Below are positions 1 through 64,000 of a stretch of 64,000 nt of DNA, piece by piece. The translations under genes were made by a program, and so were the position numbers. Origin of the DNA: Octopus sinensis (lineage: Eukaryota). The first letter of the stretch is position 1. Every line of letters starts with the position of its first letter. Where the stretch lies: positions 47,554,001 to 47,618,000 of the forward strand of contig NC_043013.1 in NCBI RefSeq assembly GCF_006345805.1. The letters are read 5' to 3'. The notes below the pieces were generated by a model. That model saw nothing but the letters and a program-made list of their open reading frames with translations. It was not told where the DNA came from and did not search any database.

Positions 1-230
1 GGACGGAGAAAGCTCCTCTCCTTCGATTGAGATGAAATCGTCGCAGGTAGAGCTTTTCGGAATGACCCCACAGCCGACGCTCTGTATGCATGCATCTGTG
101 TGTGTATGCATGCATACATATATATATAAGTACCAGTTACGCACTGGATTCGATGTAATCGACTAGCCCCCTTCCCGCCAAAATTTTCAAGGCCATGTGA
201 GTAGAGTAGAAAGAATAATCATTATCATTG

Positions 231-445
231 GGCAGTGAGCTGCCAAAATCGTTAACACATCGGGTAAAATGCTTGGCCCTATTTCGTCCGTTCTGAGTGC
301 GTTTCCGCTGACGTCGACTTTGACTTTCATCATTTCAGAGTCGATAAATTAAGTACCAGTGAAACACTGGGGTCGATGTAATTGACTGGTCTTCCCCCAC
401 CAAATTTCAGGCATTGTGTCTTTAGTAGAAAGGATTATTATTATT
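231..445 (+). mobile_element. tRNA-derived SINE family A (diverged copy); a further tail fragment lies at ~129-215
   Basis: Head ggcagtgagctg..aatcgttaac, central gtcgactttgactttcatc..gtcgataaattaagtaccag block shared with many copies in the window, (TTA)n tail. Confidence 0.8.
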
Positions 446-543
446 TTTATTATTAGTATAAAAGTGGCGAGTTAGAAGAATCGTTAGCACGGTACTAAAG
501 TTTAATAATTTGCATGTCAGTAGCAGAGAGTTTCTTCTTGAAG

Positions 544-1403
544 TACGAAATGATATCAAAAAGTTCCCAGACTAATTATGTTTAATAAAAAATAACTTAT
601 TTGCCTAAGTTTAATATTATCTCCTTTGAAACAGTCACCTTGCGCAGCAATACACCAGTCCCACAGTTCCTGCCACTTTTGAAATCTGGCCTGGAAGTCG
701 TTTTCTGTAAGCAAGTCGAGGACTTTCAGCAATTCATTCTGGATCGCGACAACGGTGTTAAATGGCGAGCTTTGAGCTGCATTTTCATCTTGAGGAAGAG
801 ACGGAACCGCAGGTGCTAAATCTGGTGAATAGGGTGGGTGCCGAAACGAGAAACTCATGAGTGAGGTGAGCTCGATGACAGGGTGCATTGTCGTCGTGAA
901 GAATCCAGACGTTAGAATTGCAAGTTCGAACCCATACGACAGATCAACAGCATCAGTCGTTGATTGTCTTCCGCGATCCTCATGTACAAGATGATGAATT
1001 TACTCTACATTTCCGAGTATGACGTTCGTGGATGGTCTTCCAGATCGCTCATCGTCTTCCAGGATGTTCTTCGACTTTTGAAGCGCCCGAGCCATTTCCT
1101 CGTCACCGTAATCTTGCCAAAGAATGCTCAATACATCTGCAGCAGACTTCCCTAGTTTAATGCAAAAGTTAACGTAGGTTATTTGTTTTAACTTCCTGTT
1201 CATTACAAAAATCATCCCAGACTACAACATACACATGGACAAAAAAACACAAATTTCACGACTTGCAAAATAAACACAGTGATGTCACTCCACACACTGC
1301 CTTATGAAGCTGATTGCTATCACTTATTGCCCATGTAACCATATACTGCCATCTGTTGGCATGCTACAGAAATAGTCCGAGAACGTTTTGATACCATCTC
1401 GTA
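544..1403 (-). mobile_element. Internally deleted mariner transposon with ~30-bp TIRs
   Basis: TIRs tacgaaatgatatcaaaaagttcccagact (544-573) and agtccgagaacgttttgataccatctcgta (1374-1403), TA at both ends. Minus-strand fragments NFCIKLGKSA, EDDERSGRPST, HPPYSPDLAP and FQKWQELWDWCIAAQGDCF are mariner transposase motifs; frameshifted. Confidence 0.92.
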
Positions 1404-2821
1404 TGTAGACGAGATTACCTATGTCACCTTGTCGTCAAGTATATTTTGAGGGAGTTAGTGCAATATATTGAGACACTATGTGATGCAGTGACTAATGAAA
1501 TGTTCCATTTAGGAACCAATTATCAAGTACATTGTAGGATTTGTGAAAATTTATTTCAGCCAATCATGCACGCGAAAGTTGTTGCTTCTACTGTGGCATT
1601 TAATCAGTGCACCCGGGACAGAAAATTTTTTTTTTATTTATACATGGGCCAACAAAGTCATGAAAATATTGAGTATACGAATGTTGACACATGTGCTATT
1701 GGCATGCCTGTTTTACTGTTGCTTTGGTGCAGACTTTAAATGTGTGAAGTTGAAACCAATATATTTTGAGAATTTTGGCGCGGGCGATATACGTTGTTCA
1801 CAGACAACGTAGCACATTTTCCGTATTATTATGGGTATTCGTCAGTTTCACTTCTCTGAGATCAGTTTTACATTACATTGTTGAGGAGGCGGTAAAACAA
1901 GCTACGAAGCCGTTGGACGTGTAAACAGAATCGTCAGAGCGTCAGGTTGGATGATTTGTGTCACTTTGATCTGGCTCTGGGCGTTATGAGTTTTTGAATG
2001 GAACCCATTTTGTCGACCGGTTCAACCCCGACACCTGTCATTTTGACTGCCTTCAGCAGAGTTATAAGACCAGGTCCTCGGTGTGAGAAAACTTCCGGCC
2101 TTCCTCTCACCAGAGAACACCAAAAAGATAGAGGGCCCCACCCTTCCTTTATAAAAATGGCATGAGATAGCAAAATAGAGGTGTTAAAAATTCATAGTAA
2201 TCATCTAACAAAACTAACCTTATTTTCTAATCCTATTTCCCGAAAGTAATTACTTGCTAGACTTCCTTCGCGATTTAAATATGTCCAGCGATCTGGCATT
2301 AGATATGTTACCAAATAAAAATTGCTATACCTAGCATTTGCGTTAATTTTATTTTACTTCACATCACTGCGTTCATAAAGGGAAAAGTAATTAGGTGCAT
2401 TTGTTCGGAATTACTGTCGAGAAAGCTTCTTGAAACATTTCTCCAATACATTACCCAAAAATACACTTCACCATGTTATAAAGAAATTAACTGCCTGGAA
2501 GCAGCACGAAAGACTATAAAATCAATGTAGTGAGACTAGATTTAATTTAGCATGTTTTTTTTTGTTGTTCTTTGGTACTTTTTTTTTTCGCCCACCCGCT
2601 CTCAATTCCCTCAAAGTTTGGGTGTTATACATAAAATATCAGTAGAAAATTAGTCACAAAAACAAAAATGTTAGTCGATCTATAATCAAAGATTCAATGA
2701 TTTATTAACAATCATTCTGTTTTTTTTTTTTCTGAAATTTGGATTGTAGAGTTTGTTTTTTTTTCATAAATACTTCACTTTCTCCTTACTCTACCTAAAA
2801 ATAATGCACACGTAGACACAC

Positions 2822-2927
2822 GTGTATGTATATATGTCTACCTATATATATATGCATATATATATATATATCGATACAGATATACACACATCACACACAC
2901 ATATCTTTACATATATATATATATATA

Positions 2928-2992
<65 letters not shown>

Positions 2993-3484
2993 GTATTATA
3001 TGCGTATATACATATATATATGTCTGTGTATGTATTTGTGTGTGTGTGTGTGTGGTGTATACACAATACATACATATATGCATATGTAATATCTGGGCAT
3101 GAAAATGCAGTCTACTTATGTATTTAGATTTTCATAAATGTGTATGTGTATGCGTGAAAATTCATGAGCGAACTGTGGGAGCGCGTATAATTGTACACAC
3201 ACACACACACAACACATATATACATATCTTTATATATATTCATATACATATATATATATATATGAGTGTGTGTGTGTATATGTATATATATATATATATC
3301 TATGTATGTATGTATGTATGTATGTATCTATACAGATATTACATATGCTTGCATGTCTGTCTGTGTGAGAGACAGAGTGAGAGAGTATGTGGTGCCAATG
3401 TGAGAATATTTATATATAGTGTGCATATATATATGTACATGCATATATGTATATAATATATATGTATATGTGTTCGTATGTATA

Positions 3485-3526
<42 letters not shown>

Positions 3527-3557
3527 TGTATGTATATATATGTATTATATATATAAT

Positions 3558-3606
<49 letters not shown>

Positions 3607-4367
3607 GTTTGTATGTATATATATGTTTGTACGTATGTATATTTATGTGTATGCATAAGTGTGTGCATATGAATCTATTTGTCTGCTAATAAAGACTTTT
3701 ATTAAATTTTATAATTCCCGTTTTCACATTAAACGTTTTGGTCGAGTGAGGAGGAATAGGTTTTCCTCTGGTTGATGTTAAATGTTTTATAGATCTCCAG
3801 TGATACATTATCCGTTCCAAGGAAATGGTAAATGGTAAATATAGTGATAATCAACTGGGATAAACGAATAAAAGCTGAGATCAGAAATCCAACAGAAATT
3901 TTGATCAATAAATTCATATAATTTGAGTGTATGCGCACACACACATGAATATATACACATATATGTATATATATATGAATATAAATATATATCCCATGCA
4001 TATATATGTGCATATACGTACGCATATACGTGTATGTATGTATGTATGTATGTATGTATGTATGTATTATATACCTAAATATATATTTGCGTGTATGTGT
4101 CTGTGTATGTATGTGTACGAGTATATATGTGTGGAGATATATGCAACCGTTGTACCTTTGCCCGATATATCTGTATTAAATCTCTATAGTATGTATATAA
4201 CGATTTTAAATAGAGGCAAGGTTTTTCCACTCTTTACATGTATATATATATAGATATATATGTATGTATATATATTGTATATGTATATATACATTTATAT
4301 ATATATATGTATTAGAGTATGTATATATATATATATATATTATATTATATATATATATATATAATAC

Positions 4368-4404
<37 letters not shown>

Positions 4405-4578
4405 ATATATATATTAATATATACATACATTGTGTGTTTGTGCGCTTGTGTGCGTGTCTGTGAATAGCAGTTTATGTATGTCTAAAGTTATAGATTCATT
4501 TATTAATTTATGTTTTATATATAAACTACAGACACAGAAGCAAATATAACCCTATAAAAACATACGCACACACACACA

Positions 4579-4620
<42 letters not shown>

Positions 4621-4680
4621 CACATATTTGTAATGCATTCACCCAAATTATACAGCAATATAGTGCACATATACACGCAC
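2822..4680. repeat. Compound (TA)n/(TG)n/(TATG)n/(CA)n microsatellite field
   Basis: Directly visible; source of the YI/CV/MYV pseudo-ORFs. Confidence 0.95.
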
Positions 4681-5906
4681 ACAAAATCGTATAGAGAAAG
4701 CGAAAGAAAGAAAATGAGAAATAAATAGAGATGTTTAGAGAAATGGAAATGGAAAGATATAAAGAAAAATTATGAGTAGCAGGAAAAGTAATAGATCGAA
4801 TAAAGAAATGGAGGTATTTAGACTCAGCAAAGAGGATGGTAATGGCGGTTGAAAAATAGATAACTTTTGATATTTTTTCATTTTCTATACATTACCAAAT
4901 ATCAGAATTCCAGAATAATACAAAGTCTGGATTGGACGTCAATTCTTCAGCGATTTACCATCTCTGCTACCGTCTGAAGACAATGGCGAACAAAGTGTTG
5001 TTGGTGATTATCTAGTTAATGTTTTTTTTGTTTTGATTTGTTCTGTTTTGATTTTGGGATTTTTTTTTTAATTGGTTCTTTTTAAAGCTCAAACAGAATT
5101 GTTCCGAATCAGCATGAAAATTAGAAGACTGTAAAAACGAGTGAAAAAATCTGAAAAGTCCGAACGACAAATCCCACTGAACTATACATATATATATATA
5201 TAAATAATCATCCAAACACACATATTACTCACAGACATATTTTCATATAAACAGACTCTCTCCAGAATACACGCACGTACACACATATATACACGCTTAT
5301 GCCGGGTAAAAAACATATATACAGTGGAATAAGTACTATTTTTCATAAGGAACAATAGCAGAAATGAATAAGAAGCCATGTAATATATGTCAAAGACAAA
5401 AAGATAAAATAGAACTCGAGGATTTGATTTCTGCGTGTATTTGTAAAAGGAATCTAGCTTAGAACAGTATTAGGGAACTCATTAAGAAGACATTTTAGAA
5501 TTGTATGTGAAAAAGCAAAACCCGTGATCAGTAATCAACTCTCTTTCTTTCTCATTTCCCTCTCTCCGTTCCTATCTGCTTTGTGTGTGTGTGTGTGTAT
5601 GTGTGTGTGTGTGTGTGATGCATATATATATGTGTGTGTATGTATATATATATATTTATATATATATATGAAAATTATATATATATATATATTATATATT
5701 ATATTAATTATATTTATATTATTTGTTATTTATGTATTGTTTTATGTCTATCACTGTTTAAGTATAGTGGTTTTATCTCTAATTCATATTTTATATATTA
5801 TACTGTGAAATTTGAATTTAATCCTAAATCTAATTTTTCCCTGTAAGTTTGGAGCCATACTCCCTAATATTATTATTATTATTATATATGCATATACATA
5901 TATATG

Positions 5907-5996
<90 letters not shown>

Positions 5997-6307
5997 CCAG
6001 CATGGCCACAGCTCGTGAGCTGAAACTAGATAAAATAAAATAAAATAAAATAAACAAATATATATACCCACACATATATATATTGTGTTGAAAAGACGAT
6101 TTCTTATAAATTTGTGCTAGAGATTTGAGAATTACTATATTTATGGTAAAAATGAAAACTTCTGTGAGCTTATATAATTACTGTTTAATATCAAATTTAA
6201 AAATTTGGTTTGACTCTAGAATTTCGATTTGGGTGCCTTAATGCTTTGAAACTTTATAATTGAATGGCGAGGTGGGTGCCTCTAATGAACTTGAATGTAT
6301 ACATATT

Positions 6308-6538
6308 TATTTCTTTACTACACACAAGGGGCTAAACACAGAGGGGACAAACAAGGACAGACAAACGGATTAAGTCGATTACATCGACCCCACTGCGTAA
6401 CTGGTACTTAATTTATCGACCACGAAAGGATGAAAGGCAAGGTCGACCTCGGCGGAATTTGAACTCGGAACGTAACGACAGACGAAATACGGCTACGCAT
6501 TTCGCCCGGCGTGCTAACCTTTCTGCCAGCTCGCCGCC
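6308..6538 (-). mobile_element. SINE family A, full length
   Basis: Minus strand ggcggcgagctggcagaaaggttagcacg (A-box-like), gagttcaaattcc (B box), conserved central domain, tail ending gtagtaaagaaata. Confidence 0.93.
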
Positions 6539-7016
6539 TTAATAACGCTCGCCTGGTATAATAACGCTGCATCCCCTCTTGAGTCTCTGTATAGGACCCA
6601 GTCTTGGAAAAATACTCATTAGCTCAATTCTAGAATTCTCTATTAATGGGGCTTCATTGGCTTCGATGATGATCTTTAAAGAGGTAGATAATGTGATTGC
6701 ATGACAAACTGTGAAGCCATCGGGCAAGAATATAATTAGTATTTGATATATTTGTTTCAAATTCTGGCGCAAGGCTAATAATTTCGGGTGGCGAAAGTGT
6801 GACTTTTAAACAGAATAAGCTACTTGACCTGCAAGGTGGAGCCCAGTTGTTTATCTTGATATGAGGTCATTATGTTGTGCCCATGTGAATGTGATGCACG
6901 TGCCCGGTGTATCCTTAACAGACGAGTAATCATGACGGGTATATTGGATTTCGTATCTTTCTACCCCGAGGTCACTTTAATGGCGTGTGCTGCACCCTCA
7001 CAAAAGAATAATAACA

Positions 7017-7227
7017 GCTTCAAATTTTGGCAGAAGTCTAGCAATTTGGGGGGAGGAGTTAGGCCGATGATATCGATTCCAATGATCCATGAGTGCTTAT
7101 TTTATCGACCCTGAAAAAGTGAAAAGCAAAGTCGACCTCGGCGGAATTTGAACTCAGAACGTAAAGACGGACGAAACGCCGCAAAGAAATTTGCCCGACG
7201 TGCTAACCATTCTGCCAGCTCGCTGCC
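7017..7227 (-). mobile_element. SINE family A with the alternative (cccccaaatt..) tail
   Basis: Same head and central domain as 6308-6538, different 3' tail. Confidence 0.8.
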
Positions 7228-7302
7228 TTACATTATATAACATAATGTAATGTAATATAATACAATGTGTGTGAGTGTGTGTGTGTATGTGTGTGTGTGT
7301 GT

Positions 7303-7338
<36 letters not shown>

Positions 7339-7559
7339 TTTCTGTACATATGTCGTTATGAACAGGTGGACAGAGAAAGACAGACAGAGTGAGGAGAAAG
7401 TGGAAGATAGACAAAGAGAAATACAATAAAATACAATAAACAAGGTTGAGAAGTGACCTGACTCAACAGTAAATGCATATGGATTCATTTATTTATTTAT
7501 TCACAATAGCTTCAGTTTCACTGCAGAGTTGATTATACTTTTATATGTATGTATGTATG

Positions 7560-7593
<34 letters not shown>

Positions 7594-7630
7594 TGTATGT
7601 ATGTATGTTTGTATGTATGTATGTATGTAC

Positions 7631-8181
7631 GTCAGGTCACTTTCGAGTGCTACTGGTAACATGTAACCCAGTACAACCTGTAGCATGGTCGGGTCGTCGG
7701 CGACTAAACCGGCAACCCCACCAAACTTGCTTGGTGAGGAGGGTGTTTATTGGACACCCTGCGGGATGAAAAGCAAAATTCGTCAAAGGGCGGAGGAACT
7801 CTTGAGAGTCAACGGCCATCCAATAAATGTCTTAAGGCTGTATCATGCGCGGGGACATAGAAATAATCGGACTGAATTCCCGATCGCGAGGTTAAACCAT
7901 TGGGAGTGAAGGACTCCCAGCCTTTGTTAGGGTATCCTTCTAGGAGAAGGTAACTCAGGTAACTGGGATAACTCCAATATGAAACCTGCGGCTCAGTGGT
8001 TACCGATGATGTTGACTTGTTCTTCTTTTCGGATTATGGCTGCTGTTGCTTAGTGAGTGGGATTGACTCAGTGCACAGCCTTTCCTCACTTTAAAAAAAA
8101 TCTTCTTGCACAGGCATTGCACGATAACAACATTGATTAAGCTTCGTGCAATGGCCATACTCGATAACGAGGGGCAGCCAC
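7631..8181 (+). mobile_element. Non-coding RTE-like (5'UTR-type) element inserted in (TATG)n
   Basis: GC-richer 550-bp island flanked both sides by (TATG)n. Contains ctaggagaaggtaactc, resembling a motif common in RTE 5' UTRs; no credible ORF. Confidence 0.5.
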
Positions 8182-8474
8182 TATGTATGTATGTATGTAT
8201 GTTGTATGTATGTATGTATGTATGTTTGAATTATGTATGTTGTATGTATGTATGAATGTATGTATGTATGTAGGTATGTATGTATGTTTGTATGTGTGTA
8301 TGTATGTATGTATGAATGTATGTATGTATGAATGTACGTATGTATGTATGCATGTATGTTTGTATGTAAGTATATATGTATGTATGTTTGTATGTATGTA
8401 TGTATGTATGTATGCATGTATGTATGTATGTATGTATGTATGTATGTATGTATGTATATATGTTAGTATGTATG

Positions 8475-9022
8475 TAGAGGGTGGAGCAGAGATGACGGAC
8501 GTTTTTGAAATGGCTATCATTCAGCCCCAGGAGGAGGGACATATATCCGATAAGTACCATTCGGTTTCTTTTTTCTTTTTAAGTGAAACCATGGCGCTGT
8601 GGACGATTGAGCATCGCGTGTTTGCCTACGACAATTACGCGTCAGACAAGCTTTGATACCGAGTCCAGATCACTTTGCACGGAGGCATTCCACTAAACTT
8701 GGAATCGGTAATCGATCGGTAAGGCTTATTTTGCATGAAGTCCTGCATTTCCACCCGTACAAATTGGTCATTGGGCAACAGTTGAAACCACAGGACTATG
8801 CAAAGAGCAATGTTGGAGAGAGTGGATGCCGACTTCCAAGAACGCCTCCAGAAATGCATCCCTGAAAACGGACACCACATGATGGATGTTGTTTTCCACG
8901 CTTGATTTTGGGAAATGCTAATTCAATACCAACATATTGATGTCAATAAAATTTGCTTGCAGCGAAAATTAATGACTTTGGGAATTTTCCAAAAACCTCC
9001 CTCCTCTCTGCCCCACCCTGTC
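8475..9022 (+). mobile_element. Internally deleted Tc1/mariner-superfamily element (DUF4817-type N-terminus)
   Basis: Imperfect TIRs gagggtggagcagagatgacggacgttttt (from 8477) and aaaaacctccctcctctctgccccaccctg (to 9020). Fragments MALWTIEHRVFAYD (ATG 8591), ARRHSTKLGIGNRSVRLILHEVLHFHPYKL and DFQERLQKCIPENGHH; DDE core deleted. Confidence 0.85.
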
Positions 9023-9102
9023 TGTGTGTGTGTGTTGAATAAAATGAGACAACAAAGCCAAGACAGTGTGAAATTTCTAGGCCATTTATAAAGAGAAAAT
9101 TA

Positions 9103-9150
9103 GTTTTACAGTTGTTTCGGGGATATAAAGGATATCCCACCATCAGAGTC
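9103..9150 (-). ncRNA. Degenerate type I hammerhead-like motif
   Basis: Minus: gact CTGATGG t gggatat-ccttt-atatccc c GAAA CAACTG TA aaac. 7-bp helix II, near-palindromic helix III, GUA triplet; A9G change and poor helix I. Confidence 0.5.
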
Positions 9151-9289
9151 GATATGAGATAGTTAAATAGAAAGAAACAGTAGAGTTCAATATAAAATGT
9201 TATTTTGATAAGGGTGGGATATGGGAAGTATAAAGGGAAATATTAGAATAAAAATAAAATATGTTGGATGTTACAATTGCAGTTCCATT

Positions 9290-9976
9290 ATCCAAGGAAT
9301 GTACTGTGTAGAATGAGTGAAGAGGCTTCTTGTCCATAGTATGTAAATTCCGAAAGGATTTCATATTTTGCTTGTCTCCCCTTCGTAAACATAAGGACAC
9401 AGAAAATGTGTCAAGGCCGACAGAAAGAATTGATACGTCCTAGGGCTAAATAGCGGTGGTGTGATTCCCTTCATGGGACTGTCACGTTAAGTTGACAGTA
9501 TACAATTGATCTATCGTACCACCACTGCTCATATCTCTCTGAGATATTTAAAAATTTAATATTTCTATTTTTTGTGATCAGTGGATTTATTTCACTGGAA
9601 TTATTATATGTTTACAAGGTCTATACACGCATCTGCAGCTAGTAGGCCATGATACTCCAGACTGATGACGAGCAAGACTCAGAAACTAGTCTCTGGATGC
9701 AGGCTTAGCTGGATGGGGGTGCTTGTCTCACCGTTGTAAACATAAGGATAATGAAATGTATCAAGGCCGACAGGAAGAGTTGGTGCGTCCTAGGGCTAAA
9801 TAGTGGTGGTGTGATTCCCTTTATGGAACTGTCACATTACGTTGACAGTATACAACTGCTCTAATTCATATTTTGTTATTATAAAACTTGTAATAACAAA
9901 ATATGAATTACTTTCAGAATTTACATACTATGGACAAGAAGCCTCTTTACCCATTCTACATAGCACATTCCTTGGT
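9290..9976. repeat. PLE-like tandem plus inverted repeat architecture
   Basis: ~9370-9515 repeated directly at ~9721-9863; ~9292-9370 repeated inverted at ~9896-9975; hammerhead motifs nearby. Confidence 0.7.
9656..9697 (+). ncRNA. Minimal type I hammerhead ribozyme (dimer-type, PLE/retrozyme-like)
   Basis: tccaga CTGATGA c gag-caaga-ctc a GAAA CTAG TC tctgga. Perfect 6-bp helix I, intact CUGAUGA and GAAA boxes, palindromic ACUAGU helix III, GUC triplet (cleavage after 9691). Confidence 0.8.
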
Positions 9977-10280
9977 CTCTTATAAATATATATATATATG
10001 TGTGTGTGTGTTTGTGCGTGTGTATATGTATGTATGTCTCTATATATATATATGTATATACATATACATACGTATATATATTTTTTCATTATTATTATTA
10101 TTATTTTTATTATTTAAAACACTTCTATTCGTGCCCCATGCAACTTAATGTTTCATCAGGTTCTTACGGAAACCTGTCTCCTTTTAAATAATAATATATG
10201 TAAGAGCTACAAGCCGTGTGGAGTGCCTCATTCTTTCCTTTATCTACTCACCTGTATATATATATATATATATATATATA

Positions 10281-10630
10281 GGCGTAGGAGTGGCTGCGTG
10301 GTAAGTAGCTTGCTTACCAACCACTAAAGCCTTGTGAGTGGATTTGGTAGACGGAATCTGAAAGAAGCCGGTGTATATATGTGTATATATATATATATTG
10401 TGTGTGTGTGTGTGTATGTTTGTGTGTCTGTGTTTGTTCCCCCGACATCGCTTGACAACCGGTGCTGGTGTGTTTACGTCCCTGTAACTTAGCGGTTCGG
10501 CAAAAGAGACCGATAGAATAAGTACTAGGCTTACAAAGAATAAGTCCTGGTGTCGATTTGCTCGACTAATGGCGGTGCTCCAGCATGGCCGCTGTCAAAT
10601 GACTGAAACAAGTAAAAGAGTAAAGAGAGT
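10281..10630 (+). mobile_element. SINE family B (tRNA head, CORE-like block, internal microsatellite), internally deleted
   Basis: ggcgtaggagtggctg..ggtaagtagcttgc head, internal (TA)/(TG) tract, aaacaagtaaaagag tail. Confidence 0.88.
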
Positions 10631-10640
10631 ATATATATAT

Positions 10641-10694
<54 letters not shown>

Positions 10695-10739
10695 GCACAC
10701 ACCATGTATACACACACACACGGCATATTAGCTCAGAAA

Positions 10740-12110
10740 CAGTATTCTGTATATTTTGATTTAAATATTCCAATACAGCTGTTGGGCACCTTTTGATTTC
10801 TATGGGTACTCTTCTGTGTTTTTAGCACTATACGAATTTTAATGATTGGCAATTCTTTGCTTAACATAACGTAAGCTAGATCCGATATACAAGTACTCTT
10901 TATCTTCTGAGCTAACCTTACATCTGTATACACCATTTTTATAACTATAATTAGACTTGCATTTGATAGTTCTACGACTTCCATTAATAGATTCCGTTTC
11001 AGCTTCGCTAGAGGTGATTTCTAAATTCTCCTGCCTATCTTCTCAGCTATTACTCGTTCCCACATAGACAACATTCTGAGTCCTACGTTTTCTAAGATTC
11101 GCATCTTCCACTCCCAGGCTAGTGCGCGAGTTTGCTAGGGTAGCTTTCATTTTATAAATAGTCACAGCATAGTTCCTATCCTGATACTTAGCAGGGTTAC
11201 TTATGGTTTGTTTATGGTCTGTTCGCTCATGTTGGCATTGTTGCTATTTACTCTCTTACTTGTTTCAGTCATTTGACTGTGGCCATGCAGGAGAACCGCC
11301 TTTAGTCGAGCAAATCGACCCCAGGACTTATCCTTTGTAAGCCTAGTACTTATTCTATCGGTTTCTTTTGTCGAACCGCTAAGTTACGGGGACGTAAACA
11401 CACCATCATCAGTTATCAAGCGATGTTGGGAGGACAAACACACACACACACACACATACATATGTAGATATATACGACGGATTCTTTCAGTATCCGTCTA
11501 CCAAATTCACTCACAAAGCTTTGGTCGGCCCGAGGCTATAGTAGAAGACACGCAGTGAGAATGAATCCGGAACCATGTGGTTCGTAAGCAAGCCACTTAC
11601 TACACAGCCACTCCTACGCCTATTGATCTATTTATTGATCTATAATTATTATTCTGGTTACCATTGTTGTTATTATTTATATGGAAACTATTTAATCTAC
11701 CAGCATTGTGTGCTGCTATAACTTGTGCTAGAGTTTTGCTATTAGAAAAGGTTAGTCTAAATCTATGTATATCAAATATTCTATAATATCTATTGCTTTT
11801 TGGGAAATGTTTAGCCAATGCCGAATAGAACAATTTAGGTATATTGGAAATTATTTGCTTTCCGAAAGGAATTATATACCACTCGTTACTGAGGTATGTA
11901 TTACTATTTCTAACTATGCGTTTTGTAAAAGTGTTTAACCTATTTACCTGTTTTTTTTTTATTTCGGCATTGGTTTTGTTTCGGCATATTATATTTGTCA
12001 GTTATTTATGTTGTTTTCGGATGTGAATAAGATATCCACTCTTCTCTTGGTTGTGAATGTTATTAAATACTTTGCAGAATATTTGCAGTTTTGAATAGGA
12101 ACACGGAATT
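10740..12110 (-). pseudogene. Decayed Penelope-like element (RT C-terminus plus GIY-YIG endonuclease), split by a SINE
   Basis: Minus translation WYIIPFGKQIISNIPK..LAKHFPKSNRYYRIF..RLTFS..LAQVIAAHN (PLE RT C-terminal region), then NGVYRCKVSSEDKEYLYIGSS..KQRIANH (GIY-YIG, ~10845-10940). Confidence 0.82.
11248..11620 (-). mobile_element. SINE family B inserted into the Penelope remnant
   Basis: Reverse complement of the family B pattern, with internal (CA)n. Confidence 0.9.
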
Positions 12111-12252
12111 ACCCAACGAGTGAAGTTTACCAGTACCAGTACTTGAGTACTATATAATAGAATGTTGTGGATAGCCGGCATCTAAAAACCAATTCCAGAG
12201 ACAATATGGTATCCGCCAGGATAGCTTATCCCTTTTATACATATATATATAT

Positions 12253-12288
<36 letters not shown>

Positions 12289-12689
12289 AATATGTATTAT
12301 ATAAATATATAAATATATATATATAAATATGTATATATATAAATATATATATATAATATTTATATATATAACATATTTATATATATATTAATATATTATA
12401 TAGAGAGAGAGAGAAGAGAGAGAGAGAGGAACACGAGACAGACAGACACAACACACACACACACACAGAGTTCGCATCAAAAGCTCATCAAATATATTTT
12501 ACAGAAAATTTATGCATTTTATATAATCTGGAAGAGAATGTTCTTTGTATCTGTGTGTGCCTTTGTGTGTGCCTTTGTGTGTGTGTGTCTGTGTGTCTGT
12601 GTGCGCGCGCGCGCGTGGTGTGTGCATGCACGCGTGTGCATGTAAGCATGTGTGTGTGTGACGAATGATTGGTTCGAAGGAGTAGAAAA

Positions 12690-12866
12690 GAGAAATAAGG
12701 AAATAAAGAGAGAAAATAGACAGGTCAGAAATAAGTGCAGGAAAGGAGAGAAAGAGAGAAAGAGAAAGAGAAAAGACATAAAGAAAGAAAGAAAGAAAGA
12801 AAGAAAAAAGAAGGAAAGAAATAAAGAAAGGAAGAAAAGAAAGAAAGGAAGAAAGAAAGGAAAAAA

Positions 12867-12898
<32 letters not shown>

Positions 12899-13450
12899 AA
12901 AGAAAGGAAGGAAAAAGAAAGAAAAAAGAAAGAAAAAAGAAAGAAAGAAAGATAGAAAGGAAAAAAGAGAGAAAAAAAGAAACAAACAAACAAACAAACA
13001 AACAAACAAACAAAGAAGGAAAGAAATAAAGAAAGGAAGAAAAGAAAGAAAGAAAAAAGAAAGGAACGAAAAAGAAAGATTCTGCAAAGTATTTAATAAC
13101 ATTCACAACCAAGAGAAGAGTGGATATCTTATTCACATCCGAAAAGAAGAAAGAAAGGAAGAAAGGAAGAAAGAAAGAAAGGAAGAAAGAAGGAAAGAAA
13201 GATAGGAAAAAAGAAAGAAAGAAAGGAAAAAAGAAAGAAAGAAAAAAAGAAAGAAAGAAAGGAAGGAAAAAAGAAAGAAAAAAGAAAGAAAGAAAGAAAG
13301 GAAAAAAGAAAGGAAGAAAGAAAGAAGGGGAAGCGCCTTTTTTCTAAGATGGCTCTCATTGTATTTTTATGGTCAGTTGTTTCACAGCTGTTTGAAGTTA
13401 ATGACATTTCAAGATGTCATTTTTTGTTTTAGTTATTGTTTTGAAGACAC

Positions 13451-13500
<50 letters not shown>

Positions 13501-13663
13501 TCTTTCTCTCTCTACCTTTATGCATGAATGTGTGTGTGCAAGCATGTGTATGGTAGCTGAATATTCGGACAGACGGAGAAGAATTGGGAAGTAAAAAGAA
13601 AGACAAAATGAAAGAAAGAAACAATGAAATAAATAAATAGATAAATAAAGACAGGAAGAGGAC

Positions 13664-13703
<40 letters not shown>

Positions 13704-13750
13704 ACGAAAGAAAGAACGAAAGAAAGAAACGAAGGAAAGAAAGAAAGAAA
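12690..13750. repeat. Purine-rich (GAAA)n-type tracts with (CT)n and unique inserts
   Basis: Directly visible; gives the K/E/R and F/L/S pseudo-ORFs. Confidence 0.93.
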
Positions 13751-13968
13751 GTACCAGAGGCAGAGAGAAGGGATCCTGAAATGGTTTAAATTGTATTCAT
13801 ATGATCAACTTGTTGATGTTGCTGACAATTCGAGATGTCGATTTTGTTTTTTGTCATGGCCCTGAAGACATCTCTCTGTCTCTCTTCCTCTGATTATATA
13901 CATACTAGCATGTATGTAGATATACACATACGTACACTTACATATACACAATGCAATATATATGTATG

Positions 13969-14000
<32 letters not shown>

Positions 14001-14044
14001 ATATGCATGGAAAAAATAACCTTCAAAGGTAATAATTATTAAAT

Positions 14045-14243
14045 TTATAAATTAGGGTATCTACGGGATACCACTATGCTGAAAATAGCAGCCATGATCT
14101 GACTCTAAAATCACCTTAATTGTCCATATATCAACACGGAGTGAAAAGACATATTGATATATGGACAATTAAGGTGGGTTTAGAGTCAGATCATAGCTGC
14201 TATTTTCAGCATGGTGGTATCCCGTAGACACCCTAATTTATAA
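14045..14243. repeat. Fold-back inverted repeat, 90-bp arms, 19-nt spacer
   Basis: 14045-14134 is the reverse complement of 14154-14243 with about 5 mismatches; (TA)n on both sides. Confidence 0.95.
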
Positions 14244-14244
14244 T

Positions 14245-14297
<53 letters not shown>

Positions 14298-14682
14298 TTA
14301 TGTATATGGGTAAAAAATTAAGGAGTGCGTGCATTACATAAATAATATTTTCAGGATTAAATAAAAAGACAACAAACGGAAATTTTTTTTAATACGTGTA
14401 ATATATTAACAAACGAACATATACTAAATACACAGGTGAATAGAAAGCACAGAAAGTCGCCAATTCCTCATCAGTTATCAGCTAGAGAGGTCGAACGCAA
14501 TTTCAGAAATTATCAATAAGATTACTTCCACTTTGGAGCACCGGCAAGAAACTTACCGGGAATGGCACTAAAGCATAGCGAAAACGTGACCGCCAGTGGA
14601 AGGACGAGGGACAAAATAATAAACGATAAAGGTTTAGGGCCAGATGAAGACAACAATTAATAAAAAAAAGAATGATACATTA

Positions 14683-14851
14683 GGCGTAGGAGTGGCTGTG
14701 TGGCAAGTAGCTTGCTTACGAATCACATGGTTCCGGGTTCAGTCCCACTGCATTGCACCTTGGCCAAGTGTCTTATATTATAGCCTCGGGCCAACCAAAG
14801 CCTTGTGAGTGGATTTGGTAGACGGAAACTGAAAGAAGCCCATCGTATATA

Positions 14852-14888
<37 letters not shown>

Positions 14889-14985
14889 CTGTGTTTGTCG
14901 TCTCAATATCGCTTGACAACCGATGCTGGTGTGTTTACATCTCCGTAACTTAGCAGTTCGGCAAAAGAGACCGATATAATAAATA
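14683..14985 (+). mobile_element. SINE family B, 3'-truncated
   Basis: Head, ccgggttcagtccc B-box-like motif, ccttggccaagtgtc CORE-like block. Confidence 0.88.
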
Positions 14986-16041
14986 GGTATACAAGTTTGT
15001 ACGGATGTACACTCTCCCACGCGTGCACAAACACACACATATGTATGCACGTGTGTGCACATGCATATGTTTGTGTATATATACATGCATATATATGCGT
15101 GTGTGTGCTTGTATCTATATGACTGCATATATGCGTGTGTACTCATAGATGTGTCAATATAAGCGTATGGAAACTTGTATACGTATACACATTGAGATAT
15201 GTGTATGTATGTGAATGTGTGTGTGTGTGTGTGTGTGTAAGGTTGCATGTGCTAATGTATGTGTATATATGTGTGTACGTAGATGTAGGTGTGTATGTGT
15301 GTGTGGGTGTTTTTGTGTGTGTGTGTGTGCGCGCAGGTATGTGTGTGGATGTATGAATGCGTGTGTGTTTGCGCATAAGTGGCTGAATAAGGGCACACCA
15401 TGCCAACTATGAAAAGTGAACAAAATGGGCCGAAATCGAAAGATTCACAAAGGTCACCCTCTGACAATAACTCAACGTCATTTTGGCCACTCTCAAAAAT
15501 ATTCCATTTCTTTATTCCTAATAGACCAATCTCAATACCACCTTTTGTCATCTCACCTTCCACTTTTTTCGTCCTCTTTTCACCCCTTTATCCTTTTCTT
15601 CCTCCCCTCTTCCTTCTTTTTCACCCTCTTACACGTGCTGCTGCACCCATTCATTGTACTCCTCTACCATTTCTTATATTATTTTTTATATAAGTTCTCA
15701 CAATCTCCCCCCACCCCTTATTTTTCCATTTTTATCCTTCGTTTGCACACCTGTAAGAAAATCCTTCGCCACACAAACGACCTTCTAAACCACAGAATTT
15801 CAATTAAATTTAGGATAGCCATTGTTGCAAAGTTGTGACTTGTGTTAAAATATAAATCATCCCCCAAAAGCTATCCCCCACCTGAAATATATTATACTGT
15901 ATCAATAACCCCCTTACTATTCCATCACATACACACACACACACGCACATATATAGAAAGAGAGACGACAGACAGACAGACAGACAGACAGAGGGACGGA
16001 CAGACTGACAGACAGACAGACAGTCAAAGAGACAGACACAC

Positions 16042-16112
<71 letters not shown>

Positions 16113-16659
16113 CAGATAGGTAGACAGATATTGATCTATGCTAGTTTTAAAACTTGGGTGGCGGAGCTATGATTAAACTTAAAGTACTCAGTGTCATACG
16201 GTAGGAGAAATTATTCAAACTGCGCTACTTACATAACTAGTCATGTAGCTTTCAGTTTCGAAATCATCAGAGCGCAAATAAAAAGATTAAGTGTTATTGT
16301 GTGGACGGGTTAATATAATGCAGAGTATTCAGTAATGTCATAGAAGAGGATATGACACAAGCACTAACGAAGGTACTTGAATACTTCACCTTAAGATAGC
16401 GTTATGCAGAAGTAAGACAAAGAAGGAAGAAGACAAGTCAGGTTTAAAAATATTGTTTCTGATTTAAATTCAAGACGAACAGTTTTGTATGGATGGGGTT
16501 AATCGATTTAATCGATCTCAATACTTGATTAGCAAGGTATTTTGCATACTTGTAAGAAAAATATTTTGCTATATAAACAACCTTCTAAAGCACAGAATTT
16601 CAGTTTGAAAACGGATATCGAAAAGCCTCGAAACTCATTAGAGTAATTGTAAAGATTAT

Positions 16660-17249
16660 CTATTTCCTTACTACCCACAAGGGGCTAAACACAGAGGGGA
16701 CAAACAAGGACATACAAACGGATTAAGTCGATTACATCGACCCCAGTGCGTAACTGGTTCTTAATTTATCGATCCCGAAAGGATGAAAGGCAAAGTCGAC
16801 CTCGGCAGAATTTGAACTCAGAACGTAGAGGCAGACGAAATATCTATTTCTTTACTACCCACAAGGGGCTAAACACAGATGGGACGAACAAGGACAGACA
16901 AACGGATTAAGTCGATTACATTGACCCCAGTGCGTAACTGGCACTTAATTTATCGACCCCGAAAGGATGAAAGGCAAAGTTGACCTCGGCGCAATTTGAA
17001 CTCAGAACGTAGCGGCAGATGAAATACCTGTTTCTTTACTACCCACAAGGGGCTAAACACAGAGGGGACGAACAAGGACAGACAAACGGATTAAGTCGAT
17101 TACATCGACCCCAGTGCGTAACTGGTACTTTATTTATCGACCCCGAAAGGATGAAGGGCAAAGTTGACCTCGGCGCAATTTGAACTCAGACGTAGCGGCA
17201 GACGAAATGCCTGTTTCTTTACTACCCACAAGGGGCTAAACAAAGAGAA
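16660..17249 (-). mobile_element. Tandem array of 3.2 head-less SINE A units (period 183-184 bp) with TSD
   Basis: Unit boundaries at 16660, 16844, 17028, 17211; flanks taattgtaaagattatc (16644-16660) and taattgtaaacattatc (17250-17266). Confidence 0.93.
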
Positions 17250-17604
17250 TAATTGTAAACATTATCATTAAGGTAAAAATTATACCCCCAAAAGCCATCT
17301 GTACTCCTTTTTTCAGATATATATATATATATATATATATATGTGCGTGTGTGTTTGTGTGTGTACGTGTGTATGTGTGTGTGAGTGTGTGTATGTGTGT
17401 GTGTGAGTGTGTGTGTGTGTGTGTGTGTACTCGTGTTTGTGTTTGTCCTCTTACCATCGCTTGACAACCGATGGTAGTGTGTTAGCGTCCCCGTAAATTA
17501 GCGGTTCGGTAAAAGCGACCGATAGAATAAGTACTAGGCGAACATAAAAATGTTCGTCTTACCTCTAGGAAGAGCGCAGTATAAAAGGACAACCTCGAAT
17601 GGAT

Positions 17605-17680
17605 AACCTAGAAGTCGGGTTTCTGACTTTCCAGAATACGTTTGTTATTGTAAATCTGGTTAGTCTTCTTCAGTTAGGTT
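17605..17680 (-). ncRNA. Degenerate type I hammerhead-like motif with long helix II
   Basis: Minus: aacctaa CTGAAGA agact-aa-ccaga..tctgg-aa-agtca GAAA cccgac TT ctaggtt. Helices I and II pair; helix III is degenerate. Confidence 0.5.
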
Positions 17681-17773
17681 CACCGAAGACGAAATTTAAA
17701 ATATCCGCTACATCAATGCCGGCTGAACACCTAGCCATATAGAGAACCGAGATCAGTGAAAAAGTTTTACATA

Positions 17774-18168
17774 TCTTTATATATAAAAGTGAAGTTCTGT
17801 GTCTGTCTCCTACGATTTAGATTCCTTACTCCCACATTTTGCGGTGCAGTTTAACCAAAAGCGGGTATCTTATAGTCGTGATTCATATCGAGCCCTTCTG
17901 GGCATTAGCGTGCGTCTACGATGAGTCTACGATTTAAAAAAAAATTTACCATAATTTTTTCCCATTTTTAATCCATTTTTTTTTTGCAATTATATAAGGG
18001 AAGTAACTCTCTAAAAATGTATTATTAAATCTCAGAACGTAAAAAGCTACAGTAATATCCCCTTTTGTGGTTAGCCATATTGAGATGGCTATTATACTTT
18101 ACATCTCTAAAAATGCTTATATAGTTATTTCCCTTACAAACCCGAGCAACGCCGGGCGATACTGCTAG
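17774..18168 (+). mobile_element. Non-autonomous Helitron
   Basis: A|TCtttatatataaaag 5' end; subterminal hairpin cccgagcaacgccggg (18141-18156); 3' CTAG|T; sits between A and T with no TSD. Confidence 0.88.
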
Positions 18169-18512
18169 TAAATTATAAATATTATTGTAGCACAATAGTA
18201 TTATTTTCCAGTGAAATAAAACAACGTAAAGGTAGAATTATAAATAGGAAATAGTGGCAGAACAAGGCACAAATGTTTGCTGGAAATAGCAGTCGATAAC
18301 TGTACGATGCACTGAATGTATGCAGGCAAAGATGCGTGCGGGCAGTGAACATAAAGAATTTTCGTCTTGCCGCTACGAAGAACGCAGGATAAAGGGACAA
18401 CCTAGTTTGAGCTCAAGAGTTGCTGCCACACTGGGACACCGCTGTCACATACCCACATACATATACAAACACATCCATCCACCCATCCATTCACACATAT
18501 CTTCCTTTTAAT

Positions 18513-19112
18513 TTTTACTTGTTTCAGTTATCAGACTTCTGCCCTTTTTTGGCAGCGCCTTGAAGAATTTTAGTCGAATGAATCGACCCCATTACTTATT
18601 TATTTCTTTACTACCCACAAGAGGCTAAACGCAGAGGGGACAAACAAGGACAGACAAACGGATTAAGTCGATTTCACTGACCCCAGTGCGTAACTGGTAC
18701 TTAATTTATCGACCCCGAAGGGATGAAAGGCAAAGTCGACCTCGGCGGAATTTGAACCCAGAGCGTAACGGCAAACGAAATACGGCTATGCACTTCGCCC
18801 GGTGTGTTAACGTTTCTGCCAGCTCGCCCCAGTACTTATTTTTAAGCTTAGTGCTTACTCCAGCTGTCCCTCAGCCGAACCGCTAAGTTACAGTGAAGAA
18901 AGGAGGAACGAACGCAGACACAAACAAAGACAAACACGCATAGATACATACATATACAAAGAGCTTCTTTCAATTTCCGCCTACCAAATCCGCTCAAAAG
19001 ACCTTGGTCAACCCTATACTATAGTAGAAGACACAGCCCCAAGGTGGCACGCAGTGGGACTGAGCCCGGAACCATGTATTGGGAAGCAAACGTTTTGTCA
19101 CACAGCCACGCC
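18513..19112 (-). mobile_element. Older SINE B copy carrying a nested SINE A (18601-18829)
   Basis: SINE A flanked by an approximate TSD cccca(t/g)tacttattt inside the SINE B body. Confidence 0.85.
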
Positions 19113-19513
19113 TGGGTCTATATATTTATATCTATGTCTATCTGTTTGGCTGCCACTTTTCAATTTCCTCAACTTTTGTTCCATTTCATTTCATATTTCC
19201 CGTATTTGTGGATTCTTGCAATGCAAAAGAAATTGTTGGTTTCACCAATATAATTTTCCTCACAATTCGGGCAGGTTATGCAGTATATGAGATTATGTGT
19301 CTTGCAATTCAAATTAGCTGTTGTGTTAGCTACTGCTGATGATGCGGTGTTAAACAGAGGAGCGGGCTTGTTGTGTCTATTAATATAGGTTGTTTGATTG
19401 GACTGCTAGTTGACATGACTAGCGGTGGATTGGGGGCGAATGGGAGGTGATTTTTGAGCGGAGCGTCGACAAGTTGGAACTAACATAGCTAAGATATAGC
19501 AATTTACAGCAAC

Positions 19514-19947
19514 ATTTTCCCAATTTAAACAGATCAGATGCTAGAGCACAACAGATCGAACCTAGTGGTGGTGGACAAAGGAGCACCACTTATGCTATAT
19601 AGTTGATGTTTCATGCCCCTTTCAACCACGAAAAGTCAAGAAGGTGAAAAGATAGATAGATACAATACTCTTAAGTACGAAATAGCCCGGCTATGGAGCA
19701 TGAAGGTGAAGATAGTGCCAATTATTGTCGGGTCCTTAGGAACAGTATCAGAAGGCATCAAGAGGAATATAAAGGAAATTGGAATAGAGTGCCCAGTAGG
19801 ATTGTTCCAAATGTTTGTCTCCTTGGTACGCCCAGAATAGTCAGGAATGTACTAGATAGCTAAACAGAACGAATAGCATGGTATCGGAGGCTGCAGTTAG
19901 TTAACCCGCTATGCATGCAAGACTCCAGGAGCTCCAACAAAACCAGT
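19514..19947 (+). mobile_element. 3' fragment of R4/Dong-type non-LTR retrotransposon (restriction-like endonuclease)
   Basis: TDQMLEHNRSNLVVVDK..CYIVDVSCPF..EKIDRYNTLKYEIARLWSMKVKIVPIIVGSLGTV matches the RLE PD..D domain; followed directly by (TAA)n at ~19948-20040. Confidence 0.85.
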
Positions 19948-19991
19948 GATAAATAATAATAATAATAACAATAATGATAATAATAATAATG

Positions 19992-20039
<48 letters not shown>

Positions 20040-20040
<1 letters not shown>

Positions 20041-20490
20041 TGGTTTCAAAGTTTGGCACAAGTCCTGAAATTTCGAGGGAGGAAAAGCATTTAAATCACT
20101 GTCGGTGATAAACAGGTACTTTTTTTATCGACCCCGACAGGATGCGAGGCCAAGTCGATCTCGACCGATTACATCGACCCCAATGCTGGAATTTGAATTT
20201 AGAGCGTAAAGCAAGAAGATACGCTGCTAAATATTTCGTCCGGAGTCCTAAGGATTTTGCCTTGTCACAACCTTAATCATTTCTACTGCAGGCATAAGGC
20301 CTTAAATTTTGTGGGACGGTGATAACCGATTACAGAGACCCTAGTGCTTGAGTGGTATTTATTTCATCGACACCGAGAGGATGAAAGGCAAGGTCGACCA
20401 CGGCGGAATTTGAACTCAAAGCGTAATGACGGAAGAAATGCCCCAAAACACTTTATCCGGCATGCTAAATCTTCTACCAGGTCATCGCCT
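20040..20490 (-). mobile_element. Two diverged SINE A copies
   Basis: ttatcgacccc..ggatg..gtcga and ggcggaatttgaactc blocks. Confidence 0.72.
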
Positions 20491-22206
20491 TGAAACTAAC
20501 GATGATAATGGTAATATACTTTCGAATGTTTCGAAAATCCTTACCCTCTGTAAGAAAGAAAGTCATCAATAGAATTCCTGACTTTGCCTCAAACATGGCT
20601 ATAACTAACCAGTTCTAAGTGTGATTCTTCTTTCCCTAAAGACATCCAGAGATCATAGCCCCGCTTAGAAATTTCATTGACTAGATCCTAAGAAAGTATT
20701 ACTTGAACTCGATCTTGAAAGCACCATCTTATGTAATTTAGCTAACATTTCTGTTTCTGTTGACCATCATATATATTCCTCAAACTGTTAGCCGCTCCAA
20801 ATGAGCTGCTATGCAACGTTTTTCTCAGTGAATACGTCTTATATCTGTTATATTGTTCTTTCCATGAATATGGATGATATGGAAAGTAATTATCCCCAAT
20901 ATTATTTTACGTGATACTGGGAGTGGAACAGTCGTACTCCTTGTGTAAATATAATTTTCTTTGGAAGATGAATTTGTGCGAGAAGATAAAATAGTTCGGA
21001 AAGTATTTGAATGCATTTATTTTTTAAACTGATGCGTTCACCAAATGTCTGTCTTGATCTATTTACAGTTTTGTCAAAATAATTTCGTAAAGATACGATG
21101 TAACAATGTCTCTAAGTAGATAGTTTCAGACGACCACGTTTTCCATACTATAAAAATATAAGGATTATTAAAACGATTAAACAATTGTAAATGAAGTGAT
21201 TCTCAGTTTCGCAATATTTTATCGGAAATCCGATGACCATATTTGATACAAACTGCAAAGTAAAACATACATACTTTCATACATAACGTATAAATACGCA
21301 TACAAACACTTATACGTAGAAATGCATATAAAGAGACACGCATAAAGCTCGCAAACACATACAAACACACATATTTGCATACATACGTGCATACGTATAT
21401 GCATCCATGGGTACATACGTTCTTAGCCCTACTGTTTGTAAAGTTGAAATATGAAATATTTCAATATCACTAGGTTATTATCTTTACAAAAAAATGTATT
21501 TCATATTAAGAAAAGAGTTTAAAAACCTGCTTTTCATTCTCTTATTACTATGGATATAGTGAATACATCTGAACCTTCCCTTTTTATATATCTTTTATCG
21601 GGGAGATCTTAAGTCAGATAGGCTGACGGCGTTTTACTGTCTCATTTTCATCAATTCTTATGAGCAATATGCATGTATACATGCCTATATATATATACAT
21701 ACATATATATATAATATATATATATACGTACAAAGAAACATATATACATATACGCATATAGGCATACATGTACGTATGTGCGTATTCACATGTAGATATA
21801 TGTATATGTTACGTAATCCCAGTTTTTGCATATTAGCACAAAAGTATATTTGTCGCGCCATATATGCGTATACTTGGTTACATCTATGCTTTTGTTGGCG
21901 TGACTAACTATACATAGTTATCTCTCCGTATGAATACTGGCATCAGACTATACTGGTGTATAATCTTCATTTCTACTGCTATTACCTCAAAGAGATATGC
22001 GTATAATATGCACCTCTGTATGTCTGTGTTTGTCTGCTCGTTAAAGTCTGTCTTTTGCATTTTAGAATTTATGTATATGTTTATGATACGTTTATACATG
22101 TGATTATGTATGCATATGTCGGCATGGAATGTTATCTATGATGTATTAAATTTATAAGATCAAGAGGCCTTCAAATCAAGTAAGCTGAGTTCTGATTTGT
22201 GCATAG

Positions 22207-22260
<54 letters not shown>

Positions 22261-22386
22261 GAGAGAGATAGATGCATATGTGTGTGTATGCGTGCATGTG
22301 TGTGTGTATGCATGGTTGTGTATACTAGTGTATATATATATATATGTGTGTATGTGTGTACATATGTATACACACACACACACATG

Positions 22387-22419
<33 letters not shown>

Positions 22420-23212
22420 GCTGCTTTTCCCGACTAGTGAGGCTTCACTCAGATTGTTCAATGTTTCATATCTGTATTTTTCTTTCTTTCGTTTCTTTCT
22501 TTCTTTTTTTTTTTTTTTTTTGAGTAATCAATCAGAAAAATCTTGCCAAATTCCATCTCACCTTTATCTTTCTTCTCATCAGCTGCACGGCCCTTCAACG
22601 CTTCGTCGGTGATGCGGTTCCCGATTATCACTCATTCACTCTTCATCATAACTGATACGCTTATCAATTCTGATCCTGATTTCCCAAGTGGTTTTTGCTT
22701 ATTTCATATAACCTTTTTCCTGAAAGAAGAAAAAAAAAATTTCAACGAAAATCTTTAAACAAAAACAGGGCAAGAAACTTTAAATTTACATAATTTTTCT
22801 AATTGGTTTACTTTCTCTTTTCGCTTTCTATTTATTGCGTTGCTTTAGTTTTCTAAATATTAGCGTATTAATTACTATGCCCGAGAAAAATATGAAGCTC
22901 AAGCACAATAAAGGTACTCTCTCTTTCTCTCTTTCTGTCGCGCTGTCACATTCTCTCTCTCTCCCTCACTATATACACACACAAACACACACATACACGC
23001 ACACATACACACGCGCACACACACATACACACAAATAAATGTATAATGTTAAATCATATAATATAATATAATATATATATATATGCATGTATATATGCAC
23101 ACGCAAGTGTATATATACGTACACATATTGCATGTATATTTATGCTTATGTATATATATATGTATATAAATGCCACCATGTTAGTACACACTCACACACA
23201 TATACTTACACA

Positions 23213-23253
<41 letters not shown>

Positions 23254-23769
23254 ATGTATGTATGTATGTATGTATATGTATATGCGGTGACTGTAGATGG
23301 GAAAGTGCATAGCACTCTTCAAAGATTACGGTATGTATTTATTTGTGTACATGAAGAATTATAGAGTCAAGTTATGAAGAAAACTCAAATTCAGATTGGA
23401 TCCATCAGCTTGGATCCATCAAGTCACGGTCATGACGCATCAAAAATTATTTTGGTTTTATATGCATTCTATAGTCTTCAATTAACAACTCAACTTATGT
23501 CTTGTCTTTAATTCACCGTTCATATAATTTTTTTATGCATATTTTTACATTCTTTAGGGTTCCTTGTTACGGCTAGCAACATCATACAGTAGTGGCTTAC
23601 GTAATTTTTGTGTATTTTGCGCGAAAGCTATGTGAAATTAAACGAAGTCTGAAAGAAATTAATTGATATTACTACCAGAAATATTTCACAAGCTATACGA
23701 AAATGCACGTTTTTGTGAATTGAACGTGTTGGAAAAAACATTTTCAATTTGAAAATACCTGATTCTCTT

Positions 23770-24340
23770 TTGGAAGCCACGCTCGGCAGTCCTTGGCTAT
23801 TGATCTTTTCACAGTTGACTTATGTGTGGCAAGCTATGAAATTACTGGGAAATGGAAGTGTGGATAACTTCAGCTCATCCTAACGGCTGACTTGCTGAGG
23901 ATCATAAATGCGAACGAGTCGCTGCAGTTTGTACAAGTCTACCGAAATGGTGCATTAGGAAAAATTCAGGTGATACCTGTCAGACAACTGGAACTTGCTG
24001 CACATGCTTACAGAACATACCTTTCACTCCCATCGGCCGCTTCCACGTATTCCCTGTGTGCGTCCAAGATGTCATTCGAACAGTCCACTTATGATAACGA
24101 ATGACATGCGTCGAGGAATGTCTGTAGACGTATAAAGGAATTAATACGCCCAGCTCATATTAAGGCGTACACACCATTTGTCTGGAAGCAGCACCGTCGC
24201 CTTTCCTGCCATCTGTTTATCCAGAGCCGCCGAGTTTTCTTTCGTGTGTAGGGAGATGGCGTTTACTTCAAATTCCACGCTTTTCCGAAACAACGTTGTT
24301 GCATCATTGGGTCTGAGTCAACTGGAAAAGACGTGTGCCT
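23770..24340 (-). pseudogene. Highly decayed BEL/Pao LTR-retrotransposon pol fragment (possibly extending to ~25520)
   Basis: Collinear degenerate minus-strand motifs QRCFGKAWN (cf. LG..WN), KATVLL..RLNMSW (cf. KILLQ..L.WD), TIS-RLVQTAAT (cf. TIPRLEL.AA); many frameshifts. Confidence 0.4.
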
Positions 24341-24521
24341 ACCCCGTAGTCAGCTAAAACGAAGAGGAGCGACTGTCTCTTAGAAACTTTTACTGACCTG
24401 AGTCTCTTGGGTACATGCCATGGTATGCTTCTACAGTGACCACAGGTATGTATTAATAAAATACGGATGCATCCGAAAATAAAGGTTCGTATGCGTCTGA
24501 AACAAAACAAAAATAAATATA

Positions 24522-24833
24522 AGTCCCACTGCGTGGCACCTTGGGCAAGTGTCTTCTGCTATAGCCCCGGGCCGACCAATGCCTTGTGAGTGGATTTGGC
24601 AGACGGAAACTGAAAAAAGCCTGTCGTATATATGTATATGTATGCATGTGTGTGTATGTGTTTGTGTGTCTGTGTTTGTCCCCCTAGCATTGCTTGACAA
24701 CCGATGCTGGTGTGTTTATGTCCCCGTTACTTAAGAATAAGTCCCGGGGTCGAGTTGCTCGATTAAATGCGGTGCTCCAGCATGACCGCAGTCAAATGAC
24801 TGAAACAAGTAAAAAGAGTAAAAGAGTAAAGAG
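24522..24833 (+). mobile_element. SINE family B, 5'-truncated
   Basis: agtcccactgcgtggcaccttgggcaagtg..aaacaagtaaaaagag. Confidence 0.88.
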
Positions 24834-25528
24834 TATCATCGCTAATCGTAACTAAACCACGATTAATACACCGACAAGTGTTTAAGACGTTTTGCCCAAA
24901 TCAAACAGTTTCCTCCAAACTAAAAGGACTTTATCCGGAACTAACGAGAACAAAACTGCACTTAACAACGGCAAACTTAGTAGAAATATGCTGTTCTTAT
25001 TTTGAACTACATTGTTCAAAACAAGTGCAGCATGCAAATAATCTGTGGAAGCTTTAAGTACAGAAATAGCCCCGATGCTGCAAAATCACCGCTAAATATA
25101 TTCCGGAGCCTGTGTGTATAGAGTGTTGACGATAGCATAAAACTGTAACACTCAAGTCCGAAAGCTGAACCACAGTACAATGTCAGCATATCAATGGTGC
25201 ATAAACATTATGGAGTGTTACATCTGAGAGGGGACAGTGTTAGCTAGAGTTCTGGTGGTCACTTTAAATGTTAAGTTCTGTTGTCACCGACTGTCTTCCC
25301 TGGCAAAAGGTTTCCTTTAACAGAGGAAGAAATACCCATGAAAGATTACCGATTCTTTTGAGGGTCAGAAAATACTCGAGTTCCAAATAATTGTTGGCAC
25401 AAGGTAAAGCTTAAATCGGACCCACAGTGAAGTATCGTGTAGAAGTAGCATCTAGAACGATCCGGTTTCTGTATAAACAGGCATCCTAGATTGCATCCAA
25501 AGAAAGGCCATTTGGCTGATTGGTATAA

Positions 25529-25861
25529 AAGTCGACCTCGGCGGAATTTGAACTCACAACGTAACTTCAAATTCCGCCGAGGTCGACTTTGCCTTTCATC
25601 CTTTTGGGGTCGGTAAATTAAGTGCTTAACTGGTACTTAATTTACCGACCCCGAAAGGATGGAAGGCAAAGTCGACCTCGGCGGAATTTGAAGTTACGTT
25701 GTGAGTTCAAATTCCGCCGAGGTCGACTTTGCCTTTCATCCTTTCGGGGTCGGTAAATTAAGTACCAGTTAAGCACTGGGGTCGATATAATCGACTTAAT
25801 ACCTATGTCTGTCCATGTTTGTCCCCTCTATGTTCAGCCCCTTGTGGGTAATAAAGAAATA
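25529..25861 (+). mobile_element. SINE A insertion with nested double fold-back 5' end
   Basis: Alternating -/+/-/+ segments of one SINE copy; ggtataaaa at 25522-25530 and 25862-25870 is a probable TSD. Confidence 0.9.
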
Positions 25862-27655
25862 GGTATAAAATTACTCATTGACACGCTTCTGGATTATAGT
25901 CAAGCTGTATCCTCTCTCTCTCCTTCTCTCGCTTTCTCTCTCTCCTACCACTCCTCTAATCATCTCTATTCTTTAGCTCTAGCTGGTCTAGCTTCACCTC
26001 CACTCAGACACTCTCAACCTATTCATCACTTTCTCTCTCCACCCACACATATCCCCACTCTAAGCACTACGCAGAGCCCTTCGTTCACAGAATCTCGTAA
26101 TCTACTCATATCTTTCCCGAAGATCTCTTCATTTTTCATACTTTTCTCTTAATAACCCTATAATGATTGTAGATTAAAACATTTCTAACACTTTCTCATG
26201 TACCGTTGATATGCTGACATTGTATCGTGGTTCAGCTTTCGGACTTGAGTGTTATAATTTTATGCTATTGTCAACACTCTATATACACTGGCTACGGAAT
26301 TATAAATTTTCGTTTGTAGATACGCTTATTTCGTTGACAATCTCATATCCACAACTTGACTCAATTCAAATGTCGACAAGATATGTTATAAAATTTTTAA
26401 ATATTCATTATCGTCTTTTGTTTCAAAGTAAACCAAGAAAATATAAACAACAAAGCAGAGCCACATGTACTCTTCAGGTAGGCAGCCAACACAAAATATA
26501 GCTGTTCATTTCTGAATTAAGCAGTATTTATAGTTTTGTTTATATTAATTTTTACACTTTCTTCGAGTTAATTCCTCGACTAATAAGTGAATAATTTTTA
26601 TTATTTATCATTACTGAAGTGTAATGTCAATAAATAAGCTTTGCTGGATTTCCGGTTTCAATGATTTTACTTCATTTGCGTTCCAAATGCCGTGCGATGT
26701 GCATGAACAACCTCAGGCATTATTGTCATATAAGAAGTGATATCTTTAAAGTCTTGTTATCTTATTGAACAACATTGAAATATAACCTGCTAATCTAAAA
26801 TTTTCAGAGAAGTTTTTAAACATTCACGTTCCTACATTCTATACGGCTTTCCGATTAGTATATTTTCGAATCGCTCTTGATTCGCCTCGTTTTCCTGTTC
26901 TCTATTGTCCATCACTCCTTGATTTCCTGGCTTCTAAATACTTTCTATTTTGCGTTTAAATTTAAATGCTATATTACTAATGCACGTAGTCAATGCTAGA
27001 CACAATCCGTTGACAGGCTTAATGCCATCACCTAATCCTTTAGTAGAATCTTTGAGTATCTGGTCTGTAGATAATTTCCTTCTTTTTACCAATCTGTTAT
27101 GTTGATCATGGAAAGGTTGAATCGCCTTTCATGATCAGGCTATCAGAAAATACTTTAACCATCCAGAAAGCAGGGAAAATAATTGACAGACGTTCTAAAA
27201 GGGGTAAGTTCAGAATAATTACAACTATCTTGAAATAATTATTTCATTTTTATAATTATGACATAATAAATACTCTAAATATATCGAAGAGAATCTTCTG
27301 GATTCTCTATAGCGACGAACCAAATTCTTTTGGAATTTTTCAAAACCTACCACAATAAATGGGATGTTAGATGAGCTTTGGAACAAAGGGATTAATAATA
27401 TTGATGTTTGTGTAAGAAACTGAGAGAAACTCAGAAATCACATAAAAATAAATTTGTATTAATTGGTTTTCTAGAAACTCACAACAATAAACAATAAGCA
27501 ATAAACAGTTATCTATAGTCACATATATACGATCAGAAAGCAGAATACGTCTATATTTCGGATGGTGAAACATGAATGTGTACTGAGCAAAACTTAAGTG
27601 GAAATGATGTGTTAAAACAAAAGACAAAGCGAGATATGAGGTCATCAATTTCGTA

Positions 27656-27697
<42 letters not shown>

Positions 27698-28777
27698 ATG
27701 TATGTAATGTATTATGTGCGTGTGTTGCAATAGGCGGATAACCTGGTAGTGTCTATTCGTTTCTTTTATGTATATATATATATATATATATATAGACACT
27801 TATTAATCCGAGGGGAGGCAATGTGAGCAGCAACTAAAAGAACATTACAGAATCCACAGAAAGATCAAACACATACATATATTCATATATTCATTTATAT
27901 CTACAGAACAGATATAAATCCGACGTTTAAAAATATAGTAATATATAAATATATAAGAATCAATGTTGCATATACAACACATTGTAACATCTGTTATATA
28001 TACTATTCCAGTCTGTTATATATTTTGAGTGTTGTGTTACCAGCGATCTCAAGATATAACTTTGTATTTTGTAATATATATACATACATGCATATACATA
28101 CAGATATAAGGAGAGAGAGGGGGGAAGGAAAAAGAGAGATGGAAAGGAGAAAGAGGAGGGGAGGAGGAGAAGGAGGCACAAGAAGGGAGAAGGAAGGAGG
28201 TGGAAGAAAATGCAGTAACGATACTTTTAGTTATGTCATGGCTGCATATACCTCACAATGTGTCTCGTTTTCCCCTTGACTGGTTGTCTCGTATTAACTC
28301 ATTACTGTATCTCATTTGTTCAGAACGAAAATTACTTTCCAAACTTGGTAATATTTTACAGATGTTACAATAAATGAAGCATTCAATTTGTATTTAGTTT
28401 ACTGAATGTAGGTCAACAGTCTCGAGATTTAAATTACAGGTAACATTGTCAGGTGTAACGCTTTTACTTTTCTTTCATTATAAATGTTTGCATTTCACTA
28501 CCTGCTCCTGTTTTAAGGAGAACAATTATTAGTATTTCATTCTATCTGATAGTAAAGTCTTTTAATAAGGCTAAGATTTGGAAGATCACAAAAGTATATA
28601 ATCGAGCTTGGTCTCGTTTTACAAAATGATGCATCTCATAAACAATATTAAGAAAGCAGAACAATATTTGCTCGTAATACATAAAGCAAAAACTTTGTGA
28701 ATGAATTTGGTAGAGGGGAAACTGAAAATATATATAAATGTGTGTGTGTGTGTGAGCGTAAATATATATCGATGTAT

Positions 28778-28958
28778 ATGATAGATCGTTTGCCACTACA
28801 CACATTTTTATCTCTCCTTTATTTTTCTGTGTCCCTTTCTGTAGAAGAGCGTAGACTCGAAACGTAAAACACTTTTTTCTATTCCTGAGCGTTATACTAA
28901 TACATATGTTTGTTTGGTACACCACCTGTCTTCGTCTTTTTTTTTCGTAAACTCTCCC

Positions 28959-28960
<2 letters not shown>
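28778..28960 (+). mobile_element. ~185-bp dispersed repeat with variant hammerhead-like motif, copy 1
   Basis: cttt CTGTAGA a gagc-gtag-actc GAAA CG TA aaac (28835-28870); homologous to 55115-55299 and 57309-57493; 3' end runs into (TATG)n. Confidence 0.85.
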
Positions 28961-28990
<30 letters not shown>

Positions 28991-29524
28991 TGTGTATGAA
29001 TGTATGTATGTATGTATGTATATATGTATGCATGTATGTATGTATGTATGTATGTATGTATGCATGTATGTATGTATGTATGTGTGTATGTATGTATGTA
29101 TGTATGTATGTATGTATGTGTGTATGTATGTATGTGTGTATGTATGTATGTATGTATGTATGTATGTGTATGAATGTATGTATGTATGTATGTATATATT
29201 TATGTATGTATGTATGTATGTATGTATGTATGTATGTATGTATGTATGTATGCATGTATATATTTATGTATGTATATATTTATGTATGTATGTATGTATG
29301 TATGTATGAATGTATGTATGTATGTATGTATATATTTATGTATGTATGTATGTATGTATGCATGTATGTATGTATGTATTTACGTCTGTATGTATGTATG
29401 TATGTATGTATGTATGTATGTATGTATGTATGTATGTATGTATGTATGTATGCATGTATGTATGTATGTATTTACGTCTGTATGTATGTATGTATGTATG
29501 TATGCATGTATGTATGTATGTATG
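28961..29524. repeat. (TATG)n microsatellite with internal higher-order duplications
   Basis: Directly visible; the variant block atttacgtctgtatg occurs twice. Confidence 0.97.
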
Positions 29525-29574
29525 TTGGTGTGTGAATTTGTGTTTGTGTTGGGCTTGTCCCCATCATTGCTTGA

Positions 29575-29835
29575 GGGCCCGTCGTATATATGTATATTTA
29601 TATGTGTGTGTGTCTGCGTTTGTCCCCCTAGCATTGCTTGACAACCGATGCTGGTGTGTTTATGTCCCCGTCACTTAGCAGTTCGGCAAAAGAGACCGAT
29701 ATAATAAGTACTGGGCTTACCAAAAGAATAAGTCCCGGGGGGTCGAGTTGCTCGATTAAATGCGGTGCTCCAGCATGGCCGCGGTCAAATGACTGAAACA
29801 AGTAAAAGAGTAAAAGAGTAAGAGAGTAAAAGAGT
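29575..29835 (+). mobile_element. SINE family B, 3' half
   Basis: gcccgtcg..ttgacaaccgatgctgg..aaacaagtaaaagag. Confidence 0.88.
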
Positions 29836-30399
29836 ATATATGTATATTATTACGTAAAATGTATGCAAATTCACACCGCTGGCAAAATCATTACATTTGC
29901 TGAGATTTGGGGCCATTCTCAATAAACTAACAGAGAAATGAAAAGACTTTTTTTTACTCTAGAAGGAAAGAACATTACTAATACTACGACACTAAAATGT
30001 ATGCATCAAACCCTAATTTTATGAAAAATTCGTACTTCGAGAACAACATGAGTGTTGATTAAGTGTTAAGTTATGTATTTTACCTGGTGGGCCTCAGACC
30101 AATCCTTTAACCAATGACTATTTATATACACTGGTTTAAGTGCATCGAGCAAATATAACCACAAGTAAGACAAATATTAAGAATAGAATATTTTTGGTAT
30201 GAACAACAGAATAACAACACTTATCAACGTGGATTTAGTAAAAAAAAATTCGGGTCAATATTATAAGAATGTCAATGAATACAAAAGGCACTAGAAAAAA
30301 ACTCGAAAAGATATGATTGTGACAAGCAAAATGAGGACACTAGTCCGAACATTGTTACACTCAAACACGGTTGTTGTGCATAAATATTTACAGTATATT

Positions 30400-30570
30400 G
30401 GCGCAGGAGTGGTTGTGTGGTAAGTAGCTTGCTTACAAATCACATGGTACCGGTTCAGTCCCACTGCGTGGCACCTTCGGCTAGTGTCTTCTACTATATA
30501 GCCTCGGGCCGACCAAAGCCTTGCGAGTGGATTTGGTAGACGGAAACTGAAAGAAGCCGTCGTATATATG

Positions 30571-30637
<67 letters not shown>

Positions 30638-30857
30638 GTTTGTGTGTCTGTGTTCTTCCCCCCCAACATCGCTTGACAACCGATGCTGGTGTGTTTACGT
30701 CCCCGTAACTTAGCGGTTCGGCAAAAGAGACCCGATAGAATAAGTACTAGGCTTACAAAGAATAAGTCCTGGGGGGTCGATTTGCTCGACTAAAGGCGGT
30801 GCTCCAGCATGGCCGCAGTCAAATGACTGAAACAAGTAAAAGAGTAAAGAGAAAGAG
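30400..30857 (+). mobile_element. SINE family B, full length with 8-bp TSD
   Basis: Complete head, CORE-like block, internal (TA)(TG), tail; agtatatt at 30392-30399 and 30858-30865. Confidence 0.93.
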
Positions 30858-31292
30858 AGTATATTTACTCACGCCGTGGACTAATGCTAATATGCAAAAC
30901 AGTCTATTTCAGCTAGGTTCTAGCTTAATTATGTTTTAAATAGCGATTGCTATCGAGATTTTCATTGTTGGCGCAAGTGGGAAGTGTGGTCATTCTTCGA
31001 AGCTTCATCATTTCACCTTGAAACATATCAGAAGAATCTGAGTATTTGTAATGTGTGGTTAAGAGAAGAACATGATGCATCTATATTTCTTTACTTTCTA
31101 CCGCGTAAGCACAATAAGCTGCATATTAACTGGGTCAAATATATTTCCTATTTTTAATACGCGCTGTTTGAGCCTCAAAATCTTCCGTATGTATATACCA
31201 CAATGATGCAAGCTTGCTTAATATTCACAAACAAGTTTGTATGACTTAAAAGGTCGTATGTCTAATAATAACATTAGTTACCCTTTGACCCC

Positions 31293-31467
31293 TTTTACTT
31301 GCTTCAGTCATTTGACTGAAGGCTGGAACACCGCCTTTAGTCGAGCAAATCGACCCTAGGACTTATTCTTTGTAAGTCTAGTACTTATTCTATCGGTCTC
31401 TTTTGCCGAACCGCTAAGTTACAGGGACGTAGCACGCCAGCATCGGTTGTCAAGCGATACACAAACG

Positions 31468-31503
<36 letters not shown>

Positions 31504-31537
31504 ACACACACACACACATACACACACATATATATAT

Positions 31538-31571
<34 letters not shown>

Positions 31572-31734
31572 CGATGGGCTCCTTTCAGTTTCCGTCTACC
31601 AAATCCATTAACAAGGCTTTGGTCGGCCCGAGGCTATGGTAGAAGATGCTTGCCCAAGGTGCCACGCAGTGGGACTGAACCCAGAACCATGTGGTTGGTA
31701 AGCAAGCTACTTACCACACAGCCACTCCGACGCC
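31293..31734 (-). mobile_element. SINE family B, near full length
   Basis: Reverse complement of the family B pattern. Confidence 0.92.
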
Positions 31735-33739
31735 TATAAAGTCATAGAGTTTTATCTAATTGATTATATTCAATCCTTCGTTATTGCTTTTGATTATCGG
31801 GGTAAAAAAATAAAAATACCAGTTATAGATTTGGGTCGGCTAATCGAATGTACAAATGTTGGCATACTCTCCAGTCTTAATCATGAATGTTATACAAAAA
31901 TTAAAATTAATATTTTGCAAATATTTTTATCCAGATTCCATGAAGTAACAAAATAATGTTTTGGCTCTATGGAAAACGTAAGAGGAAGAGTCGGGTAAGA
32001 TTTTATAAAGGAAAATAAAGTAATTTGAACTCTACAGTGAAGTGATTATAGGGAAATATGTATTATTACGCCATTTTGGTCTATTATTTGAAAAAGATAC
32101 AATATTGACATAAATGTGAATGCATTTATCCTTGTATGGCATTTTAACCAGAAATTAGACACTGTTCGTTGCTTGCTCGTAACAGTAAAAAACAAATATG
32201 CAAGAAGAAAAATAAGATTATCGAAAATTTATTAAATTTTTCTTTTGAAAATAAAATGTTTAAATTTTCAAAAAGCAAAAATTCGGAAGCAACTAACATT
32301 CAAACAAAAAAAAAAAATAAATATAACTATAGTTGGAAGTATAATTTTTAAAAAGAAGTTAAATAAATTTTCAAACAATGATATTATAGATCTACTCAGC
32401 TATGTAACGAAGAAGAAGTTGGCAAGCCGACGTATAAAAGCTACGCTGGAACCACAAAGGAGAAAAGGAAACCAAAAACAGATACAAAATTCTTTTGTGC
32501 TTTCTTTTCCTTACTTCCTAGTAAGTGAGCAACTAAATTACTGGGTGAGGGGGATTAGTCCGTTCCTTAGTAGCTAGTTTTTCTTTGTTCCTTTATCTTC
32601 AGCAGCATCAGGTTATGTGGCTGTCTCACAAAAGTTCGCTTTGTGAAAGGATTAAATTTTTAGGAAGAAAAAAAATAATAAAATCTCCAAAGGAAAATAA
32701 CAATATTTAGTAAAAAAAAAAAAAAAAAAAAAGCAATAACAAAATTGGTGATCTGATTTTTTTCTTGATTTTTAACATTGAAGACGTAGGAAGTGAAAGA
32801 AAGAACGAAATATTGTTTCAAGTATCTTTTAGGAGATAAAAATGACGTCAGAGGTTAAAGAAAACTCTACCGAATCTTGCATACAATATTCTGATTATCT
32901 GGACAATAAAACCGTGATTTCACGCATGGTGAGAAATAAGTATGTTGCTTTAAGAAATGGAACTAAGTAAGTAAACATTTAAGAATTTACACGAAGAAAT
33001 GATGTTATTGAACCTAGTTTAAACATTGAATTATAGATAATAGAATATCAGTTCTACTGTTGTGATACTATTGATCACCTGCAAACATCAACATAGCACT
33101 GATAGGAACCGGTAGATATTAGTGGATCTAAGAGAATGCCATTGCTACTGGTAGTTAGATCTAAGAACCTTCTAAAGAACATTTTATATCCATTATTTTG
33201 AATGCGGTGATGCAAATTCGAGTAAGAAAGAGAAGAAGCTGAAGAATACACGAATAATTTTAGGGAATTAAATACAGAAAGAAAAAAGAAGAAAGAAGTA
33301 AGAGCGAAAGTGTAAGCTAAATGTTGCGTATATGATTAATGGTTAATATTAATGGTTATTAATCATCTTCGTATTTGATTAATTAAGTGATGTTAATTAA
33401 TGAAAGATAGTTATAAAATATAAATACGAGATTAAACGAGGTGGGGTTCAAAAATGAACGGAGATATATATCTATAGATATACTATAAGGTGCATGTGTG
33501 TGTGTGTGTGTGCGTGTGTGTGTGTGTATGTGTGCGTGCGTGTGTGTGTGTGTGTCTGTGTGTGTGTGTATGTGTGTGTGTGTGTTCCCTGGGCATGGAT
33601 CGGTGTTTCGGTTTCAGGATATGAGTATCTAAAAAAAGTACTTTGAACAGAATGAAATATGGAAACCATTTCGAGGGACATACAGACAAAGAAATGCACA
33701 TTCTAGCACACTCGAGTGGAAATATGCATCTTTTTTTTT

Positions 33740-34135
33740 CTTGTTTCCCTTATTAGACTGCGGCCATGCTGGGGCACCGTCTTCAAAAATTTTTTGTTGA
33801 AGATATTAACCCAAGTACGTATATTTTTAAAGCCTGGTACTTATTCTATCGGTTTCCTTTGCCGATCCGCTAAATTACGGTGACATAAACACACTGGCAC
33901 TAGTTGTGAAGCAGTGGTGAGGAGACAAACAAACACACAGACACGCCCACACACGCCCACACACACACATATAGGCAACGGGCTTCTTTCAGTTTCCGTC
34001 TACTAAATCCACTCACAAGGCTTTGGTCGGCCCGGGGCTATAGAAGAAGACACTTGCCCAAGATGCCACGCAGTGGGACTGAACCCGGAACCATGTAGTT
34101 GGGAAGCAAGCTTCTTACTACACAGCCACGCCTGA
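33740..34135 (-). mobile_element. SINE family B (older variant)
   Basis: cacttgcccaagatgccacgcagtgggactgaacccggaaccatg block. Confidence 0.85.
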
Positions 34136-34574
34136 GTCTATAGGATTAAAAAAAAAGATTATTTCTCAGATGATAGACTGTGAAGTATCAAAGCGTTCTC
34201 ATTCCTTTATACGCACAGGCGTTGCCGCAATTTCTTTACTTTTGTAATACTGACTGGCGTTTCCACAATATTTAGAAGCGAGATAATCGACGAAAAATAG
34301 CCGAGAATTCGAAAAAATGTGTATGTGATCTCCATATAAGTAAAAATCTATACACACTTGAACGCCATCCATCAGTATCAATTATTAATAATTCAAAACT
34401 GAATAGCCCAACGGTAATATTAGTGACATGAATAAATATTTCGTATATATAAAGGAAATATTTCTACGCACAAGAATTTCGCATTGAGTCCAATGGTTTC
34501 AAATCCATTGCTATATAAACGTATTTTACACGTGTTATTCAGTTTCAGATATTTGTATAAATTATATATTATAT

Positions 34575-35933
34575 ATTATCGTCCCATGAATTTCCTGCAC
34601 TTTATGTACAATCAATTACACATCATGGAATCCCATATGATGTTTAGAAGGATTGTTAGTATATTGGACCTCTATCAGCCAAAGGAACAAGCTGGCTTCA
34701 GAACAGGATTTTCTGGTATTGATTACATTCAGGTTGTCAGTCAACTACAAGAGAAGGTGAACAATACAATCCTCTCTGCTTTGCTTTGTTGAACATGAGA
34801 AGGCTTTCGACTCTATAGAATTCACATCGCTAGCTGGTAGAAACGTTAGCACGCCGGGAGAAATGCTTATCGGCATTTCGTCTGCCGTTACGTTCTGTGT
34901 TCAAATTGCTCCGAGGTCGACTTTGCCTTTTATCCTTTCGGGGTCGATAAATTAAGTAATCGACTTAATCCATTTGTCTGTCCTTGTTTGTCCCCTCTAT
35001 GTTTTGTCCCTTGTGGGCAATAACGAAATAAGAATTCACATCGCTACTCACAACGCCGAAAACCAAGGAGTGGATCTTTACAGTGGTGTAACATCGACCT
35101 TGAGGCTTCATCAAAATAGTGATAAGATCAATCAAGAGAGAAGAGTAAGGCAAGGCGGGAGCTTATCGTAGTTGTTTACATCGTTCCTGCAAGACGATCT
35201 CAGCAATAAAATTCAATGGAAAAACTATGAACAACTCTGCTTACTGGACTTCGCAGATGATATCATCTTCACAGCGTATACACCTAAGAAAATGGAGGAA
35301 ATGCTCAGCGATGTCCACACTAAAGCCAACCTACCGGCCTCGGCATGAATCTTGGAAAGACCAAGGTCATACTCAATAGGGTCACTGCGCCAGCGCCCGT
35401 CACCATAAACGGCTAGACTATAAAAGAGGGAGACAGCTACGTCTAACGGGGAGAGATGGAAATCTCCTGGAAGTGAAATGAATAATGCTTAGTTGGGCGG
35501 CCTTTGGAAAGGGTGGAAGATCTCATGCGAAATACCAAGAATTCCATGAAAATTAGAATAAAAGTCTTCAACTAGTACACCCTGCCAGTGGTGATTTTCG
35601 GCAGTGAAACATGAGCTTTCAGCACTACCATCTTGAACTCTCTTGTGGTAAGCCCATGGAAAATGAAACTTATCATGCTCGACATCACGTTGCGGGAGAA
35701 GAAAACCAACGACTGGATTCGAGAGCTCACGTGAATCAACGACATCATAAAAACGATCAAGTAGAACAGATATTGATGGGACAGCTATATCATGCGACTG
35801 GAGGACAAAGGAAGGACAAGCAGAGTGACGGACTGGTCACCAAGTCAATGGACAAAATCAAGAGGCTGACCACAGACAAGATGGCGAGATGATCTCACCC
35901 ACAACATACATGGCCATGACTGGCCAGAGAGCG

Positions 35934-35978
<45 letters not shown>

Positions 35979-36020
35979 AGCTGATGGATTTCAGGGAGAG
36001 GTTCCTCCTTCAGAAACAAT
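34575..36020 (+). pseudogene. Decayed 5'-truncated RTE-clade LINE reverse transcriptase
   Basis: YRPMNFL..QPKEQAGFRTGFS..EKAFDSIE, RRVRQGGSLS, DFADDIIF, GMNLGKTKVI, WAAFGK, LPVVIFGSET, TRWRDDL; multiple stops and frameshifts. Confidence 0.93.
34833..35030 (+). mobile_element. SINE A nested in the RTE LINE with perfect 16-bp TSD
   Basis: agaattcacatcgcta at 34817-34832 and 35031-35046. Confidence 0.95.
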
Positions 36021-37407
36021 GACAACCTGGATATTGGATATTACCGCAGAGGCTTGAAGTCTCTGTATTTCATCGAGCCCTTTCTTAGATAATCCAACGA
36101 ATAAATATTCTCAATATATTTAGACGTTATTCATGCCACCGGTTATATTATAGCCCGACTTTTGTATTTAATTGTCAACTAGGAAGGTTAGTTATTTTCA
36201 ATACTGAATCTAATATTTTGTAGTTGAGTTTCTTCAAGATTTCGGCTTGAATTGATAGATTCAGGAGATTTTAGAAAGTGTGGTAGCATTGTCATGTATA
36301 ACAATTAATCATTAACTACCGAAAGCAAAGTGTGTGTACATAAATTTATATACATACTTTCGTTAGACGCATACATTCATGTTTGTGAAACATAGACACA
36401 CACACATGTGCGCGCGCAGTTAACAATTATTGAGTGAAAGCTTTAAGTAGAAAATAAACCAAAGTCCTTTGTGTATTTTGAATCCCCTAATTTTGATGAC
36501 AAAAACTGACTAATGATAACCGTATTTATAAGCAGATTCCCCTATTCATATTTTGAAAACGCAGCTCATGAAAGTCTTTGCATATTTCTACATGAGTTCT
36601 TCGCAGCATGTATGAAATAGCAACATTCTCAAATCTCTCTTTAACATTTCTAGACCTTTCTTTTGTCTCATCCCTTCATTGAAGTGGTGCTGGCGCATGT
36701 TGCTACCGATTATAGTAGTAGCTAGGAGCAACATGATTAATACTGAATTTAAATCTTTAGTCATTAATCACTTCAGGCCATGTGGGTAATATTTTTATTG
36801 ACAATTAGTGTATATTACGTTTGCGTTCATTCAGAATTGAAGTATATCGTGAGATTTACTTCTATCTTTAATCGTTTGTTTTTGTGCAGAATTCTGTACA
36901 GTAAACACCTGTTGTTTACAAGTATTTTCTTAGATCTGTTTTGTGTTGTGTAACACTATGTATTACATTGGCACCTTGACGTAAGTGTAGAGCTCATAAA
37001 TAAAGGCGGTGGAATGAATTTTACAGCTTTTCAATTTTACAATGAAATTTAATTGCGAGCATATGTTGACAATTAGTTGCGCTTCGTATGAACTGTGATA
37101 ACTCTAAGAGTTATTTACGGTCCAAGAAAATTGCGTCAAAATACTTCAGAAATTGATATTAAAATAATCTGGAAGGCATATGTATACAGTTTTGTGATGA
37201 AGATCAATAGAATATTCAAAAAATACCGTTTGCTTCACGGTACATAAATCTGGAAGTTCACAGGTACACGTAGAATGTTTAACAAAATACACATGCATAT
37301 TAGAAAGCAAAATATCTGCTTACGTATACAAATATGCATATATGTAAATATATACTCAGATGCACATTCGAATACATTTACATATAGATAATCAGAAGGT
37401 TAATATA

Positions 37408-37559
37408 GTGTGTGTGTGTGTGTGTATACGCGCGTGCTTATGTGTGTGTGTGCGTGTGTGCGTGTGTGTGTGCGCGTGTGTGTGTGTATGCATATTTATG
37501 AATATATATGTATATTTATGTGTGTGCGTATGTTTGCGGGTGCATGCATGTATGTATGC

Positions 37560-37592
<33 letters not shown>

Positions 37593-37703
37593 TGTATGTA
37601 TGTATGTATATATGTATGCATGTATGTATATATGTATGCATGTATGTATGTATGTATTTATGCATGTATGTATGAATGTATGTATGTATGTATGTATGTA
37701 TGC

Positions 37704-37736
<33 letters not shown>

Positions 37737-37893
37737 TGTATGCATGCATATATGTATATATGTATGCATGTATGTATGTATGTATGTATTCATGTATGTA
37801 TGAATGTATGCATGTATGTATGTATGTATGTATGTATGTATGTATGTATGTATGTATGTATGCATGTATGCATGAATGTATGCATGTATGTAT
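37408..37893. repeat. (TG)n/(TATG)n microsatellite
   Basis: Directly visible. Confidence 0.96.
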
Positions 37894-38269
37894 AAAAGCC
37901 TGCTGAAACACAGATATAGAATACAGGAAAAGTTTAAAAAATATTAAATTACATACCGAGAAGTATATATTTTTAGTTAGCGATTAATGACTCTCCATAT
38001 TGAAACTGAGATGCGAAACATGTCTTAACCAGATGAAATATTAATACAATCATGCAATCATATCATTTCTTTTTAAAAGCAGTATTAGAGGGACGTAATC
38101 CTTTCAATGAAATACATTGAATAACAAATGTATGTGGCCTTTACACTATTCATGATAAACATTAAAAAGCGATATTCAGTGGGTTAACATTTGGTTCTTT
38201 TTCATATACCATTGGAGCACATGGCTTTTGTTGTCTGGTGTTGGAGACATATTTGCTAGTAATTTTATA

Positions 38270-38710
38270 GGCAATTATAATCCGACAAACTTCTCTTTAG
38301 CACCCTCTACAAATTTATGCAGCTGTAAACGTCCCATCTCCTGTCCCTTACAAAATAAATGCTTCACTAGAAATATCGTATACAAATGCATAGTCTCCAC
38401 AGAGGATTCCAAGTTTGTATATATCAGCCTGTGCAGTACCACCTTCGAGGCAATCTCTACTCTAGCTTTAAATCTCAAGCGAAAACTGACAGTACTTCTC
38501 TATCTAAATTCATTCATAACCTAAAACATATTTCAGTTGTGCACAGTATAAAATGATCTGTTGTTATCCATGCCAAACTGTATGACAGTTATAACAACAA
38601 ATGCGACTTCTGCATCTATCATACAACGCAGCGACTGCATTAACGAACGAATTGATCTTATTCTAAAATGCAATCATAAGTTATGCAACACATTCTTAAA
38701 GTACAAATGA
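38270..38710 (+). pseudogene. Penelope-like GIY-YIG endonuclease remnant
   Basis: CSCKRPISCPLQNKCFTRNIVYKCIVST..VYISLCSTTF, then (frameshifted) STSLSKFIHNLK..CDFC..LNERIDLILKCNHK, typical of a PLE C-terminus. Confidence 0.85.
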
Positions 38711-39223
38711 TAGTATCTCACCCCGATAATTCCCCAAATAATACAGTTTCATCCCTCTATATTAATCTCTTTTTGGTGTGTTTTTTATATATTTCCTTTA
38801 CTTTTATATATTTACTTTACTTCGTGGTCCCTTCGTGTTCTCCAATTTGCGAGTGAGAGTGTGAGAGCGTGCGCGCATGTCCGTGTGCGTCATACTTCTT
38901 GACCGTTTTATTTCTAGAAACTTTCGTTTTATTATTTTGTACTTCCGGCTTCACCCTTCATTTTATCTCAGATCTGCGCTGAGTTAAATTGGAATTCCCA
39001 AACGACAATGTTACCTTCATGTCATTAAGGTAGTCTCTTTGAATAACTACTAAATCAACAAAACACATACCTTGAGATGTTACTGATTCACATTTGAATT
39101 TTTTGCGTGATATGAAACGTTGAGAAATGCCAGCAGATGGTTCTTACACCATTTTTGCATATAGCCACATACAGCAAGTTATCCAACATCGGGCCTCGTT
39201 TCGAGTATGCAGTATTGACAAGT

Positions 39224-39254
<31 letters not shown>

Positions 39255-39538
39255 ATACACACACTCATACACACAATATATCGTAATTCATGAGATATAC
39301 TATATTTTCAGTATGTGGCATAAAATTCGATATATTGGCCAAACTGGAAAGATGTCTTATGACATCAAATGTCATACATATATAAGTCTGACTGTATGCG
39401 TGTACAAATATATACATGTACGTATATGTATTTCTATACATATACACATATATATATATATATATTATATATATATTATATATATATATATATATGTTTA
39501 TATACATACACGCACACAAACATATATACATATATATA

Positions 39539-39569
<31 letters not shown>

Positions 39570-39582
39570 GATATATATATAT

Positions 39583-39655
<73 letters not shown>

Positions 39656-40404
39656 AGAGAGAGACATACACATATATACATGTACATATGTATGTTTGTG
39701 TATGTGAGGAAAGAAATAGGAGAAGATAGATTTAGACATATATTGGTTTATTCATCTCCTAATGCTATAAGCAACCAATGTTTTTTTCAAAAGGGACGTT
39801 AAAAATATATTGTTTTAAATTTTCATAAAGCTGAATATTTTTTTTTCTCCATAGCCAATATTACACAAAATACATGCAATATTCCAATGTGGAATCCTAG
39901 TCTTTAAGTTTGTTGATGATGTTCTTATACTTCCTAATCAATGCTTGTGTAGGTTACATTCTAATAATCGTATACAGCAGCAACTGAAAGGATTTGATAT
40001 GCTATTGTCGTAATTGTTGATTTTTAGCTCATGTTCCTACTGTTACGTTTTCACTATTATAATAGAAAACTATTCACTTTTTTAATGTATTATCTCTCTA
40101 AACTTGAATTAGTGTAAAACACTTCATCTACTTCAACGCACATTAGACAATTTAAATAATATTTTTTTAACCACAATGAATTTGGCAATCATTATATATT
40201 TGTTTGCTAAATCTCATAAATCTTGTTGTTTAGCCCTCTGTGATGTTTTTATGAAATATCAAACGCATATACTAACAGAATACTTTATATAATTTCTTTC
40301 CTTGTGTAAGTAATCATATAGATATTGTATTAATTTATTTCTTCCAAAAGACACATTATTCTTCATTTTTCTCCTTTGGTTGGAAAAATACTCAAAACTT
40401 ATAG

Positions 40405-40825
40405 TCGCAAGTGTAACTGTGTGGTAAGAAGCTTGCTTCCCAACGATATGGTTCCGGATTCAGTCCCACTGCTTGGTACTTTACTATAGCCTCGGGCCGA
40501 CCAAAACCTTACGAGTAAATTTGACAGACGGAAATTGAATGTAGCCGGTCGTATATAATAATGTATCCCTGTCTATGTGTGTGCGTCCGTGTGTCCGTGT
40601 GTCTGTGCTTGTCTCTCCTACCACCACCACCGCTTGATAACCGTGGTGGCGTCTTTACGTCCCGTAACTTAGCGGTTCAGCAAAAGAATCGTTAGAATAA
40701 ATGCCACGCTTAAAAGAATTCAAGTACTGGGGTCAATCCATTCGACTAGATATTCTCTAAGCTGGTGCCCCAGGATGGCCACAGGGAAATAACTGAAACA
40801 AGTAAATGACGAAAGGTAAAAGATA
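40405..40825 (+). mobile_element. SINE family B (diverged)
   Basis: gtgtggtaagaagcttgcttcc..ttcagtcccactgc..aactgaaacaagtaa. Confidence 0.82.
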
Positions 40826-41018
40826 TAGTGTTTGATGCTCCTTGTAAAATACTGTGCACGTTTCTTTTTTATTATTCATCGTCATTAAACGTTCGGCTTC
40901 GCATGGTCACGCAAGCCGAATGAATAACCGTATATTCTAACATTATATCATATTTTATAAATTCATATTTGAGAGCGTATATGCACGGAACGAACATCTG
41001 CATGTGCATATGCATATA

Positions 41019-41096
<78 letters not shown>

Positions 41097-41141
41097 TATA
41101 GATAGATAGATACATACATATATATATATATATATACATAT

Positions 41142-41181
<40 letters not shown>

Positions 41182-41189
41182 TATATAAT

Positions 41190-41231
<42 letters not shown>

Positions 41232-41271
41232 CATACATATATACATACATAATATATATATATAATAATAT

Positions 41272-41317
<46 letters not shown>

Positions 41318-42157
41318 CATACATACATACATATATATATATATATACATATATATATACATATATATATATACATATTCTCAAACATGTATTCAATTGC
41401 ATATATGATCCATACACACATGCACACAACTGAGTGCGTGCGTGCGTGCGTGTGTTTGTGTGTCTTACTGTGACTTCAAGTTTCGCCTTTCGAGGCTTAT
41501 CAAACAATTTCTAGTTATGCATGCAAGAAATTTTCAATAAACACTATGGAGATGGGGGCGGAAATTTTTTTCTTGAAATAATATTAAAACTCTAATATAT
41601 CTTATTGAAAATTTTCAGGTTTTCAATATCTACAGACTCTGTGTTTTGATAACTCATTGATTAAACAGCGAGAGGCGAAACTGGAAACCACAATCAATCT
41701 TTGTATATTTGATTTTACTAAGACTATTGAGTTTTTATTTCTTTATCATTTAACAACAATATCAAGAATGTGTGCGTGTATGTGTGTGTGTGTGTGTGTG
41801 TGTGAATGTATGTAAATAGCGATTACTTAGTACTGATATGTTTATTTAAATAAGATTATGCACACACACACACACATATATATATTAATATTTAGTAAAA
41901 GCAACAGCGTGGCTCAAGTGCCGCGAGTTTAGTGCGTTAACATTTATCAAACCTATATATATATCTATATCTATCTATCTATCTTTATATATATATATAG
42001 GTATTAAAAATGCGCTGGTGCTGAAGATCACACACAGACGCACGCAGTTACAAGCACACGCACTAGAACGCACATGCACACACACACACACTTACATACA
42101 CGCACACACGCTTACATATAGCTGATATGGGGGAAAAGACTTATCTCAAATAGCTAC

Positions 42158-42382
42158 TTATTTCTTTAGTACCCACAAGGGGCTAAACACAGAGGGGACA
42201 AACAAGGACAGACAAACGGATTAAGTCGATTACATCGACCCCAGTGCGTAACTGGTACTTAATTTATCGACCCCGAAAGGATGAAAGGCAAAGTCGACAT
42301 CGGCGGAATTTGAACTCAGAACGTAACGGCAGACGAAATACGGCTACGCATTTCGCCCGGCGTGCTAACGTTTCTGCCAGCT
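42158..42382 (-). mobile_element. SINE family A, young near-full-length copy
   Basis: Near-identical to 6308-6538; agctact at both flanks. Confidence 0.93.
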
Positions 42383-42493
42383 ACTACATCCTGACCTCCT
42401 ACCAACGATATAACCAGTAAACGCGTAAAGCAAAAGAATATAAATATTATTACAGGTTTATTTCATAAATATCGTTAATATTACTGGACCCAT

Positions 42494-42972
42494 TGGGCGG
42501 CTTTTCCTCTATCTTTAACGTTCTCAGTTCAAATTTCGCCGATGTCATCTCTGCTTTTCATCGTTTCGGGTTCGATAAAATAAATACTAGTCAAGAACTG
42601 GGTCGATGTAATCAGCTTAGCCCCTGCCTGAAATTGCTGGCCTTGAGCGAACATTTGAAGCAAATATTACTGGACCCATAAAAACGGTGAGCTGGAAGAA
42701 TCGTCGGCGTATCGGGCAAAATGCTTAGCGGCATTTCACCCGTCTTTTTGTTCTGAGTTCAAGTTCCTTCGAGATCAACTTTGCTTTTCATCCATTCTGA
42801 GTCGATATAATGTTATGTTTATTTAAATAAGATTATGCACACAGACACCCACACACACGTACACACACACAAACATACGCATACACACTCATATATTTTA
42901 GTATTTAGCAAATGCAACAGAGTGGCTCATGTACACCAAATTTCGGGCCTTGGACCTATAGTTGAAAGGAGG
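42494..42972 (+). mobile_element. Two serial older SINE A copies
   Basis: Central domain and tails recognisable; separated and flanked by ttactggaccc-like duplications. Confidence 0.7.
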
Positions 42973-43105
42973 AGTATTGGACCCGTAAATCATCTGTTTA
43001 AATTTGTGTGAATATAGCATCACTCTGGTACACAATGAACAACATTAAATTTTATAAGCGATAACTAAGATTGCTGTGGATATTATATATATGATATACA
43101 TGTTA

Positions 43106-43529
43106 GGCACAGGAGTGACTGTGTGGTAAGTAGCTTGTTTACCAACCACATGGTTCCGGGTTCAGTCCCACTGCGTGGCACAGTGGGCAAGTGTCTTCTA
43201 CTATAGCCTCGGGCCGACCAAAGCCTTGTGAGTGCATTTGGTAGACGGAAACTGAAAGAAGCCCGTCGTATATATGTATATATATATATGTGTGTGTGCG
43301 TGTATGTTTGTGTGTCTGTGTTTGTCCCCCTAGCATTGCTTGACAACCGATGCTGGTGTGTTTATGTCCCCGTCACTTAGCGGTTCGGCAAAAGAGACCG
43401 ATAGAATAAGTACTGGGCTTACAAAGAATAAGTCTCGGGGTCGAGTTGCTCGACTAAAGGCGGTGCTCCAGTATAGCCGCAGTCAAATGACTGAAACAAG
43501 TAAAAGAGTAAAAGAGTAAAGAGAGAGAG
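43106..43529 (+). mobile_element. SINE family B, full length
   Basis: Complete family pattern. Confidence 0.93.
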
Positions 43530-44018
43530 TTACAATTGAAGGATAAGTTAAAAGTAAGCCAGAGGCTAATGGAATATCTCAGAAATTATTTCTCTAGTGT
43601 ATATCACATAAAAATATACACTGTGAAAATGTACTTAAACGCATAGAAAAGTTTTATGCACGTAGAAAATCGTATATTTGGCGAAGGTATTTCGACCAAA
43701 TTCTTACAAGAAACCATAGAAGTACACACCGACAGCTCAGTAGTATTTAGAGAAGACAAAACAGAATATTTCTTATCCGCAAGCGCACATTCTGGGACTA
43801 GAAAATAAAATAAACTGATTAATAGAGCAATTGTGAGAGGAATTATGAGAAGCAGCAGTTGAGATAAGGTGAATCCAGAAACAAACCATGTTTTCTTGTG
43901 AATAATTCCTTAGCAATTTCCATCGACAAAACAAATGAAATTAAGGTTTGTAACTGACATTTGCAGTACGATAAGATCAGCCATTTATTTTTAGATCTCT
44001 CTTTCTTTCTCTGCCTAA

Positions 44019-44054
<36 letters not shown>

Positions 44055-44365
44055 TATATATACACATATATATATATATATGTATGTATATATATGCATA
44101 TATATAAACATATACATATACATATATATATGTATATATATATATACATAACTATATATATATATACATATATATACTTATATAACCAATATACAAGTAT
44201 ATACCTATATGTACATATATATATATATATATATTCACATACAGACACATATATATGTATGTATATTCGTATGTATATATATTTATATATATACATATCT
44301 ATGTGTGAGTGTGTATATACGTGTGCGCGTGTATATATGTGCGTGCATATATATATATATACGTG

Positions 44366-44430
<65 letters not shown>

Positions 44431-45449
44431 CTGTATTAACATATATACATGTCTATTATACATGCATATACGTATATACGTATGATAAACACTCGGTTGC
44501 GAAAACAATTTTTTACTTAACAATTTAACTACACAAATTATTGACAAGATTTCTTTACAATAGCTGCAATGCCTCTCACTTGCCTCTGAAAGACATTTCA
44601 AATGATAGATATACTTTTGTCTTCTGTTTTTTTCTTTCCTTGCAATTTTCGTTTTTCTTCTGTAAAACATACTGCATGCATGACAAACTAATTGAAAAGA
44701 CTATGTGCTTTTAAGAGAACTCAATTTAATTCATATATTTTCTATTTGAGTGTCTTTTTTTCCTTTCTTTCTTATCTGATGTAATAAAACCGTCATTCAA
44801 CTGAGACGGCACTTGAATTAGTTGATGTCTATGATAGCGGTGCAAAAGTCTCAAAATGAAAAGAAAGAAAAAATTAAGTAAATCAAGAGCTAAATCGAAT
44901 GTTTTAACAGTCAATTCACCAAAATATACAGAATCCACTCAATTTCTCTTTGTTCTTTCATGTATGTTATGTTCGTTTTAGAAGCTTTTAAAAATAAGAA
45001 GATGCGTTTATATATCTGATTCTAGAAAATAGGTAAAATAAAAGTTATTAATGGAAATAACTTTGGAAACAATATATAAATAAAAGGACGAGCGGAAGAA
45101 AAAAAAAGAGCTTTGGAGGAAAGGGAAGAAATATACAGCAATCCAATCGTATATTTGTTGTTGAATAAAATAAAATAATGTCCTAATTCGAAAGATAGAC
45201 CAGTTAGCAGAGGCATCGAGTCTCTGCTAAGGCGGCCATGTCCCCAAAGGCACTCTTTAAACGTTTTAAAGACATGCAGCATTCTATTAAGAAAATCTCC
45301 CAAATGTTACACACATTTTTTTTTTGTTATATTCGTCGATGCATTTGGGTTACATGTGATATATTTGTACGTGTATGTGTGTGTGTGTGTTTGTGTTGCA
45401 GTTTGAACGTACGTACACGCACACAAATACATACATACATAAATGCATA

Positions 45450-45492
<43 letters not shown>

Positions 45493-45628
45493 CATATATA
45501 TATATATATACATATAATATATATACAATATATATATATATATATATATATATACTATATATATATATATATATATATATAACATATATATATATATATA
45601 TACATATATATACATATATATATATATA

Positions 45629-45681
<53 letters not shown>

Positions 45682-46651
45682 CACACACATATATATATGT
45701 GCATATGCATATACACGTATATGTATGTGTATGTATTTAAATATATGTATGTATATATATTCACATGTTTGTTTATATATATATATATATATATATAATA
45801 TATTTATGTATATATATTTATATATATGTATATATATATGTATGTAGGTATGTGTGCATGTGTGTGCGTATGTGTGTGTACGTATATGTACAAGTTTCAA
45901 GGTAAAGATACATTTTATGCATTTATTTATAGATGTATAATTGAGCTTGAACATAAGTGTACAAATGCAATACACTTGTATAAATATTAATATTGGACAC
46001 CCATACACTCACCATACATACACAATCACACGCACGTATGCACAACGACATATACGCAAAGTAAGTGTTTATATACATACATATATATATTTATAGGACC
46101 GTACATATGTTTGTGCGTATACACACATAGATGCATGCATACATACATACATACATGCATACATACACACACACATACATAGAAGGATGTATGTATATTT
46201 GTATGTGTTTGTAATTTCACACACTTATCTTCTTTATAAACATTTGCTCATAGAATTGTGTTTGTTGTTTGTATTGTTATCGCTTTTCTTTACTGAGTTG
46301 TTTTTGCTGCAGATAAAAGCCAGCATCATTTAAGTCGATAAATGTGTTCACGTTATTTTCTTTTAAATTAGTAACGCATTATTTTTGTTAATTTCAATTA
46401 TTTTATTTTCATCAGAGTTAGCATCAACATTTTCTTGTTCCTGAAGAAAGCCATTAAACTCTGTTTTCTATGTACAATTAAATACAAAACTGGCAATGAA
46501 TCTTTAAAAATTTATGATAGGATGCGTGGTGTAGAAGTCAGTAAAATTATCGGAGCTGTGGAATTCTGAGAAGAATTTCTTTAATATTTATGGGGAGAAA
46601 ATTATAATGTTACCAAATGTGCAAAGGAGTCTAGTTTAAAGGTAATTTACA

Positions 46652-46814
46652 GGCGCAGGCGTGGCTGTGTCGTCAGAAGCTAGCTTCCCACTCGAATATT
46701 CCTTGACTCAAACCCGCTAGGCGGCACATTGGGTGACTTCTACCAAAGTGGATTTGGTAGAAGGGAACTGAAAATAGCCCATCGCATATATAAATACATA
46801 CATACATACATACT

Positions 46815-46874
<60 letters not shown>

Positions 46875-47255
46875 GGATAATAATGATAACAATAATCGAT
46901 GGAGGAAACAGAAAATGGATTTGGTATTAGTCTTATATAGAAATATATATGTATGTATGTAAGTATGTATGTATGTATGTATGTATGTATGTGTGTATGT
47001 ATGTGTGTATGTATGAGTGTGTGTGCGTAGGTGTGTGTGTGTGAGTTTGTCCTCCACCGCCGTTTGACAGCTGGTGTTGGTTTGTTTACATCCCCGTAAA
47101 TTTAGTTGTTCGGCAAGAAGAGACCTTTAGAATAAGTACCTGGCTTTAATAAAAAAAATAAGTACTGGAGCTGATTTATTTGACTAAAAGTTTTTCAAGG
47201 TGGTGTTCCAGCATGGCCGCAGTCCAATGACTGAATCTGATAACAGACAAAAGAA
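46652..47255 (+). mobile_element. Diverged SINE B with expanded internal (TAA)n/(TATG)n
   Basis: ggcgcaggcgtggctgtg head; ccagcatggccgcagtccaatgactga tail. Confidence 0.75.
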
Positions 47256-47414
47256 GAGATTCTGTCGGGCCCAGTCATTTACTTCCCTTTGTTTTGTTTT
47301 TTTATGTACTCGTTGAATATCAATCTCCGAGTGATATACGCCATAGTTTATAAGTACTGCTTTGGTTCATAAACTATGTCTTTAACTGTGTGTAAAGTGT
47401 TCAGCGAGCAAGTG

Positions 47415-47781
47415 CCGTATATACTCGGCTCTTTTTTTCCCTTAAAATTAAAAAAAGATCTTCAGATATTTTCTACATACGATCCATGTCTGAAGTTCCA
47501 ACACTTGGAATAACCGAAAAGAATAAAATTTTACATTATAAACAACGGTTTCTAAAATGCATGAACTTAATGGGATAACAATTGTTGTAGGTCATCTTCA
47601 CCTTACTGAAAGCTCGGTTACCGAATAATTACGTCCGCGATTCGTAATCGAACTTTGCTCTCCAGCATCAAAAAATTCGCTGCGATTTATAGTCGGGTCA
47701 ATAATAAAATTCCCGATTTGAAGCTTGTAAGTCGGGGTCGCGTCTTATAGGCGAGGACGTTTTATAATCGAGTATATGCGA
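47415..47781. mobile_element. MITE with ccgtatatactcg TIRs (pogo/Tc2-like)
   Basis: ccgtatatactcg (47415-47427) and cgagtatatgcga (47769-47781) followed by TA; subterminal cttataggcgag/ttataatcgag repeats. Confidence 0.55.
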
Positions 47782-48219
47782 TATTTTATTAAATTGACGC
47801 GATGAATAAAGACAAACTATTACGCATTATTTAGATACATCCGTTTACAATCAGCTGTCAAACCTCCACTGATGTCGACTATGCCCTTTCACACTTCTAG
47901 TTTAGGTAAAATAAGTGCCAATCAAATGTTAAGAGAGATACACATGACTGTTCACTTCCTGCTAAAGTTTTTTAACTTCTATCAATCTTAAGAATTATCT
48001 CTGAGGTTGTCTTTGGAGGATGTGGAATAGTTAGAATGTAATATCTATTGAGTAGTTGTTTCTGGTGTTACTTTAGTGATTCGCCTGTTTATTATGCAGA
48101 ATAGGTGCAATAAGAACTGTGCAATTTTGTTAGTAGGTAATCATGCAGAATATCACTCGTACGAGATGTCTTCTTAGAATGGTTGTTATTCTACACTGGT
48201 ATGATATTGTATTATACTA

Positions 48220-48605
48220 GGCGCGGGTGTAGCTGTGTAGTAAGAAGTTGGTTTCCGAACCGCATGGTTCCGGGTTCAGTCGCACCGCGTAGCAACTTCA
48301 GCAGGTGTCTTCTAGTATAACCTTGGGCTGACCGCTGGCTTGTGAGTGAATTTGAAAGACGGGAAATGAAAGAAGCCAGTCGTGTATATGCCGTCTGTCT
48401 GTCTTTGTCCCTCAGCATCGCTTGACAACCGGTGTTTGTGTGTTCACGTCCCGTAACATAGCAGTTCGGCGAAAGACGCCGATAGAATAACTACTAGGCT
48501 TTAAGAAAAATAAGCATAGGGTTCGATTCGTTCGACCTAAATTCTTCAAGGCGGCGACCCAACATGGCTGCAGTCCAATGACGGAAACCAGTAAATCATA
48601 AAAGA
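48220..48605 (+). mobile_element. Diverged SINE family B
   Basis: Head, ggttccgggttcagtc, ttgacaaccggtg, tail. Confidence 0.8.
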
Positions 48606-49038
48606 TCCTAATTCGAGATGATAATACGGAGTTATTTTTGCCAGTGCACGGAAAGTGTCTTACATAAAATGCTTCGTCTAGTAAGGAATTTTTCTTATGT
48701 CTGTGTTTGTTTCTGTGTGTTTCTGTTTGTGCTTGTTTGATCCCTTATACATTCTTATACTTATATTTAGGTCCTTTTTATTTATGATACCGAGAACATC
48801 GGTTATTACTGATACCATTTTCAGTTTCATAGACCACGTGATACGTATTTCTATTTCAAGATCTCTTCTCTTTATTTTGAAGAGTGTGAGAAGATCTGTG
48901 GGGTTCAGATCCTCTCACAATGTTTAACATAAATAGAAGTCCTGGGTTTTATAACAGACATTAATGAAATGACCGTAGAAATAATCCCTTTAACAGCGCC
49001 CCTTTTTATTGTAATATACAATGTACTTAAAAGTATAT

Positions 49039-49966
49039 TCTTTTCTACTCTAGGCGCATGGCCCGAAATTTTTGGGGAGGGGACAAGTTGATTAGATTGA
49101 CCCCCAGTATGCAAATGGTACTTAATTTATCGACCCCGAAAGAATGAAAGGCAAAGTCGACCTCGGCGGAATTTGAACTCAGAACGTAAAGACAGACGAA
49201 ATACCTATTTCTTTACTACCCACAAGGGGCTAACACAGAGAGGACAAACAAGGACAGACAAACGGATTAAGTCGATTATATCGACCACAGTGCGTAACTG
49301 GTATTTAGTTTATCGACCCCGAAAGAATGAAAGGCAAAGTCGACCTCGGCGGAATTTGAACTCAGAACGTAAAGACAACGAAATACCTATTTCTTTACTA
49401 CCCACAAGGGGCTAAACACAGAGAGGACAAACAAGGACAGACAAACGGATTAAGTCGATTATATCGACCACAGTGCGTAACTGGTATTTAGTTTATCGAC
49501 CCCGAAAGGATGAAAGGCAAAGTCGACCTCGGCGGAATTTGAACTCAGAACGTAAAGACAGACGAAATACCTATTTCTTTACTACCCACAAGGGGCTAAA
49601 CACAGAGAGGACAAACAAGGACAGACAAACGGATTAAGTCGATTATATCGACCACAGTGCGTAACTGGTATTTAGTTTATCGACCCCGAAAGGATGAAAG
49701 GCAAAGTCGACCTCGGCGGAATTTGAACTCAGAACGTAAAGACAGACGAAATACCTATTTCTTTACTACCCACAAGGGGCTAAACACAGAGAGGACAAAC
49801 AAGGACAGACAAACGGATTAAGTCGATTATATCGACCACAGTGCGTAACTGGTATTTAGTTTATCGACCCCGAAAGGATGAAAGGCAAAGTCGACCTCGG
49901 CGGAATTTGAACTCAGAACGTAAAGACAGACGAAATACCTATTTCTTTACTACCCACAAGGGGCTA
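49039..49966 (-). mobile_element. Tandem array of head-less SINE A units (4 x 182-184 bp plus partial) joined to one unit with a different tail
   Basis: Unit boundaries 49205, 49387, 49571, 49755, 49939; shared private variants cgaccacagtg and ggtatttagttt. Confidence 0.95.
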
Positions 49967-51219
49967 GTATGAATCTGATAGTTAGCTAATGTTATACCAT
50001 GGTTATATTGTGTAGCAGCAGCACGATACGAACTGATGACAATCGTTTTCTTTAGAAGAATAAGGAGCTTTTCAATTTTGATTAATAAGTTATAAACAAA
50101 TTAAAAGGCACAATGAAAAACAAAGTTTAAACACTGCTAATTATTTGTAATACTGAATGCTGGCTAGCAATAATGGGAGTCAATGTATGGCCTCCATACG
50201 AAACCTCTCTCCCTCAGCATGCCAAGATTTCGAATATTCATTTTGAGATATGGGGATTCCTGCTAACCAACACATTTGTTTCTTAAATATCGACAATGCA
50301 ATTAATGTAAATATACATACACAACACCTTATGTTAGTTACATTTTCATAGAATATAGAATTTATGCATAGGATACCACTGTTAAAAAGATCCTGATTCA
50401 TACCCCCTTTGGTTCCTCTAGCTAATCCAGATAGCAGGCGAACAGCCTCAAATGTGACTCACCGATAGAACAACGCTATAGTAAGAAACTGGTAAGTTTT
50501 GAAAGCTTGTGTCCTCAGATACAAGCCTGTTACGTGGATATGTGTCGGAAGTTCGTTATGCTACTCTGAAAGCGGAATAATTACGCTGTCGTTGTATTGT
50601 TGTTTGGTTGTCAGTCAGCCTTGATGCATCAGGTGTATGATCAAAGGACATTTCAGACCATCCAGATTGTATGTTAGGTCTACACTAACCAATGTGTTCT
50701 TCTTTAAATATTGCGGAAGTGTGATTGCTATTTCTAATAATGAAATGACTACTTAGAGGCTTCTTCATTAGAAATTGCCTTCGTCTGACGACGGTGAATG
50801 AATTGGGTTTTGAGTTCACATTTCACCAGAGCCGATAAAATAAACATCAAACAAATACTGAATCTATAACTGCCTAGACTTTACAGCACAATACATTTAT
50901 TAATATGTACTTCGTCGAGGTATATAATAAAAAACCAGTTGAGTATTGAGGTAGATGGAATCGACTTTACCGTCTCCCAGAAATTGCTGGCCTTGTGCCA
51001 AACTTTGAAAACAATATGTACTTACTTCAGGGCTATTCAATTGATATTTTGCAAGGACATCTAATTGAAGTTGATAGCAAAATAAAATTAGCATTATACG
51101 CAACTCATGTATGTAGCCGTCCACCTATAACAATTGTATTTTGTTACTACGTAGAAATCATTCCCAAATAACAAGCTTTAAATTAGAAGCAAGGCAAAGG
51201 TTTTCATTTTCAGGGGAAG

Positions 51220-51385
51220 GGGTCAGTCGATTACATCAACCCCAGTGCCCTCTTTTAACATCGAAAAGATAAAAAGGCAAAGTCGACCCGGGTGTAATTT
51301 GAGCTCAAAGCGTAAAGACGGACAAAATGCCACAAAGCATTTTGCCCTGCATGCTAACGACTCTGCCAGCCAGCCCACCGCCTTC
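51220..51385 (-). mobile_element. Diverged SINE A
   Basis: gtcgattacatcaaccccagt..ggcaaagtcgacc..tgctaacgactctgccagc. Confidence 0.75.
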
Positions 51386-52852
51386 AGGCGCACATACTTA
51401 TAAACGCAATTCTCATTCATTCACCGTTGGCTTGTTTTCTTTTTCTATCCATTTCTCTTCTTGACATACTTTCGCATGACAATTCTTTACATCAGGTTGA
51501 TTGAAGATAAATGCAGCATATGAACTTGAGTGTTAAAACCTAGAATTACCTACATTATGAAATAAACTATACATTTATGAGGTACGCATCACATTGTGTT
51601 TATGAAACGAACTGATAGCAGTTTGATCAGACTTTTCATCGCTCGAAATGTTAGGTTTTTCAAATTTCAAAACTATTTCAAATATTAGCCAACAAGTACT
51701 TCATTGCATTTTTCATTTAATTTTAAATTCACACTAACAATGTTTATTGACAGAAGTTCTTTTCTATGAACTTAAAAACCAAACAAACAAAACAGCATTG
51801 ACAGTTGTTTGTGTGTTTCCATTGTAAAACATCTACAATACAAAGGAAAACAAAGCAGAAAAGATAAAGTCAAATAAAACGAAATAATTCTTAATGTGAT
51901 ATTTTTAGGTAATTTTTTATTATTTTATCTCTATTCATGTGATGTTTAAATATGACCGCTTAATGTTTTTAATTTGTATGTTTTTAGTTTATATTCAACA
52001 TACTTTCTGATGTGTACAAGCGCTTCATATATTTTATTACACAAACTTATTAAATTTGTGCATACCCTACGGCAGTATTTTTTGCACTTATTTTTATATA
52101 CGTCATGGAACATTTCTGCAGCTTTCAGGAAATTTGGATATTTTATTTTTTATTTCTTTTTCTCTATTCTTCTTTTTTTTTTTGCATATCTAACAGTCTG
52201 GCGCTTGAAATATATTCAATAGAAATACTTTATATATTTAACTGTAGTGATATATATTATAATATTTGGATTCCGAGAAAAAGATAGGTGGAAATAGAAA
52301 TAAATACACTCTCAAACCAGTTAAAAATAAATTTTGTACTTTTATTGTTGTCTTTTTCCCTTTTCCATGGTATATTCTCTTCAAAATTTCGGGACGTATG
52401 AAATGAGTCATAATTTTTGTGAAATCAACTGTTCGTTCAGTAAGAAACGGTTGTTAAGAGGGTGTTTTTTAACACTCCTTTGTGTTGCCCCCCAATGATA
52501 TCTTTCTTCAAAGTTTCATTATTTACACAGCGGCCTATATGTTGGAGGCGGTTTTTCAACGTACAACAAACAATGCCGCCTAAGGGTCTGTCTATACACC
52601 GTACATTGTATACCAGAGAATCTTGGCATCGTTAGTCGAAATATAACCCTCAGGGAAACAATAATTCTCCTAATTTTTATGTTCTTCATAAATGTCTTTT
52701 TTTTAAACTTTTATATCAATCTGATCAAAGAATATACATAAACAGGCACATACAAACATACAAGTATACACACACACACACACGAATATGAATGAATACC
52801 TACAAAAACTGTCTATATATATGCATACATGGGGACCATGAGCGTTGTTTTG

Positions 52853-52911
<59 letters not shown>

Positions 52912-52931
52912 GTATGTATGTATATATATAT

Positions 52932-53050
<119 letters not shown>

Positions 53051-53844
53051 AATATATACTTAAATGTGTATATTATACATAAGTGTGCATGAGTAGATAC
53101 GTATATATACTTGTACGTTTGTATATATGCATGTACTTAAGTAAGGAATTGAATGTGTATCCACGTGATGTAGAGCGTTGGTATATTTTTACAGATAAAT
53201 ACAGAAAGAGTAAAAGACACGTGAGTGTGAATGAGATGAAAGGGAAAATAAGAATATATTGAGGGAGAAGAAAAGAGTTAGTGAGGGCGAGGGAAGAAAA
53301 CCACAGACAATGTGAGGAAATGAAAAAAGGAAGGTAGAAATATAGATTAAAAAATGAAAAGGATACGTTAGAAAGATGCGAAAATGAAGATAAGAAGAAA
53401 GATGGGGTGTGATAACGAAGATAGAGAGAAACATAGGAAGGAGCGAGTGAAAGGAGAGAGAGAGAGTGTATTTAGAAATGAGAGATTTAGAATGGGTGAA
53501 GAGAGAAAGAAGAGAATTCGGTGGAGAAGTAGAGGAGGAGAGGGTAATAGAGGAGTTTGTAGGAAGAGGAAATACAGCAATAGAATGAAGGGGAAGAGCG
53601 GAAGGCGGAAAGAGAGAGAGAGAGAGACTGAGATACGACGAAAGGAAATAAGAGAATGCTGGAAGTAAGGAGAGAATGAGAGAAAACGAATAAGAGATTG
53701 AAAGACTAAAGCGAATAAAAGAACTAGTGAAAACTAGAAAATAAAATGGTGAGCCAGAGAGAGAAAGAGAGGAGGAGAGAGAGAGGGAGGGAGGGAGAAG
53801 ACAAAATAGTCACAGTAAAATAGAGATGTCGAACAGAATAGACA

Positions 53845-53877
53845 GATAGGTAGATAGATAGGTAGAAAGATAGATAA

Positions 53878-53913
<36 letters not shown>

Positions 53914-53916
53914 GTG

Positions 53917-54012
<96 letters not shown>
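53845..54012. repeat. (GATA)n microsatellite (another at ~16043-16120)
   Basis: Directly visible. Confidence 0.97.
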
Positions 54013-54014
<2 letters not shown>

Positions 54015-54172
54015 GGGGTGGACACAGATTGGCGTATTGTTAGCAATGGGGTGAGATAGATGGCTGAAAAGGTACAAATATATACTCAGAGCACTTTCTC
54101 ATATTTTAGCTATCTATTTATCACTCTGTATGTATTTATATATACATTTATACATACTTTTATACATACGTG

Positions 54173-54228
<56 letters not shown>

Positions 54229-54238
<10 letters not shown>

Positions 54239-54435
54239 AATTAAGGACTGAACACGAAAAGTGGACAGTCAACATGCTAGATATAGACGTCAAATCGCCA
54301 TTCACCACAAAAGATTATGTTCTCGTGTTGAGTTTGATCTGAGAACATAATCTTTTGTGTGAATGGCGATTTGACGTCTATATCTAGCATGTTGACTGTC
54401 CACTTTTCGTGTTCAGTCCTTAATTGGTATATATA
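54229..54435. repeat. Near-perfect fold-back inverted repeat, ~95-bp arms, 16-nt spacer
   Basis: 54229-54324 versus 54341-54435, a single 1-nt indel; starts in (TA)n. Confidence 0.96.
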
Positions 54436-54520
54436 AATATTTTAATCTTCGGATTCTTTTTTAATATGCTAGACCACTGGTCTTAATTGATAAATATCAA
54501 TTTCTACCCTTAATTAATTT

Positions 54521-54552
<32 letters not shown>

Positions 54553-55038
54553 ATTCGTAATTGTGTACCATGTTCTCCGTTTTGTTTTTGTTTGTTTTTT
54601 TGTCTTTGTTGCCGTACAAATTCGCTAGCTTTCTTTAAAAAAAGGGTCTAATGCTCTTAGCTTAGACTTTTTGTGGAGCAAACAGATCGAACCATGTCAA
54701 GTGTAAGTGCCCGAAATGGCCGTGACACCTGGGACTTGACCGATGAAAGAAAGCCAAGAATGACCCGTCTTTTTTGCCTGTCCTTCTAGTTGTTGTTTCT
54801 CTTGTCCATCTTTGTATCATCTATCTGTCCGACGTTTTAATAGTGCCCTCTATTGCGTTTTTGTTCCATATATATATATAGGCAGGAGCTTGATTTTTTA
54901 ACCACATGGTTCCAGGTTCAGTCCCACTGCATGGCACCTTGCGTAAGTATATTCTACTAAATCTTCGGGTCGACCAAAGCCTTGTGAGTAGATTTCGTAG
55001 ACATACATATGTGATATTTTTGCTGCACTTTAATAAAG

Positions 55039-55070
<32 letters not shown>

Positions 55071-55114
55071 CATACATACATACATACATACATACATGCA
55101 TACATACATTCGCC

Positions 55115-55294
55115 ATGATAGATCGTTAGTCACTACGCACATTTTTTTCTCTCCTTGTTTTTTTTGTGTCCCTTTCTATAGAAGAGCGTAAGCTCGAAAC
55201 GTAAAAGACTTTTTCTATTCCTGAGCGTTATACTACTAGATCTGTTTGTTTTGTACACCACCTGTCTTCGTCTTTTGTTTTTTTCGTAAACTCT

Positions 55295-55299
<5 letters not shown>
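55115..55299 (+). mobile_element. ~185-bp hammerhead-like repeat, copy 2
   Basis: cttt CTATAGA a gagc-gtaa-gctc GAAA CG TA aaag (55172-55207); ends in (TA)n. Confidence 0.85.
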
Positions 55300-55327
<28 letters not shown>

Positions 55328-55330
<3 letters not shown>

Positions 55331-55733
55331 TATGAAAATATTAAGTGTAGACATTTGAGAGAAATATTGTACCGGTGGCCAGCATGCGTAATAAAGTCAA
55401 TAGACAACATATTTTTCGTATAAATTAGTGTACGTTTTTAAACACAAAAGAGGTGATCTTAACAGGACACCTTACATGCTGGAAAAGGCAGTTAAAGCCT
55501 AAACCACGAATGAGAATAATTACTTTTCATTCCCTTTGAAATTTCTTTTATTCCTGGTTTGGGCTTTAACTGCCTTTTCCAGCAAGTAAGGTGTCCTGTT
55601 AAGGTTACTTCTTTTGGGTATAAAAATGTATACTAATCTATATGAAATATATGCTGTTTATTGACTTTATTACGGATGCTGGACTTCGGTAGAATGTTTC
55701 TCTAAATTTTCTTCCCTTGATATTTTCATAGTA
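55328..55733. repeat. Diverged long inverted repeat, ~190-bp arms
   Basis: tactatgaaaatat (55328) and atattttcatagta (55733); inner ttaacaggacaccttac..ggaaaaggcagttaaagcc pairs with its reverse complement. Confidence 0.92.
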
Positions 55734-55798
55734 AAAGTTTAAGACCACACCAATATTATGTTGTTTCAATTGAAAATTTATGATCAACGAATTTATTA

Positions 55799-56420
55799 TT
55801 AGTATCTAGTTCCACATTCATTATTTTCAATTACAACGGCGGGACATGTAGTTTGACAAATTGGCACAAAAGTCACTTGGAATGTTCTGTCATATTTCTT
55901 CAATAAAATTATATAGTTGGGTCAAATTTGTTGGTTATTTAGGAAGAATTCTTTTTTTGTTTTTTTTTTTAGCAAGAATTCCATAAACTTTCTATCGGAT
56001 TCAAATCCGGGCTCTGCATTTTATTGCGCTGAAAAAATATTGCAAAACTTTCCTAGCCTTATGAACGGGGCAATTGTCCTGCTGGAAAATAGATCCCGGT
56101 GGCGTCTGATTTAAATATGGCCGCACATTTTCATTTACTAACTGCAGATAGATTACATTTACTAACACAATTGGACCAACACTTGATTTGCTGAACGCGA
56201 CCACACCATTACCACCACCACCCCTCATGCACACACACACACACACACCTCTCGCTTGCGCCAGTTTCTTGACACACAAAGGATGGAATTCTTCAGTTGT
56301 ACGGCATGTAACATAAGTCTTTCTGTCTGATCCATAGATGCTGAAGCGGGATTCGTCGCAAAATTAAAACAAAATTTAAGACCAAAAATCCGAGTGGACA
56401 GTGGGAAGTGTTTGCCTAAA
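55799..56420 (-). pseudogene. Decayed Tc1-like transposase
   Basis: Minus translation VGPIV..IFQQDNCPVHKARKV, QSPDLNPIESLW, QNIPSDFCANLSNYMSRRC..GTRY*. Confidence 0.9.
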
Positions 56421-57308
56421 AATGGACTCACACACACGCATGCACACACACACTATCTCTTTCTCTCTCTCTCTCTCTCGCTCTCTCTCACACAAACACA
56501 CAGTGCACATGAACAATCGCATAGTCGGTGCGAGAGACATACCTTTGAAAATGCGCTGACTGCATTTTCCTGAATTAAAACTACTATTGACTAACGTTTT
56601 TAAATAACTGGTTATTCGATCGTATTCGCTGAAATAACTATTCTGTCACAACAGTAGAGATATCCGTCTCAAGAGTGTATCTGTTATGCTGGTATCTATA
56701 AGAAATATATCAATACCACGGAAGAAAATCTGAATCGAAACCGTAAAAAAGAAGAAGAATAGTTTTGTTGTAGCTATAGTAGGAACCACAACTATAAAAT
56801 CCATTATTCTTTGGATTACAAACTCAATGATGACCTCTTTAATTGTAAATAAATTGTAAAGGAAGATCCCTCAGTTAGTTACATCAAAATACAAAGGTGT
56901 GATGATAAGACGTTTGCTTCCTAATCACATGATTCCGGGTTCAATCTCACTGCGTGGCACCTTGCACAACTGTCTTCCACTTTAGCTCTGGGCCGACCAA
57001 AGTCTTGTGAGTAGATTTGGTAGATGGAAACTGAAAGAAGCCCGTCGATTATATATTTCTATGTGTGTATGTGTGTGTGTATGTGTTTGTGACTGTTCTT
57101 GTCCTCTATAAAAACTTATTTCATTGAGATTTTTAAAGCAAATCAAATGGGTTTGTGTTTGGCCCACAAGAAAACAGAAAAACCAACTTGTTTTTCGTAA
57201 CAACTTAGCAATTTTTAAAATATTCTCTTTATTACTTTCAATTATGGTGAATTATAGTTCTCCTCCTCTCTCTCTCTTTCTCTCTCTCTCTCTTTACATA
57301 CATATGTA

Positions 57309-57493
57309 GATACATCGTTAGCCACTACACACATGTTTTTCTCTCTTTGTTTTCTGTTTCCTTTTCTGTAGAAGAGCGTAGGCTAGAAACGTAAAAGACT
57401 TTCTCCATTCCAGAGCGTTATACTAATACATCTGTTTGTTCTGTACACCACCTGTCTTCGTCTTTTGTTGTTGTTTTTTTGTAAACTCTCCCT
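57309..57493 (+). mobile_element. ~185-bp hammerhead-like repeat, copy 3
   Basis: tttt CTGTAGA a gagc-gtag-gcta GAAA CG TA aaag (57362-57397); followed directly by a SINE A. Confidence 0.85.
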
Positions 57494-57717
57494 GGCGAGC
57501 TGGCAGAAACGTTAGCACGCCGGGCGAAATGTGTAGCCGTATTTCGTCTGTCACTACGTTGTGAGTTCAAATTCCGCCGAGGTCGACTTTACCTTCCATC
57601 CTTTCGGGGTCGATAAATTAAGTACCAGTTACACACTGGGGTCGATGTAATCGACTTAATCCTTTTATCTGTCCTTGTTTGTCCCTTCTATGTTTAGCCC
57701 CTTGTGGGCAATAAAGA

Positions 57718-57720
<3 letters not shown>
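57494..57720 (+). mobile_element. SINE family A, full length
   Basis: ggcgagctggcagaaacgttagcacgccggg..gagttcaaattcc..caataaagaaaa. Confidence 0.93.
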
Positions 57721-57762
<42 letters not shown>

Positions 57763-59698
57763 ATATATTATATTAGTTCTATTAGCTTCTCCCAACTAAG
57801 CCTGGTCAATATTTTGGATTTCACTCATTCATTCAAGTAACTGACGCTAATTCAATATTATATGTAATGACACGTGACTAGCTGAAAAATAGTCTGGATA
57901 GAGTAGAGGCAATCTCTGAACATCAGTCAAGAAATATGACTTAACTAATTCTTGAACGAGATGCGCACTGATATAAAGGAACAAAACTAAACACAAATGT
58001 GAACCTAACGAACACTTATACCCACTTTTTATCATTTATCAACAAAATATTTCCCCTAATATTTCGAACAAGAAAGAAAGGCCCTAAACAGTTTGTTGGG
58101 GTTTTTTTTCTAGTGAGCAGACCGATTGGCTGTTATTCTTAGCTGATCAAACAATCGCCAGGAGAATTCGTCATTGGCTCGGTTGAAGGTATGAGTATAA
58201 CGCTAGCCTGTTTTAGTCGTCGCTCAGACGTTGAGAGATATCCGTTTCCTTACGGCGATACCAAAGAGTTGCGGCTTCAGTACAAAATATGTATGATCAC
58301 AAGCGTAAGTTAACGCCAGGAATAAAAATACATAGTTAATTAAAAAGATAAAATAGAAGTAAGTAAAATAAATGTCTAAAATAAAGAAAAATATAGGAAT
58401 ACATAAAAATTTTTTTCCCTTTTTTTATTCCACGCTGAACTAACAATTTTAACAGTACAAGACAACTACTCCATATAGCAACTTGCTTTTTTAAGTCTGA
58501 CTATGAGATTTTCTTCTTGGCCCATTTATTCCTGATACAACAAAGAGATCAATACAGAAGAAGCTTTTATTTTATTCTATATTAAATTTCAACGTGATGT
58601 ACAGCAAAAAAAGAAACATTCAATGTTTTTAGTTCAACTTTTTTTTTAATTTCAATAATTATTACTGAAGCAATCATAAAATATGAAAGATATTTGTGAA
58701 ATATAGAAAAAAAAATTACGAAACTAATTTTTAATGTAAGTTGGAATAGCGAATTAAAAAAAAGTTAAGAACATTATATTCAAAGAAATAAACATCTATT
58801 TAAAAAAATCGATGTTGGTCTCAAAAAATACATCATATGTAGGTTTTAAAATTATGTTACAGATTTTGTTCAAGTAAATGTCATTAAAACATCTTTTAAT
58901 AAGGAAAAGAAAATTAGGCTAACATTTTTTTTTTATTAAAGATTAAACATACTTTATAATGGTTGATCTATATGTTTCTATTCAGATAGCTTTACGCTTA
59001 TGATCATACAAACTAGAAAACTTATTTGTAAGTACATGCCTGCATATATGTGTATAGCGATGTGTTTCAGTGAATTTGAGAGAGAAGGGAACGCAGGCCC
59101 AAATGAAAGACACTCGGTTCGTTTCGCATGTCTTTTTGTATTTTAAATTGATGATTACGGAAGAATAATGCTTAATACTGCTTATATATAAATGCACACA
59201 TATACACACACACACATACAGACACGTATCCACACACGCACACACACACATATATATACACATATACATACATATCTACGTGTATATATGTGTGAGCATG
59301 TATGCATACCTGTATATAGGATATATACAGGATATATGTATAAATATATTGGAACAATATTGCTTTGAAAATACACTAAACTTTGATTGGTAATCTCAAT
59401 GAAATAAGTTTTTATAGATATGTGTCTGTGATTGTGTGTGCACGGAATACATATATACACATAAATATATATGTATAAATGAAAGAGGGTGAGAGAGAGG
59501 AGGGAGGTCGAGAAAGCGTGATGGTAGAGTGTAATGTAGTATAATTATAAATATTCATATAAAGTATAAAACTGTGAACATAAACGGAAGAAAGAAAGAT
59601 ATGATTAATTTTACTAACTGTCAACAATTTGGTATTACCTCCAATGCTTGTGTATTTTGTATAGGTCCATGCGTGTGTGTGTACGTGTGTGTGTGTGT

Positions 59699-59769
<71 letters not shown>

Positions 59770-59910
59770 CTGTGCGTGTCCGTCTTGTTCTATAGAGAAG
59801 AATTTGCGGTATCATTTCCTTTTAAATTCCGCTTTAACTAAACCAATGTATTTATTTATTATATAACTAAAATTTGTAGAGATTCTGCGACACTTTCGAA
59901 ACACTCTAGA

Positions 59911-60195
59911 AATGTTATTTCCACCGGTGGGGCCTCTGGAAATTGTGGTGGTCCGTGGAATCCAATTTTTTTTTTGGAAGTGATGCAGGGAAGTGTGAAA
60001 AATGTTTTTTCGTTATCAATAATGTACGTTTTTTGTGCATTCAGTACTTAATGAAAGAGTTACTGGTAGGTTCTTTGGTATTAAATAACTTATAAAATAT
60101 TTAAAATAAAGTTGTTTTTCCCCAAACACTGGTGAGGCATACATTTTTCTGGTAAGTTATAGTGAAGTCTGGGTAAAATAGGTTGGAAAACACTG
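59911..60195. mobile_element. Probable hAT (Charlie-like) MITE remnant
   Basis: Right end ggttggaaaacactg followed by ctcta; degenerate left end after ctctag with a gtggtccgtgga subterminal motif. Confidence 0.45.
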
Positions 60196-60229
60196 CTCTA
60201 TAGTACATAAAATGCATACCTGGTGTAAA

Positions 60230-61330
60230 GTACTGAATCATGAATCCTCTATCAATTTCTTCAATGACCATTCAGCCGTTGGAACATCTGAGTGTCCGAC
60301 CCATTGCTTTGAAATGTAAGTACAGTCACCTCCCCAGTTTATTAAAAGACATTGACTTGCACAACAGAAAACAACTCTTACTTCTGTCCTAATCATTTAT
60401 TCTCAGTCTGCAATGATTGTGTTTAGTGCAAGTCTATTATTCTTTCTTGTCTTGTAGCAGACATATTCAACATCAGAAATATTGTTTAGCTCTATCTCAA
60501 GGCAGACCTTCTTACGTATAACATCGTATACTGTTTTGACAACAGAATCACAAAGATATCATCTGCTTGATAACATTGTCCTGCAGCTGCCTGTTACATG
60601 TGTAATATTTTTCGCATATAAGCGACATTTTGGGTCTGAATTTGGTATTTGAAAACAATCACAATCGTTTTTCTTCAACAGTATTTCTTAAAACATTCCT
60701 TATTTTCAACAGCATAACTTTGGAAATGTACTATGATGCCATAGCTATTATCCTACCGATATTGGTATTACTCCCTAGTTTTTGATTAATATAGCCATAC
60801 ATAAGATTCTGTTGGTATATTGTATTCCTACTCGAAGTTTGATTTTGAAGAATTTGCTTTCATATCTTACTGAGGTCTCCTTACAGGACTCCCAAGTGGT
60901 GTACCCTCAAGCCTGAGGTCTTGTTGGAGATCTTGCAGTATCGTGCAATCCCAAGACCAGATGATAATATTTATCAGTACTTAAATGTGGCTGTTCTCTT
61001 AGAACAAGCTATACTGCGCTAAATACAATGAAAACAAGCTGTTTGAACAATCCGGACATCGTTTAAGTCGGGATAAATATTACCTCTCGGTATTAATATT
61101 GCCTCTGTCGCTAACGTGTATTTGTTAATGACCAGATGGTAGTGGCACCGGACGGACGACTGACGGTGATCACGTGGAATATCTTTACGGACTCCGTGTT
61201 TCTAGAAAAGTCCATCATCTGTTATCTCAAATGCTGCTCTATTAGTTTACGAGCAATTAAGTGAGGTATTTCTTTTGCTCTTGCTGCTTAGAAGATGGGA
61301 GATATCATGTGATAATCTAACCTAAAATGG
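60230..61330 (-). pseudogene. Highly decayed R4/Dong-type non-LTR retrotransposon (RT C-terminus, CCHC knuckle, RLE); may extend to ~61900
   Basis: Minus fragments GNIYPDLNDVR (cf. GNFHP.SDVDRLY), SYAVENKE (cf. AIQEQE), NSDPKCRLY..ITHVTGSC..DSVVKTVY (CCHC/RHD region). Confidence 0.62.
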
Positions 61331-62159
61331 TAATATGCTATTATCCCGCTATTCTTCTCAGACATGCTATTACTATTCCTGTAATATCTACTGGAAGTAT
61401 TACTGCTTAATTAGTGATATTAATTTTGGTAATATGAATAGATTACGAGATGTCTTGTGTCAGACAAACTTCGGCTGATACTTTTTAAAAATCTGATATA
61501 ACTTCGCTTAGTTCATAATTTGTGCGCAGTAGTTTTGTTACTATACCTAGGTTTTTCGTATTTTGCAGAAAAGAGGAATATTGATGTCATTCGGGTTAAT
61601 ATTTCTTCTTCATTGACCGTATTGAAAGCAGTTTCTCTTGTCCCCGTTTTGGTTGCTAAGCAAGACTAAATTGAATACCTATGATAATATAAAATGTTAT
61701 TGAGTCTAGCACGGCAGATATTTCATTCCTCAGTATATAGTCGTGGGTTAGATACAATAGCTTCGGTTATAGGAATTCCGACAATTCTACTATGTTATTT
61801 CCTATGATATAGCTTGGTGTTTAAGGAACTTAATTTTCATGTTACTCTTTACTTTACCACAGTAATTAAAATATGAAGCTGGTTGTGTTGAGACAAGATC
61901 CCATGGACAAAATGTATTTCAATATAATTCGAGTAGAAGAATACTTTGTGTGAGTGAAATAAGTAGACGGAAACTGTGGGAAAGCCAGACCTGTGTGTGT
62001 GTGTGTGTTCATGTATATAGACAGACAGACAGATAGATCGATTGATTGGGGCAGGGTTGTTTGTGTGGTAAAGAGGTTTGCTCCCAACAACATTATTCTG
62101 GGTTCTCTTCAAATGCGTGACACATTGGGCAATTGTTTTCTACATTAGACCGGTACTGA

Positions 62160-62195
<36 letters not shown>

Positions 62196-62253
62196 TATAT
62201 ATATTATATATATATATATATATATATGTAAAATAATATGGGACAATTATTCG

Positions 62254-62329
62254 GTAGCCAAGATAAAACTCTGAATTTCGGATGCCGAGGTGGAAATCCA
62301 CTCCACCGTCTCTTCGGTTATCTGGCTAT
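62254..62329 (-). ncRNA. Type I hammerhead-like motif (U4C core variant)
   Basis: Minus: tagccagataa CCGAAGA gac-ggtgga..tccacc-tcggcatcc GAAA ttcagag TT ttatcttggcta. 11-bp helix I with one bulge, quasi-palindromic helix III, GUU triplet. Confidence 0.6.
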
Positions 62330-62850
62330 CTAAAAAGCGCTATGAAAAAAGACCGTTATCCAAAGGGAAATTACTGTGTTATAGTCCGCTACTTTTACAA
62401 AAGCGCTAATTCAAATGACCGCTAATTAAGATAAGGTTAAAAGTTCATAGTAAACACGTAAGCGTGCCTGTTCATACGTATACACGTGCGTACATATATA
62501 TCACTATGAAAACGTACACATCTTCACTCGCCAAATGTATATGCATATATATACAAACTCATACACAGCCACGTGCACCGTAAAAGTTCATACGTCTACA
62601 TACGCACAAGCACAAGAAAAAACAGGGTTAAGGGTAACAATACAGAAAAAAGGCATAAGGGAGTAAACAAAGAGTAAACAACGTTCATATACGGACATGC
62701 CCTTATGCACGCACACACACACACACCCATTTATGTACATACTCACACATGTCTATATACGCATACACACACACGCACACATCTATATACATACCCGCAC
62801 ACTCGTACACATCTTACCGTTTTTACCAATATATAGATAGATATATATAT

Positions 62851-62891
<41 letters not shown>

Positions 62892-62987
62892 CATATATAT
62901 ATATGTATATATATATACATATATATATATATGTATATGGATATATATATGTATATACATATATATATATATATGTATATATATATG

Positions 62988-63320
62988 TAAAGACCCCCTT
63001 CGGTCATGAATGACCATGGGATTGCACCTAGAAAGTTACCCTCCTAGACACAAGTCCGGGCAAGGTTGATTATGGAAGACCAGCAGTCGCCCATGCATAC
63101 CAGCCTCCCCTCTCCACGCCACCAGTGTTATCCAAGGGAAAGACAAAGGTCGATACAGCCTGGCACCAGTGACGTCGCAACTCATTTCTACAGCTGAGTG
63201 AACTGGAGCAACGTGAAATAAAGTGTCTTGCTCAAGAACACAACACGCAGCCCGGTCCGGGATTCGAGCTCACAACCTCACGATCGTAAGCTCGACGCTC
63301 TAACCACTGAGCCATGCGCC
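62988..63320 (-). mobile_element. SINE family C (clear tRNA head, V/CORE-like block, RTE-type tail)
   Basis: Minus ggcgcatggctcagtggttagagcg (A box), gagctcgaatccc (B box), gtgttcttgagcaagacact, tail ..cccatggtcattcatgaccgaagggggtc; embedded in (TA)n. Confidence 0.88.
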
Positions 63321-63349
63321 TTCACACATATATATGTATATACATATAA

Positions 63350-63397
<48 letters not shown>

Positions 63398-64000
63398 ATT
63401 ATATATATATATATATAAGAATGAATGTTTTTATATATAATGAACGTGAAATACAGGAAGGGACGAACACGGAACACAGACAAATCATTCGAAGCCTTCA
63501 ATCTTCAGTCAGACACCGAATCATCATAGCAAATTTCGGCTGTTCAATTCTGATATTTGCTCCAACTCGGCCAGCCCCAAGAAAAAAACTAAGCTGTAAG
63601 CATTAGATTTCTTGGTAGAAGACAGGAATGTGAACGCACAAGACGGATGTAAATACAAGAGACGAAAACGAAATTGAAAACAGTAATGAATAAACAAAAT
63701 ATATATAACGGTGGTTGTCATACGACTTTAGACCAAATGAGACAAAACAACAACAACAACATAGCAGCTGGCGTAGAAATAATTACCGTTTCGGTAGCGG
63801 GGACACATGTTGGTCAAGATACGATGGCCAACAGAATGGTTAAGAATCAGCAGGTCGCAGGAGAGAGAGAGAAAGAGAGACAGAGAGAGAGGGAATCAAA
63901 GAGGGTGGAAGGCAGGGGACAGAATCAGTGACCAAGAGGAAAGGAGAAAGAAGGGATTAAGGAGGATGGGAGGAAGAGGGGGGAAGAATCGGAGGGCGCC

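What the first reader, a model, noticed from the sequence alone, without database searches (positions are those of the whole stretch)
16644..17266. Head-less SINE multimer inside a single 17-bp TSD: circular or processed SINE RNA as template?
Seen: 3.2 units of 183-184 bp, none with the SINE 5' head (A box), bounded by one TSD (16644-16660 and 17250-17266, 1 mismatch). In sense orientation each junction reads ..aaagaaayag|rtatttc..-like. The 3' tail end is fused to the edge of the loop of the long head hairpin seen in full copies (gggcgaaatgc-gtagcc-gtatttcgtc, e.g. 6481-6508). The tail end gaaata is itself complementary to the tatttc it joins. Inference: at least a more-than-unit-length permuted cDNA was inserted in one event. 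That fits rolling-circle reverse transcription of a circularised, loop-cleaved SINE RNA, or a site-specific template jump. Units 2 and 3 share variants, so some later DNA-level duplication is possible.
Basis: partly seen in the sequence, partly recalled or inferred. Interest (0 to 1): 0.75.

Follow-up and report, generated by a model that had tools for sequence, protein, structure and literature searches.

The report
Truncated copy of chained SINE
The array is a head-less, 5'-truncated copy of a very common SINE that occurs as chains of body units behind one head, so it is an ordinary member of an abundant family; how the chains are built is likely a restart of reverse transcription at a fixed motif, not a circular RNA.

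Summary
There are 3.2 units of 184 bp on the minus strand, with no head, between two copies of a 17-bp target. In 7 of 7 paralogous copies of the host repeat that target is single.

The array is not a special case. Its exact 27-base junction occurs 21,177 times in the 2.72-Gb genome. Of 67 sampled junction-bearing elements, 55 begin with a complete head, followed by 1 to 9 or more head-less units. Target duplications flank whole composites. The window array is therefore a 5'-truncated retrocopy of this family, and one unit was likely duplicated later in place.

A circular-RNA rolling circle is not supported:
- Heads are usual.
- Adjacent units in short chains often belong to different subfamilies (19 of 49 pairs).
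- The junction follows one tail type almost exclusively.

A single frozen dimeric master is not supported either.

The junction (tail AAATA | GGTATTTCG) sits where the head hairpin carries GGTAT. GGTA also starts 6 of 11 flanks of this tail type, and true nested insertions at this site exist.

My preferred mechanism (about 0.45) is that the cDNA restarts on another SINE RNA tail at this motif. The main rival (about 0.35) is nested insertion followed by read-through transcription. Similar arrays are published for a clam and for squamates.

The parts
16644..16660 (.). Left copy of the 17-bp target-site duplication (TAATTGTAAAGATTATC). It lies at the 3' end of the insert in sense orientation.
   Evidence: sequence. 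Present once in 7 of 7 paralogous host-repeat copies.
16661..16844 (-). 3'-most full unit (184 nt). It is of the 'internal' tail type (GGGTAGTAAGGAAATA) and is followed directly by the TSD.
16845..17028 (-). Middle full unit (184 nt). It shares three rare variants with the next unit upstream (unit positions 36 C>G, 47 G>A, 142 T>C).
17029..17211 (-). 5'-most full unit (183 nt). It is the likely partner of the middle unit in a later local duplication.
17212..17247 (-). 36-nt tail fragment of a further unit. This is the 5' truncation point of the insert, at about position 198 of the 234-nt reference copy.
17248..17249 (.). Two bases (AA) between the SINE sequence and the TSD. They are filler at the 5' junction. 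The AGAG next to them is shared by the SINE end and the host sequence.
   Evidence: comparison with empty paralogous sites.
17250..17266 (.). Right copy of the target-site duplication (TAATTGTAAACATTATC).
16541..16643 (.). Left part of the host repeat into which the array was inserted. The right part runs from 17267 to about 17330.
   Evidence: (44 genome matches at 82-91% identity).
49039..49966 (-). Second array of the same family in the window. It has a 27-nt tail fragment, four units that are 99.5-100% alike, and a terminal head-less unit with a different ('B') tail. It is also 5'-truncated and head-less.
   Evidence: Its private 39-mer occurs only here (4 times) and once on the small contig C6099.
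6306..6539 (-). Full single-unit copy of the SINE, used as the reference. It has the head with the A-box-like motif, the hairpin, the B-box-like motif, the body and the tail. Other single copies lie at 18600-18828(-), 42158-42382(-) and 57494-57719(+).

Best explanation
The 589-bp insert is a 5'-truncated retrocopy of a multi-unit form of an abundant tRNA-like SINE. It was put into a copy of another repeat in one insertion event, and one of its units was likely duplicated in place afterwards.

Shown:
- The family consists of one head-bearing unit followed by head-less 184-nt units. All are joined at the same point: tail ...AAAGAAATA | GGTATTTCG, which is the 3' side of the head hairpin loop.
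- Whole chains are flanked by target duplications.
- The joint coincides with GGTAT. GGTA also starts the flank of 6 of 11 elements that end in this tail type.

Inferred (about 0.45): chains are made anew at many retrotransposition events. When the LINE-encoded reverse transcriptase has copied a SINE RNA back to the GGTAT at the loop, the cDNA end (...GAAATACC-3') resembles the nicked target that normally primes this tail type. The enzyme would then restart on the tail of a second SINE RNA with a chance of roughly one half per pass. If it instead reads on, it copies the head and finishes. If it falls off early, a head-less copy such as this one results.

Long, homogeneous arrays are likely later DNA-level amplifications.
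For: Insertion as a block:
- 17-bp TSD, 16 of 17 identical.
- 7 of 7 paralogous empty sites hold the target once.

Family anatomy:
- The exact junction 27-mer occurs 21,177 times, and 0 times in the reversed control.
- 55 of 67 sampled elements start within the first 10 nt of the head; 6 start at 11-30 and 6 beyond 30.
- TSDs of 10 bp or more flank 28 of 67 whole composites, against 27 of 1,321 mismatched flank pairs.

Later local duplication:
- Two adjacent units share 3 rare variants.
- The 31-mer carrying two of them occurs in tandem only here. The 16 other hits are single, in unrelated positions.

Recurrent joining, not one master and not a circle:
- Units fall into two perfectly linked subfamily types.
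- In elements with fewer than 6 units, 19 of 49 adjacent pairs differ in type, in both orders. In arrays of 6 or more units, 0 of 25 differ.
- No diagnostic column separates head-adjacent from internal units (62 vs 39 units).
- No diagnostic column separates CAAT-type terminal units from CAAT single copies.

Constant chance of adding a unit:
- 34/67, 16/34, 8/16 and 5/8.
- 8 composites against about 10 single-unit elements in 600 kb of unselected sequence.

Motif rule:
- After terminal TAGT-type tails, 6 of 11 flanks start with GGTA.
- AAATAA-ending tails are often followed by AGAA/GAAA (11 of 39).
- A second fixed junction, AAATAA|GAAACGTTAGCAC at head position 17, occurs 1,907 times.
- B tails are followed by ATA... 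They are almost never internal: 1 junction among about 7,900 B tails.

5' ends cluster at the loop: 5 of 20 truncated starts lie at positions 47-55 (p = 0.0015).

No run of 4 or more T on the sense strand of either window array or of the full copy.
Against: - The restart step has not been observed. It is inferred from static copies.
- True nested insertions at the same site exist and give the same junction. The rival route, nested insertion then read-through, therefore rests on one step that has been demonstrated.
- Internal units are slightly more diverged from the family majority than the head unit of the same element (7.5% vs 5.8%, n = 27, p = 0.024). This fits older resident units better than simultaneous copying. 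Terminal units do not show it.
- One of the 5 starts near the loop (L010) is not a true end, because more units lie upstream.
- The samples come from 16 Mb of one chromosome plus 600 kb, not the whole genome. The junction-bearing sample was chosen by an exact 27-mer.
- The direction of cause between the GGTA-starting flanks and the junction cannot be fixed. Priming inside chain RNAs would give the same flanks.
- 42 of 67 diverged genomic composites contain some run of 4 T, so many copies could not be read through today.
Confidence: 0.5

Rival explanations
1. Nested insertion followed by read-through. A TAGT-type SINE inserts by ordinary target-primed reverse transcription into the GGTAT site in the head hairpin of a resident SINE. 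This separates the resident's A box from its B box and silences it. The newcomer's own promoter then transcribes through its tail into the resident's remainder, because no T-run intervenes. This composite RNA retrotransposes as a unit and founds chain-forming source genes. The window array would be a truncated daughter of such a source.
For: - In-place nested structures are seen directly: resident head (1 to about 65), then a full SINE, then the resident resuming at GGTATTTCG.
- The duplicated resident stretch varies in length (14-22 nt). In L131, L137 and L138 it carries the same private variants on both sides.
- L139 shows two head fragments, a full copy and two head-less units, a symmetric 'Russian doll'.
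- The site lies between the A-box-like (14-24) and B-box-like (78-88) motifs.
- Whole composites have their own TSDs in unique DNA.
- Internal units are slightly more diverged than head units.
Against: - None of the 67 sampled junction-bearing elements has a resident head fragment upstream.
- The exact nested pattern occurs 129 times, including arrays, against 21,177 junctions. A few nested loci would therefore have to become very productive sources.
- Many different sources would be needed. Both orders of subfamily types occur, there are three terminal types, and unit number runs from 2 to 10.
- High shares of three subfamilies sit behind TAGT units: 7 of about 27 CAAT units and 6 of 10 B units.
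- The constant one-in-two chance of a further unit is not predicted.
Confidence: 0.35
2. One frozen accident. A single dimeric (or trimeric) master with a head arose once. All chains descend from it, and unit number changes only by unequal crossing-over or slippage.
For: - The junction is uniform.
- Heads are the rule.
- Terminal A units differ from internal ones at four positions.
- Long arrays are internally homogeneous.
Against: - Adjacent units in short chains differ in subfamily type in 19 of 49 pairs, in both orders.
- Head-unit haplotypes in dimers span the family's diversity.
- Three kinds of terminal unit occur, each also existing as a head-bearing single SINE.
- The same junction is made de novo by nested insertions.
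Confidence: 0.05
3. A SINE RNA is cleaved in the hairpin loop and circularised (or ligated end to end), and is then copied by rolling-circle reverse transcription into a permuted multimer.
For: - The window array and the second array in the window both lack a head.
- The joint lies at the loop edge.
- 5' ends are enriched at positions 47-55. This could reflect RNA ends there.
Against: - 55 of 67 family members have a head in front of the head-less units.
- Units within a chain are often of different subfamily type.
- Terminal units are systematically of another type than internal ones.
- B-type and CAAT-type SINEs share the hairpin but almost never show their own tail joined to a unit start.
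- No ribozyme or other RNA family matched the units at E up to 1.
- 5' truncation of a linear chain explains head-less copies without further assumptions.
Confidence: 0.03
4. Purely DNA-level origin at this locus. A single truncated unit was inserted and then amplified in place to 3.2 units.
For: - Two of the three units share rare variants.
- The second array in the window is clearly amplified in place.
Against: - The third unit shares none of the three variants, and it is as far from the other two (91.8-92.4%) as unrelated copies are.
- The array starts inside a tail and crosses the family-wide junction at once. The inserted piece therefore already spanned more than one unit.
Confidence: 0.02

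Closest known systems
Tandem-like SINE arrays of the form TSD1-(SINE)n-TSD1 in the blood clam Scapharca broughtonii (PMC11481361; passages read)
   Same: - The first unit has a complete tRNA-related head.
- Middle units are truncated in the head.
- The last unit has the same head truncation and a complete tail.
- One TSD surrounds the whole array.
- Arrays have up to 15 units, and the host is a mollusc.
   Different: [quoted passage not shown]
- Here about 8 of 18 unselected elements are chains.
- Units of different subfamilies are mixed.
- The joint coincides with the family's own target-like motif.
- I did not compare sequences between the two species.
SINE-derived satellites (sSats) of squamate reptiles (PMC10702118; passages read)
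   Same: - The tandem units are cut out of a SINE. In snakes they start in the 3' part of the head with box B and include body sequence.
- Long loci are more homogeneous.
- Unequal recombination and repeated insertion at one locus are offered as starts.
   Different: - The squamate arrays are treated as satellites seeded at loci.
- Here most arrays are short, carry a head, and are dispersed as units with their own TSDs. They behave as retroposons.
- Only the long homogeneous arrays (the second window array, L022, L066, L092) resemble sSats.
Composite (dimeric or trimeric) SINEs with a fixed architecture, such as tRNA-dimer SINEs mentioned in PMC4758252 (passage) and Alu (recalled)
   Same: Several SINE-derived modules retrotranspose together from one 5' promoter.
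   Different: In those families the number and order of modules are fixed by a master. Here the number runs from 2 to 10 or more and the order of subfamily types varies.
End-to-end template jumping and template switching by non-LTR and group II intron reverse transcriptases (listed; abstract of 10.1101/2021.05.13.443781 seen; the R2 work is recalled)
   Same: A reverse transcriptase continues cDNA synthesis on a second RNA, using the nascent cDNA 3' end as primer. This is the step I infer.
   Different: Known jumps occur at the 5' end of the template. Here the switch would occur at an internal motif that mimics the target primer, and it has not been tested.
Octopus tRNA-derived SINEs OR1/OR2/OK and the CORE-SINE superfamily (named in PMC4758252 and PMC4824008, passages)
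   Same: tRNA-like head, conserved central body and LINE-like tail in a cephalopod-like genome. By eye the body resembles the CORE domain (recalled, not tested).
   Different: I had no reference sequence of OR1, OR2 or OK, so identity with any of them is untested. The passages I read say nothing about chained bodies.

Membership tests
tRNA-derived SINE (non-autonomous, LINE-dependent retroposon) | Internal RNA polymerase III promoter (A and B boxes) in a tRNA-related head | tested here: inconclusive
   An A-box-like TGGCAGAAAGG at 14-24 fits TRGCNNARNGG, and a B-box-like GTTCAAATTCC lies at 78-88 of the full copy. However, ARAGORN calls no tRNA in the window, and Rfam gives no tRNA match at E up to 1 in 6200-17400.
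tRNA-derived SINE (non-autonomous, LINE-dependent retroposon) | Short, non-coding, very high copy number, dispersed | tested here: met
   The full copy is 234 nt. Exact head/unit 27-mer: 13,366 matches. Tail 27-mer: 37,354. Junction 27-mer: 21,177. These lie on many chromosomes.
tRNA-derived SINE (non-autonomous, LINE-dependent retroposon) | Variable-length target-site duplications, and 5' truncation in some copies | tested here: met
   TSD of 10 bp or more in 28 of 67 elements, against 27 of 1,321 controls. 20 of 109 elements start beyond position 30. The window array has a 17-bp TSD confirmed by empty paralogous sites.
tRNA-derived SINE (non-autonomous, LINE-dependent retroposon) | 3' tail shared with a partner LINE | not tested
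   I did not look for the partner LINE.
TSD1-(SINE)n-TSD1 tandem-like SINE arrays (PMC11481361) | Head-bearing first unit, head-truncated middle and last units, complete tail on the last unit, one TSD around all | tested here: met
   Met for the family: 55 of 67 elements have a head, followed by head-less units starting at reference position 51, with whole-element TSDs. The window array itself lacks the first unit because it is 5'-truncated.
SINE-derived satellite (PMC10702118) | Long homogeneous arrays amplified at a locus | tested here: inconclusive
   The window array (3.2 units, 92-95% alike) does not fit. The second window array (four units 99.5-100% alike, private variants found only there) and arrays of 6 or more units with uniform subtype (25 of 25 adjacent pairs) do fit.
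Rolling-circle cDNA of a circular RNA (retrozyme-like) | Self-cleaving ribozyme or other known circularising RNA motif in each unit | tested here: not met
   No ribozyme family matched at E up to 1 in 6200-17400, on either strand.
Rolling-circle cDNA of a circular RNA (retrozyme-like) | All units of one insertion copied from one template, hence of one subtype, and no head in any member | tested here: not met
   19 of 49 adjacent pairs in short chains differ in subtype. 55 of 67 members carry a head.
Fixed composite SINE descending from one master | Constant number and order of modules | tested here: not met
   Segments per element: two 33, three 18, four 8, five 3, six 1, seven 1, nine 2, ten 1. 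Both orders of subtypes occur.
CORE-SINE superfamily (octopus OR1/OR2) | Conserved CORE domain in the body | not tested
   No reference sequence or profile was on hand. The resemblance is recalled only.

The most novel reading that the evidence does not exclude
A LINE reverse transcriptase in this cephalopod-like genome treats the growing cDNA as a substitute target. Whenever the cDNA end reaches the SINE's internal GGTAT (or GAAAC) motif, it restarts on a fresh SINE RNA about every second time. A single-unit SINE therefore continually spawns chains of geometric length, mixing subfamilies. This would be a built-in 'stutter' that manufactures tandem repeats and new composite SINEs at each retrotransposition.
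Probability: 0.4. Interest if true: 0.65.

Novelty: new variant of a known kind. Interest (0 to 1): 0.42.

Why it matters
For the window itself there is little at stake. The array is one ordinary, truncated member of a family with tens of thousands of joints.

At family level it matters more. A large share of a major SINE family exists as chains with one invariant joint: about 8 of 18 unselected elements here, and SINEs make up 11.6% of the Octopus vulgaris genome according to PMC13282606. That joint sits exactly where the SINE carries a copy of its own insertion motif.

This gives a concrete, testable route from dispersed retroposons to tandem repeats and to new composite SINEs, a link that the squamate and bivalve papers leave open.

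It also warns annotators that 184-bp 'tandem repeats' in such genomes are mostly retroposed SINE chains.

Tried and rejected
- **RNA families.** The Rfam scan of 6200-17400 at E up to 1 gave only microsatellite-driven microRNA look-alikes, and nothing on the SINE.
- **tRNA genes.** ARAGORN found none in the window.
- **Earlier notes.** None are held for this genome.
- **Public runs.** 24 runs were listed. I laid the contigs of four of them (X1, X2, X7, X16) on 16350-17520, and repeat copies swamped the result. Only one contig of X1 bridges the left flank into the first 14 bases of the array. No contig spans the array, so no statement on empty sites, alleles or expression is possible. I did not use the second read-laying run, because short reads cannot span 184-bp repeats.
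- **A source subfamily for the two look-alike units.** The 31-mer with two shared variants occurs 18 times, but the 16 hits outside the window are single, sit in unrelated element types and lack the third variant. I rejected the idea.
- **Position-specific diagnostic bases, head-adjacent versus internal units.** None at p < 0.001 apart from the joint base itself.
- **Position-specific diagnostic bases, CAAT single copies versus CAAT terminal units.** None apart from boundary columns. The comparison was 19 rows against 20 rows, 5 of which are loci fetched twice.
- **Divergence of head units versus internal units.** A weak difference, p = 0.024, and terminal units do not follow it. I treat it as inconclusive.
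- **Junction hairpin.** The GAAATA/TATTTC pairing folds no better than shuffled sequence.
- **T-runs.** None in the three window copies, but 42 of 67 diverged genomic chains have one. This says nothing about the source genes.
- **My first reading of GTA after terminal tails.** I first took it as a footprint of a next unit. Once TSDs that include GGTA were seen (L064, L093), I replaced that reading with a target or priming motif.
- **Literature.** Six searches found nothing on chained SINE bodies in cephalopods. The passages read in the two octopus repeat papers do not mention them, and I did not open their supplements.
Full report
**1. What is at the coordinates**

Tandem Repeats Finder lists one array at 16660-17247: period 184, 3.2 copies, 94% matches. 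A BLAST of the full SINE copy at 6290-6560 against the window shows that the array lies on the minus strand. Each unit matches positions 71-253 of that stretch, so the first 50 nt of the SINE proper (the head) are missing.

Read in sense, the insert consists of:
- a 36-nt tail fragment (17212-17247)
- three full units (17029-17211, 16845-17028, 16661-16844)

The joints read GAAACA|GGCATTTCG, GAAACA|GGTATTTCA and GAAATA|GATATTTCG.

The full copy folds with a 13-bp hairpin, CGGGCGAAAUGCG-UAGC-CGUAUUUCGUCUG, and the units start at the loop edge of its 3' strand.

**2. The target duplication is real**

The 140 nt left of the array belong to another dispersed repeat, with 44 matches at 82-91% identity. 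In all 7 fetched copies (L112-L118), the sequences matching the left and right flanks of the array are contiguous. They overlap by the 17-bp stretch, which is present once.

These are paralogous empty sites. They show that the whole array is an insertion that duplicated its target. At the 5' junction two extra bases (AA on the plus strand) and a shared AGAG lie between SINE and target. This is usual for a truncated insertion.

**3. It is not a one-off**

A second array of the same period lies at 49039-49966. It has the same joint and a terminal unit with a different tail, called B here.

In the window's own 2.72-Gb genome, the exact 27-base joint occurs 10,583 + 10,594 = 21,177 times, and never in the reversed control.

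I annotated 67 junction-bearing elements from the first 16 Mb of contig C1. They come from 26 distinct loci plus 40 further places from its list. Natural window copies served as BLAST queries. Results:

| Feature | Count |
|---|---|
| Begin within the first 10 nt of the head | 55 of 67 |
| Begin at positions 11-30 | 6 of 67 |
| Begin beyond position 30 | 6 of 67 |
| Ran off the fetched stretch | 1 of these elements |

Behind the head-bearing unit come head-less units that all start at the same point. Segments per element:

| Segments | 2 | 3 | 4 | 5 | 6 | 7 | 9 | 10 |
|---|---|---|---|---|---|---|---|---|
| Elements | 33 | 18 | 8 | 3 | 1 | 1 | 2 | 1 |

A direct repeat of 10 bp or more (at most one mismatch) flanks the whole composite in 28 of 67 elements. 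The same test on mismatched 5' and 3' flanks scores 27 of 1,321. Chains with a head therefore retrotranspose as units.

The window array is what 5' truncation of such a chain gives. It ends exactly at a tail next to the TSD and begins at an arbitrary point inside a unit.

In 600 kb taken without regard to SINEs (three 200-kb blocks), I count about 10 single-unit elements and 8 chains of this family.

**4. One unit was likely duplicated later**

The two 5'-most full units are 95.1% alike. They share three variants that are rare in the family (unit positions 36, 47 and 142). The third unit has none of them and is 91.8-92.4% like the other two. Each unit differs from the family majority at 8-9 positions.

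A 31-mer carrying two of the variants occurs 18 times in the genome. Two hits are in this array, 184 nt apart. The other 16 are single, in unrelated element types, and lack the third variant.

The second window array is a stronger case. Its four units are 99.5-100% alike. Their private 39-mer occurs only there and once on a 2.5-kb unplaced contig.

**5. Circle, single master, or recurrent joining?**

Three results argue against a rolling circle:
- Heads are the rule (section 3).
- Units come in two subtypes, GATAAATTAAG and GATTAAATAAG, whose two differing positions are perfectly linked (61:0 / 4:78). In elements with fewer than 6 units, 30 adjacent pairs are of the same subtype and 19 are of different subtype, in both orders. 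In arrays of 6 or more units, 25 pairs are the same and 0 differ. A circle, or simple duplication, would give like units. That holds only for the long arrays.
- The joint is tied to one tail type, as the table shows.

| Tail type | Exact tail matches | Followed by a unit start |
|---|---|---|
| ...GGGTAGTAAAGAAATAG | 37,354 | 21,177 |
| CAAT-type (...GGGCAATAAAGAAATA) | 16,440 | 556 |
| B-type | 7,903 | 1 |

CAAT and B elements share the hairpin and exist as head-bearing single SINEs. No ribozyme or other known RNA family matches the units.

A single frozen master fits no better:
- Unit number and subtype order vary.
- Three kinds of terminal unit occur.
- No column distinguishes head-adjacent from internal units (62 vs 39 units).
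- No column distinguishes CAAT terminal units from CAAT single copies (5 of the 20 terminal rows are loci fetched twice).

Terminal A-type units do differ from internal ones at four positions. That is because they belong to the CAAT subfamily.

**6. The joint is the family's own insertion motif**

Most heads read ...GCTTAGCGGTATTTCG, so the joint is AAATA|GGTATTTCG.

After terminal tails of the same (TAGT) type, 6 of 11 flanks begin with GGTA. Where a TSD is found, GGTA is part of it (L064, L093).

A pattern search for a unit start followed within 12 nt by a head start gave 129 matches. The fetched examples are true nested insertions: a resident head up to about position 60-70, then a complete SINE, then the resident resuming at GGTATTTCG. 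The duplicated resident stretch varies in length. In L131, L137 and L138 it carries the same private variants on both sides. L139 has two head fragments, a full copy and two head-less units, which is a nested series.

A second tail ending (AAATAA) is often followed by AGAA/GAAA: 11 of 39 in a sample chosen by the CAAT tail. A second fixed joint, AAATAA|GAAACGTTAGCAC at head position 17, occurs 1,907 times and in 7 of the 67 elements.

B tails are followed by ATA.. and are practically never internal.

Joints therefore form where the SINE resembles the sequence at which its tail type is primed.

**7. How the chains are made**

Two routes fit.

*(a) Nested insertion into a resident head.* The site lies between the A-box-like and B-box-like motifs. 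The resident promoter would be split, and the newcomer's promoter would read through into the resident's remainder. No run of 4 T is present in the window copies. The composite RNA would then retrotranspose.

*(b) Restart during reverse transcription.* Once the cDNA has been extended to the GGTAT, its 3' end looks like the nicked target. Synthesis would begin again on the tail of another SINE RNA.

Route (a) has one demonstrated step. Against it:
- None of the 67 sampled chains has a resident head fragment in front.
- The nested pattern is about 160 times rarer than the joint (129 against 21,177).
- Many separate productive parents would be required.

Route (b) explains several things without extra assumptions:
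- The near-constant chance of a further unit: 34/67, 16/34, 8/16 and 5/8, with 8 of about 18 in the unselected census.
- The near-random mixing of subtypes.
- The high share of CAAT units (7 of about 27 that reach the site) and of B units (6 of 10) lying behind TAGT units.
- The excess of 5' ends at positions 47-55: 5 of 20 truncated starts, p = 0.0015. One of these, L010, is not a true end.

Against (b):
- The step is unobserved.
- Internal units are slightly more diverged than head units (7.5% vs 5.8%, p = 0.024).

My probabilities are: (b) about 0.45, (a) about 0.35, a single master 0.05, a circle 0.03, and purely local amplification at this locus 0.02.

That the window array is a truncated retrocopy of a chain, inserted once, I hold at about 0.9.

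**8. What is known**

Passages of a 2024 paper on bivalve SINEs describe arrays of the form TSD1-(SINE)n-TSD1. The first unit is head-bearing, the middle and last units are head-truncated, and the last has a complete tail (PMC11481361). This is the same architecture.

A 2023 paper describes satellites derived from parts of SINEs in squamates, with unequal recombination or repeated insertion as possible starts (PMC10702118, passages).

Octopus SINEs OR1 and OR2 are named as CORE-SINEs in passages of PMC4758252 and PMC4824008. I had no sequence of them, so membership is untested.

Six full-text searches and passages of two octopus genome and repeat papers turned up no description of chained SINE bodies in cephalopods. 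I did not open their supplements, which may bear on this. That the organism is an octopus-like cephalopod is my recollection from the repeat landscape, not a tool result.

**9. Verdict**

The finding is real but ordinary for this genome, and the circular-RNA reading is not supported.

What remains of interest is the family-level rule. Chains join at the SINE's own target-like motif, recurrently and with mixed subfamilies. I rate this a new variant of a known kind, and it is directly testable.

Noticed in passing
window 49039-49966 (-): A second head-less chain: a 27-nt tail fragment, four units 99.5-100% alike, and a terminal B-type unit. Its private 39-mer occurs only here (4 times) and once on the small contig C6099. 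This indicates recent amplification in place.
   Followed up: partly
window 25528-25861: SINE fragments in a palindromic arrangement. Positions 85-122 and 98-167 of the reference copy appear on both strands around 25565/25566 and 25692/25693, followed by a head-less unit that ends in AAATA|GGTATAAAAT.
   Followed up: no
window 16541-16660 and 17250-17330; loci L112-L118: The array sits inside a copy of another dispersed repeat of about 200 bp, with at least 44 copies at 82-91% identity. Its kind was not determined.
   Followed up: partly
L141 (G000:C1:195357453-195360485), L139, and places on C7:15322782-15323079 and C18:40399010-40399172: Head-only tandem arrays of 65-66 bp: SINE positions 1-65 repeated 2-5 or more times in front of a full copy. 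This is the mirror image of the 184-bp body arrays, and is expected as a by-product of nesting at the same site followed by slippage.
   Followed up: partly
L008, L010, L012, L063, L080, L083, L097; genome-wide: A second fixed joint, tail AAATAA | GAAACGTTAGCAC (head position 17). It has 1,907 exact matches in the genome, follows CAAT-type tails and, in one case, a B tail.
   Followed up: partly
L133 (G000:C1:55631046-55634083): A full SINE whose apparent target repeat (GGTACATGATG...) lies about 50 nt upstream of its head, with a partial head in between. It may be a 5' extension or a more complex nested event.
   Followed up: no
L096 (G000:C1:15721300-15726300): A nine-unit chain whose units change from one subtype to the other midway. 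It is either a join of two homogeneous runs or a recombination product.
   Followed up: no
window 14069-14220 (-): A long, nearly perfect hairpin. It scores E = 3.4e-07 against a plant microRNA family but lies far below that family's gathering score (49 vs 120 bits). It is more likely a small inverted-repeat element than a microRNA.
   Followed up: no
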